Shown here: piece by piece, positions 1-64,000 of the stretch | Position numbering within the stretch: position 1 is the first letter of the stretch | Layout: each line of letters starts with the position of its first letter | The notes under the pieces: generated by a model | Databases searched by the model: none | The model's input: the letters and a program-made list of their open reading frames with translations, nothing else | Told to the model about the DNA's origin: nothing | Assembly: GCF_000026545.1 (NCBI RefSeq) | Contig: NC_011601.1 | DNA: 64,000 nucleotides | Reading direction: 5' to 3' (one strand) | DNA from: Escherichia coli O127:H6 str. E2348/69 | GTDB lineage: Bacteria > Pseudomonadota > Gammaproteobacteria > Enterobacterales > Enterobacteriaceae | Program-made: the position numbers and the translations under genes

Positions 1-183
1 TGCGGTGATCCAGCCCTGGCCCTGACCTTTCAGGAAGCGCGGCACGCCTTCTTCAATAGAGGCGGTACACAACACTTTGGTATCGCCAAATTCGACCAGC
101 ACCGAGCCTTCTGCATGTTTTGTATAGTTACGAGTCAGGGTAACGGGACGCACCTGATTATTGCTACGGCCTGCTGGACGCAT
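1..183 (-). CDS. rph: RNase PH, N-terminal 61 codons (gene continues beyond window start)
   Basis: Reverse-strand translation from ATG at 183..181 reads [61 protein letters not shown], the RNase PH N-terminus; divergent from yicC as in E. coli. Confidence 0.85.
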
Positions 184-309
184 ATTGAAATCTCCGGCTT
201 GAAACAAATGTGGCTGCGCATTATACGGACTTCCGGCGGTTATTCCTATCCTGACAAGGCATCGATGGCTATAATCCTTCCACCTCTCCTTTTATAAACA
301 GGAACGTCT

Positions 310-1173
310 ATGATCCGCAGTATGACCGCCTACGCCCGGCGTGAAATCAAGGGTGAATGGGGGAGCGCAACCTGGGAAATGCGCTCGGTAAACCAGCGTT
401 ATCTGGAAACTTACTTTCGTCTGCCGGAGCAGTTCCGTAGCCTTGAACCTGTCGTTCGTGAGCGTATTCGTTCTCGCCTGACGCGCGGTAAAGTGGAATG
501 TACCCTGCGCTATGAGCCCGATGTCAGCGCGCAAGGTGAGCTGATCCTCAACGAAAAACTGGCTAAACAGCTGGTAACTGCCGCGAACTGGGTAAAAATG
601 CAGAGTGACGAAGGGGAAATCAACCCGGTTGATATTCTCCGCTGGCCAGGCGTGATGGCGGCCCAGGAACAGGATCTCGACGCGATTGCCGCTGAAATTC
701 TCGCGGCGCTGGATGGTACGCTGGACGACTTTATCATCGCGCGCGAAACCGAAGGTCAGGCGCTGAAAGCATTGATCGAGCAGCGTCTGGAAGGCGTGAC
801 CGCCGAAGTGGTCAAAGTCCGCGCCCACATGCCGGAAATCCTGCAATGGCAGCGTGAGCGTCTGGTGGCTAAGCTGGAAGACGCCCAGGTGCAACTGGAA
901 AACAACCGTCTGGAGCAGGAGTTGGTTCTGCTGGCACAACGAATTGACGTTGCCGAAGAGTTGGACCGCCTCGAAGCGCATGTTAAAGAGACCTACAACA
1001 TTCTGAAGAAAAAAGAAGCCGTTGGTCGTCGTCTGGACTTTATGATGCAGGAGTTCAACCGCGAGTCGAACACCCTGGCCTCGAAGTCTATCAATGCCGA
1101 AGTGACTAACTCCGCCATTGAGCTGAAAGTGTTGATCGAGCAGATGCGCGAGCAGATTCAGAATATTGAATGA
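310..1173 (+). CDS. yicC: YicC-family stress-induced protein, 287 aa
   Basis: 287-aa ORF with YicC-like sequence; expected position next to rph. Confidence 0.9.
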   Translation: MIRSMTAYARREIKGEWGSATWEMRSVNQRYLETYFRLPEQFRSLEPVVRERIRSRLTRGKVECTLRYEPDVSAQGELILNEKLAKQLVTAANWVKMQSDEGEINPVDILRWPGVMAAQEQDLDAIAAEILAALDGTLDDFIIARETEGQALKALIEQRLEGVTAEVVKVRAHMPEILQWQRERLVAKLEDAQVQLENNRLEQELVLLAQRIDVAEELDRLEAHVKETYNILKKKEAVGRRLDFMMQEFNRESNTLASKSINAEVTNSAIELKVLIEQMREQIQNIE

Positions 1174-1212
1174 TTTTGCATGCTGTCGCATGAAATTGCA
1201 AAAATCCATCAT

Positions 1213-1240
1213 AGCCCGCATTTTGCGGGCTTTTTTATTT
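1213..1240 (+). terminator. Rho-independent terminator downstream of yicC
   Basis: Hairpin agcccgca-tttt-gcgggct followed by T-rich run ttttttatttt. Confidence 0.7.
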
Positions 1241-1281
1241 TCATACTGTCGCATATGATTGCATAGCATCGCGCAAAACAT

Positions 1282-1300
1282 TTGTACCCAAGACTGTACC
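1282..1300 (+). repeat. attL core: 19-bp direct repeat TTGTACCCAAGACTGTACC (identical copy at 12406-12424)
   Basis: Exact 19/19 match at both ends of the integrase-bearing element. Confidence 0.75.
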
Positions 1301-1360
1301 TTTAATAATTTATCCAATTCATTTTGGGTACAAAATGATAGTCAATATTCAGGTGAAACT

Positions 1361-2620
1361 ATGGCAAAGCTGACAGATATCCAAATCAAGTCATGGATTA
1401 AGGCAGGAGAACGCTTCGAGGGGCGCTCTGACGGCAACGGGCTATACCTTCGCTATCGAGTGGGGGATAAAGTGCCTGTATGGCGTTTTCGATATCAGTT
1501 CGCTGGGAAATCACGGGTAATGCTTATTGGATCTTATAGCGAAATATCCCTTTCCAAAGCACGGGAAATAGCCAAGGAATTATCCGCACGTGTAGCCCTG
1601 GGCTTCGATGTCGCCGGGGAAAAGAAAGCGCGAAAAGCGGCTGCTATAGAAAAGATGGAGCGGGAGAAAAACGCGCTTCGCGTGTCAGAGCTAGCAACCG
1701 AGTATTTCGAACGGCAGATTTTGGGACGCTGGAAACATCCCGATCTTCTGCGCCGGAGAATCGATAAGGATATCAACCCACATATTGGCAACATGAAGAT
1801 AGAGGACGTAAAACCCCGTCATATTGATGCGATGCTACAGAGCGTTGTTGATCGTGGCGCTCCAACCGTAGCTAATGACGTTCTGCGCTGGACTAAACGC
1901 ATATTCGATTATGCTATCAAGCGTCATGCACTGGAATTAAACCCAGCTGGAGCATTTGATCTGTCAGACGCTGGCGGGCAGGAAAGTAGCCGTATGCGCT
2001 GGCTGACCCGTGAAGAACTTATACGTTTTTTCCAAGCTATGCGCACTGCAAAAGGATTCAGCCGCGAGAACGAGCTGACCATGAAGCTAATCCTCTGCCT
2101 GTGTTGTCGCAAAATGGAGCTGTGCGGTGCTCAGTGGGATGAATTCGACCTTGATGAAGCAGTGTGGCATCTACCAGCAGAACGCGTTAAAAACGGCGAC
2201 GCTATTGATATACCACTACCTCCACCTGCGGTTGGTTGGTTGAGAGAGCTTCGCACTATCGCGGGCAGTGGGAGTAAATGGGTTCTCCCCGCGCGGAAGA
2301 TGCAACACCGCATGATTCCCCACATTCAGGAAAGCACACTCCCAGTGGCGCTGGCAAAAGTACGCCGCGAAATGCCAGAAGTACCAAACTTCACAATTCA
2401 CGATTTCAGGCGTACCGCCCGCACCCATTTAGCGGCGTTGGGTGTCGATCCCGTAGTCGCAGAACGTTGCCTGAATCACCGCATTAAAGGCGTTGAGGGT
2501 ATCTACAACCGCCACCAGTACTTTGAAGAACGACGGGCAGCCCTGGAACTGTGGGCGGGGCTTCTGGTTTCGCTTGAACGAGGGGAAAACTACAATGTTA
2601 TTCCTTTATCTAAAATATAA
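1361..2620 (+). CDS. int: Tyrosine recombinase, P4-type integrase (419 aa)
   Basis: N-terminus MAKLTDIQIKSWIKAGERFEGRSDGNGLYLRYRVGDKVPVWRFRYQFAGK typical of P4-family arm-binding domain; C-terminal HDFRRT...HRIKGVEGIYNRHQY catalytic motif; start set at ATG 1361 with RBS aggtgaa. Confidence 0.9.
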   Translation: MAKLTDIQIKSWIKAGERFEGRSDGNGLYLRYRVGDKVPVWRFRYQFAGKSRVMLIGSYSEISLSKAREIAKELSARVALGFDVAGEKKARKAAAIEKMEREKNALRVSELATEYFERQILGRWKHPDLLRRRIDKDINPHIGNMKIEDVKPRHIDAMLQSVVDRGAPTVANDVLRWTKRIFDYAIKRHALELNPAGAFDLSDAGGQESSRMRWLTREELIRFFQAMRTAKGFSRENELTMKLILCLCCRKMELCGAQWDEFDLDEAVWHLPAERVKNGDAIDIPLPPPAVGWLRELRTIAGSGSKWVLPARKMQHRMIPHIQESTLPVALAKVRREMPEVPNFTIHDFRRTARTHLAALGVDPVVAERCLNHRIKGVEGIYNRHQYFEERRAALELWAGLLVSLERGENYNVIPLSKI

Positions 2621-2635
2621 AAGTTTTGTTTGAAG

Positions 2636-2740
2636 GTATTCACCCTATTCACCTTTTTAATTAACTTCATGATTTTAAATAATAAAAAAGGGTGAATACT
2701 TACAGTAAAACTAATCACCTTAGTATTCACCTGTTCACCT
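2636..2740. repeat. Cluster of five GGTGAAYA-type motifs (TATTCACC x3, GGTGAATA, TGTTCACC) downstream of int
   Basis: Read directly from sequence; a similar cluster lies at 12150-12265 at the other end of the element. Confidence 0.45.
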
Positions 2741-3123
2741 TCTAAAGCTGCTGTGGCTGCTCCCCTTGCCCGAAAACACGCCAGCCACCAGCGTTAAAAA
2801 AAACTACAAAAATCATCATCGTACAGATCTGTACGATGACGCCAGCACTCACCCTACAAAACAACCTAACTTATTGATTTCAAAAGTAGAGAAAATCTGC
2901 TTTATGCCACTAGCTCGCACCCGTCCCCAAAAAGAAAAAGCCCGCGCTGGAGACGCACGGGCTTTTGGGTACCGATAACCATGTTTGGAATCAACTCATT
3001 GAGTTCTGACCTCAATTTGCATGTTATCACAAGAAAAACACATTGTAATAATTGCAACAACGAATATCATCATTGCATATAATGAAACATAAATATCCGA
3101 TAGAACATACTGAGGTCTGACCG

Positions 3124-3675
3124 ATGCAAGATATTACAAACATCGCAGTGACTGGCGAAGATGGCGTGGTGACGTATGCCGACGGCAGTAAAGAGGAGTT
3201 CCAGTGCAGCGGAACCGTTGCGACCATCATTGCAAGTCTTGCAACGACACTCGAGAAAGAACGCAAAATGCGCATCGCCACCGGCGACCGCCTGCGCCGC
3301 ATGTACACCCGCGACAGTGATATGATTTCCCGCGGTTTGAATGGCACGTCTGCTACTTCCACGGCACCGACAGCAATGAATGCTGAGTTCATGCGTCTGG
3401 TACGTGCCGTAGCGCCGAAATACGATTCAGCACTGCCCGACGCCGACCCGCGCATCGTTGCGCTCGATGTGCTGCGCTACGCCCCTGCTGAGGCGTTCAG
3501 CGCCGTACACCCTACCCCAATGTCAGAAATCCAGCTGGATCAGGCTATCGATATACTCGAGCAGGTTGGCGACTACATGAAAGCAAACAATATCGCTCCG
3601 AAAATAATTTCTACAGGAGACGCAATCCGCAGCATCAATGCTGACAACGCCACCTTCTGGGGCAAAAAACACTAA
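3124..3675 (+). CDS. Hypothetical protein, 183 aa (first gene of cargo operon)
   Basis: ORF of 183 aa, same strand and closely spaced with three downstream ORFs; no motif recognised. Confidence 0.6.
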   Translation: MQDITNIAVTGEDGVVTYADGSKEEFQCSGTVATIIASLATTLEKERKMRIATGDRLRRMYTRDSDMISRGLNGTSATSTAPTAMNAEFMRLVRAVAPKYDSALPDADPRIVALDVLRYAPAEAFSAVHPTPMSEIQLDQAIDILEQVGDYMKANNIAPKIISTGDAIRSINADNATFWGKKH

Positions 3676-3688
3676 AGAGATATGAAGC

Positions 3689-3877
3689 ATGTCTATCTAT
3701 GACCCGAAATTAGCCGCAGGCAACCCACAGCGCGCCCACCGCCCAATGCTGACCCGTCAGGATCTTGAAACGGCAAAGGCACGCAATAACTTCGATCGCC
3801 AGAGTCGCAACCTGCAGCAACTCAACGAATCAAATGCACGGTTCTGGAGTGAACAGAATGAGAAAGCCAAACGTTAA
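3689..3877 (+). CDS. Hypothetical small protein, 62 aa
   Basis: Small ORF 14 bp after previous stop; basic/charged composition; no recognised domain. Confidence 0.4.
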   Translation: MSIYDPKLAAGNPQRAHRPMLTRQDLETAKARNNFDRQSRNLQQLNESNARFWSEQNEKAKR

Positions 3878-4034
3878 GCCGGTCCTGCTGTCCGCCGAGC
3901 AGATGCAGGCCATACGCAACATTCAGGAACGTGAACGCCAGCGCTCCAATCTCGGCGTCGCTCCCACCGTTCACCAGATTGCCCGCGGCCTCATGGCTAA
4001 GGCTCTGGCCTCACTGGCAAGCGAGGGCGCGTAA
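3858..4034 (+). CDS. Hypothetical small protein, 58 aa (start taken at ATG 3858)
   Basis: RBS ggag 9 nt upstream of ATG 3858; its stop overlaps the start of the next gene (TAATG). Confidence 0.4.
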   Translation: MRKPNVKPVLLSAEQMQAIRNIQERERQRSNLGVAPTVHQIARGLMAKALASLASEGA

Positions 4035-4765
4035 TGGGCGCCATTCACCAGATATATGAGCAGGAAATGTTCTATAACTGGATAGGCGATGGTAAACGAT
4101 GTGTAGCATTCCACGAAGCGGGCCATGCAGTAGCCGCATGGCTTATTCGCTTAGATATGCAGGTTATCGCCATTATGGATGAATCCGGCTACGTTGCTGG
4201 CGAACATGTACATGAAGCCCAGTGTTTGGGCGTTGTTAAACACGGCATAATCCACAGCCACGATCTCAGGCGTTTGCGGGAGAGTAAATCTGGTGTAGTT
4301 GGGCACGATGGCAAAGTTATCCCTTTCATACGCTACTACGCGGAAGGTATAAAGCGCGATGCAACAAAGGCCGCTTTTGTAGCCCTCGCTGGACCAGTAA
4401 GCGAAGCCATTTACGAAAATAACGAAATTTTCAATATAAAGTATTCACTCCCTCACCGCTATGACATGGCTAACGTAAATGACATGCTCGATTTAATATG
4501 TGCCACGGATAAGCGAATTAACAGGAAGTTAATGCTTTCTAAACTTGTTGAAAAGACCAAATTCCTCATGACTCAATACTGGCCGGAAGTAGGAAAAATA
4601 GCGCATTTGCTTGAGCGGGATAACATTGTTAATGGCCGCGATGTTAGCTCGCTAATCGGCCTCAACGTCATTGACCGGGCAACGCCATTTTTGGTATCTG
4701 ACTTGAGCAGTACATTTGCTCATCTCCCGTACTCGTCCCTGCCTCCGAATGAATTAGCAACTTGA
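4034..4765 (+). CDS. Standalone FtsH-like (M41-type) zinc metallopeptidase domain protein, 243 aa, no AAA+ module
   Basis: VAFHEAGHAVAAWL closely matches the FtsH zinc-binding HEAGH motif; later ALAGPVSEAIYEN resembles the FtsH third-ligand region; no Walker A/B present. Confidence 0.55.
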   Translation: MGAIHQIYEQEMFYNWIGDGKRCVAFHEAGHAVAAWLIRLDMQVIAIMDESGYVAGEHVHEAQCLGVVKHGIIHSHDLRRLRESKSGVVGHDGKVIPFIRYYAEGIKRDATKAAFVALAGPVSEAIYENNEIFNIKYSLPHRYDMANVNDMLDLICATDKRINRKLMLSKLVEKTKFLMTQYWPEVGKIAHLLERDNIVNGRDVSSLIGLNVIDRATPFLVSDLSSTFAHLPYSSLPPNELAT

Positions 4766-4812
4766 AGACAGTAAAGTAGCCATGCATTTAACACGCATGG
4801 CTATGTGAACAT

Positions 4813-6036
4813 TTAAGAATTAGAGCGCTTAGGCGATCGCGTAAATTGCACTAAAGCCCCTTTATGATCGTTAGCCTGCACATCACGATGCTCAACCAAC
4901 ATAGATTTTAATTTTGCCAGATGCACAACAGCAGCCTTCTTGCCAGTCAGGTACCCCTCGGGCAAACCAGCAATCATTTCCACATCAATAGCAGATAAAC
5001 CTGCGAATGCAGCAAGCCGTTCAACTGAAATGATTCCAGACGATGCCAGCAATTCAATAGTACGTTTCAACAAACGTGGTTTTTCAGGCTCACGATAATC
5101 ATCTCCCGGCTCTGATTTCGCTCCCCAACGTGCTGAACGACGCTTATAAAGATTTTGTTTCTCTTCTTCCGTAATAATATGCAGCACATGTAAACGCATG
5201 ATACTTGCCGCAACGGAAATACCATAGCGTTGTTTAATTAAAAGCAAGCTATCTAATGTTACCGGGGTCCTAATTTCTTCGGCAAATGTCTCAGCAGGAA
5301 GCAGCAGTGCTCCCGCAAATTTATGAGCCTGACTTTCCTTCAGCTTATAACGTTCGGCTTCGAGTTCGTTGCCAACATAGCGGTGAAGGATCAGATGACC
5401 AATTTCGTGAGCAAGGTCAAATCTGCTACGAAAAGCATTACCTTTATCTGAAGAGAGGAGAACAAAAGGAACACCTAAAGTCTCACTCCAGGCAGAAAGC
5501 CCTTCAATCTGCGCAACGCCTGTTTCTTCTCTAATAACGATAATACCATTACTCTCTGCGGCTAAAGCAAGATCCGGTATTTCCTTTGTACCAAGATTCC
5601 AAAGAGCACGGCACTCATTAGCAGCGTCTTCAATATCTGCATCACTAATTTCATCAATGTTTGTAAAGCTACGACGCGGTAGTTTTAGCTCCGGCAGATC
5701 TACAAACTCAGTCAGCTTAGTAACTAACTCATTAGCCCAATGGATTCGAGTTTCTAACATTGCTCGTGCAGCTACATGAGCTGATGCATTGCTTCTGAAC
5801 AGAGGCTTTGACATCCCCTTCAACAGAGGGCGCGTAAACCATTCAGGTGTAACATTTACGACAGTGGCCAGACGTTCTAAAGCCTCAGACTCTGGAGCCT
5901 GTTGACCGGAACGCCATTTGCTAATGGTTGCTGGTGATACACCCACCATAGTAGCTAATTGAGTTTGTGATAGCCGCCGGGCGGCTAGTACCTGTGCTAA
6001 CCTGCCCGGTTGAAATTCGGCGACGCCTCGGCTCAT
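4813..6036 (-). CDS. XRE-family HTH fused to ImmA/IrrE (M78-type) metallopeptidase, with ~150-aa C-terminal extension (407 aa)
   Basis: N-terminal LSQTQLATMVGVSPATISKWRSG helix-turn-helix; FDLAHEIGHLILHRY HExxH motif typical of ImmA/IrrE peptidases. Confidence 0.75.
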   Translation of the reverse strand: MSRGVAEFQPGRLAQVLAARRLSQTQLATMVGVSPATISKWRSGQQAPESEALERLATVVNVTPEWFTRPLLKGMSKPLFRSNASAHVAARAMLETRIHWANELVTKLTEFVDLPELKLPRRSFTNIDEISDADIEDAANECRALWNLGTKEIPDLALAAESNGIIVIREETGVAQIEGLSAWSETLGVPFVLLSSDKGNAFRSRFDLAHEIGHLILHRYVGNELEAERYKLKESQAHKFAGALLLPAETFAEEIRTPVTLDSLLLIKQRYGISVAASIMRLHVLHIITEEEKQNLYKRRSARWGAKSEPGDDYREPEKPRLLKRTIELLASSGIISVERLAAFAGLSAIDVEMIAGLPEGYLTGKKAAVVHLAKLKSMLVEHRDVQANDHKGALVQFTRSPKRSNS

Positions 6037-6680
6037 ACATTATCTTCCTCGGTTCCATCTTTTCTGATAATGCCCCTTTTGAGCCCAGGGAATGCATTAT
6101 CTTCTTGGGACGGAACTACATCATATCGGGTTAAAAAAAGTTCAAGTGGCTCATGAAAAACCCAGCGCTTCCCATCAGAACTTGGTACAACAAGCTCTAT
6201 AGACATCGGAGCTTCAGGCTGAATCTGCAACGAACCGGAAAAACGGCATACTACGAACAGTGTAGCTTTTGGCACATCAGAACCATCGGAGAATAAATCC
6301 GGTTGCACCATTTTTTCCACAAACACGTTCTCAGAAATGAGTTCTTGCTTACGTTTGCTACGGAATAATCTCTTCCACTGGTTATCATTGTAGCTTTCAC
6401 GAACAATCGTGAATATACCACTATGGCCTTCTACAATACGGTTACCACGCAGCTTTCCAGGATTACAACCGTTGGCCTCAAACACCTCATAAATAGTTTC
6501 ATTCAGGTTTAAATGACGATCATAACCAAGCGCGGTCGATCTGTGATCTAGCTTCTTCTTTTGAGCATAATCGTAAGAACGCTTTGATGCCGCGTAAATC
6601 GCGTCAGAAAGGGCCATGAAGAGTTGTTTTGAAACATTCTGAACGATGAGATCTGCCACTTTGGATTTTTTCACGACCAT
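6033..6680 (-). CDS. Hypothetical protein, 215 aa, translationally coupled upstream partner of the HTH-ImmA gene
   Basis: ORF of 215 aa; its stop overlaps the downstream start (ATGA at 6033-6036); no recognised motif. Confidence 0.6.
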   Translation of the reverse strand: MVVKKSKVADLIVQNVSKQLFMALSDAIYAASKRSYDYAQKKKLDHRSTALGYDRHLNLNETIYEVFEANGCNPGKLRGNRIVEGHSGIFTIVRESYNDNQWKRLFRSKRKQELISENVFVEKMVQPDLFSDGSDVPKATLFVVCRFSGSLQIQPEAPMSIELVVPSSDGKRWVFHEPLELFLTRYDVVPSQEDNAFPGLKRGIIRKDGTEEDNV

Positions 6681-6683
6681 TTC

Positions 6684-6702
6684 CTATCACTGTCACTGAT
6701 AG
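6684..6702. promoter_or_regulatory. Inverted repeat CTATCA-N7-TGATAG overlapping the RBS/start region of the 215-aa gene (candidate operator)
   Basis: Read directly from sequence immediately adjacent to the start codon at 6680. Confidence 0.25.
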
Positions 6703-7209
6703 CCGTGATTTTATATCAGTATTTTTTCGTGTGTCCATAACGCAATCAATTATTTTTTCCTTTGTCAGCAAGAATTATATAAAAAGCACTATCATGACAG
6801 GATTTGGGCCACTAACCTTTCACAGACTCTTGAAGTCCTAGAAAAAAGCAATGGCACAAGGTGTCCTTGCCGGGAGAAAAATCATCTGGCTACCAGCAAC
6901 CTTATAGATTCCAGATCAACGTAATATCAAAGTAAAACGTCCATTTCCGGTACCATATTTGGTCATTACGACGGGGGAAACTTATACCCACTGCTGCCCC
7001 ATCGTCAGCGCCGACAGGGACCTATGCCGCAAGGTATAAGGCAAAATTGGCATTTTCGCTATTCCCCCTGCCCGTATTTTTTGGCTTACTGGAATTTCTC
7101 TATCTAACACAATGAACTTGAGGCTATTCCGACAGGGAGAAAAGCGATCTACGCCTGACCGCCTGCCTCAGCAATCATCCAGGCAAGTACGTGTGTAAGG
7201 CTAACGCGA

Positions 7210-7890
7210 ATGAGTGATTTTTATTCCCCTCTACCAAGCTATGATCTTGTCCGGGCAGCGGAGATGCTGACTGATAAGGGGGCAAATTGTACCGGTAACG
7301 ATTTATTGGAACTATGGAACCAAGGCGTTATCGAGTTGTGTTTTTCTCTGCCGGACTACATTGCTTGTGAAGATGTTAATTTTCCCGGGCATGGTCACAG
7401 CATTTTGTTATCCGTGGATCCGATTAGCTTCAACCTTTTCTGGCTAAATGTTGATTACCCACCGAACTTAAATGCTAACTTTTCTGTGAAAGAATATGGC
7501 TCAGATAGTGAATTCCATGAGCAGTCCCTATGGATACCAACAGAACCGCACTACAACACTCACCATGATAACGGGGAAGGGCTTTGCGAAGCGTTAAGGA
7601 ATACTTATGGCCGGGAAAATTTACGAATACCAGGTGTCGAATTGCAAAAGGTTTGGCGCTTTTTGATCGGTCAGCCTTATGAAAAAAAGCCAACGCCTGA
7701 GCGTATCACCGCTAAGCAATGCCGCTTTATCGTCGCATTACTCAGATCGTATAACCTGACTGACGATGATTTTAAGGGGAGCATTAGGGACCTGAGAATT
7801 AAGATATCTAACCGGATCCCTTCAATCGGTGATCCTGAAATCGATGATAATACCCTTACTGACTGGCTGAAGAAGGGAGGGGTTCGGTAG
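7210..7890 (+). CDS. Hypothetical protein, 226 aa
   Basis: Isolated ORF upstream of alpA, preceded by ~530-bp AT-rich intergenic region; no recognised motif. Confidence 0.55.
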   Translation: MSDFYSPLPSYDLVRAAEMLTDKGANCTGNDLLELWNQGVIELCFSLPDYIACEDVNFPGHGHSILLSVDPISFNLFWLNVDYPPNLNANFSVKEYGSDSEFHEQSLWIPTEPHYNTHHDNGEGLCEALRNTYGRENLRIPGVELQKVWRFLIGQPYEKKPTPERITAKQCRFIVALLRSYNLTDDDFKGSIRDLRIKISNRIPSIGDPEIDDNTLTDWLKKGGVR

Positions 7891-7992
7891 CTGAGTTTTC
7901 ATAACTCCGATGAGTTTTCAATAACTCCCCCACCCGTAACCACCTACCCCGTAGCCTTGCGATTACCTTCTCACTCAATAGCAGGTAATCGC

Positions 7993-8205
7993 ATGAAATC
8001 GCAAACTTTCACCTTTCCTACCAATGGCAACGCACGAGCCAAACAAGTGGCGCACTATCTTGGAGTGCATATCAGCACCGTATGGCGCTATGCAAAACGT
8101 CCTGATTTTCCAAAACCCCACCAGTTAACCGACGGCGTGACCGTCTTTGACGCCGCAGCTATTCGCCAATGGAACAAGCAAAAAACCGGGGGTGAGAATG
8201 CTTAA
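7993..8205 (+). CDS. alpA: AlpA-family phage transcriptional regulator / excisionase-like DNA-binding protein (70 aa)
   Basis: KQVAHYLGVHISTVWRYAKRPDFPKPHQLTDGVTVFDAAAIRQW is the AlpA-type HTH pattern; start set at ATG 7993. Confidence 0.8.
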   Translation: MKSQTFTFPTNGNARAKQVAHYLGVHISTVWRYAKRPDFPKPHQLTDGVTVFDAAAIRQWNKQKTGGENA

Positions 8206-8259
8206 CGCGACCGTGAGCACACCCTGCACGACAGCCGTTCGATCTCCATTGTTGGCGGG

Positions 8260-8454
8260 TCAGGCTTTCGGCTCAATACCCAGCCGCTGGAGTTCTTTGC
8301 GCCCCAAGGTTTTCATCCAATTAGCTAAACTCATACCTGCATCTCGTGCGGCGGCCTCGAATTGCTCTTTCAATTCTGGGGCGATCCTCACTTGGAAAGC
8401 TGGTGCCTTTCCCCTGCCTTTGGGCTGTTTATCACGCTGTATTACTGTTGACAT
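8260..8454 (-). CDS. Small ribbon-helix-helix-like protein (64 aa), opposite strand to the replication operon
   Basis: FQVRIAPELKEQFEAAARDAGMSLANWMKTLGRK resembles RHH (Arc/CopG-type) strand-helix-helix; start chosen at internal Met. Confidence 0.4.
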   Translation of the reverse strand: MSTVIQRDKQPKGRGKAPAFQVRIAPELKEQFEAAARDAGMSLANWMKTLGRKELQRLGIEPKA

Positions 8455-8588
8455 GTATGTACCTATTAAACTAAGATTCAAATCAATAGGTACGCACCTT
8501 AACATGTTAAGGTCAGAAAAGACAACGCCCCGTAGTGCTCGCAACACATACGGGGCGTCTAACCAACAACGTTACGGAGACTAACGCT

Positions 8589-8789
8589 ATGGCTAAGCCG
8601 CAGTGTACCCAAACTCACCCCAAATATCAGTATCGTTTTATGGCGCTCGATCGCGCTGACCGCCAGGCAAAACCCTGCAAAATCATTGTTGAGGCCACCA
8701 GCGAGCATGAAGCACGTAAGGTGTTGGCACCTCACTACATCCTGTCACTGTCCGCCGTTTTGCCAGTTCAGGAGGTGAGCCATGTTTAA
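8589..8789 (+). CDS. Hypothetical small protein (66 aa), satellite replication-module operon
   Basis: RBS ggaga upstream of ATG 8589; overlaps next ORF. Confidence 0.5.
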   Translation: MAKPQCTQTHPKYQYRFMALDRADRQAKPCKIIVEATSEHEARKVLAPHYILSLSAVLPVQEVSHV

Positions 8790-8976
8790 TGTCATTGTCA
8801 CGGTCACCTATCACTTTTCGGGAACGATCCGTCGTTTTGCTATTCCGGAACGTTTCAATAATCGTGAGCTCGCAGAGAAAGCGGCGCAGCAGTTAACCCA
8901 TACCAGCTATCTGGATGATGGAGTGAGCAGAATTGTGACCCACGCGGCGGAAGTAGTGGAGGTGCGCCATGTATGA
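8782..8976 (+). CDS. Hypothetical small protein (64 aa)
   Basis: Strong RBS caggaggtg; overlapping start/stop with neighbours. Confidence 0.55.
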   Translation: MFNVIVTVTYHFSGTIRRFAIPERFNNRELAEKAAQQLTHTSYLDDGVSRIVTHAAEVVEVRHV

Positions 8977-9157
8977 CGCCTACCTGAACCCAAAGGACGC
9001 ACTCCGTCCGATCGCCGTTGCACTCGAGGCTGCGCAGTTTATCGCGCTTGACCCGGAGAATACCGATTTAGCCCATGAGCTGATCGCCTGGGCACTTGAA
9101 ACAGCCGCGCGTGCCTCAGCTGCGCAACGTAACACCCCGGAGGTGGACAATGCTTAA
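8969..9157 (+). CDS. Hypothetical small protein (62 aa)
   Basis: RBS ggaggtg upstream; translationally coupled. Confidence 0.5.
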   Translation: MYDAYLNPKDALRPIAVALEAAQFIALDPENTDLAHELIAWALETAARASAAQRNTPEVDNA

Positions 9158-9458
9158 TCTCAATACATGGAATCTTTTCACGCTGCCGCTGAACGGTGGC
9201 GCAGCTGAGACAGCGCCGGACGATCTGCGTCTGCTGGCCGCTGTGGGGGACGAGGCTCGCAACAACTACCTGCGCGGTGTAAGCGCCATCGGCAATCTGA
9301 TCTTCTGGGCATGTGATAACCCCAACTACACCGACCATCAAGCTGACCTGCCAGCGCTGGGCGCATTCCTGAAACATACCGCTGATATGGCGCGCGCTGC
9401 CGAATTCATGGCAGGACATCTGGACTCACTGGCTGACGGCAAAGAGGGAGGCAAATAA
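9150..9458 (+). CDS. Hypothetical protein (102 aa)
   Basis: RBS ggaggtg before ATG 9150; stop overlaps next start. Confidence 0.55.
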   Translation: MLNLNTWNLFTLPLNGGAAETAPDDLRLLAAVGDEARNNYLRGVSAIGNLIFWACDNPNYTDHQADLPALGAFLKHTADMARAAEFMAGHLDSLADGKEGGK

Positions 9459-9679
9459 TGCCACGCAAACATCGCTCATCAAGCAACCTGATCAAATTAA
9501 TGGAACGCCAGAAAGGTATAGGGCGCGACGATATCCAGATCGCAGATAATCGCCCTACATTCATGCCGTACGAGCCGAACGGAACCTACGCTACAAACCG
9601 CCATACCCGCCGTATGCTACGCAAGCTCCACGGCATCCAGGCAAAAAGAATGTGTGATCTGAAAGGAGGTCAGAAATGA
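9458..9679 (+). CDS. Hypothetical small basic protein (73 aa)
   Basis: RBS gagggagg; stop overlaps primase start (ATGA). Confidence 0.5.
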   Translation: MPRKHRSSSNLIKLMERQKGIGRDDIQIADNRPTFMPYEPNGTYATNRHTRRMLRKLHGIQAKRMCDLKGGQK

Positions 9680-12090
9680 GTGGATTCGATCACCTGATGG
9701 AGCAGGGGCAGAAACGCACCCCTGCTCGTTTTACTGCAAATAGCTTTTCTGACCTGTGCAACGCTATTCTATCGCATCGTGTGCAAATTTCCATCACACA
9801 GGAAATGACGGATGAAGAACGGCGCAAAGAAAAGCAGAAACTGTACTGGTTCTCGGCAACTACCCAGCAGGACGGGCAGCGACGTAAACCCGAAAACATG
9901 GCACCGTGTGCTTTCGGTATGCTGGACATTGACGGCAGCACTCCCGGTGCAATCACAGCACTTGTACAGGTGTTCCGGCGATACTCAATGCTGGTGTACC
10001 AGACGGCCAGCTATACGACGGATGAACCTCGTCTGCGTATTGTGTGCGAGCTTTCCCGAGCGGTTGAATCTGACTACCGCCGAGCGACAGGCGAATCCAT
10101 AGAAACTTTGTTGATGCAGGAGGCTGGATTCTCATTCGCCAGCCTGGCGGATAAGAAAGCACGCTGGGAGAACGGCAGCGATTATGTTGTCTTTGACCGC
10201 AATGTATACGGCGCTCAAAGCTATTGCTACTGTCCACACACTGGAGCGAAAGCCCAGAATTACGCGGGCGCGGTAATCGACGTAGGGGCGTTACCGGAAC
10301 CCGCCCAGCCACCAGCGAAGGCGGCCAAAAGCAAGGCAAAGAAACAGCGCCAGCGTGACGCCGCGGCGGTAATAGATGCTGATTTTGACGATCTGAGCGC
10401 CGGACCGGATAACTTCCTTATCGCCGACCTGCGCAGCGCACTCTGGTTTCCCTCCATGCTGCAAAAGGCATGGGACAATGGGGCGTGGATTGAGCAGGGC
10501 TACCGCCTTGCATCTCTCAAAGGCACCGATTTTGAGGACGACGCGCGGCAACTGTGGGTCGAGTGGTCATTGACCGCAGCGGATGGCTGGCCTGATGAAG
10601 AACTTGATGAAGTCGCGGCACAACGCTGGAATGGTCTCGCCCCTGACAAAACCAGCTATAAAGCTATTTTTACTGATGCTCAGGCGCAGGGGTGGAATAA
10701 TCCGGGCAAATGGCGAGCAAAGGCCGCGTACATTGAGAAAATGGCCCCCAGCACACGCGGTGAACTGCTGGCGCAATATTACGGCAACGTATGCCTGAAA
10801 GCTGATGGCAACATGGTTTATCACTATACCGGGCAGGTGTGGGAGCACATCGCCGATGCCGAGTTGCGCCGCCAGCTTTCGCAGATTTTCAAAGATAACG
10901 GGGTCCCCTTTACACCGTACGAGGTTAAAAGCGCGATTGAGGCTATGGGAATGCTTCTGCCTTTAATGGGAGAAACTCCTCGTAACCTGATTGGCTTTGC
11001 CAACGGCGTTTATGATCTCGAGGCGCAGCGATTCCGCCCCCACTGCCCAGACGATTGGCTGACCAGCCATAACGGCGTTGAATACACGCAGCCGGTTAAA
11101 GGCGAAACCCTGAAAAACAATGCCCCAAACTTCTGGCGCTGGCTGCATCATTCCGCAGGGGGCGACTTCGACAAAATGGAGAGAATCAAAGCCGCTCTGT
11201 ATATGGTGCTGGCAAACCGCTACGACTGGCAACTGTTCATCGAGGTTACCGGTGCTGGTGGCAGTGGTAAAAGCGTGTTCACGGGTATTGCACGTATGCT
11301 GACGGGCGAACTACACGCCACCAGCGGCACAATGGAGGACATGGACACCGCGCGCGAACGCGCATCTTTTGTCGGCAAAAGCCTGATCACCCTACCCGAC
11401 CAAGCAACATATACGGGTTCCGGGCCGGGTATCAAGGCTATAACGGGCGGCGACGTGGTAAGGATCGACCCAAAGCACGAAAAGCCATTCCATACGGTTA
11501 TTCGCGCCGTTGTCATCGCAACAAACAACGAACCTATGCGTTTCACCGAACGACAAGGCGGGATATCGCGGCGCCGGGTTATTTTCCCGTTTAACCATGA
11601 AGTGCCGGAGGCGGAACGTGATCCCCATCTGCTCGATAAAATTAAAGCCGAACTGCCGGTAATCGTCCGTGGTCTGCTGATTGACTTCGAACAGCCAGGC
11701 AAAGCCAAATCGCTACTTATCGCGCAGCGTGATTCAGCGGAAGCGCTGCAGGTGAAGAACGATAACGACCCGATGTATGGCTTTTGCTCTTACCTGCTAG
11801 GTTTGCCGAATCCCGAGGGCATGTACATGGGCGATGGGCGCATGGCGCGAGAGCCACGCATCTACCTCTATCATGCTTATCTGGCCTATCTGGAAGCCTA
11901 CGGTTATCAGAGAACCCCCACCCTACCGAAGTTCAGCGGAGATTTACGGGACACGCTCAAAGCCTTTGGTATTACTCTGGACAGTAAAAAGAGTAAAAAG
12001 GGCAAAAGATATAACGTCAATTTGTCTGACAGGGCACAAGAATGGCTGGGAGAAGACGAACTCTCAGCTGTGCCCGACACATTGCAGTAA
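9676..12090 (+). CDS. P4 alpha-like bifunctional DNA primase/helicase (804 aa)
   Basis: Walker A GAGGSGKS in the C-terminal half; size and architecture typical of P4-alpha-type replication proteins; RBS aaggagg. Confidence 0.85.
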   Translation: MSGFDHLMEQGQKRTPARFTANSFSDLCNAILSHRVQISITQEMTDEERRKEKQKLYWFSATTQQDGQRRKPENMAPCAFGMLDIDGSTPGAITALVQVFRRYSMLVYQTASYTTDEPRLRIVCELSRAVESDYRRATGESIETLLMQEAGFSFASLADKKARWENGSDYVVFDRNVYGAQSYCYCPHTGAKAQNYAGAVIDVGALPEPAQPPAKAAKSKAKKQRQRDAAAVIDADFDDLSAGPDNFLIADLRSALWFPSMLQKAWDNGAWIEQGYRLASLKGTDFEDDARQLWVEWSLTAADGWPDEELDEVAAQRWNGLAPDKTSYKAIFTDAQAQGWNNPGKWRAKAAYIEKMAPSTRGELLAQYYGNVCLKADGNMVYHYTGQVWEHIADAELRRQLSQIFKDNGVPFTPYEVKSAIEAMGMLLPLMGETPRNLIGFANGVYDLEAQRFRPHCPDDWLTSHNGVEYTQPVKGETLKNNAPNFWRWLHHSAGGDFDKMERIKAALYMVLANRYDWQLFIEVTGAGGSGKSVFTGIARMLTGELHATSGTMEDMDTARERASFVGKSLITLPDQATYTGSGPGIKAITGGDVVRIDPKHEKPFHTVIRAVVIATNNEPMRFTERQGGISRRRVIFPFNHEVPEAERDPHLLDKIKAELPVIVRGLLIDFEQPGKAKSLLIAQRDSAEALQVKNDNDPMYGFCSYLLGLPNPEGMYMGDGRMAREPRIYLYHAYLAYLEAYGYQRTPTLPKFSGDLRDTLKAFGITLDSKKSKKGKRYNVNLSDRAQEWLGEDELSAVPDTLQ

Positions 12091-12109
12091 CTTGTAAAAA
12101 ATCACCAAG

Positions 12110-12132
12110 AACCCCGTAAATCGGGGTTTTTG
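12110..12132 (+). terminator. Rho-independent terminator after the primase gene
   Basis: Hairpin aaccccg-taaa-tcggggtt followed by ttttt. Confidence 0.65.
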
Positions 12133-12149
12133 TCTATTTATTAGTCTGA

Positions 12150-12265
12150 AAGGGTGAACAGGTGCGCATACCTTAACAAAGCTGTTCACTCTAATAATTT
12201 TCTTTAATATCAGTACACTACCCGCAATAAGTGAACAGATGGACGGGGTGAACACTTCACACCTA
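12150..12265. repeat. Cluster of GGTGAACA-type motifs (four to five copies, both orientations) near the attR end
   Basis: Read from sequence; mirrors the motif cluster at 2636-2740. Confidence 0.4.
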
Positions 12266-12405
12266 TAGCGCGAAATATTTTAATATTTGCAGTTGAATTG
12301 CAATCCTTGAAAACAGAAACGCGTAGCAAAACGTAGAGTGCTGAAAAAATTTTGTTGGGGAGCAGTTCAAACTGCATGAGCAATTTTCAAGCACTCCTCT
12401 TTGTC

Positions 12406-12424
12406 TTGTACCCAAGACTGTACC
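12406..12424 (+). repeat. attR core: second copy of 19-bp direct repeat TTGTACCCAAGACTGTACC
   Basis: Exact match to 1282-1300. Confidence 0.75.
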
Positions 12425-12655
12425 CAATAGAAAAAATAGAAAATAAAAACTCAGCAATAGCAGCGATTGGTTACACTACTCAACATTCAGATTCAACTCG
12501 TAACGCCAATTCTTACTTTTCAGCCTTCACAAATGCCGCCCACTCAAACAGAGCGGCATTTTTCTTCCCCGCAACTTCAATTCTGTTTTGCGTGCCTGCT
12601 CCAGATTTTGCGATGTTTTTTTGCCCAGCGCAGTGAGAACGTGAGATACTCACAA

Positions 12656-12671
12656 CTGTATATAAACACAG
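12656..12671. promoter_or_regulatory. LexA (SOS) box CTGTATATAAACACAG in the dinD promoter
   Basis: Matches CTGT-N8-ACAG consensus; ~45 bp upstream of dinD start. Confidence 0.75.
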
Positions 12672-12716
12672 TTGTAGACTTACTTTCCTTGCAATCGATA
12701 TCACATGGAGTGGGCA

Positions 12717-13541
12717 ATGAACGAACATCATCAACCTTTTGAAGAGATAAAGCTGATTAATGCAAACGGAGCAGAACAATGGTCAGCAAGACAACTTGGG
12801 AAACTACTGGGTTATTCAGAGTATCGTCACTTTATACCTGTATTAACGCGCGCCAAAGAAGCTTGTCTGAATAGTGGTCACACAATTGATGACCATTTCG
12901 AGGAGATCCTCGATATGATCAAAATTGGCTCAAATGCCAAAAGAGCATTAAAAGACATCGTACTCTCCCGCTATGCCTGTTACCTGGTAGTACAAAACGG
13001 CGACCCTGCGAAACCGGTTATTGCGGCAGGGCAAACTTATTTTGCTATCCAGACCCGACGGCAGGAGCTGGCTGACGATGAAGCTTTCAGGCAACTTCGT
13101 GAAGACGAAAAGCGTCTTTTTCTGAGAAATGAGTTGAAAGAACATAACAAACAATTAGTTGAGGCAGCGCAGCAAGCTGGGGTAGCGACAGCTATCGATT
13201 TCGCCATATTTCAGAATCATGGTTACCGGGGGCTGTATGGTGGATTAGATCAGAAAGCCATCCATCAGCGGAAGGGGCTGAAAAAGAGTCAGAAGATCCT
13301 GGATCATATGGGTTCAACAGAACTGGCGGCTAATCTCTTTCGAGCTACCCAAACAGAAGAAAAACTCAAGCGGGATGGCGTGAATTCAAAACAGCAAGCT
13401 AACACCACACACTTTGACGTGGGTCGCAAGGTGAGGCAAACCATTCAGGAACTTGGCGGAACCATGCCTGAGGAGTTGCCGACCCCGCAGGTCAACATCA
13501 AGCAGTTGGAAAACAGTGTAAAAATTACAGAGAAGAAATAG
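12717..13541 (+). CDS. dinD: DNA damage-inducible protein D (274 aa)
   Basis: MNEHHQPFEEIKLINANGAEQW N-terminus; LexA box upstream; start set at ATG 12717. Confidence 0.9.
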   Translation: MNEHHQPFEEIKLINANGAEQWSARQLGKLLGYSEYRHFIPVLTRAKEACLNSGHTIDDHFEEILDMIKIGSNAKRALKDIVLSRYACYLVVQNGDPAKPVIAAGQTYFAIQTRRQELADDEAFRQLREDEKRLFLRNELKEHNKQLVEAAQQAGVATAIDFAIFQNHGYRGLYGGLDQKAIHQRKGLKKSQKILDHMGSTELAANLFRATQTEEKLKRDGVNSKQQANTTHFDVGRKVRQTIQELGGTMPEELPTPQVNIKQLENSVKITEKK

Positions 13542-13832
13542 CAGAAACTAAAAACTCTTTTTGTTGATTGAGATACCCGATGCGTAAGCCAAAGTCCAGG
13601 TGCGGTGAACACAATGGCTAAACATTGCACCTTTCTTTTCCACCCCTCAATTTTAACCTATTTTTTCTTATGCATTCTCTCAGACAAGAAGTCAGAAGAA
13701 TGCATCTACGCTACAGAAAATAGCGATTTCACATAACTACAAGTTATCAATTTCCTCTCACCTTAAAAAATCTCAATCGTGACAATACGCACAAATCGCT
13801 ACCCTGCCAGACAGATTTTTAGGGAGAGAACC

Positions 13833-16224
<2,392 letters not shown>

Positions 16225-16225
16225 G

Positions 16226-16265
<40 letters not shown>

Positions 16266-16266
16266 T

Positions 16267-17013
<747 letters not shown>

Positions 17014-17067
17014 ACCTGATTTCAGTATCATGCCCAGTCATTTCTTCACCTGTGGAGCTTTTTAAGT

Positions 17068-17343
17068 ATGGCACGCGTAACTGTTCAGGACGCTGTAGAG
17101 AAAATTGGTAACCGTTTTGACCTGGTACTGGTCGCCGCGCGTCGCGCTCGTCAGATGCAGGTAGGCGGAAAGGATCCGCTGGTACCGGAAGAAAACGATA
17201 AAACCACTGTAATCGCGCTGCGCGAAATCGAAGAAGGTCTGATCAACAACCAGATCCTCGACGTTCGCGAACGCCAGGAACAGCAAGAGCAGGAAGCCGC
17301 TGAATTACAAGCCGTTACCGCTATTGCTGAAGGTCGTCGTTAA
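17068..17343 (+). CDS. rpoZ: RNA polymerase omega subunit (91 aa)
   Basis: [29 protein letters not shown]. Confidence 0.95.
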
Positions 17344-17361
17344 TCACAAAGCGGGTCGCCC

Positions 17362-19470
17362 TTGTATCTGTTTGAAAGCCTGAATCAACTGATTCAAACC
17401 TACCTGCCGGAAGACCAAATCAAGCGTCTGCGGCAGGCGTATCTCGTTGCACGTGATGCTCACGAGGGGCAAACACGTTCAAGCGGTGAACCCTATATCA
17501 CGCACCCGGTGGCGGTTGCCTGCATTCTGGCCGAGATGAAACTCGACTATGAAACGCTTATGGCGGCGCTGCTGCATGACGTGATTGAAGATACTCCCGC
17601 CACCTACCAGGACATGGAACAGCTTTTTGGTAAAAGCGTCGCCGAGCTGGTAGAGGGGGTGTCGAAACTTGATAAACTCAAGTTCCGCGATAAGAAAGAG
17701 GCGCAGGCCGAAAACTTTCGCAAGATGATTATGGCGATGGTGCAGGATATCCGCGTCATCCTCATCAAACTTGCCGACCGTACCCACAACATGCGCACGC
17801 TGGGCTCACTTCGCCCGGACAAACGTCGCCGCATCGCACGTGAAACTCTCGAAATTTACAGCCCGCTGGCGCACCGTTTAGGTATCCACCACATTAAAAC
17901 CGAACTCGAAGAGCTGGGTTTTGAGGCGCTGTATCCCAACCGTTATCGCGTAATCAAAGAAGTGGTGAAAGCCGCGCGCGGCAACCGTAAAGAGATGATC
18001 CAGAAGATTCTTTCTGAAATCGAAGGGCGTTTGCAGGAAGCGGGAATACCGTGCCGCGTCAGTGGTCGCGAAAAGCATCTTTATTCGATTTACTGCAAAA
18101 TGGTGCTCAAAGAGCAGCGTTTTCACTCAATCATGGACATCTACGCTTTCCGCGTGATCGTCAATGATTCTGACACCTGTTATCGCGTGCTGGGCCAGAT
18201 GCACAGCCTGTACAAGCCGCGTCCGGGCCGCGTGAAAGACTATATCGCCATTCCAAAAGCGAACGGCTATCAGTCTTTGCACACCTCGATGATTGGCCCG
18301 CACGGCGTGCCGGTTGAGGTCCAGATCCGTACCGAAGATATGGATCAGATGGCGGAGATGGGTGTTGCCGCGCACTGGGCTTATAAAGAGCACGGCGAAA
18401 CCAGCACTACCGCGCAAATACGCGCCCAGCGCTGGATGCAAAGCCTGCTGGAGCTGCAACAGAGTGCCGGTAGCTCGTTTGAATTTATCGAGAGCGTTAA
18501 ATCCGATCTCTTCCCGGATGAGATTTACGTTTTCACACCAGAAGGGCGCATTGTCGAACTGCCTGCCGGTGCAACGCCCGTCGACTTCGCTTATGCGGTG
18601 CATACCGATATCGGTCATGCCTGCGTGGGCGCACGCGTCGACCGCCAGCCTTACCCGCTGTCGCAGCCGCTTACCAGCGGTCAAACCGTTGAAATTATTA
18701 CCGCACCGGGCGCTCGCCCGAATGCCGCGTGGCTGAACTTTGTCGTTAGCTCGAAAGCGCGCGCCAAAATTCGTCAATTGCTGAAAAACCTCAAGCGTGA
18801 TGATTCTGTAAGCCTGGGCCGTCGTCTGCTCAACCATGCGTTGGGTGGCAGCCGCAAGCTCAATGAAATCCCGCAGGAAAATATTCAGCGCGAGCTGGAC
18901 CGCATGAAGCTGGCAACGCTTGACGATCTGCTGGCTGAAATCGGCCTTGGTAACGCAATGAGCGTGGTGGTCGCGAAAAATCTGCAACATGGGGACGCCT
19001 CCATTCCACCGGCAACCCAAAGTCACGGACATCTGCCCATTAAAGGTGCCGATGGCGTGCTGATCACCTTTGCGAAATGCTGCCGCCCTATTCCTGGCGA
19101 CCCGATTATCGCCCACGTCAGCCCCGGTAAAGGTCTGGTGATCCACCATGAATCCTGCCGTAACATCCGTGGCTACCAGAAAGAGCCAGAGAAGTTTATG
19201 GCTGTGGAATGGGATAAAGAGACGGCGCAGGAGTTCATCACCGAAATCAAGGTGGAGATGTTCAATCATCAGGGTGCGCTGGCAAACCTGACGGCGGCAA
19301 TTAACACCACGACCTCGAATATTCAAAGTTTGAATACGGAAGAGAAAGATGGTCGCGTCTACAGCGCCTTTATTCGTCTGACCGCTCGTGACCGTGTGCA
19401 TCTGGCGAATATCATGCGCAAAATCCGCGTGATGCCAGACGTGATTAAAGTCACCCGAAACCGAAATTAA
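17362..19470 (+). CDS. spoT: Bifunctional (p)ppGpp synthetase/hydrolase SpoT (702 aa), TTG start
   Basis: HD hydrolase and RelA/SpoT synthetase domains, TGS/ACT C-terminus; ORF begins at TTG 17362. Confidence 0.95.
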   Translation: MYLFESLNQLIQTYLPEDQIKRLRQAYLVARDAHEGQTRSSGEPYITHPVAVACILAEMKLDYETLMAALLHDVIEDTPATYQDMEQLFGKSVAELVEGVSKLDKLKFRDKKEAQAENFRKMIMAMVQDIRVILIKLADRTHNMRTLGSLRPDKRRRIARETLEIYSPLAHRLGIHHIKTELEELGFEALYPNRYRVIKEVVKAARGNRKEMIQKILSEIEGRLQEAGIPCRVSGREKHLYSIYCKMVLKEQRFHSIMDIYAFRVIVNDSDTCYRVLGQMHSLYKPRPGRVKDYIAIPKANGYQSLHTSMIGPHGVPVEVQIRTEDMDQMAEMGVAAHWAYKEHGETSTTAQIRAQRWMQSLLELQQSAGSSFEFIESVKSDLFPDEIYVFTPEGRIVELPAGATPVDFAYAVHTDIGHACVGARVDRQPYPLSQPLTSGQTVEIITAPGARPNAAWLNFVVSSKARAKIRQLLKNLKRDDSVSLGRRLLNHALGGSRKLNEIPQENIQRELDRMKLATLDDLLAEIGLGNAMSVVVAKNLQHGDASIPPATQSHGHLPIKGADGVLITFAKCCRPIPGDPIIAHVSPGKGLVIHHESCRNIRGYQKEPEKFMAVEWDKETAQEFITEIKVEMFNHQGALANLTAAINTTTSNIQSLNTEEKDGRVYSAFIRLTARDRVHLANIMRKIRVMPDVIKVTRNRN

Positions 19471-19476
19471 TGTTTT

Positions 19477-20166
19477 ATGAACCCAACACGTTATGCACGC
19501 ATCTGCGAAATGCTCGCCAGGCGGCAGCCTGATCTGACCGTCTGCATGGAGCAGGTCCACAAACCTCATAACGTTTCTGCGATTATTCGTACCGCAGATG
19601 CCGTTGGCGTACATGAAGTTCATGCTGTCTGGCCTGGCAGCCGGATGCGCACCATGGCTTCGGCAGCTGCGGGTAGTAACAGCTGGGTACAGGTGAAAAC
19701 GCACCGCACCATTGGCGATGCCGTCGCTCATCTGAAAGGCCAGGGCATGCAGATTCTGACAACCCATCTTTCTGATAACGCTGTTGATTTCCGCGAAATT
19801 GATTACACTCGCCCGACCTGTATTTTGATGGGACAGGAGAAAACGGGCATCACGCAGGAAGCGTTGGCCCTGGCGGATCAGGATATCATCATTCCGATGA
19901 TCGGCATGGTGCAGTCGCTGAATGTTTCCGTTGCCTCAGCCCTCATTCTTTACGAAGCCCAGCGCCAGCGGCAAAATGCGGGCATGTACCTGCGTGAAAA
20001 CAGCATGTTGCCGGAAACCGAGCAACAACGCCTGCTGTTTGAAGGTGGCTATCCGGTGCTGGCGAAAGTCGCAAAACGCAAAGGTCTGCCCTACCCCCAC
20101 GTTAATCAGCAAGGCGAGATTGAAGCCGATGCTGACTGGTGGTCCACCATGCAGGCCGCAGGGTAA
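19477..20166 (+). CDS. trmH: tRNA (Gm18) 2'-O-methyltransferase (229 aa)
   Basis: SpoU-family methyltransferase sequence directly downstream of spoT. Confidence 0.9.
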   Translation: MNPTRYARICEMLARRQPDLTVCMEQVHKPHNVSAIIRTADAVGVHEVHAVWPGSRMRTMASAAAGSNSWVQVKTHRTIGDAVAHLKGQGMQILTTHLSDNAVDFREIDYTRPTCILMGQEKTGITQEALALADQDIIIPMIGMVQSLNVSVASALILYEAQRQRQNAGMYLRENSMLPETEQQRLLFEGGYPVLAKVAKRKGLPYPHVNQQGEIEADADWWSTMQAAG

Positions 20167-20171
20167 GCGCG

Positions 20172-22253
20172 ATGAAAGGTCGCCTGTTAGATGCTGTCCC
20201 GCTCAGTTCCCTAACGGGCGTTGGCGCAGCGCTTAGTAACAAGCTGGCGAAAATCAACCTGCATACCGTACAGGATTTGCTCTTACACCTTCCTCTGCGC
20301 TACGAAGATCGCACACATCTCTACCCCATCGGTGAACTACTGCCGGGTGTTTATGCCACGGTGGAAGGCGAAGTGCTGAACTGCAATATCTCCTTCGGCA
20401 GTCGGCGGATGATGACCTGCCAGATCAGCGACGGTTCCGGCATTCTCACTATGCGCTTTTTCAACTTCAATGCGGCAATGAAAAATAGCCTGGCGACAGG
20501 CCGCCGCGTGCTGGCCTATGGCGAAGCAAAGCGCGGCAAATATGGTGCGGAGATGATCCACCCGGAATACCGCGTACAGGGCGATCTCAGCACGCCAGAG
20601 TTACAGGAAACGCTCACACCGGTTTATCCAACTACGGAAGGCGTAAAGCAGGCTACGCTGCGTAAATTAACCGACCAGGCGCTGGATCTGCTCGACACAT
20701 GCGCCATTGAAGAACTCCTGCCGCCGGAACTGTCACAAGGAATGATGACGCTACCGGAAGCGTTGCGCACTTTGCACCGCCCGCCGCCGACGCTACAGCT
20801 TAGCGATCTCGAAACCGGGCAGCATCCGGCACAACGCCGTCTGATTCTGGAAGAACTACTGGCGCACAACCTCAGCATGTTGGCGTTACGTGCCGGTGCA
20901 CAACGTTTTCATGCTCAGCCGCTGAGCGCCAATGACGCGCTGAAAAATAAACTCCTCGCCGCCTTACCGTTCAAGCCAACGGGCGCACAGGCACGCGTAG
21001 TGGCGGAGATCGAGCGCGATATGGCGCTGGATGTGCCGATGATGCGCCTGGTGCAGGGCGATGTAGGTTCCGGTAAAACGCTGGTCGCCGCCCTCGCCGC
21101 GTTGCGTGCGGTTGCCCACGGCAAACAGGTGGCCCTGATGGCACCAACCGAATTACTCGCCGAGCAGCACGCCAATAACTTCCGTAACTGGTTTGCACCA
21201 CTCGGTATCGAAGTAGGCTGGCTCGCCGGAAAACAGAAAGGTAAAGCACGACTGGCTCAGCAAGAAGCCATCGCCAGCGGTCAGGTGCAGATGATTGTTG
21301 GTACGCACGCCATTTTCCAGGAACAGGTGCAGTTTAACGGCCTGGCGCTGGTGATTATCGACGAACAGCATCGTTTTGGCGTGCATCAGCGTCTGGCGTT
21401 ATGGGAGAAAGGTCAGCAGCAGGGCTTCCATCCGCATCAGTTGATCATGACCGCCACGCCCATCCCCCGCACGCTGGCGATGACTGCGTATGCCGATCTC
21501 GATACCTCGGTGATAGATGAGCTGCCACCAGGCCGCACGCCAGTGACTACGGTCGCTATTCCTGATACCCGCCGTATCGATATCATTGACCGCGTGCGCC
21601 ACGCCTGTATGACTGAAGGGCGTCAGGCGTACTGGGTTTGTACGTTGATTGAAGAGTCGGAATTACTGGAAGCGCAGGCGGCGGAAGCGACCTGGGAAGA
21701 GTTGAAACTGGCGCTACCAGAGTTGAATGTTGGCCTGGTACACGGACGGATGAAACCCGCAGAGAAACAGGCGGTGATGACATCGTTTAAACAAGGCGAG
21801 CTACACCTGCTGGTTGCCACTACTGTCATTGAAGTCGGTGTTGATGTACCCAATGCCAGTCTGATGATTATCGAAAACCCGGAGCGTCTGGGTCTGGCGC
21901 AGTTGCACCAGTTACGTGGCCGCGTGGGCCGTGGCGCGGTGGCTTCTCACTGCGTGCTGCTCTACAAAACGCCGCTCTCCAAAACCGCGCAAATCCGCCT
22001 GCAGGTACTACGCGACAGCAACGATGGTTTTGTGATTGCACAGAAAGATCTGGAAATTCGCGGCCCTGGCGAATTGTTAGGTACACGTCAGACGGGTAAT
22101 GCTGAATTTAAAGTGGCGGATTTACTGCGCGATCAGGCGATGATCCCGGAAGTTCAGCGCCTGGCGCGACATATTCACGAACGTTACCCACAACAGGCAA
22201 AAGCCCTGATAGAACGCTGGATGCCGGAAACGGAACGTTACTCGAATGCGTAA
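20172..22253 (+). CDS. recG: ATP-dependent DNA helicase RecG (693 aa)
   Basis: MKGRLLDAVPLSSLTGVG N-terminus; Walker A GDVGSGKT; DEQH box. Confidence 0.95.
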   Translation: MKGRLLDAVPLSSLTGVGAALSNKLAKINLHTVQDLLLHLPLRYEDRTHLYPIGELLPGVYATVEGEVLNCNISFGSRRMMTCQISDGSGILTMRFFNFNAAMKNSLATGRRVLAYGEAKRGKYGAEMIHPEYRVQGDLSTPELQETLTPVYPTTEGVKQATLRKLTDQALDLLDTCAIEELLPPELSQGMMTLPEALRTLHRPPPTLQLSDLETGQHPAQRRLILEELLAHNLSMLALRAGAQRFHAQPLSANDALKNKLLAALPFKPTGAQARVVAEIERDMALDVPMMRLVQGDVGSGKTLVAALAALRAVAHGKQVALMAPTELLAEQHANNFRNWFAPLGIEVGWLAGKQKGKARLAQQEAIASGQVQMIVGTHAIFQEQVQFNGLALVIIDEQHRFGVHQRLALWEKGQQQGFHPHQLIMTATPIPRTLAMTAYADLDTSVIDELPPGRTPVTTVAIPDTRRIDIIDRVRHACMTEGRQAYWVCTLIEESELLEAQAAEATWEELKLALPELNVGLVHGRMKPAEKQAVMTSFKQGELHLLVATTVIEVGVDVPNASLMIIENPERLGLAQLHQLRGRVGRGAVASHCVLLYKTPLSKTAQIRLQVLRDSNDGFVIAQKDLEIRGPGELLGTRQTGNAEFKVADLLRDQAMIPEVQRLARHIHERYPQQAKALIERWMPETERYSNA

Positions 22254-22256
22254 AAA

Positions 22257-22278
22257 GCGGCGGTGAGAAGACCGCCGC
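22257..22278. terminator. Bidirectional hairpin terminator between convergent recG and gltS
   Basis: gcggcggt-gagaag-accgccgc stem-loop between the two stop codons. Confidence 0.6.
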
Positions 22279-22286
22279 TTCATCGG

Positions 22287-23492
22287 TTAACCGGCAAAAA
22301 TCGGCAACATCAAATACAGCTTAATCACCAGCGCATTGACGATATCGATAAAGAACGCACCGACCATCGGCACGACCAGGAACGCCATGTGCGACGGGCC
22401 AAAGCGTTCAGTGATCGCCTGCATGTTGGCGATTGCTGTTGGCGTTGCACCGAGGCCAAAACCACAGTGACCCGCAGCCAGCACTGCCGCATCGTAGTTT
22501 TTGCCCATCATGCGCCAGGTAACGAAGATGGCATACAACGCCATGAAGATGGTCTGTACCACCAGAATCGCCAGCATCGGCAACGCCAGCGAAGCCAGCT
22601 CCCACAGTTTCAGCCCCATCAGCGCCATCGCCAGGAACAACGACAGGCTTACGTTACCCAGCACGGATACCGCACGCTCAAAGACGCGGTAAAAGCCCAT
22701 CATTGACAGACCGTTGCTCAGAATCACGCCAACAAATAGTACACAGACGAAGGTCGGTAGTTCAAAAGCAGTACCAGCCAAAAGTTGCGCAACAATTTTC
22801 CCCACCGTCAGGCAGATAGCAATCAGCGCGATAGTTTCAATCAGCACCAGCGAGGTGATCATGCGGCCCACATCCGGCTTTTCGAACGCCGTCGGAACTT
22901 CCTGGTCATCCGGAATACCGTTCGGTGTGGTGGAGTGTTTCACCAGATAGCGCGCCACCGGACCGCCAATCAAGCCGCCCAGCACCAAACCGAACGTTGC
23001 ACAGGCCATCGCCACTTCTGTCGCGTTGGTGAAACCATAACGTTCAATGAACAATTTACTCCATGCAGCACCCGTACCGTGACCGCCGGAAAGCGTAATA
23101 GAACCGGCCAGCAGCCCCATCAGCGGATCAAGCCCTAACAGGCTAGCCATACCAATGCCAATGGCATTTTGCATCACCAACAGGCCAACAACCACAATCA
23201 GGAAAACCCCCACCACACGCCCACCAGCTCGCAGACTGGCAAGGTTGGCGTTCAGGCCAATGGTGGCGAAGAAAGCCAGCATCAACGGATCGCGCAGGGA
23301 CATATCAAAGTTGACTTCCCAGCCCATGCTTTTTTTCAGTATCAGCAGCGCCAGCGCCACTAATAAACCACCCGCAACAGGTTCCGGTATGGTGTATTTT
23401 TTCAAAAAGGAGACGGAATGGACCAACTTGCGCCCGAGCAGCAACGTCAGCGTTGCGGCAACAAGCGTTGCTAAAGTATCGAGATGAAACAT
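22287..23492 (-). CDS. gltS: Sodium/glutamate symporter (401 aa)
   Basis: 401-aa polytopic membrane protein with GltS-like sequence. Confidence 0.9.
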   Translation of the reverse strand: MFHLDTLATLVAATLTLLLGRKLVHSVSFLKKYTIPEPVAGGLLVALALLILKKSMGWEVNFDMSLRDPLMLAFFATIGLNANLASLRAGGRVVGVFLIVVVGLLVMQNAIGIGMASLLGLDPLMGLLAGSITLSGGHGTGAAWSKLFIERYGFTNATEVAMACATFGLVLGGLIGGPVARYLVKHSTTPNGIPDDQEVPTAFEKPDVGRMITSLVLIETIALIAICLTVGKIVAQLLAGTAFELPTFVCVLFVGVILSNGLSMMGFYRVFERAVSVLGNVSLSLFLAMALMGLKLWELASLALPMLAILVVQTIFMALYAIFVTWRMMGKNYDAAVLAAGHCGFGLGATPTAIANMQAITERFGPSHMAFLVVPMVGAFFIDIVNALVIKLYLMLPIFAG

Positions 23493-23771
23493 AGTTACTC
23501 CTTTGTGTCCGCATCACTCTTTCATACTCGTCATACTTCATCGCGCATTTGCAGTAAGGCGAAATATGACGAGTATCGAGTCATGCTTTCCTGGTTCGAA
23601 TTCTTAGCTGAAACTAGAAAAATGGCATGGATTTTAAGCAGAAAACAACTAAAAGTTATATAAAAAAGTACATTTATCTCATTTAAATATTTAGATGAGG
23701 ATGTGGCAAACGTTTGCTTTTCTCTTTCGGTCAGCTAAAATGCCCGCTTTGCTACCACGGGATTGTTTTCG

Positions 23772-25163
23772 ATGTCTGTTTCCACCCTCGAGTCAGAAAA
23801 TGCGCAACCGGTTGCGCAGACTCAAAACAGCGAACTGATTTACCGTCTTGAAGATCGTCCGCCGCTTCCTCAAACCCTGTTTGCCGCCTGTCAGCATTTG
23901 CTGGCGATGTTCGTTGCGGTGATCACGCCAGCGCTATTAATCTGCCAGGCGCTGGGTTTACCGGCACAAGACACGCAACACATTATTAGTATGTCGCTGT
24001 TTGCCTCCGGTGTGGCATCGATTATTCAAATTAAGGCCTGGGGTCCGGTTGGCTCCGGGTTGTTGTCTATTCAGGGCACCAGCTTCAACTTTGTTGCTCC
24101 GCTGATTATGGGCGGCACAGCGCTGAAGACCGGTGGTGCTGATGTTCCTACCATGATGGCAGCTTTGTTCGGCACGTTGATGCTGGCAAGTTGTACCGAG
24201 ATGGTGATCTCCCGCGTTCTGCATCTGGCGCGCCGCATTATTACGCCGCTGGTTTCTGGCGTTGTGGTGATGATTATCGGCCTGTCGCTAATTCAGGTTG
24301 GGCTGACCTCCATTGGCGGCGGTTACGCAGCCATGAGCGATAACACCTTCGGCGCACCGAAAAATCTGCTGCTGGCAGGCGTGGTCTTAGCCTTAATTAT
24401 CCTGCTTAACCGTCAACGTAACCCTTACTTACGCGTGGCCTCACTGGTGATTGCGATGGCGGCCGGATATGCGCTGGCGTGGTTTATGGGCATGTTGCCA
24501 GAAAGCAACGAACCGATGACACAAGAACTGATTATGGTGCCAACGCCGCTCTATTATGGTCTTGGCATTGAATGGAGTCTGCTGCTGCCGCTGATGCTGG
24601 TCTTTATGATCACTTCGCTGGAAACCATTGGCGATATCACGGCGACCTCTGACGTTTCCGAACAGCCAGTTTCCGGTCCGCTGTACATGAAACGTCTGAA
24701 AGGCGGCGTGCTGGCAAACGGCCTGAACTCGTTTGTCTCGGCGGTATTTAATACCTTCCCGAACTCCTGCTTCGGACAGAACAACGGGGTGATCCAGTTA
24801 ACCGGTGTTGCCAGCCGCTATGTCGGTTTTGTCGTCGCGCTGATGTTGATCGTGCTGGGTCTGTTCCCGGCAGTGAGCGGTTTTGTACAACACATTCCAG
24901 AACCGGTTCTGGGCGGCGCAACGCTTGTAATGTTTGGCACCATCGCCGCCTCCGGTGTGCGTATCGTTTCTCGTGAGCCGCTGAACCGCCGGGCGATTCT
25001 GATTATCGCGCTGTCGCTGGCGGTCGGTCTGGGCGTGTCTCAGCAGCCGCTGATTTTGCAGTTTGCTCCTGAATGGCTGAAAAACCTGCTCTCCTCCGGG
25101 ATTGCCGCGGGCGGTATTACTGCCATCGTGCTGAATCTGATTTTCCCACCAGAAAAACAGTAA
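23772..25163 (+). CDS. xanP: Xanthine permease, NCS2 family (463 aa)
   Basis: [19 protein letters not shown]-terminus; nucleobase transporter-like membrane protein. Confidence 0.9.
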
Positions 25164-25283
25164 TTCACTGGCGGCGGTAAGATAATTACCGCCGCAGTCT
25201 CACCTCTTTCACCATTCCCGCCTTGAGGATTGCGCGTAAATCGTGCATAACTCCCTTATGTGCATTTCACGGGATGGAAGACC

Positions 25284-26993
25284 ATGAAATTTATTGGGAA
25301 GCTGCTTCTCTACATTCTCATCGCTCTGTTAGTGGTGATCGCTGGCCTCTATTTTCTTCTGCAAACTCGCTGGGGAGCAGAACATATCAGCGCATGGGTT
25401 TCCGAGAATAGCGACTATCATCTGGCCTTCGGGGCGATGGATCACCGTTTTTCCGCGCCATCTCATATCGTGCTGGAGAACGTCACGTTTGGCCGTGATG
25501 GCCAGCCCGCGACCCTGGTGGCAAAAAGTGTCGACATTGCGCTAAGCAGTCGGCAACTGACCGAACCACGCCATGTCGATACCATCCTGCTGGAAAACGG
25601 GACGCTGAATCTCACCGACCAGACCGCGCCGCTACCGTTCAAAGCCGATCGTCTGCAACTGCGTGATATGGCGTTTAATAGCCCGAATAGCGAATGGAAA
25701 CTGAGCGCGCAGCGGGTAAATGGCGGCGTGGTTCCGTGGTCACCAGAAGCCGGTAAAGTGCTGGGTACGAAGGCACAGATTCAGTTTAGTGCCGGATCGC
25801 TTTCGCTCAATGATGTTCCTGCCACCAATGTACTGATTGAAGGCAGTATTGATAACGATCGCGTTACGCTGACTAACCTGGGTGCCGACATCGCCCGCGG
25901 GACATTAACCGGAAACGCGCAGCGTAACGCTGACGGCAGCTGGCAAGTGGAAAACCTGCGCATGGCGGATATCCGTCTACAAAGCGAAAAATCGCTAACC
26001 GACTTCTTTGCACCATTACGCTCTGTCCCGTCGTTGCAGATTGGTCGCCTGGAAGTCATCGACGCTCGTTTGCAAGGTCCGGACTGGGCGGTGGCCGACC
26101 TCGATCTCAGCTTGCGCAACATGACCTTCAGTAAAGATGACTGGCAGACACAGGAAGGTAAACTGTCGATGAACGCCAGCGAGTTTATTTATGGCTCGCT
26201 GCATTTATTTGATCCGATTATAAACGCGGAATTTTCCCCGCAGGGCGTAGCACTGCGCCAGTTCACCAGCCGCTGGGAAGGGGGTATGGTCAGAACGTCA
26301 GGAAACTGGCAACGCGACGGGAAAACGCTGATCCTCGATGATGCGGCAATTGCCGGACTGGAATATACCTTGCCCAAAAACTGGCAACAGTTGTGGATGG
26401 AAACGACACCCGGTTGGTTAAACAGCCTGCAACTGAAGAGATTTAGCGCCAGCCGCAATCTGATCATTGATATCGACCCTGACTTCCCGTGGCAGCTCAC
26501 CGCGCTCGATGGTTACGGTGCCAATCTGACGCTGGTTACCGATCATAAATGGGGCGTCTGGAGTGGCTCGGCGAATCTGAATGCCGCCGCCGCAACGTTT
26601 AATCGTGTTGATGTCCGTCGTCCGTCGCTGGCGCTAACTGCCAACAGCAGCACGGTGAATATCAGCGAACTGAGTGCATTTACTGAAAAAGGCATTCTGG
26701 AAGCCACCGCCAGTGTTTCACAAACGCCACAACGTCAGACCCATATCAGCCTGAATGGACGCGGTGTGCCGGTGAATATTTTGCAACATTGGGGATGGCC
26801 TGAATTACCGTTGACTGGCGACGGCAATATTCAGCTTACCGCCAGTGGCGATCTTCAGGTCAATGTCCCGCTGAAACCTACGGTTAGCGGGCAATTGCAT
26901 GCCGTGAATGCCGCAAAGCAGCAAGTGACTCAAACCATGAATGCGGGCGTAGTTTCCAGTGGTGAAGTTACGTCGACGGAGCCGGTGCAGTAA
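25284..26993 (+). CDS. yicH: AsmA-family protein YicH (569 aa)
   Basis: MKFIGKLLLYILIALLVVIAG N-terminal anchor then large periplasmic domain. Confidence 0.85.
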   Translation: MKFIGKLLLYILIALLVVIAGLYFLLQTRWGAEHISAWVSENSDYHLAFGAMDHRFSAPSHIVLENVTFGRDGQPATLVAKSVDIALSSRQLTEPRHVDTILLENGTLNLTDQTAPLPFKADRLQLRDMAFNSPNSEWKLSAQRVNGGVVPWSPEAGKVLGTKAQIQFSAGSLSLNDVPATNVLIEGSIDNDRVTLTNLGADIARGTLTGNAQRNADGSWQVENLRMADIRLQSEKSLTDFFAPLRSVPSLQIGRLEVIDARLQGPDWAVADLDLSLRNMTFSKDDWQTQEGKLSMNASEFIYGSLHLFDPIINAEFSPQGVALRQFTSRWEGGMVRTSGNWQRDGKTLILDDAAIAGLEYTLPKNWQQLWMETTPGWLNSLQLKRFSASRNLIIDIDPDFPWQLTALDGYGANLTLVTDHKWGVWSGSANLNAAAATFNRVDVRRPSLALTANSSTVNISELSAFTEKGILEATASVSQTPQRQTHISLNGRGVPVNILQHWGWPELPLTGDGNIQLTASGDLQVNVPLKPTVSGQLHAVNAAKQQVTQTMNAGVVSSGEVTSTEPVQ

Positions 26994-27036
26994 AAATAAG
27001 GACGCTAGCGGATATCAGCGCTAGCGTTCCCCGTTA

Positions 27037-27717
27037 TTAGCGCAAAATTCCATACTCACTGCACAATAACCATTTCACCGGTTCATCTTCTTCTATCGCC
27101 GGAAAACGTCCTCCCGGCTCAAGAAAATAATTATCGTGTTGGTCATCATTTACCATCGAGATTTCCCAGCCGAGAACAAACGCTTTTTCCGCCCAGAAGC
27201 GATGATACAGACGCGGCGGCAGGCAAATGCCCTGCCCCGGCTTTAGCACCAGCGTTTCACCAGGTTTCATGGTACGCCGCTGACCATCAACACTCACGGT
27301 AATGACTCGTTGATCATCACAGAGATTGGCTTCGTTGGCCCAGGCCAACTGCATGCATAAGTCTCCACCGCCCCGATTGAGGATATCTTCCATTTTGTGG
27401 GTGTGAAAATGCCAGGGAGTCTGCTGATCTTGTTGGATCTGCAACATTTTCTCAGCATACGGTTTTGGATATGCCGCCGACCCCAGCGCGCCGTTGCGCA
27501 TCGTTAGCAGTGTTAGTCCCGTTTGGTTGAAATCACCACGACCAAAATCGGTGATATCCCAACCGAGCTGTAAGTCGACCACTTCTTGCCAGTTATCCCG
27601 TTCCCGCTGCAGCCAGTCATCCACCGTAAAATAGGCGAACTCTGGCAAACAAACGCGGAAGGTCTGCGCAATGGCATGTGCTTTATCAATAACATAATTA
27701 ATTTGTGAACGTTTCAT
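27037..27717 (-). CDS. Cupin-type sugar isomerase, D-lyxose ketol-isomerase-like (226 aa)
   Basis: Last gene of the PTS operon; resembles D-lyxose isomerase family proteins as I recall them; start set at MKRSQINY. Confidence 0.65.
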   Translation of the reverse strand: MKRSQINYVIDKAHAIAQTFRVCLPEFAYFTVDDWLQRERDNWQEVVDLQLGWDITDFGRGDFNQTGLTLLTMRNGALGSAAYPKPYAEKMLQIQQDQQTPWHFHTHKMEDILNRGGGDLCMQLAWANEANLCDDQRVITVSVDGQRRTMKPGETLVLKPGQGICLPPRLYHRFWAEKAFVLGWEISMVNDDQHDNYFLEPGGRFPAIEEDEPVKWLLCSEYGILR

Positions 27718-28630
27718 TGGCTTCTCCGTTGCGCATAGCAAGCCAGGCAGCGCCACGCATTCCGCTACTGTCGCCGTGCTGTGCTTTTACAATGGGAGTG
27801 GTGAATTGATCGGTGAAAACCAGTGGAGCGACTTCTGCGTTCAGATCGGTGATAAGCAGTTCCACATTCGAAAGCCCGCCGCCGATCACAATCACGCCAG
27901 GGTCAACAACGTTAACGATGGTTGCCAGCGTGCGGGCAAGCTGTTGGCGAAAACGTGCCACCTGCTGCATGGCACAAGCATCACCACGTTGTGCCAGGGT
28001 GACAATCGCCGCAGGAGTGAGCAAGTTACCAGTCATCTGTTGATAGCGTTCACTAAAACCGCTGCCGGAAACAAACGACTCCACGCAGTTGTGTTTGCCG
28101 CAATAGCAACTGACTGATGGACCATCTTCCTGCTCCGTATAGCCTGGCAACGTGATATGACCGCATTCGGCAGCATTTCCCCAGGCCCCTATAAACGGTC
28201 GTTGCTTGATGGCAATGCCACCGCCGCAGCCCGTACCAAGCGTAATACCAAATACCACGTCATAATCTTGCCCGGCACCGTCGCAAGCTTCTGATAGCGC
28301 GAAACAGTTACCATCATTGGCTATCACCACCGGTTGCCCAAGCAATTGCTGCAAATCAGCCTGTAACGCATGACCGTTAATCACCTGAATATTCGCGTTT
28401 TTAATCAGGCCAGTGAGTGGCGAGATACTGCCGGGTAAGGCGATCCCTGTCAGCATCGGTCGTTGAACGTCCCGCCTAATCTGCTCGATAAGCGCCACAA
28501 CGCATGAGACAAATTGTTGATATGTCGACTTTTGCGTCGGGCAGCGGTAACGGCGAATCTCCCAGCCATGCGCATCCATGACAACGGCGGCGATTTTGGT
28601 CCCACCAATATCCAACCCCAGATAGTGCAT
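27698..28630 (-). CDS. ROK-family sugar kinase (310 aa)
   Basis: MHYLGLDIGGTKIAAVV ATP-binding motif and cysteine/histidine-rich ROK signature region. Confidence 0.75.
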   Translation of the reverse strand: MHYLGLDIGGTKIAAVVMDAHGWEIRRYRCPTQKSTYQQFVSCVVALIEQIRRDVQRPMLTGIALPGSISPLTGLIKNANIQVINGHALQADLQQLLGQPVVIANDGNCFALSEACDGAGQDYDVVFGITLGTGCGGGIAIKQRPFIGAWGNAAECGHITLPGYTEQEDGPSVSCYCGKHNCVESFVSGSGFSERYQQMTGNLLTPAAIVTLAQRGDACAMQQVARFRQQLARTLATIVNVVDPGVIVIGGGLSNVELLITDLNAEVAPLVFTDQFTTPIVKAQHGDSSGMRGAAWLAMRNGEANETFTN

Positions 28631-28677
28631 ATCTCGTTCCTTGTTGCGTAAAAGGCGGGTCACCCCGCCCTTCTGGC

Positions 28678-29538
28678 TTAGTACAGTGATGCTTTACCGA
28701 ACGAACCGAACAGTTTCATTTTGTGGCGAATGACTTCCCGCGCCGCGTTAATCGCATCCGGATAGATGACGTTCGGGTCCCACCAGCTCTCTTTAGCGAG
28801 AATTTCACGCACTTTCTGGAAATAGGCGTATTTCATATCGCTGGAGATATTGATTTTGCCGACGCCGAGCGTAACTGATTCAGCAATCTCCGCGTCCGGG
28901 TTTGCCGAACCACCGTGTAGTACCAGCGGAATATCAATACGTCCGGCAATGTCGCGCAAAATGTCCATTTGCAGCTTCGGCTGCATCCCTTTAGGATAGA
29001 TGCCATGCGCTGTACCAATCGCCACAGCCAGTGTGTCAGCACCTGTACGAGCAATAAAATCGGCGGCCTGCGCCGGATCTGTGTAGGTCACTTGTGAAAC
29101 ACCACCTTCTACCGACGTTCCTGTTTGTCCGATGGTTCCCAGTTCACCCTCAACCGACACGCCAACCGCGTGAGCGAGGCGAACCACTTCTGCGGTCAGC
29201 GCCACGTTTTCTTCATACGGCAGCAGCGAACCGTCGATCATTACTGAGGTAAATCCGCAGCGAATCGCACGCAAAACATGCTCTACAGAGGCACCATGAT
29301 CGAGGTGCAGTACAAACGGGACCGGACTACGCTGGGTAATTTCGCGAACGTGAGCGAAAAAGGCATCGCCCACAAAATCATGTTCGCTGGGATGGATGGC
29401 AATAATCGCCGGAGTATTTGTCGCTTCTGCTTCATCCACGACTGCGCGAAGGAAACAGTTATCCGCCACATTAAATGCGCCAATGGCAAAGCCGTGCTGG
29501 CGGGTAGGTTGCAGTAATTCTTTCATCGAAACTAACAT
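28678..29538 (-). CDS. Class II ketose-bisphosphate aldolase (tagatose/fructose-1,6-bisphosphate aldolase family), 286 aa
   Basis: HLDHGAS and LVLHGGSANP motifs typical of class II aldolases. Confidence 0.8.
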   Translation of the reverse strand: MLVSMKELLQPTRQHGFAIGAFNVADNCFLRAVVDEAEATNTPAIIAIHPSEHDFVGDAFFAHVREITQRSPVPFVLHLDHGASVEHVLRAIRCGFTSVMIDGSLLPYEENVALTAEVVRLAHAVGVSVEGELGTIGQTGTSVEGGVSQVTYTDPAQAADFIARTGADTLAVAIGTAHGIYPKGMQPKLQMDILRDIAGRIDIPLVLHGGSANPDAEIAESVTLGVGKINISSDMKYAYFQKVREILAKESWWDPNVIYPDAINAAREVIRHKMKLFGSFGKASLY

Positions 29539-29618
29539 GTTAAATCTCCAGTTTCAGCGTGTAGTCCGCCCTGCCGGTGCGTTATTGCACTGGCATAAAG
29601 GCCATGACAGAAAATGAA

Positions 29619-30470
29619 TCAGGCTTTGCCAATAGCGCCGCTCGCCTGTAAATACGGTGTAATCGCTTCTTCGAAGGCCAGTTCCATAGCTTTCAGCGCG
29701 TCCACCAGTTCAATGGATATATCGTGACAGAGGGTATGCAGGAGCGCGGATTTCCCCCGTTCAAAAATGGCCGCCCCCACGTTGATTTTTGCTACCCCCA
29801 GAGTCGTACAGAGCTGGAGCTGATCGAACGGCGTACCGCTACCGCCATGTAATGCCAGAGGCACGCTCGAGCAGTGGAAAATCTCCGCCAGACGCTGAAA
29901 ATCAATAGCAGGTACAACACCAGGCGCGTACATGCCGTGCGCCGTGCCTACCGAGACGGCCAGTAGATCAATGCCTGTCTGCGCGATAAACGGTTCCACA
30001 TCAGTGGGTTGCGTCATCAGGTCTGCATTGGCGGCCTGGTCGTAACGCGGCGCATCTGCCAGATGGCCCAGTTCGCCTTCCACGCAGAGCTGCGCGCTGG
30101 CGGCGAGTTCCACCACCGCCCTGGTCTGGCGCACGTTTTCCTCCAGGGGAAAAGCAGAAGCATCAATCATTAATCCGCTGAAACCAGCACGAAACGCCTG
30201 ACGAATACAGTCCGGATTTTTGCCATGATCAAGCGCCAGAGTGACCGGTACTGAGGCAGATTCCGCGAGCGTTTTAACCACTGCCGCCGCGACGGGTGCA
30301 GGAAAATGCGCCAGATGCCCCTGATAGAGATTGAGAATGATCGGAGCGCGATTCTTCTCCGCCACGCGGATAGCTGCGTGAGCACTTTCCAGATTCATAC
30401 AGTTGATCGCCAGCAAGGCGTAATGTTCATGCCAGGCTTTCATCACCATACTTTTCATATCGGCAAACAT
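29619..30470 (-). CDS. Second class II ketose-bisphosphate aldolase paralogue (283 aa)
   Basis: ALDHGKN and LALHGGSGTP motifs; tandem to the first aldolase. Confidence 0.75.
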   Translation of the reverse strand: MFADMKSMVMKAWHEHYALLAINCMNLESAHAAIRVAEKNRAPIILNLYQGHLAHFPAPVAAAVVKTLAESASVPVTLALDHGKNPDCIRQAFRAGFSGLMIDASAFPLEENVRQTRAVVELAASAQLCVEGELGHLADAPRYDQAANADLMTQPTDVEPFIAQTGIDLLAVSVGTAHGMYAPGVVPAIDFQRLAEIFHCSSVPLALHGGSGTPFDQLQLCTTLGVAKINVGAAIFERGKSALLHTLCHDISIELVDALKAMELAFEEAITPYLQASGAIGKA

Positions 30471-30481
30471 AGGGCCTCCGG

Positions 30482-31573
30482 TTATTCGAGGGTGAAAGTG
30501 ATCTCTTCATCTTTCAGCTTTTGATCGCTCAGTTCGTCAAACTCTTCGTCGCGTTCCGTTACCGGTTTCTTCCAGAGTGAAAGCATCACGCCACAAATCA
30601 CCGTGCCTATACCCAGCGCCAGGCAAAACAGCAGAGGATGGGTGAACAGAGGCACAACAAACATGCCGCCATGCGGAACCGGACTCTCCACGCCCCACAC
30701 CATGATTAAGCCGCCCGCGACCGCCGATGCCACCACACAAGATCCCACTACTCGCAGCAGGTCACGCGCGGCGATCGGAATGACTCCTTCAGTGATCATG
30801 CAGATCCCCATCGGAAACGCGGCTTTCAGCGCCTCGCGCTCCGCACGGGTGTATTTATGGCGTGTCAGTAAGAACGAAAGTGTGATGCCAAACGGAGGGA
30901 TGATTGAGCCGACAAATTTCACGGCTTCTGGTCCGTAGACGCCACTGACCAGCAAGCCATCGGAAAACAGCGACATGGTTTTGTTGACCGGACCACCGAA
31001 ATCGAAGGTTGCCATCGCGCCAAGTATGGCCCCCATCAGGAAGCGCGATCCGCCCTGCATCGACTCGAGCAAATGAATCAGTGCTTCTTGTAACCAGGCG
31101 ATGGGTTTACCAATCAGCGTCATCATTAACAGCCCACCGATAATGGTGCTTAATACCGGCAACACCATGATTGGCATGAGTCCTTGCATCGACTGCGGCA
31201 GGCGGATATAGCGTTTAAGTAGCAAAATGGTGTAGCCCACCAGGAAACCACCCAACATACCGCCAATAAATCCGGTATGGATTTGCCCGCAGAGAAAGCC
31301 GACAATCAGGCCTGGGGCAAATCCGGGACGATCGGCAATAGAATAGGCAATTGCCGCGCTAATCAGCGGCACAATCAGCCCCATTCCCCAGCCGCCAATC
31401 TGATTAAGCATCCACGGGATTGTTCCTGTTTTTTCACCAACATCTGTACCGCCAAGAACTTGCCCCAACGCAATACATATCCCGGCGGCCACAATAAGGG
31501 GTATCATCCACGAGATGCCGGTTAATAAATGTTTTTTAATTTCCTGTGAAACCGGAATTTTATTGTCTTTCAT
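30482..31573 (-). CDS. PTS fructose-family EIIC permease (363 aa)
   Basis: Polytopic membrane protein with fructose-type IIC sequence. Confidence 0.85.
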   Translation of the reverse strand: MKDNKIPVSQEIKKHLLTGISWMIPLIVAAGICIALGQVLGGTDVGEKTGTIPWMLNQIGGWGMGLIVPLISAAIAYSIADRPGFAPGLIVGFLCGQIHTGFIGGMLGGFLVGYTILLLKRYIRLPQSMQGLMPIMVLPVLSTIIGGLLMMTLIGKPIAWLQEALIHLLESMQGGSRFLMGAILGAMATFDFGGPVNKTMSLFSDGLLVSGVYGPEAVKFVGSIIPPFGITLSFLLTRHKYTRAEREALKAAFPMGICMITEGVIPIAARDLLRVVGSCVVASAVAGGLIMVWGVESPVPHGGMFVVPLFTHPLLFCLALGIGTVICGVMLSLWKKPVTERDEEFDELSDQKLKDEEITFTLE

Positions 31574-31597
31574 ATTAAGATCCCTCCAGTATAAGGA

Positions 31598-53258: not shown

Positions 53259-53765
53259 TTAAACTGTCACACCTGATAAAGAGTTTAATGTAGTATTCTC
53301 TGGAGGGTTCACACCTTCTGTAGACTGTACGCGACGTAACAAAGAAGAGAGCCCTCTTTCAGTTAAAAAGCCTTCCAGTGCAGTGCGAGGAAACCAGGTT
53401 GAAGACAGTGGCGTAATGTGTCTCTCATTTAATTTACTTTCCAGGGCCTTCGTAACGCCTCCATACAAAAAGCTAAATATCCTTGAGAAACATCCACTTT
53501 CCTGAGTTATCTTATTTACTTTGTACACATAATTATCTTTATCTTTAATGAAGCGGACAGCATAATCTTTTCCACGAAAATTGATAATTGAATAGTCATC
53601 AATGCCTGCAAAAACCCGGTGGTGACGCTGCTGCATGCGTGCTTTAAGTTGCAGTTCATCTACTATATCATCATTCGATATATGAAGAGTTCGGGTCAAC
53701 TTATTCCATGACGCATGGCTTGTCAAAGAAGTAGTGAATGTTATACCTGATAATGATGACGACAT
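53259..53765 (-). CDS. espH: T3SS effector EspH (168 aa)
   Basis: Position between cesF and sepQ; start at MSSSLSG. Confidence 0.85.
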   Translation of the reverse strand: MSSSLSGITFTTSLTSHASWNKLTRTLHISNDDIVDELQLKARMQQRHHRVFAGIDDYSIINFRGKDYAVRFIKDKDNYVYKVNKITQESGCFSRIFSFLYGGVTKALESKLNERHITPLSSTWFPRTALEGFLTERGLSSLLRRVQSTEGVNPPENTTLNSLSGVTV

Positions 53766-53795
53766 CATACACCTCCCTATATAACGCATTCCTGA

Positions 53796-54713
53796 TTAAT
53801 CACATACTACGCTAATAGTAAAATAAAAATCTTCGTTGATTTTTATAATACTCCCGTATGCGATTGTGGTATTATTCCGTACTAACTGGCACCCACCAAA
53901 AAGATGATATCCCGTTGAATCGATAATGTCATCTTTTTGGACATTACGCAACATATGTATATCAATATGCACTGTGCCAATCACACAATAAATGCGATTC
54001 ATCACAGTCTCGCTGCTGATAGTACATAACGGATCTGCAGCCAGAACATCCGTGACAGATAAATTATTATCGCTCAGCTTTACGGTTGCCAAAGGGTTAT
54101 TAATAACAATCCAGCACCTTCTCTCTTGACTATCATCAACATGATAGAGTCTCAGACTATCACCAACTCTCAACTCTGTAACTGGATAATCAGTCCACCC
54201 AGGTACGATATAGCCATCAAAAAAAAGAGCATTAGAATGTGGAACAAATTGCCAATTATCATTAATCAGATGTTGTAAACTTTGTACCGTTGTTTCGAGT
54301 ATAATTACATTAAGTCTGTTTTCTCCATTATTATTTTCTATTACCGGATAAACATCTTTATTTAGCATCGTAAATTGAACATCATCAACTGACACATCAC
54401 CTTCCGGTAAGGCAGTCTGCATTACCCATAAGATCATGAGTTTTATCATATCTTCCGGTATCAGCCGGCTTTCACTATACGGGAATAACTCTTGGCACCA
54501 CTGAATGAACTGTTCTTCTGATATCCAGAAACGCCCCTCATAGCCCGAGTATGTCAACGTGAAACGAATACCATGACCGCTGACCTCACGAAAATATGCA
54601 TGGCAAGCATGACCTTCGGACGTAATATAGAGGCGACCGGTTCCGATAACTGGCAACAACGGCAAATAAAAATCGTTAATTTTCATATTCAATTGTGAAC
54701 TCAATGGCTTCAT
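53796..54713 (-). CDS. sepQ: T3SS sorting platform / C-ring protein SepQ (305 aa)
   Basis: 305-aa ORF in LEE3 order. Confidence 0.85.
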   Translation of the reverse strand: MKPLSSQLNMKINDFYLPLLPVIGTGRLYITSEGHACHAYFREVSGHGIRFTLTYSGYEGRFWISEEQFIQWCQELFPYSESRLIPEDMIKLMILWVMQTALPEGDVSVDDVQFTMLNKDVYPVIENNNGENRLNVIILETTVQSLQHLINDNWQFVPHSNALFFDGYIVPGWTDYPVTELRVGDSLRLYHVDDSQERRCWIVINNPLATVKLSDNNLSVTDVLAADPLCTISSETVMNRIYCVIGTVHIDIHMLRNVQKDDIIDSTGYHLFGGCQLVRNNTTIAYGSIIKINEDFYFTISVVCD

Positions 54714-55092
54714 CAGGAAAGATTTCTTTTAACTTATCGAAAACATAGTCTTTTTTATGATATAAAAAAACATGATTTCTATTATTTTGGCTTATTTTAA
54801 TAGACAGATAAATGATTCCGTTACTACATTTAATTGTTAAAACAACTCCTCGTAATCTTCCACAAAGAATACTAAACGAGTGCTCCCCTTCTTCAAAGTA
54901 GCGTCGTCTTCGGCCCGAGGAGTAAAACAATCTCTTCCATAAAGAAGCCATTCGTATGAACAACGTATCAGGCGATCTTTTTTTTATATGATAAAAAATA
55001 TCATTAAAACTTTCTTCTCCTTGCGGCCAATCATCTGATGGCCGAAAAGAAACAGGCTCTATCAAATTTCTTTTTAGAGAAACTCTAGTCAA
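54676..55092 (-). CDS. escP: LEE Orf16 (EscP), needle length regulator (138 aa)
   Basis: LEE3 order; overlaps sepQ start. Confidence 0.75.
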   Translation of the reverse strand: MTRVSLKRNLIEPVSFRPSDDWPQGEESFNDIFYHIKKRSPDTLFIRMASLWKRLFYSSGRRRRYFEEGEHSFSILCGRLRGVVLTIKCSNGIIYLSIKISQNNRNHVFLYHKKDYVFDKLKEIFPDEAIEFTIEYEN

Positions 55093-55462
55093 AGTAATGT
55101 TCCTTTATGGCAAAAGATAATTTTTCTACTGATTTATTAACATGTTGCAGATTCTCTTTTGTTCGTTTTTGTGAATCTAGCAATGAACGCTTTTCCTTCG
55201 AAAGTGAAGATTTTTTCTCATACAATCGCTGCTTTTGCTCATCAAATGCATTGTTTTTAATCTGATATTTATACAACGACACTTTATCCAAATTCACCAG
55301 CGATGCACAATACGCCTGCTTAGAGGCAATCGACTCTTTAATGGATTGCTCGCAGTCATCGAGTTTACCATCCACCTCTTTTATCTGAGAGTTAATCTTA
55401 GCCATTGATTCTCTCAATCGGTTCGCTCTGCTTTTACGAATAGATAAAATTCTGTCCAACAT
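55085..55462 (-). CDS. escO: LEE Orf15 (EscO), ATPase stalk (125 aa)
   Basis: Coiled-coil-rich 125-aa ORF immediately downstream of escN. Confidence 0.75.
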   Translation of the reverse strand: MLDRILSIRKSRANRLRESMAKINSQIKEVDGKLDDCEQSIKESIASKQAYCASLVNLDKVSLYKYQIKNNAFDEQKQRLYEKKSSLSKEKRSLLDSQKRTKENLQHVNKSVEKLSFAIKEHYFD

Positions 55463-55464
55463 AC

Positions 55465-56805
55465 TCAGGCAACCACTTTGAATAGGCTTTCAATCGTTTT
55501 TTCGTAACTACTGATATCTTTGGTGCTTTGTTGTATAAAGTTCTGAATTAATTTCCTATTTTTTATTGCCTTATCTGCTTCAGGATCTTGCCCCATCGTG
55601 TACTCACCAATACGAATAAGCAGCTCAACATTTTTATAAGTTGCAATAAGCTTTTTGCATTCTGCCGCCGCACGCAAATGCTCCGATGTAACAACGTTAT
55701 GCATAACACGACTGGCACTTAAACCAATATCAATTGCAGGGAAATGGTTTTCCTCTGCAAGTTCTCGGGTAAGTACGATGTGCCCATCAAGAATAGAGCG
55801 GACTTCATCGCCAATAGGATCATTAACATTATCGCTTTCTAACAACACCGTATAAATCGCGGTTATTGAACCTTTTGGCGCAGGCCCCGCTCGCTCTAAT
55901 AATTTGGGTAACGAAGAAAAAACACTCGGAGGGAATCCCCCCCTTACATCAGGCTCTCCCGATGCAAGCCCAACATCACGCGCGGCTCGGGCATAACGAG
56001 TTACAGAATCCATCATTAATAATACATTTTTACCTTGATCGCGGAAGTACTCTGCAATAGTCGTCGCCGTAAATGCGGCTTTCATCCTTTCCAGCGCGGG
56101 GCGGTCTGACGTTGTGACGACCAGCACACATTTAGAAAGCGTGGATTGAGGTAAAAGCGCGAGGAATTCATTTACTTCGCGACCACGTTCGCCGATAAGA
56201 GCAAGGACAATAATATCTGCGGATGCGCCATTACAAATCATCCCCAAAAGCGTACTTTTACCAACGCCTGAACCAGCAAAAATACCGATACGCTGCCCAA
56301 TACCGCAAGTTAGTAGCCCATCAATTGCCCTGACGCCAAGTATAAATGGCTGATCAATAACCTGCCTTAATAAAGGATCTGGTGGTTCAGCATACAAGCT
56401 GCGTTCAAACGGAAGATAGGGGGCAACAATATTACTCTCCATTGGTCTGCCTATGCCATCAATAAGCCGCCCAAGTAGTGCGTCTCCAACACGAATCTTG
56501 AACTCATCCCCCTGATAACTTAACCACTGACCACAGTACATGCCGGAAACATGCTCAAAAGGCAACAAGAAAACCTCATCTTCATCAATAGCGATCACCT
56601 CGGCTAAACGTTGACTGGGTTCTATCTTGTAAAAGGCGCCAATACGCGCTTTTGGTAAACGCGCCTTAATAATCGTCCCGCCGATATTGATAATCTTGCC
56701 TTCATATCTGGTAGACGAATTTAATGATAATGCCGGCACAGTGCTATTGAGCACTTTCTGAATACGTGGGTATTTTTCCAATACAGAATCATGCTCTGAA
56801 ATCAT
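55465..56805 (-). CDS. escN: T3SS ATPase EscN (446 aa)
   Basis: Walker A GSGVGKST; F1/FliI-type ATPase. Confidence 0.95.
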   Translation of the reverse strand: MISEHDSVLEKYPRIQKVLNSTVPALSLNSSTRYEGKIINIGGTIIKARLPKARIGAFYKIEPSQRLAEVIAIDEDEVFLLPFEHVSGMYCGQWLSYQGDEFKIRVGDALLGRLIDGIGRPMESNIVAPYLPFERSLYAEPPDPLLRQVIDQPFILGVRAIDGLLTCGIGQRIGIFAGSGVGKSTLLGMICNGASADIIVLALIGERGREVNEFLALLPQSTLSKCVLVVTTSDRPALERMKAAFTATTIAEYFRDQGKNVLLMMDSVTRYARAARDVGLASGEPDVRGGFPPSVFSSLPKLLERAGPAPKGSITAIYTVLLESDNVNDPIGDEVRSILDGHIVLTRELAEENHFPAIDIGLSASRVMHNVVTSEHLRAAAECKKLIATYKNVELLIRIGEYTMGQDPEADKAIKNRKLIQNFIQQSTKDISSYEKTIESLFKVVA

Positions 56806-58816
56806 TTACCGTTCCTAATACTTTAAGTTCGATATTATTCCCAACCTCCTGAAAAGAGAGCACGGGGACTGACGGGAACGAACCTTCAATCATTTTCTTC
56901 ACATAGCGCCTGATATCTAAAGCGGTCAGAATGACGCCGTTCCCCGTTGGATTCATGATATTTTTTAAGAAGCCAATTATCTGCTCAGTTCGCTCCGGTG
57001 AGATATTCAGATACGAACCTGATGACGTTTGTCTGATCGACTCTCGTAGCTCATTTTCAATATCAGAGCCAATAAGCCAAACGTTCAGAAGTGTACCGCT
57101 AACGCTATAGCGACCTAAAATATGCCGACGCAGGGCGATACGAACGTATTCGCACAAGATAACCACATCCTTTTCTTTTGTTGACCAAAAAATAAGCGTC
57201 TCAAAGATAGTTCTCAGATCTCTAATTGAGACATTTTCCTCTACGAGACGTTGTAGAATGTCAACAATTTTGCTCAAACCAAGCTGGCGCTGCAGCTCTT
57301 TCACAAGCTCGTTATATTTTCTCTCCATGATGTCCATCAAATAACGCGTTTCTTGTACGCCGATGAACTCTTTGGCATTAGACAATACAAGTTTCTTTAG
57401 CAAAAACGTTATCTTATCATTTGTTGTTGCATAAACATCCATACCTGTAAGGTGAGCGAGTTGTTGATTAGTCTTATTCGTCTTATATACGATAGAGTTA
57501 GTCGAAAGCTTTTCCTGGACAAATTCGAATGATATCTCTGCATGCCCAGCCTCAAAATAGACAGTATCATCTATAAGAGTATCTTTGTATATTGACTCTT
57601 GATAGAGCAAAAATTCTATTGCGCTATCATTATTTTTAACCGGATTAACAATAATCTTAGGCAATGGAATTCCACTTTCCTCAAAGAAATTCCAACGCAT
57701 GACCTCAATTTGCTGTGTAATGTCTGAACTATAAATATTACTACTTAAGTTTAAAATCAATGGCTCAGCGCCCGGTGAGATGTTTTGGCTATTAGACAAA
57801 TCAGCTCCCATAGCATCCTTATTATTGCCAGCTCCAAATGTTCTTTTCTTCTGTAATTTCCAGGCTATCCCCAACAGGCAAACCGCCAGAAATAAGAAGA
57901 CCAATGTAGGAAAGCCCGGAATAATCGCCATTACGAGCATTAGTGCGGCACTGATTAAAAAAGGGCGACTATTAACAGAAACCTGTTGAACAATATCACC
58001 TGCAAGGTTTTCTTCTTTTTCGCTTTCACCGGGCACACGAGTAACAACCACGCCCGCGGTGACAGAAATAATAAGCGCAGGGATCTGGGCAACCAAAGCA
58101 TCACCGACAGACAATACAGAAAACAGGCTAAGTGCCTCACTAAATGGCATGTCAAATTGCCACATACCAATGAGCACGCCACCAAAAAGGTTAACTAAAA
58201 CAATAATGATACCAGCAATAGCGTCCCCTTTTACAAACTTCATCGCCCCGTCCATTGAACCATAAAACTGGCTTTCCTTTTGCACTCGGGAGCGAAGAAC
58301 TTTTGCCTCAAGCGGGTCAATAACGCCTGCGCGCATATCACCATCAATACTCATTTGCTTTCCTGGCATACCATCAAGGGAAAAACGAGCACTCACTTCA
58401 GCAACACGCTCGGCCCCTTTTGTAATAACCATAAATTGAACAATGGTGATAATAGTAAAAATAACCAGGCCAACAACAATATTACCGCCAACAACAAAGT
58501 TACCGAAGGAGTAAATAATGTCACCCGCATCGTGATGCAGCAGAATAAGTCTGGTTGTACTAACACTGAGCGACAGGCGCATCAACGTCGTAATCAACAG
58601 GATTGTGGGGAAAGAAGTTAGTTCAAGAGGATTTTTTATATAGATTGAGAGCATTAATAAAAGTAAAGCTGTCGAAATATTAATCGCGATAATGATATCC
58701 ACCACAACTGTTGGTAGTGGAATAATCATCATCATTACAGCCATAAAGAAGAAGAGAGCCAGAATAAGATCGTGATATGACTCTGCTTTTTTAAATATAT
58801 TTAAGAGTTTATTCAT
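56789..58816 (-). CDS. escV: T3SS export gate EscV, FlhA/InvA family (675 aa)
   Basis: N-terminal polytopic membrane domain plus large cytoplasmic domain. Confidence 0.95.
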   Translation of the reverse strand: MNKLLNIFKKAESYHDLILALFFFMAVMMMIIPLPTVVVDIIIAINISTALLLLMLSIYIKNPLELTSFPTILLITTLMRLSLSVSTTRLILLHHDAGDIIYSFGNFVVGGNIVVGLVIFTIITIVQFMVITKGAERVAEVSARFSLDGMPGKQMSIDGDMRAGVIDPLEAKVLRSRVQKESQFYGSMDGAMKFVKGDAIAGIIIVLVNLFGGVLIGMWQFDMPFSEALSLFSVLSVGDALVAQIPALIISVTAGVVVTRVPGESEKEENLAGDIVQQVSVNSRPFLISAALMLVMAIIPGFPTLVFLFLAVCLLGIAWKLQKKRTFGAGNNKDAMGADLSNSQNISPGAEPLILNLSSNIYSSDITQQIEVMRWNFFEESGIPLPKIIVNPVKNNDSAIEFLLYQESIYKDTLIDDTVYFEAGHAEISFEFVQEKLSTNSIVYKTNKTNQQLAHLTGMDVYATTNDKITFLLKKLVLSNAKEFIGVQETRYLMDIMERKYNELVKELQRQLGLSKIVDILQRLVEENVSIRDLRTIFETLIFWSTKEKDVVILCEYVRIALRRHILGRYSVSGTLLNVWLIGSDIENELRESIRQTSSGSYLNISPERTEQIIGFLKNIMNPTGNGVILTALDIRRYVKKMIEGSFPSVPVLSFQEVGNNIELKVLGTVNDFRA

Positions 58817-59166
58817 GATGTCATCCTGCGAACGCGCTCAATAATCTGCACATGCTGTTGAAAAGTATTCATTAGAAAAAAAACATCGATATTGGTTAAC
58901 AAACAACTTAAGCACAATTTATTATCGTAGACAAAAATATGTTCAATCACTCCCTGCGTACGCTCAGGAGCAAGGGCACTAAAGAAAGAGAAAAATGCGT
59001 TTTCGTTATACTCTAAAGCAAACGTAACAAAAACATTATTATCAATTATTTCAATAAAAAAAGAAAACCCATTAAAATCAATTTCAACACGGTTATCAAA
59101 TAAATAAAAATCATTTCCCAACAATCTTAAAAACTCTTCAACATTTCTTTTAACTAAAAGATTCAT
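58813..59166 (-). CDS. cesL: LEE Orf12 (CesL), first gene of LEE3 (117 aa)
   Basis: Position at head of LEE3 upstream of escV. Confidence 0.7.
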   Translation of the reverse strand: MNLLVKRNVEEFLRLLGNDFYLFDNRVEIDFNGFSFFIEIIDNNVFVTFALEYNENAFFSFFSALAPERTQGVIEHIFVYDNKLCLSCLLTNIDVFFLMNTFQQHVQIIERVRRMTS

Positions 59167-59350
59167 CTGCAGGCTCTGAAGTAAGTATACGTGTGAATAT
59201 TATTGCTTGAAAAAGCGTATTGGATAATATATACAGTATATGTACTTTATGTACATTGCAACTATTTAAATAATATAATAGTTGCCTATGGGATAATTTG
59301 GTTATTTATAACCAGGTAAATGTCTAAATTAGACAAAAGGAGAAAGATCA
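59167..59350. promoter_or_regulatory. Divergent LEE2/LEE3 promoter region
   Basis: AT-rich intergenic region between divergent orf12 and espZ. Confidence 0.5.
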
Positions 59351-59647
59351 ATGGAAGCAGCAAATTTAAGCCCTTCTGGTGCAGTATTACCACTGGCAGC
59401 CACAATCAATGGAAATAATCCAGTGGATGAGAAGACAGGGGTGATGCAGTCAGAAGGTGGAACAAGTCGCAGCGTTAGAATCCTGGGTGGAGTTTTAATA
59501 GGTGCAGGTGTTCTAGCCGCTATCGGTACTGGTATCGCAGCAATGTGTGTTGACGACCCTTCACAAAGATTAGGCTTAGGAATCGCAGCCGGTGTATTAG
59601 GTGGCGTAACTACTGTTGCCGGCGGATTAGCGATGAAATATGCCTAA
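59351..59647 (+). CDS. espZ: T3SS effector EspZ (SepZ), 98 aa, two transmembrane segments
   Basis: 98-aa ORF with two hydrophobic helices; first gene of LEE2. Confidence 0.85.
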   Translation: MEAANLSPSGAVLPLAATINGNNPVDEKTGVMQSEGGTSRSVRILGGVLIGAGVLAAIGTGIAAMCVDDPSQRLGLGIAAGVLGGVTTVAGGLAMKYA

Positions 59648-59676
59648 TCATCGCATCGCATAAAAATAGAGAGGTA

Positions 59677-60105
59677 ATGGATGCATTATGCTATTGCCTC
59701 TCTCATGAAAAGAGACTAACAGTAAATATGAATAATATTAATCAATCGGAAAACATTAATATTCAGTTAAATAAAGCATCCCAAACAAATGTCGTTGATG
59801 AGCATATCCCGTTAGCATCAACCCCCTCTGCAGCCGGAGCGGCTCAGTTTCTTGATCAATTACTCCCTAAAACGGCGGGAGTGTCTTCCCCAGAACAAGT
59901 GTTGATTGAGGAAATTAAAAAGCGACATCTTGCAACAATGAACACCGATCTCAGTTTCGATGCACTATCTGCAGGTGGGCTCTCGCCCGAAGATGTACTC
60001 ACTTTACAAAAGAATGTGCTCAACGCAAACGTCAATGTTGATGTCGTATCTAAGTTAGCAAGCCTCCTTTCAACATCGGTTACAAAATTAGTTTCGATGC
60101 AATAA
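59677..60105 (+). CDS. escI: T3SS inner rod protein EscI (rOrf8), 142 aa
   Basis: LEE2 order; RBS gagagg upstream of ATG 59677. Confidence 0.75.
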   Translation: MDALCYCLSHEKRLTVNMNNINQSENINIQLNKASQTNVVDEHIPLASTPSAAGAAQFLDQLLPKTAGVSSPEQVLIEEIKKRHLATMNTDLSFDALSAGGLSPEDVLTLQKNVLNANVNVDVVSKLASLLSTSVTKLVSMQ

Positions 60106-60107
60106 AA

Positions 60108-60680
60108 ATGAAAAAACACATTAAAAACCTTTTTTTATTGGCTGCTATTTGTTTGACAGTGGCATGTAAAGAGCAATTGTATACAGGATTAACAGAAAAA
60201 GAAGCTAATCAGATGCAAGCACTGTTGCTATCCAATGATGTCAATGTTTCCAAAGAAATGGACAAAAGTGGAAATATGACACTCAGTGTGGAAAAAGAGG
60301 ATTTTGTTCGCGCAATAACGATTTTAAATAATAACGGCTTCCCGAAAAAGAAATTTGCAGATATCGAGGTTATTTTCCCACCCAGCCAGTTAGTGGCATC
60401 GCCATCACAAGAAAATGCAAAAATCAACTATCTCAAAGAACAAGACATCGAAAGGTTGCTAAGTAAAATACCCGGTGTTATCGATTGCAGCGTTTCATTA
60501 AATGTTAACAATAACGAAAGTCAACCATCCTCAGCAGCCGTTTTAGTCATCAGCTCGCCAGAGGTTAACTTAGCACCATCGGTCATTCAGATAAAAAACC
60601 TGGTTAAGAATAGTGTCGACGATCTCAAATTAGAAAATATTAGTGTTGTTATCAAGTCATCCTCAGGACAGGACGGGTAA
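60108..60680 (+). CDS. escJ: T3SS inner-membrane ring lipoprotein EscJ (190 aa)
   Basis: Lipoprotein signal LLAAICLTVAC; YscJ/PrgK family. Confidence 0.9.
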   Translation: MKKHIKNLFLLAAICLTVACKEQLYTGLTEKEANQMQALLLSNDVNVSKEMDKSGNMTLSVEKEDFVRAITILNNNGFPKKKFADIEVIFPPSQLVASPSQENAKINYLKEQDIERLLSKIPGVIDCSVSLNVNNNESQPSSAAVLVISSPEVNLAPSVIQIKNLVKNSVDDLKLENISVVIKSSSGQDG

Positions 60681-60685
60681 TATGT

Positions 60686-61141
60686 ATGAACAATAATAAT
60701 GGCATAGCAAAGAATGATTGTGACTGGCTAACGGCCCTTGATTTTGTAAAGGATGTCAACGGTTCACCAACGCATCTCACTTTTTATATCTACCAAAAAA
60801 ATGCTTTCTTGCACGATTTTGGAAACTACTGGGTTCTATATATCGAGCTTAGTGGTGATTTTCGTCAGATTCCAACAGATACATTTATCAGACTCTGCAA
60901 TATCCTGGCCGTTAGTAAAGAATATAAACAAATGGGTATTTTCCTGTCTAATAAGAAGTGGTATCTTTGCCAAATTTTTCATAAAGATAATAATCATCGC
61001 GCAAACATGTCAAAAGCAATAATGCAACATACTCTCGCCTCGTTGCTCGACAAGCAATTTGATAAACTAGAGCAATCATCTTCATCAGATACAATGATGC
61101 CGCCAACACACTTGTTTTCTGATATAGGACGAATTGTGTAA
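60686..61141 (+). CDS. sepD: T3SS secretion switch protein SepD (151 aa)
   Basis: LEE2 order. Confidence 0.85.
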   Translation: MNNNNGIAKNDCDWLTALDFVKDVNGSPTHLTFYIYQKNAFLHDFGNYWVLYIELSGDFRQIPTDTFIRLCNILAVSKEYKQMGIFLSNKKWYLCQIFHKDNNHRANMSKAIMQHTLASLLDKQFDKLEQSSSSDTMMPPTHLFSDIGRIV

Positions 61142-62679
61142 TGAAAAAAATAAGTTTTTTTATTTTTACAGCACTATTTTGCTGCAGTGCACAAGCTGCC
61201 CCGTCCTCTCTGGAAAAAAGATTAGGCAAGAACGAATATTTTATTATTACTAAAAGTTCTCCAGTACGTGCAATCCTTAATGACTTTGCTGCTAACTACA
61301 GCATTCCTGTTTTCATCAGTAGTTCCGTGAATGATGATTTCTCTGGCGAAATAAAAAATGAAAAACCTGTAAAAGTACTGGAAAAACTGTCCAAACTCTA
61401 TCATCTCACATGGTATTATGATGAGAACATCTTGTATATTTATAAAACAAATGAAATATCAAGAAGTATAATTACACCAACATATCTGGATATTGACTCA
61501 CTGCTAAAATATCTGAGTGATACAATCTCAGTAAACAAAAACTCTTGCAATGTGAGAAAAATTACGACATTTAACTCGATTGAAGTTCGGGGTGTTCCTG
61601 AATGTATAAAATATATTACATCTTTATCAGAAAGTCTTGATAAAGAGGCACAGTCTAAAGCCAAAAATAAAGATGTTGTTAAGGTCTTTAAACTGAACTA
61701 TGCGTCAGCGACAGATATAACATACAAATACCGTGACCAAAATGTTGTCGTCCCAGGTGTTGTCTCCATTCTGAAGACAATGGCAAGTAATGGTTCGCTT
61801 CCCAGTACCGGTAAAGGTGCCGTCGAGCGAAGCGGTAACCTGTTTGATAACAGTGTAACGATTTCCGCTGATCCACGTCTTAATGCAGTTGTTGTAAAAG
61901 ACCGCGAAATAACGATGGATATCTATCAGCAATTAATTTCTGAGCTTGATATTGAACAAAGGCAAATTGAAATTTCTGTCTCAATTATTGATGTTGATGC
62001 AAACGATCTTCAGCAGCTCGGCGTAAACTGGTCCGGTACGTTAAATGCAGGACAAGGTACGATTGCCTTTAATAGCTCTACCGCACAGGCTAATATCAGC
62101 TCTTCTGTGATAAGTAATGCCAGTAATTTTATGATTAGGGTGAATGCGTTACAACAGAACTCGAAAGCTAAAATACTCTCTCAGCCGTCAATTATAACCT
62201 TAAATAATATGCAGGCGATTCTTGATAAAAACGTAACGTTTTATACAAAAGTCTCCGGAGAAAAGGTGGCGTCTCTGGAAAGTATTACAAGCGGAACATT
62301 GCTGAGAGTGACACCACGTATACTTGATGACAGCTCGAATAGTCTTACCGGAAAACGTCGGGAACGAGTTCGTTTGTTACTTGATATTCAGGATGGCAAT
62401 CAATCGACTAACCAAAGCAATGCTCAGGATGCCAGCAGCACCTTACCTGAAGTACAAAATTCAGAAATGACAACAGAAGCGACATTAAGTGCAGGAGAAA
62501 GTTTATTACTTGGCGGATTTATCCAAGATAAAGAAAGTTCAAGTAAAGATGGTATACCGCTGTTAAGCGACATTCCTGTTATTGGTAGTTTATTCTCCAG
62601 TACGGTAAAACAAAAACATAGTGTTGTTCGACTCTTTTTAATTAAAGCAACCCCGATAAAATCTGCATCTAGCGAATAA
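61141..62679 (+). CDS. escC: T3SS outer-membrane secretin EscC (512 aa)
   Basis: Signal peptide MKKISFFIFTALFCCSAQA; secretin family. Confidence 0.95.
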   Translation: MKKISFFIFTALFCCSAQAAPSSLEKRLGKNEYFIITKSSPVRAILNDFAANYSIPVFISSSVNDDFSGEIKNEKPVKVLEKLSKLYHLTWYYDENILYIYKTNEISRSIITPTYLDIDSLLKYLSDTISVNKNSCNVRKITTFNSIEVRGVPECIKYITSLSESLDKEAQSKAKNKDVVKVFKLNYASATDITYKYRDQNVVVPGVVSILKTMASNGSLPSTGKGAVERSGNLFDNSVTISADPRLNAVVVKDREITMDIYQQLISELDIEQRQIEISVSIIDVDANDLQQLGVNWSGTLNAGQGTIAFNSSTAQANISSSVISNASNFMIRVNALQQNSKAKILSQPSIITLNNMQAILDKNVTFYTKVSGEKVASLESITSGTLLRVTPRILDDSSNSLTGKRRERVRLLLDIQDGNQSTNQSNAQDASSTLPEVQNSEMTTEATLSAGESLLLGGFIQDKESSSKDGIPLLSDIPVIGSLFSSTVKQKHSVVRLFLIKATPIKSASSE

Positions 62680-62692
62680 TAAATGAGGCTTT

Positions 62693-63148
62693 ATGAGCAG
62701 GAAATTTAGCTCTCTAGAGGATATTTATGATTTCTACCAGGATGGTGGCACATTAGCGTCATTAACAAATCTGACACAACAAGATCTCAATGACCTTCAT
62801 TCTTATGCCTATACAGCATATCAATCTGGTGATGTAATAACCGCAAGAAATCTATTCCATTTGCTCACATATCTGGAACACTGGAATTATGACTACACCT
62901 TATCTCTGGGCTTATGCCATCAGCGTTTATCAAATCATGAAGATGCACAACTGTGTTTCGCACGCTGTGCAACTTTAGTTATGCAAGATCCCAGGGCATC
63001 TTATTATTCTGGAATTAGCTACTTACTCGTCGGAAATAAGAAAATGGCCAAGAAAGCCTTTAAGGCTTGTTTAATGTGGTGTAATGAAAAAGAAAAATAC
63101 ACTACATATAAAGAAAATATTAAAAAATTGTTAGGTAATACAGAGTAA
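62693..63148 (+). CDS. cesD: T3SS translocator chaperone CesD (151 aa)
   Basis: TPR-like class II chaperone; last gene of LEE2. Confidence 0.85.
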   Translation: MSRKFSSLEDIYDFYQDGGTLASLTNLTQQDLNDLHSYAYTAYQSGDVITARNLFHLLTYLEHWNYDYTLSLGLCHQRLSNHEDAQLCFARCATLVMQDPRASYYSGISYLLVGNKKMAKKAFKACLMWCNEKEKYTTYKENIKKLLGNTE

Positions 63149-63531
63149 AAACTACCATCAGCTATACCAATCCCCAGGCTGACTGGGGATTTTCTATCGG
63201 AAATAATAAAGCTGCTATAGTGAAGTGCTCCCAAAGTTGAGCACCGACCACTGGTAGATTTATCTACAGGTGTGGGGTTATTCCATTAACCAGGATTTTA
63301 TGCCCTGAACTATCTTCTGCTGTATTTAATATCATTTCCGTTTATGAAACAATCTGTATATCTTAACTTAGCATTAGAAATCTGATCTTTCCAATCATCT
63401 ATAGCTCAGAGTATATTTGTCAGGAAATGACCTTCAAACTTTAGCCGAGAAAAAGGCTTACCCTGGAAAACAAAACCCTTAAATATAGCTTTATTTTTAT
63501 TCTTCTATAAAATATACTCAAAAAATTACGT

Positions 63532-63945
63532 CTAACTCTCCTTTTTCCGCCTCAAGATCATTTCGTTCCAGATATTAGACTGTCCCACAATACCATTACC
63601 AACTCGGTAGGTTTTTCTTTTTGGTCCGGTTGATCCAGGACTTTCTATCGGAACCGCCTCAAGGTTAACATCATAAATGAAAATCTCAAGGCGCTTATAA
63701 TGCAAATTACCATAACTAACATATCTGACACGAAATGAAATTTTTTCTTTTCTTCTCGATATATAAGTTATAATAAATGATGCTCTCCTCAGGTTTATAC
63801 CGAATGCTTCGGCAATATCATTGCGAGAAATCCATTTCTCCTGCAATTTACACCAAAGAGAAACCAAGATATACAGAGGTTCACCATCGTAATTCTTTAC
63901 TGAGTCAGGAATTACATAGTCGCCATTTTTATTTTTAGATTCCAT
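63532..63945 (-). CDS. grlA: Global regulator of LEE activator GrlA (137 aa)
   Basis: MESKNKNGDYVIPDSVKNYDGEPLYILVSLWCKLQEKWISRNDIAEAFGI. Confidence 0.9.
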   Translation of the reverse strand: MESKNKNGDYVIPDSVKNYDGEPLYILVSLWCKLQEKWISRNDIAEAFGINLRRASFIITYISRRKEKISFRVRYVSYGNLHYKRLEIFIYDVNLEAVPIESPGSTGPKRKTYRVGNGIVGQSNIWNEMILRRKKES

Positions 63946-63959
63946 TTTCCATATTCTTT

Positions 63960-64000: not shown

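Follow-up and report, generated by a model that had tools for sequence, protein, structure and literature searches.

The window analysed here is the whole 64-kb stretch taken from Escherichia coli O127:H6 str. E2348/69 (NC_011601.1), and its segment 12100–13600 is 100% identical to the E2348/69 chromosome. According to the RefSeq annotation of this strain, the local gene order is rph, yicC, an 11-kb block that runs from an integrase to a primase, dinD, yicG, and ligB. The dinD gene is intact and encodes a protein of 274 amino acids that is 97% identical to the K-12-type DinD and contains a Bro-N domain (Pfam, E = 9e-8). Uranga et al. 2011 (cited in PMC4457935) reported DinD to be an inhibitor of postsynaptic RecA filaments. 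The features around the start of the gene are the following.

12621–12650 (+): candidate dinD promoter recognised by eye, TTGCCC at 12621–12626, an 18-nt spacer, and GATACT at 12645–12650
12654–12673 (+): predicted LexA operator (SOS box) of dinD, 20-mer AACTGTATATAAACACAGTT, core at 12656–12671
12717–13541 (+): dinD coding sequence, 274 aa (RefSeq), with GGAG at 12707–12710

The core of the operator, CTGTATATAAACACAG on the + strand, is the sole match to CTGT-N8-ACAG found by a pattern scan of the 64-kb window, and its two half-sites enclose the AT-rich spacer ATATAAAC. By itself this 16-mer pattern is not beyond chance: 0.53 bare matches are expected per window and at least one was present in 42 of 100 shuffles, which is what speaks for a chance palindrome devoid of any regulatory role. 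The full 20-mer, on the other hand, is far beyond chance. Scored with a log-odds matrix that was trained on the 17 published LexA boxes of genes other than dinD (PMC3009722, Table 4; the dinD box was left out), it reaches 23.4 bits, well above every one of 40 dinucleotide shuffles of the whole window (maxima 13.0 ± 1.7 bits, top 17.2) and inside the 15.9–27.4 bits that the 17 boxes themselves span on the same matrix. In over 4,400 E. coli genomes the box is conserved as well, it is orthologous to an experimentally validated operator, and we consider the probability of a chance palindrome to be negligible.

The experimental record for this operator comes from K-12, where dinD is among the genes with a known SOS box, the LexA consensus being quoted as close to TACTG(TA)5CAGTA (PMC6590174). 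RT-qPCR on lexA(Def) and lexA(Ind-) strains confirmed that the K-12 gene depends on LexA (PMC3009722), and a 9.8-fold induction by AZT, a 12-fold dependence on LexA cleavage, and a heterology index of 2.2 for the box have been published (PMC11228462; index in Table 1). The K-12 box AACTGTATATAAATACAGTT is collinear with that of E2348/69 and identical to it at 19 of 20 positions including both half-sites, and it occupies the same locus at the same distance upstream of the dinD start codon (45 nt). On sequence grounds, the site is thus the ortholog of the established LexA operator of K-12 dinD (pcsA), and the initial annotation was right in calling it an intact SOS box of dinD that matches the LexA consensus. 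What has been found is an already known, textbook SOS operator, undisturbed by the island beside it. The E2348/69 locus differs from that of K-12 in its upstream neighbour, which is the end of the island instead of yicC while the native 221-bp spacer is kept, and in one base of the box.

This single difference is T14C, situated in the spacer and outside the CTGT and ACAG half-sites. A 40-nt probe over the box found matches in 4,432 of 5,426 complete E. coli genomes, 3,383 of them with a single mismatch, as in K-12, and up to 1,049 in the band of at least 99% identity. The latter band also holds shortened matches, probably including 232 boxes split by an insertion sequence, so the genomes with the exact C allele number from about 800 to 1,049. 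The C allele is also present in Nissle 1917 and in an APEC O2:K1:H7 strain, both of which we take to belong, like E2348/69, to phylogroup B2. Nissle has an empty site, in which yicC is followed directly by dinD, and yet it carries the same C allele, whereas carriers of the same island family from other lineages (FWSEC0003, DEC5B, UTAK-4, and A34) have T; because of this distribution the allele tracks the host lineage and not the island.

Whether T14C weakens LexA binding measurably, with higher basal dinD expression or earlier induction than in K-12 as the outcome, can be judged from the scores. The K-12 allele scores 23.8 bits, so that the E2348/69 allele is 0.45 bits lower, and a heterology-type index computed on the same sites rises from 2.14 to 2.65, both of which point to a slightly lower predicted affinity; the fixation of the allele in so large a set of genomes (roughly 800 to 1,049 of 5,426) can be added on this side. 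Against it, the change lies in the AT-rich spacer, C occurs at position 14 in 4 of the 17 published boxes (those of lexA, yebG, polB, and uvrD, all validated), and the predicted effect is small, with both alleles ranking fifth of 18 sites by score and fifth lowest by index and the dinD box remaining by both measures within the range of experimentally validated boxes. We regard a measurable weakening as improbable.

The box sits in the promoter region of dinD, whose regulation by LexA has been demonstrated in K-12. A consensus promoter scan at a threshold of 9/12 returned no promoter-like site on either strand of 12050–12760, and the candidate listed above, with 8/12 consensus matches, has hexamers that all aligned strains share. 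With this promoter, transcription would begin within the LexA box; the published dinD start derives from a tiling array and is too coarse to fix the start site (PMC3009722). In E2348/69, as in K-12, a LexA dimer would be expected to block transcription by binding the two half-sites, some 45 nt ahead of the dinD start codon, and upon DNA damage the RecA-stimulated self-cleavage of LexA would free the operator and allow DinD to be made.

The 11-kb block upstream of dinD is a mobile island whose features, together with those of its two junctions, are listed below.

1153–1173 (+): attL core, CAGATTCAGAATATTGAATGA, last 7 codons of yicC
1174–12487 (+): island body, about 11.3 kb, absent from empty sites
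1213–1237 (+): predicted terminator supplied by the island, now 3' of yicC (-14.1 kcal/mol, z = -4.64)
1361–2620: P4-type tyrosine integrase (annotation, Pfam, PHROGs)
4813–6036 (-): RmrA, HTH_3 plus Peptidase_M78 (PADLOC, E = 3.5e-125 over full length)
6033–6680 (-): RmrT (PADLOC, E = 8e-16)
7117–7184 (+): int-alpA RNA motif (Rfam RF02996, 39.4 bits against a gathering score of 35.8)
7993–8205: AlpA (annotation, Pfam, PHROGs)
8589–8789: Icd-like protein (annotation, Pfam, PHROGs)
9676–12090 (+): D5/P4-type primase(-helicase) (annotation, Pfam, PHROGs)
12106–12132 (+): predicted intrinsic terminator after the primase gene (-17.2 kcal/mol, z = -5.06)
12406–12427 (+): P-arm repeats, two copies of TGTACCCAA
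12488–12495 (+): attR remnant, 8-bp block CAGATTCA, placed by alignment with FWSEC0003, Nissle, and K-12-like empty sites
12531–12569 (+): native yicC terminator, predicted, 9-bp stem plus T run (-12.4 kcal/mol, z = -4.05 for 12531–12561)

PICIs of the Gram-negative type are typically about 10–15 kb long and combine an integrase at one end, AlpA, a primase or replicase, and a specific att site with the lack of structural and lysis genes. The island, at 11.3 kb, contains an integrase gene, alpA, an int-alpA RNA motif upstream of the alpA-containing region, an Icd-like gene, and a D5-type primase gene, while Pfam and PHROGs gave no structural-family match among its nine largest ORFs and no packaging, packaging-interference, or capsid-remodelling genes were recognised in it. 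Judged by gene content, this is a PICI-type element integrated at the 3' end of yicC, a position that is a published target of reference PICIs (bioRxiv 10.1101/2022.07.18.500453) and also of SGI1-like elements (PMC8409611). With other yicC-targeting elements of PICI type it shares the P4-type integrase next to attL, the int-alpA RNA, AlpA, the Icd-like gene, the D5/P4-type primase, a length of about 11 kb, the absence of detected structural genes, and a gene tail supplied by the island, and it differs from them in its cargo and in an attR core that lacks 12 nt. The cargo is a RosmerTA anti-phage system, with adjacent rmrT and rmrA genes that overlap by 4 nt on the minus strand. Satellite P4 has only the integrase type, the Icd-like gene, and the primase type in common with the island: none of the ORFs tested matched P4 sid, psu, delta, or epsilon in Pfam or PHROGs, and Rfam found no P4 CI/C4 RNA in the island (E ≤ 0.1). 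Because sid, psu, and delta genes and a CI RNA were not detected, the island is, by its sequence content, not P4 proper.

Two minor features lie near the right end of the island. Just 3' of the primase gene, 12150–12255 contains four copies of GTGAACAG/GGTGAACA (three direct and one inverted), which we take to be the reverse complement of the P4 alpha-protein iteron TGTTCACC, and these repeats may be the replication origin of the island. RefSeq further annotates a hypothetical protein of 86 amino acids at 12376–12636 (+); its ORF starts in the island arm, crosses attR, and continues through the native yicC terminator. The annotation is limited to some of the island carriers and is probably spurious.

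The boundaries of the island were established from empty sites (Nissle and a K-12-like strain) and from other islands at the same site. Empty-site genomes align up to the yicC stop (1173) on the left and from about 12496 on the right, and unrelated or diverged islands in strains A287 and PK6 have the same right boundary, which sets the true right junction between island and chromosome at 12495/12496, about 160 bp from the dinD box. Because of these alignments, and because attR of FWSEC0003 has a full core in which all of the last 21 nt of yicC, CAGATTCAGAACATTGAATAA, are present, the att core corresponds to the end of yicC. The island supplies the final 13 nt of attL, GAATATTGAATGA, and leaves the yicC residues unchanged. 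At the other end, attR of E2348/69 is without the next 12 nt of the canonical core, GAACATTGAATA, and the chromosome resumes at 12496/12497. The island would accordingly have entered the last yicC codons by site-specific recombination, 160 bp upstream of the dinD box, bringing along both a yicC tail copy and a terminator of its own, and leaving the native yicC–dinD spacer as it was. Since the attR core lacks the 12 nt after CAGATTCA, normal excision of the E2348/69 island appears doubtful.

A perfect 19-nt direct repeat, TTGTACCCAAGACTGTACC, occurs at 1282–1300 and 12406–12424 and was considered as the att site; it was rejected as the stretches that separate it from the yicC core, on either side, are missing from empty sites and belong to the island. 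The initial annotation had placed the box about 230 bp downstream of attR, a distance that results from taking the copy at 12406–12424 for attR and that has to be corrected to about 160 bp. The repeat belongs instead to the island arms. Two TGTACCCAA units stand in the P arm, and the P' arm has two direct copies and one inverted copy, at 1283–1300 (direct) and 1324–1334 (inverted). The arm repeats lie 61–109 bp inside the island relative to the att core, the two copies of the 19-nt repeat at 109 and 64 bp. GTGTAC motifs occur at the equivalent arm positions of the diverged PK6 island, the island integrase carries an Arm-DNA-bind_3 domain (Pfam), and the TGTACCCAA repeats are probably arm-type integrase sites. 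The corrected boundary, with the last yicC codons as att core and the 19-nt repeat in the island arms, is of practical value. A possible degenerate second att copy 3' of dinD, TCAGAAGAATGCAT near 13690 with 11 of 14 core matches by eye, was judged to be a chance resemblance because dinD-less strains also have it and because it contributes to a hairpin.

Does the island, then, affect the neighbouring SOS gene? As had been proposed, the insertion leaves the dinD promoter intact, the 221-bp yicC–dinD spacer being retained and collinear with empty-site strains. It had also been suggested that an island transcript, by termination or read-through, could modulate dinD, or that island induction could be timed with the SOS response via the dinD box. 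The same orientation of the primase gene and dinD, 627 bp apart, is in favour of such coupling, and so is the HTH plus M78 (ImmA/IrrE/CapP-like) protein encoded by the island, as related proteins of other systems react to DNA damage and the helper prophages of such elements are often SOS-inducible. Against the transcriptional route stand the two predicted terminator hairpins between the primase gene and the box and the lack of any promoter-like site in 12050–12760. The second of these hairpins, the native yicC terminator, is now apart from yicC but still lies between the island junction and the dinD box, collinear with empty sites; it has a long 13-nt loop and did not pass the terminator filter of the scan. 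Moreover, dinD is equally placed downstream of a co-oriented yicC in empty-site strains, with one terminator between, so that the island adds insulation and not exposure.

Against the SOS-timed route, the island contains no credible LexA box: its best site, 14.1 bits at 1929–1948 within the integrase ORF, is below the weakest published box and within the range of the shuffles. The truncated attR core makes SOS-timed excision less likely in E2348/69, and the HTH-M78 gene matches the antitoxin of the RosmerTA defence pair and not a master regulator of the island. With terminators in place and with no promoter-like site, no island LexA box, and an incomplete attR core, neither form of coupling finds sequence support; read-through into dinD would be expected to be absent, and we think it very unlikely that the island modulates dinD or takes its timing from the dinD box. 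Indirect coupling, by way of a helper phage that is SOS-inducible or by the M78 domain of RmrA, is conceivable and would not involve the dinD box. We therefore favour, with a probability of about 0.9, the reading that the dinD site is a canonical LexA operator with an allele shared with Nissle, and that the island at the end of yicC has left the spacer untouched and is uncoupled from it. Natural controls for a comparison of dinD induction with and without the island are available: Nissle combines the E2348/69 operator allele with an empty site, FWSEC0003 pairs an island of this family and an intact attR with the K-12 allele, and in 232 genomes the operator is split by the insertion sequence ISKox3.

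The attR core itself is hypervariable. Among 11 island carriers examined, the full 21-bp core is found only in FWSEC0003, and the other 10 are without 2, about 6, 7, 9, 10, 11, or 12 nt. In every case the loss starts at the base following CAGATTCA and ends no later than the old yicC stop; there are at least seven distinct forms, and even the near-clonal FWSEC0003, UTAK-2, UTAK-4, and 2011C-4251 differ from one another in this core. Such variation suggests a recurrent process at the integrase crossover point. The edge of CAGATTCA may mark the point of integrase cleavage, and, as a speculation, the losses possibly stem from abortive excision across a mismatched overlap (GAATATT vs. GAACATT). Next to the junction, in 12497–12600, E2348/69 shares three small variants, including CAAC-TTC vs. 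CAACATTC, with island carriers of other lineages and not with Nissle, whereas downstream of this stretch it is Nissle-like; on the basis of this pattern some flanking DNA may have been acquired together with the island by homologous recombination.

The operator is interrupted in some strains. In PK6, ISKox3 (ISL3 family) is inserted exactly at the center of the dinD LexA box (locus 11807–13125, corresponding to 12660–12667 of the window), with an 8-bp duplication, ATATAAAT, and the half-sites are thereby separated. Among the 5,426 complete E. coli genomes, 232 have the identical junction, and many of these 232 are clinical isolates with carbapenem resistance. A literature search for published accounts of ISKox3 with dinD, and of E2348 with yicC, returned none.

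The gene dinD is itself dispensable and variable within the species. A cassette of 1.16 kb at about 12497–13655, comprising the terminator, the LexA-controlled promoter, and dinD, is a presence/absence polymorphism, and dinD is absent from 710–711 of the 5,426 genomes, in which the yicC stop is followed by a different 80-bp segment and then by the upstream region of yicG. The left edge of this polymorphism coincides exactly with the att core. Strains CU42ET-1 and MS16-3 were considered as deletions running from attR through dinD; this was rejected since in 710 genomes the same spacer, without dinD, directly follows yicC, and the two are accordingly islands in a dinD-less backbone. In the carriers FWSEC0003, UTAK-4, and A34, dinD is a pseudogene with an internal stop or a frameshift, and the SOS box is intact in each of them. 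The Bro-N region of DinD (residues 12–82; 12750–12962) exists in E. coli as two very divergent alleles, one of them common to E2348/69 and K-12 and differing from that of Nissle (about 40% identity by eye), whereas residues 1–11 and 83–274 are nearly identical between E2348/69 and Nissle. The two-piece matches with 59% coverage suggest that the Nissle-type allele is the commoner one.

Beyond E. coli, DinD homologs with 64–80% identity are found in very distant phyla, and each genus checked has them at another locus, as the following positions illustrate.

Citrobacter and Klebsiella: between ibpB and yidE
Enterobacter: beside typA
Pseudomonas: after gyrB
Acinetobacter: inside hsdM–hsdS, a type I R-M operon
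Paraburkholderia: between trmE and a P4-type integrase gene
Streptococcus satellites: in the lysogeny module, between a repressor-like gene and the integrase gene

A strong upstream LexA box is present at only 4 of 80 homolog loci, those of Citrobacter werkmanii, Paraburkholderia, Burkholderia, and Cupriavidus. We also considered that the box travels with dinD, and rejected this as the upstream regions of the four boxed homologs have no homology to that of E. coli beyond the box. With so few boxed loci and no shared upstream sequence, LexA control of dinD is a lineage-specific trait. Matches in two records named "Campylobacter phage A11a/A18a" (MG065691.1 and MG065686.1), with a dinD 97% identical to the gene of E. 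coli, were set aside; these unannotated 174-kb records probably contain E. coli DNA.

From its distribution, dinD looks like a horizontally mobile accessory gene, with a GC content of 42–46% against 56% for yicC. A more specific scenario is that the cassette is leftover or captured cargo of an earlier element that used the yicC att site, and that the LexA operator was gained in the Escherichia lineage. The presence/absence polymorphism, its left edge at the att core, the low GC content, the scattered homologs, the scarcity of LexA boxes among them, and the divergent Bro-N alleles are all consistent with it, and we put it forward tentatively, at somewhat less than even odds. LexA-controlled accessory or antirepressor genes are known from prophages, such as Tum of coliphage 186 and the Gifsy antirepressors. 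E. coli dinD resembles them as a Bro-N-type gene with a strong LexA box beside an integration site, as do its homologs located in the lysogeny modules of Streptococcus satellites and by the P4-type integrase of Paraburkholderia; it differs in that the reported activity of DinD is inhibition of RecA filaments and not antirepression, and in that E. coli dinD is flanked neither by an integrase gene nor by a second att copy. If the cassette were such a relic, the SOS box by attR would bear witness to successive occupations of a single att site, and DinD would be a protein of mobile elements instead of a core repair factor. Both the hypervariability of the attR core and the behaviour of dinD, which resembles that of a mobile accessory gene under lineage-specific LexA control, may merit a separate look. 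Elsewhere in the 64-kb window, the only tRNA gene is that of tRNA-Sec (selC) at 38278–38372 (+), which is presumably the insertion site of the LEE in E2348/69.

Follow-up and report, generated by a model that had tools for sequence, protein, structure and literature searches.

The 184-bp stretch at 59167-59350 is very probably the divergent LEE2/LEE3 promoter region of EPEC E2348/69. This control region is already known and has been studied since 1999, E2348/69 being the strain in which it was first characterised. What is added here is a map at base level, which places both promoters in the gap between cesL and espZ and the Ler operator inside cesL, and which separates two kinds of AT-richness. 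The regulatory region is larger than the gap and includes about 150 bp of the cesL coding sequence, where Ler binds. Much of the type III secretion machinery of EPEC and EHEC is turned on from this region, which also serves as a model for the way in which Ler counteracts silencing by H-NS. All positions given below are those of the window, that is, the whole stretch of 64,000 nucleotides that was analysed.

The genes that flank the gap, cesL (orf12/mpc) and escV on one side and espZ (sepZ) and escI on the other, diverge from it as they do in the LEE2/LEE3 region. A 1.1-kb query spanning the gap was 100% identical over 1101 bp to the E2348/69 chromosome NZ_CP059840.2. In the RefSeq annotation of this strain, cesL is followed by escV, escN and further genes (LEE3), and espZ by sctI(escI)-escJ-sepD-escC-cesD (LEE2). 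The ORF ends give exact coordinates to the 184-bp gap that the sequence-only reading had placed between divergent orf12/cesL and espZ, and they agree with it. The basic features of the locus are the following.

58813-59166, minus strand: cesL (orf12/mpc), first gene of LEE3, an ORF of 117 codons annotated as cesL in the identical E2348/69 record
59167-59350, unstranded: cesL-espZ intergenic gap of 184 bp, containing both core promoters and both 5' leaders
59351-59647, plus strand: espZ (sepZ), first gene of LEE2, an ORF of 98 codons annotated as SepZ/EspZ by RefSeq in the identical record

Small ORFs within the gap, 26-39 aa long and with TTG starts in three of the four, were rejected as not credible. 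Further along LEE2, the longest ORF for escI/rorf8 begins at 59677 (142 aa), and the RefSeq start lies at 59728 (125 aa). With regard to the wider window, the LEE insertion site is marked by the tRNA-Sec gene (selC) at 38278-38372, and a degenerate fragment of an IS3-family transposase lies at about 38700-38996, between selC and espF. The espF gene itself (39280-39891) is flagged by RefSeq as incomplete, with its C-terminus missing, possibly because its proline-rich repeats affected annotation or assembly. A small integrative element resembling P4-like satellites, and unrelated to the LEE, occupies about 1360-12640, between yicC and dinD; it contains a tyrosine integrase, a primase-family protein, an Icd-like cell-division inhibitor and many hypothetical genes.

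The positions of the two transcription starts were reconstructed from the numbering used in later papers, anchored by the oligonucleotides and primers printed there, and are good to about ±4 bp. For LEE2, two anchors are available. Cordeiro et al. 2011 (Table S1, PMC3219716) list seven 30-mers, LeeA-LeeG, that cover the Ler footprint determined with DNase I by Sperandio et al. 2000, which spans LEE2 -221 to -101. Each of the seven has an exact match on the minus strand, and together they cover 59022-59141, so that -101 of the footprint corresponds to 59141/2 and +1 of LEE2 to 59242/3. The primers of the Lee1192 fragment, given as LEE2 -591 to +581 (Garcia et al. 2012), were mapped in O157 Sakai and then transferred to the window, and they place +1 of LEE2 at 59240-59244. 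For LEE3, the fragment made with primer LEE3 F begins at +83 (Levine et al. 2014). This primer begins at 59142, which puts +1 of LEE3 at about 59224, and the EHEC and EPEC sequences align without indels from 59142 to 59224. Neither the window nor the Sakai locus contains a match to the reverse primer LEE3 R (ATAAATAATCTCCGCATGCT) with up to three mismatches, and the forward primer is the sole LEE3 anchor. The resulting starts are as follows.

59240-59244, plus strand: LEE2 transcription start (about 59242/3), from the footprint and Lee1192 anchors, which agree within 5 bp; leader of about 108 nt to the espZ ATG
59220-59228, minus strand: LEE3 transcription start (about 59224), from LEE3 F at +83; leader of about 58 nt to the cesL ATG

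Thus, both starts lie within 59167-59350, back to back, about 19 bp apart and in opposite directions. The sequence-only reading had named mapped starts elsewhere as the result that would speak against promoters in this gap; the published numbering puts both of them inside it. With regard to the short LEE3 leader, no recognisable Shine-Dalgarno sequence precedes the cesL ATG (CTTACTTCAGAGCCTGCAG-ATG; 59167-59185, minus strand).

A spacing of 19 bp between the starts forces the -10 regions of both promoters onto 59226-59240. PMC10084759, citing Sperandio 2000, likewise states that the -10 boxes of the divergent LEE2 and LEE3 promoters overlap. Within this block, an 11-bp palindrome offers a -10 element on each strand, and together these points bear out the earlier view that the two promoters overlap. 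The exact hexamers of the two promoters are probably to be sought among the following candidates.

59230-59240, unstranded: 11-bp palindrome TATACAGTATA, giving TATACA on the plus strand (59230-35) as candidate LEE2 -10 and TATACT on the minus strand (59240-35) as candidate LEE3 -10
59231-59226, minus strand: TATATT, an alternative candidate LEE3 -10 from the consensus scan
59207-59212, plus strand: TTGAAA, candidate LEE2 -35 hexamer, 17 bp 5' of TATACA and fitting a start at 59242/3

Among nine aligned LEE lineages, TTGAAA is invariant, and so is the palindrome TATACAGTATA except for a single C/T difference in the O26 lineage. The candidate LEE2 -10, TATACA, lacks the conserved final T and is for that reason absent from the list of matches produced by the consensus scan. 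The best match of that scan on the plus strand was TGTACA-18-TATAAT (59250-59279), with 10 of 12 consensus positions. Promoter-like matches were not enriched (3 found, 2.7 expected from shuffles), and the scan alone therefore gives no statistical support.

The DNA protected by Ler lies outside 59167-59350. The whole footprint falls in the coding sequence of cesL, a position that is upstream with respect to LEE2 and downstream with respect to the LEE3 start, and it is in this respect that our map departs from the boundaries stated earlier, which had taken the 184-bp gap as the regulatory region.

59022-59141, unstranded: Ler DNase I-protected region, 121 bp, LEE2 -221 to -101, defined by exact matches to LeeA-LeeG
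59040-59049, minus strand: ATAATTGATA, the 10-bp core of the LeeH duplex solved with the Ler C-terminal domain (PDB 2LEV), an exact match

The ATAATTGATA core is invariant in the nine aligned LEE lineages. It has been reported that the Ler C-terminal domain favours A-tracts or AT-tracts uninterrupted by TpA, and that TpA steps weaken its binding (Cordeiro et al., PMC3219716). The footprint DNA has 78% A+T, an A-tract coverage of 47.5% (within the top 0.5% of the 120-bp windows of the LEE) and 8% TpA. By comparison, A-tract coverage is 19% in the gap and 14% in the promoter core, where TpA reaches 20%. Thus, the AT-richness of the gap is chiefly a matter of TpA steps, and that of the Ler operator one of A-tracts; these are two kinds of AT-rich DNA. 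It is because its dense A-tracts and scarcity of TpA match the preference of Ler that the footprint is found in cesL and not in the gap. The same stretch of cesL stands out in composition: the local G+C minimum (22.8%) falls at 58980-59163, within the coding sequence and outside the gap, and the first ~150 bp (5') of cesL have 22% G+C. This minimum is also one of the densest A-tract clusters of the LEE and coincides with the Ler footprint. The coincidence of an A-tract cluster in coding DNA with the footprint indicates that the N-terminal codons of CesL double as a regulatory site.

The sequence-only reading had described these promoters as silenced by H-NS and activated by Ler, and published experiments say the same. 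H-NS acts as a repressor of LEE2 and LEE3, to which it binds, and Ler relieves this repression; Ler occupies the same LEE2 region as H-NS with higher affinity, disrupting the H-NS complex, and the length of DNA that it wraps is roughly 117-150 bp. In K-12, where the LEE2 promoter is almost silent, Ler raises its activity 76-fold. In an EHEC microarray, Ler activated the LEE2 and LEE3 genes 5-8-fold. Footprinting, EMSA and reporter data with Ler have been published for exactly this DNA. The composition is of the AT-rich, A-tract type expected of an H-NS-silenced, Ler-activated promoter, with 71% A+T in the gap and 78% in the footprint. The H-NS high-affinity motif TCGWTWAATT had no match in 58900-59450 with up to one mismatch, and its count over the whole window equalled that expected by chance.

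Together, the map and the literature suggest the following course of events. Two promoters of the sigma-70 type diverge from the gap, with LEE3 transcribed to the left from about 59224 and LEE2 to the right from about 59242, and their -10 elements share the TA-rich palindrome block at 59226-59240. In the repressed state, H-NS would coat the AT-rich DNA around the promoters, silencing both LEE2 and LEE3. Ler produced from LEE1 would then assemble as an oligomer on the ~121 bp of A-tract-rich DNA at 59022-59141, and its binding would remodel or displace the H-NS complex, so that RNA polymerase could use both promoters. The shared -10 block would presumably admit only one polymerase at a time.

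The claim that the gap is extremely AT-rich needs to be qualified. In favour of it, the gap has 28.8% G+C (71.2% A+T), versus 46.3% for the window and 39.8% for its LEE part, and a G+C content as low or lower is found in 1.8% of all 184-bp windows and in 4.6% of those in the LEE part. Against it, when the 13 intergenic gaps in the LEE that measure 40 bp or more are ranked by G+C (20-38%), this one is only the fifth lowest; the whole LEE has 38-40%. The word 'extremely' is therefore relative. The two AT-rich companions proposed near tir and sepL proved to be true intergenic gaps: the tir-map gap at 51483-51808 (326 bp) has 26.4% G+C, and the sepL-escD gap at 44764-44905 (142 bp) has 29.6%. The lowest 184-bp window in the 64 kb, with 19.6% G+C, is located in the tir-map gap, upstream of LEE5 (51567-51750), and so is the peak in A-tract coverage (55% over 120 bp from 51629). 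We also looked for helical phasing of A-tracts. Compared with dinucleotide-preserving shuffles, there was no excess Fourier power at 10-11.5 bp in 58990-59170, in 59167-59350 or in both combined; the test is a crude one, and by it A-tract phasing does not support intrinsic curvature.

Comparison between genomes shows that the gap is strongly conserved. It is present as one copy per genome in 696 LEE-positive E. coli genomes, and its identity is at least 99% in 423 of them. Between EPEC and O157:H7 the gap is 100% identical, versus only 70% for espZ from the same strains. In the diverged lineages, identity is 92-93% for the gap as a whole and 98-99% for its core (59200-59290), versus 76-80% at third-codon positions of cesL. 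That the gap and its core are far better conserved than the third-codon positions of cesL and than espZ argues for purifying selection acting on the promoter block, as judged from these alignments. The same region is carried by E. albertii and by one Escherichia sp., the only returns of an exact-pattern genome scan that did not recover Citrobacter rodentium.

Several other observations concern variation at this locus. Between EPEC and O157:H7, cesL and the gap are 99-100% identical. The espZ gene is hypervariable, with 58-68% identity at third-codon positions in most lineages. In E. coli TB354, an 18-bp tandem duplication, TTATGTACATTGCAACTA, at about 59247 brings the gap to 201 bp; it follows closely on the LEE2 start and is upstream of LEE3. 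In addition, a direct repeat, GCGTATTGGATAAT and GCCTATGGGATAAT, occurs at 59215-59228 and 59284-59297. Its copies are 69 bp apart and may be due to chance; the second includes the extended -10-like sequence TGGGATAAT.

The leader of LEE2 contains three palindromes followed by the ribosome-binding site of espZ.

59258-59285, plus strand: perfect 9-bp inverted repeat GCAACTATT...AATAGTTGC, at LEE2 +16 to +43 and upstream of LEE3
59296-59316, plus strand: second palindrome or hairpin, core GGTTATTTATAACC, also in the leader of LEE2
59321-59335, plus strand: third palindrome or hairpin, TGTCTAAATTAGACA, immediately 5' of the espZ ribosome-binding site
59336-59343, plus strand: espZ Shine-Dalgarno region AAAGGAGA, from the sequence

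The leader folds as three consecutive hairpins with -23.6 kcal/mol (z = -1.84), and 11 of 200 shuffled sequences fold equally well. The LEE3 leader showed no structure (z = 0.05). It is conceivable that the palindromes at 59258-59335 form a cis element of their own, either as an operator for a dimeric regulator of LEE3/LEE2 or as an RNA leader governing translation of espZ or stability of its mRNA, and the succession of three perfect inverted repeats is what makes this worth considering. Furthermore, both arms of the first repeat are invariant, and a 5-bp deletion (59271-59275) found in two lineages, 14EC007 and E. albertii, is confined exactly to its loop. In the third hairpin, the sole change seen, in E. 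albertii, is at a loop position. On the other hand, the z-score is modest, and Escherichia sp. MOD1-EC7003 has two uncompensated changes that break hairpin 2, in which F2_81 carries one uncompensated change. No compensatory changes in the LEE2 leader hairpins were found among the aligned LEE lineages, which vary little. Rfam 15 covariance models gave no match in 58500-60000 at E-values up to 1, and we found nothing specific in the literature on CsrA or on leader-level control of espZ. Finally, the constraints imposed by the promoters and by H-NS and Ler explain the high conservation equally well. We therefore regard a separate cis element as improbable. The particular roles that one could assign to it, that is, an operator biasing the choice between the overlapping promoters, or a leader controlling espZ independently of Ler and H-NS, are very improbable.

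Two other readings of the gap deserve attention. According to one, LEE2 is served by tandem promoters, so that the leader contains more functional promoters and the start at about 59242 is not the sole or main one. The candidates would be TGTACA-18-TATAAT, the best plus-strand match mentioned above, with a start near 59286, and TGGGATAAT (59289-59297), of the form TGnGATAAT, with a start near 59304. Both are conserved across the lineages, and extra promoter-like sites are common in AT-rich DNA bound by H-NS, which counts in favour of this possibility. However, all three coordinate anchors, which come from two laboratories, point to about 59242, and promoter-like matches occur only as often as in shuffled sequence, so that tandem promoters seem unlikely to us. 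The other reading would dismiss the AT-richness as the background of a horizontally acquired island, combined with relaxed constraint on intergenic DNA, and would grant it no specific regulatory role. The unremarkable rank of the gap among the LEE gaps, in an island that is itself low in G+C, is what one would expect in this case. Nevertheless, relaxed constraint is at odds with a gap that is far better conserved than the neighbouring synonymous sites and espZ, and the published Ler footprinting, EMSA and reporter data on this very DNA contradict this reading; we consider it extremely unlikely. An AT-rich pair of divergent promoters, silenced by H-NS and de-silenced by Ler from within cesL, is thus the reading that we retain.

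The LEE2/LEE3 region known from EPEC E2348/69 (Mellies 1999; Sperandio 2000; Bustamante 2001) is the same locus as the one described here, without differences. Silencing of proU and bgl by H-NS, with sites on both sides of the start, resembles the situation at LEE2/LEE3, where AT-rich tracts flank the starts. There are also differences: the high-affinity H-NS motif of the proU type has no match at LEE2/LEE3, and Ler does not de-repress proU or bgl (PMC3219716). A further parallel is LEE5 (tir), which, like LEE2/LEE3, has AT-rich upstream DNA, is silenced by H-NS and is de-silenced by Ler, with Ler binding an extended tract of ~120 bp (-190 to -70) upstream of the promoter. LEE5, however, is a single promoter, whereas at LEE2/LEE3 a single Ler site acts on two promoters that stand back to back, and this site, unlike that of LEE5, is located downstream of one of the two promoters and inside a coding sequence.
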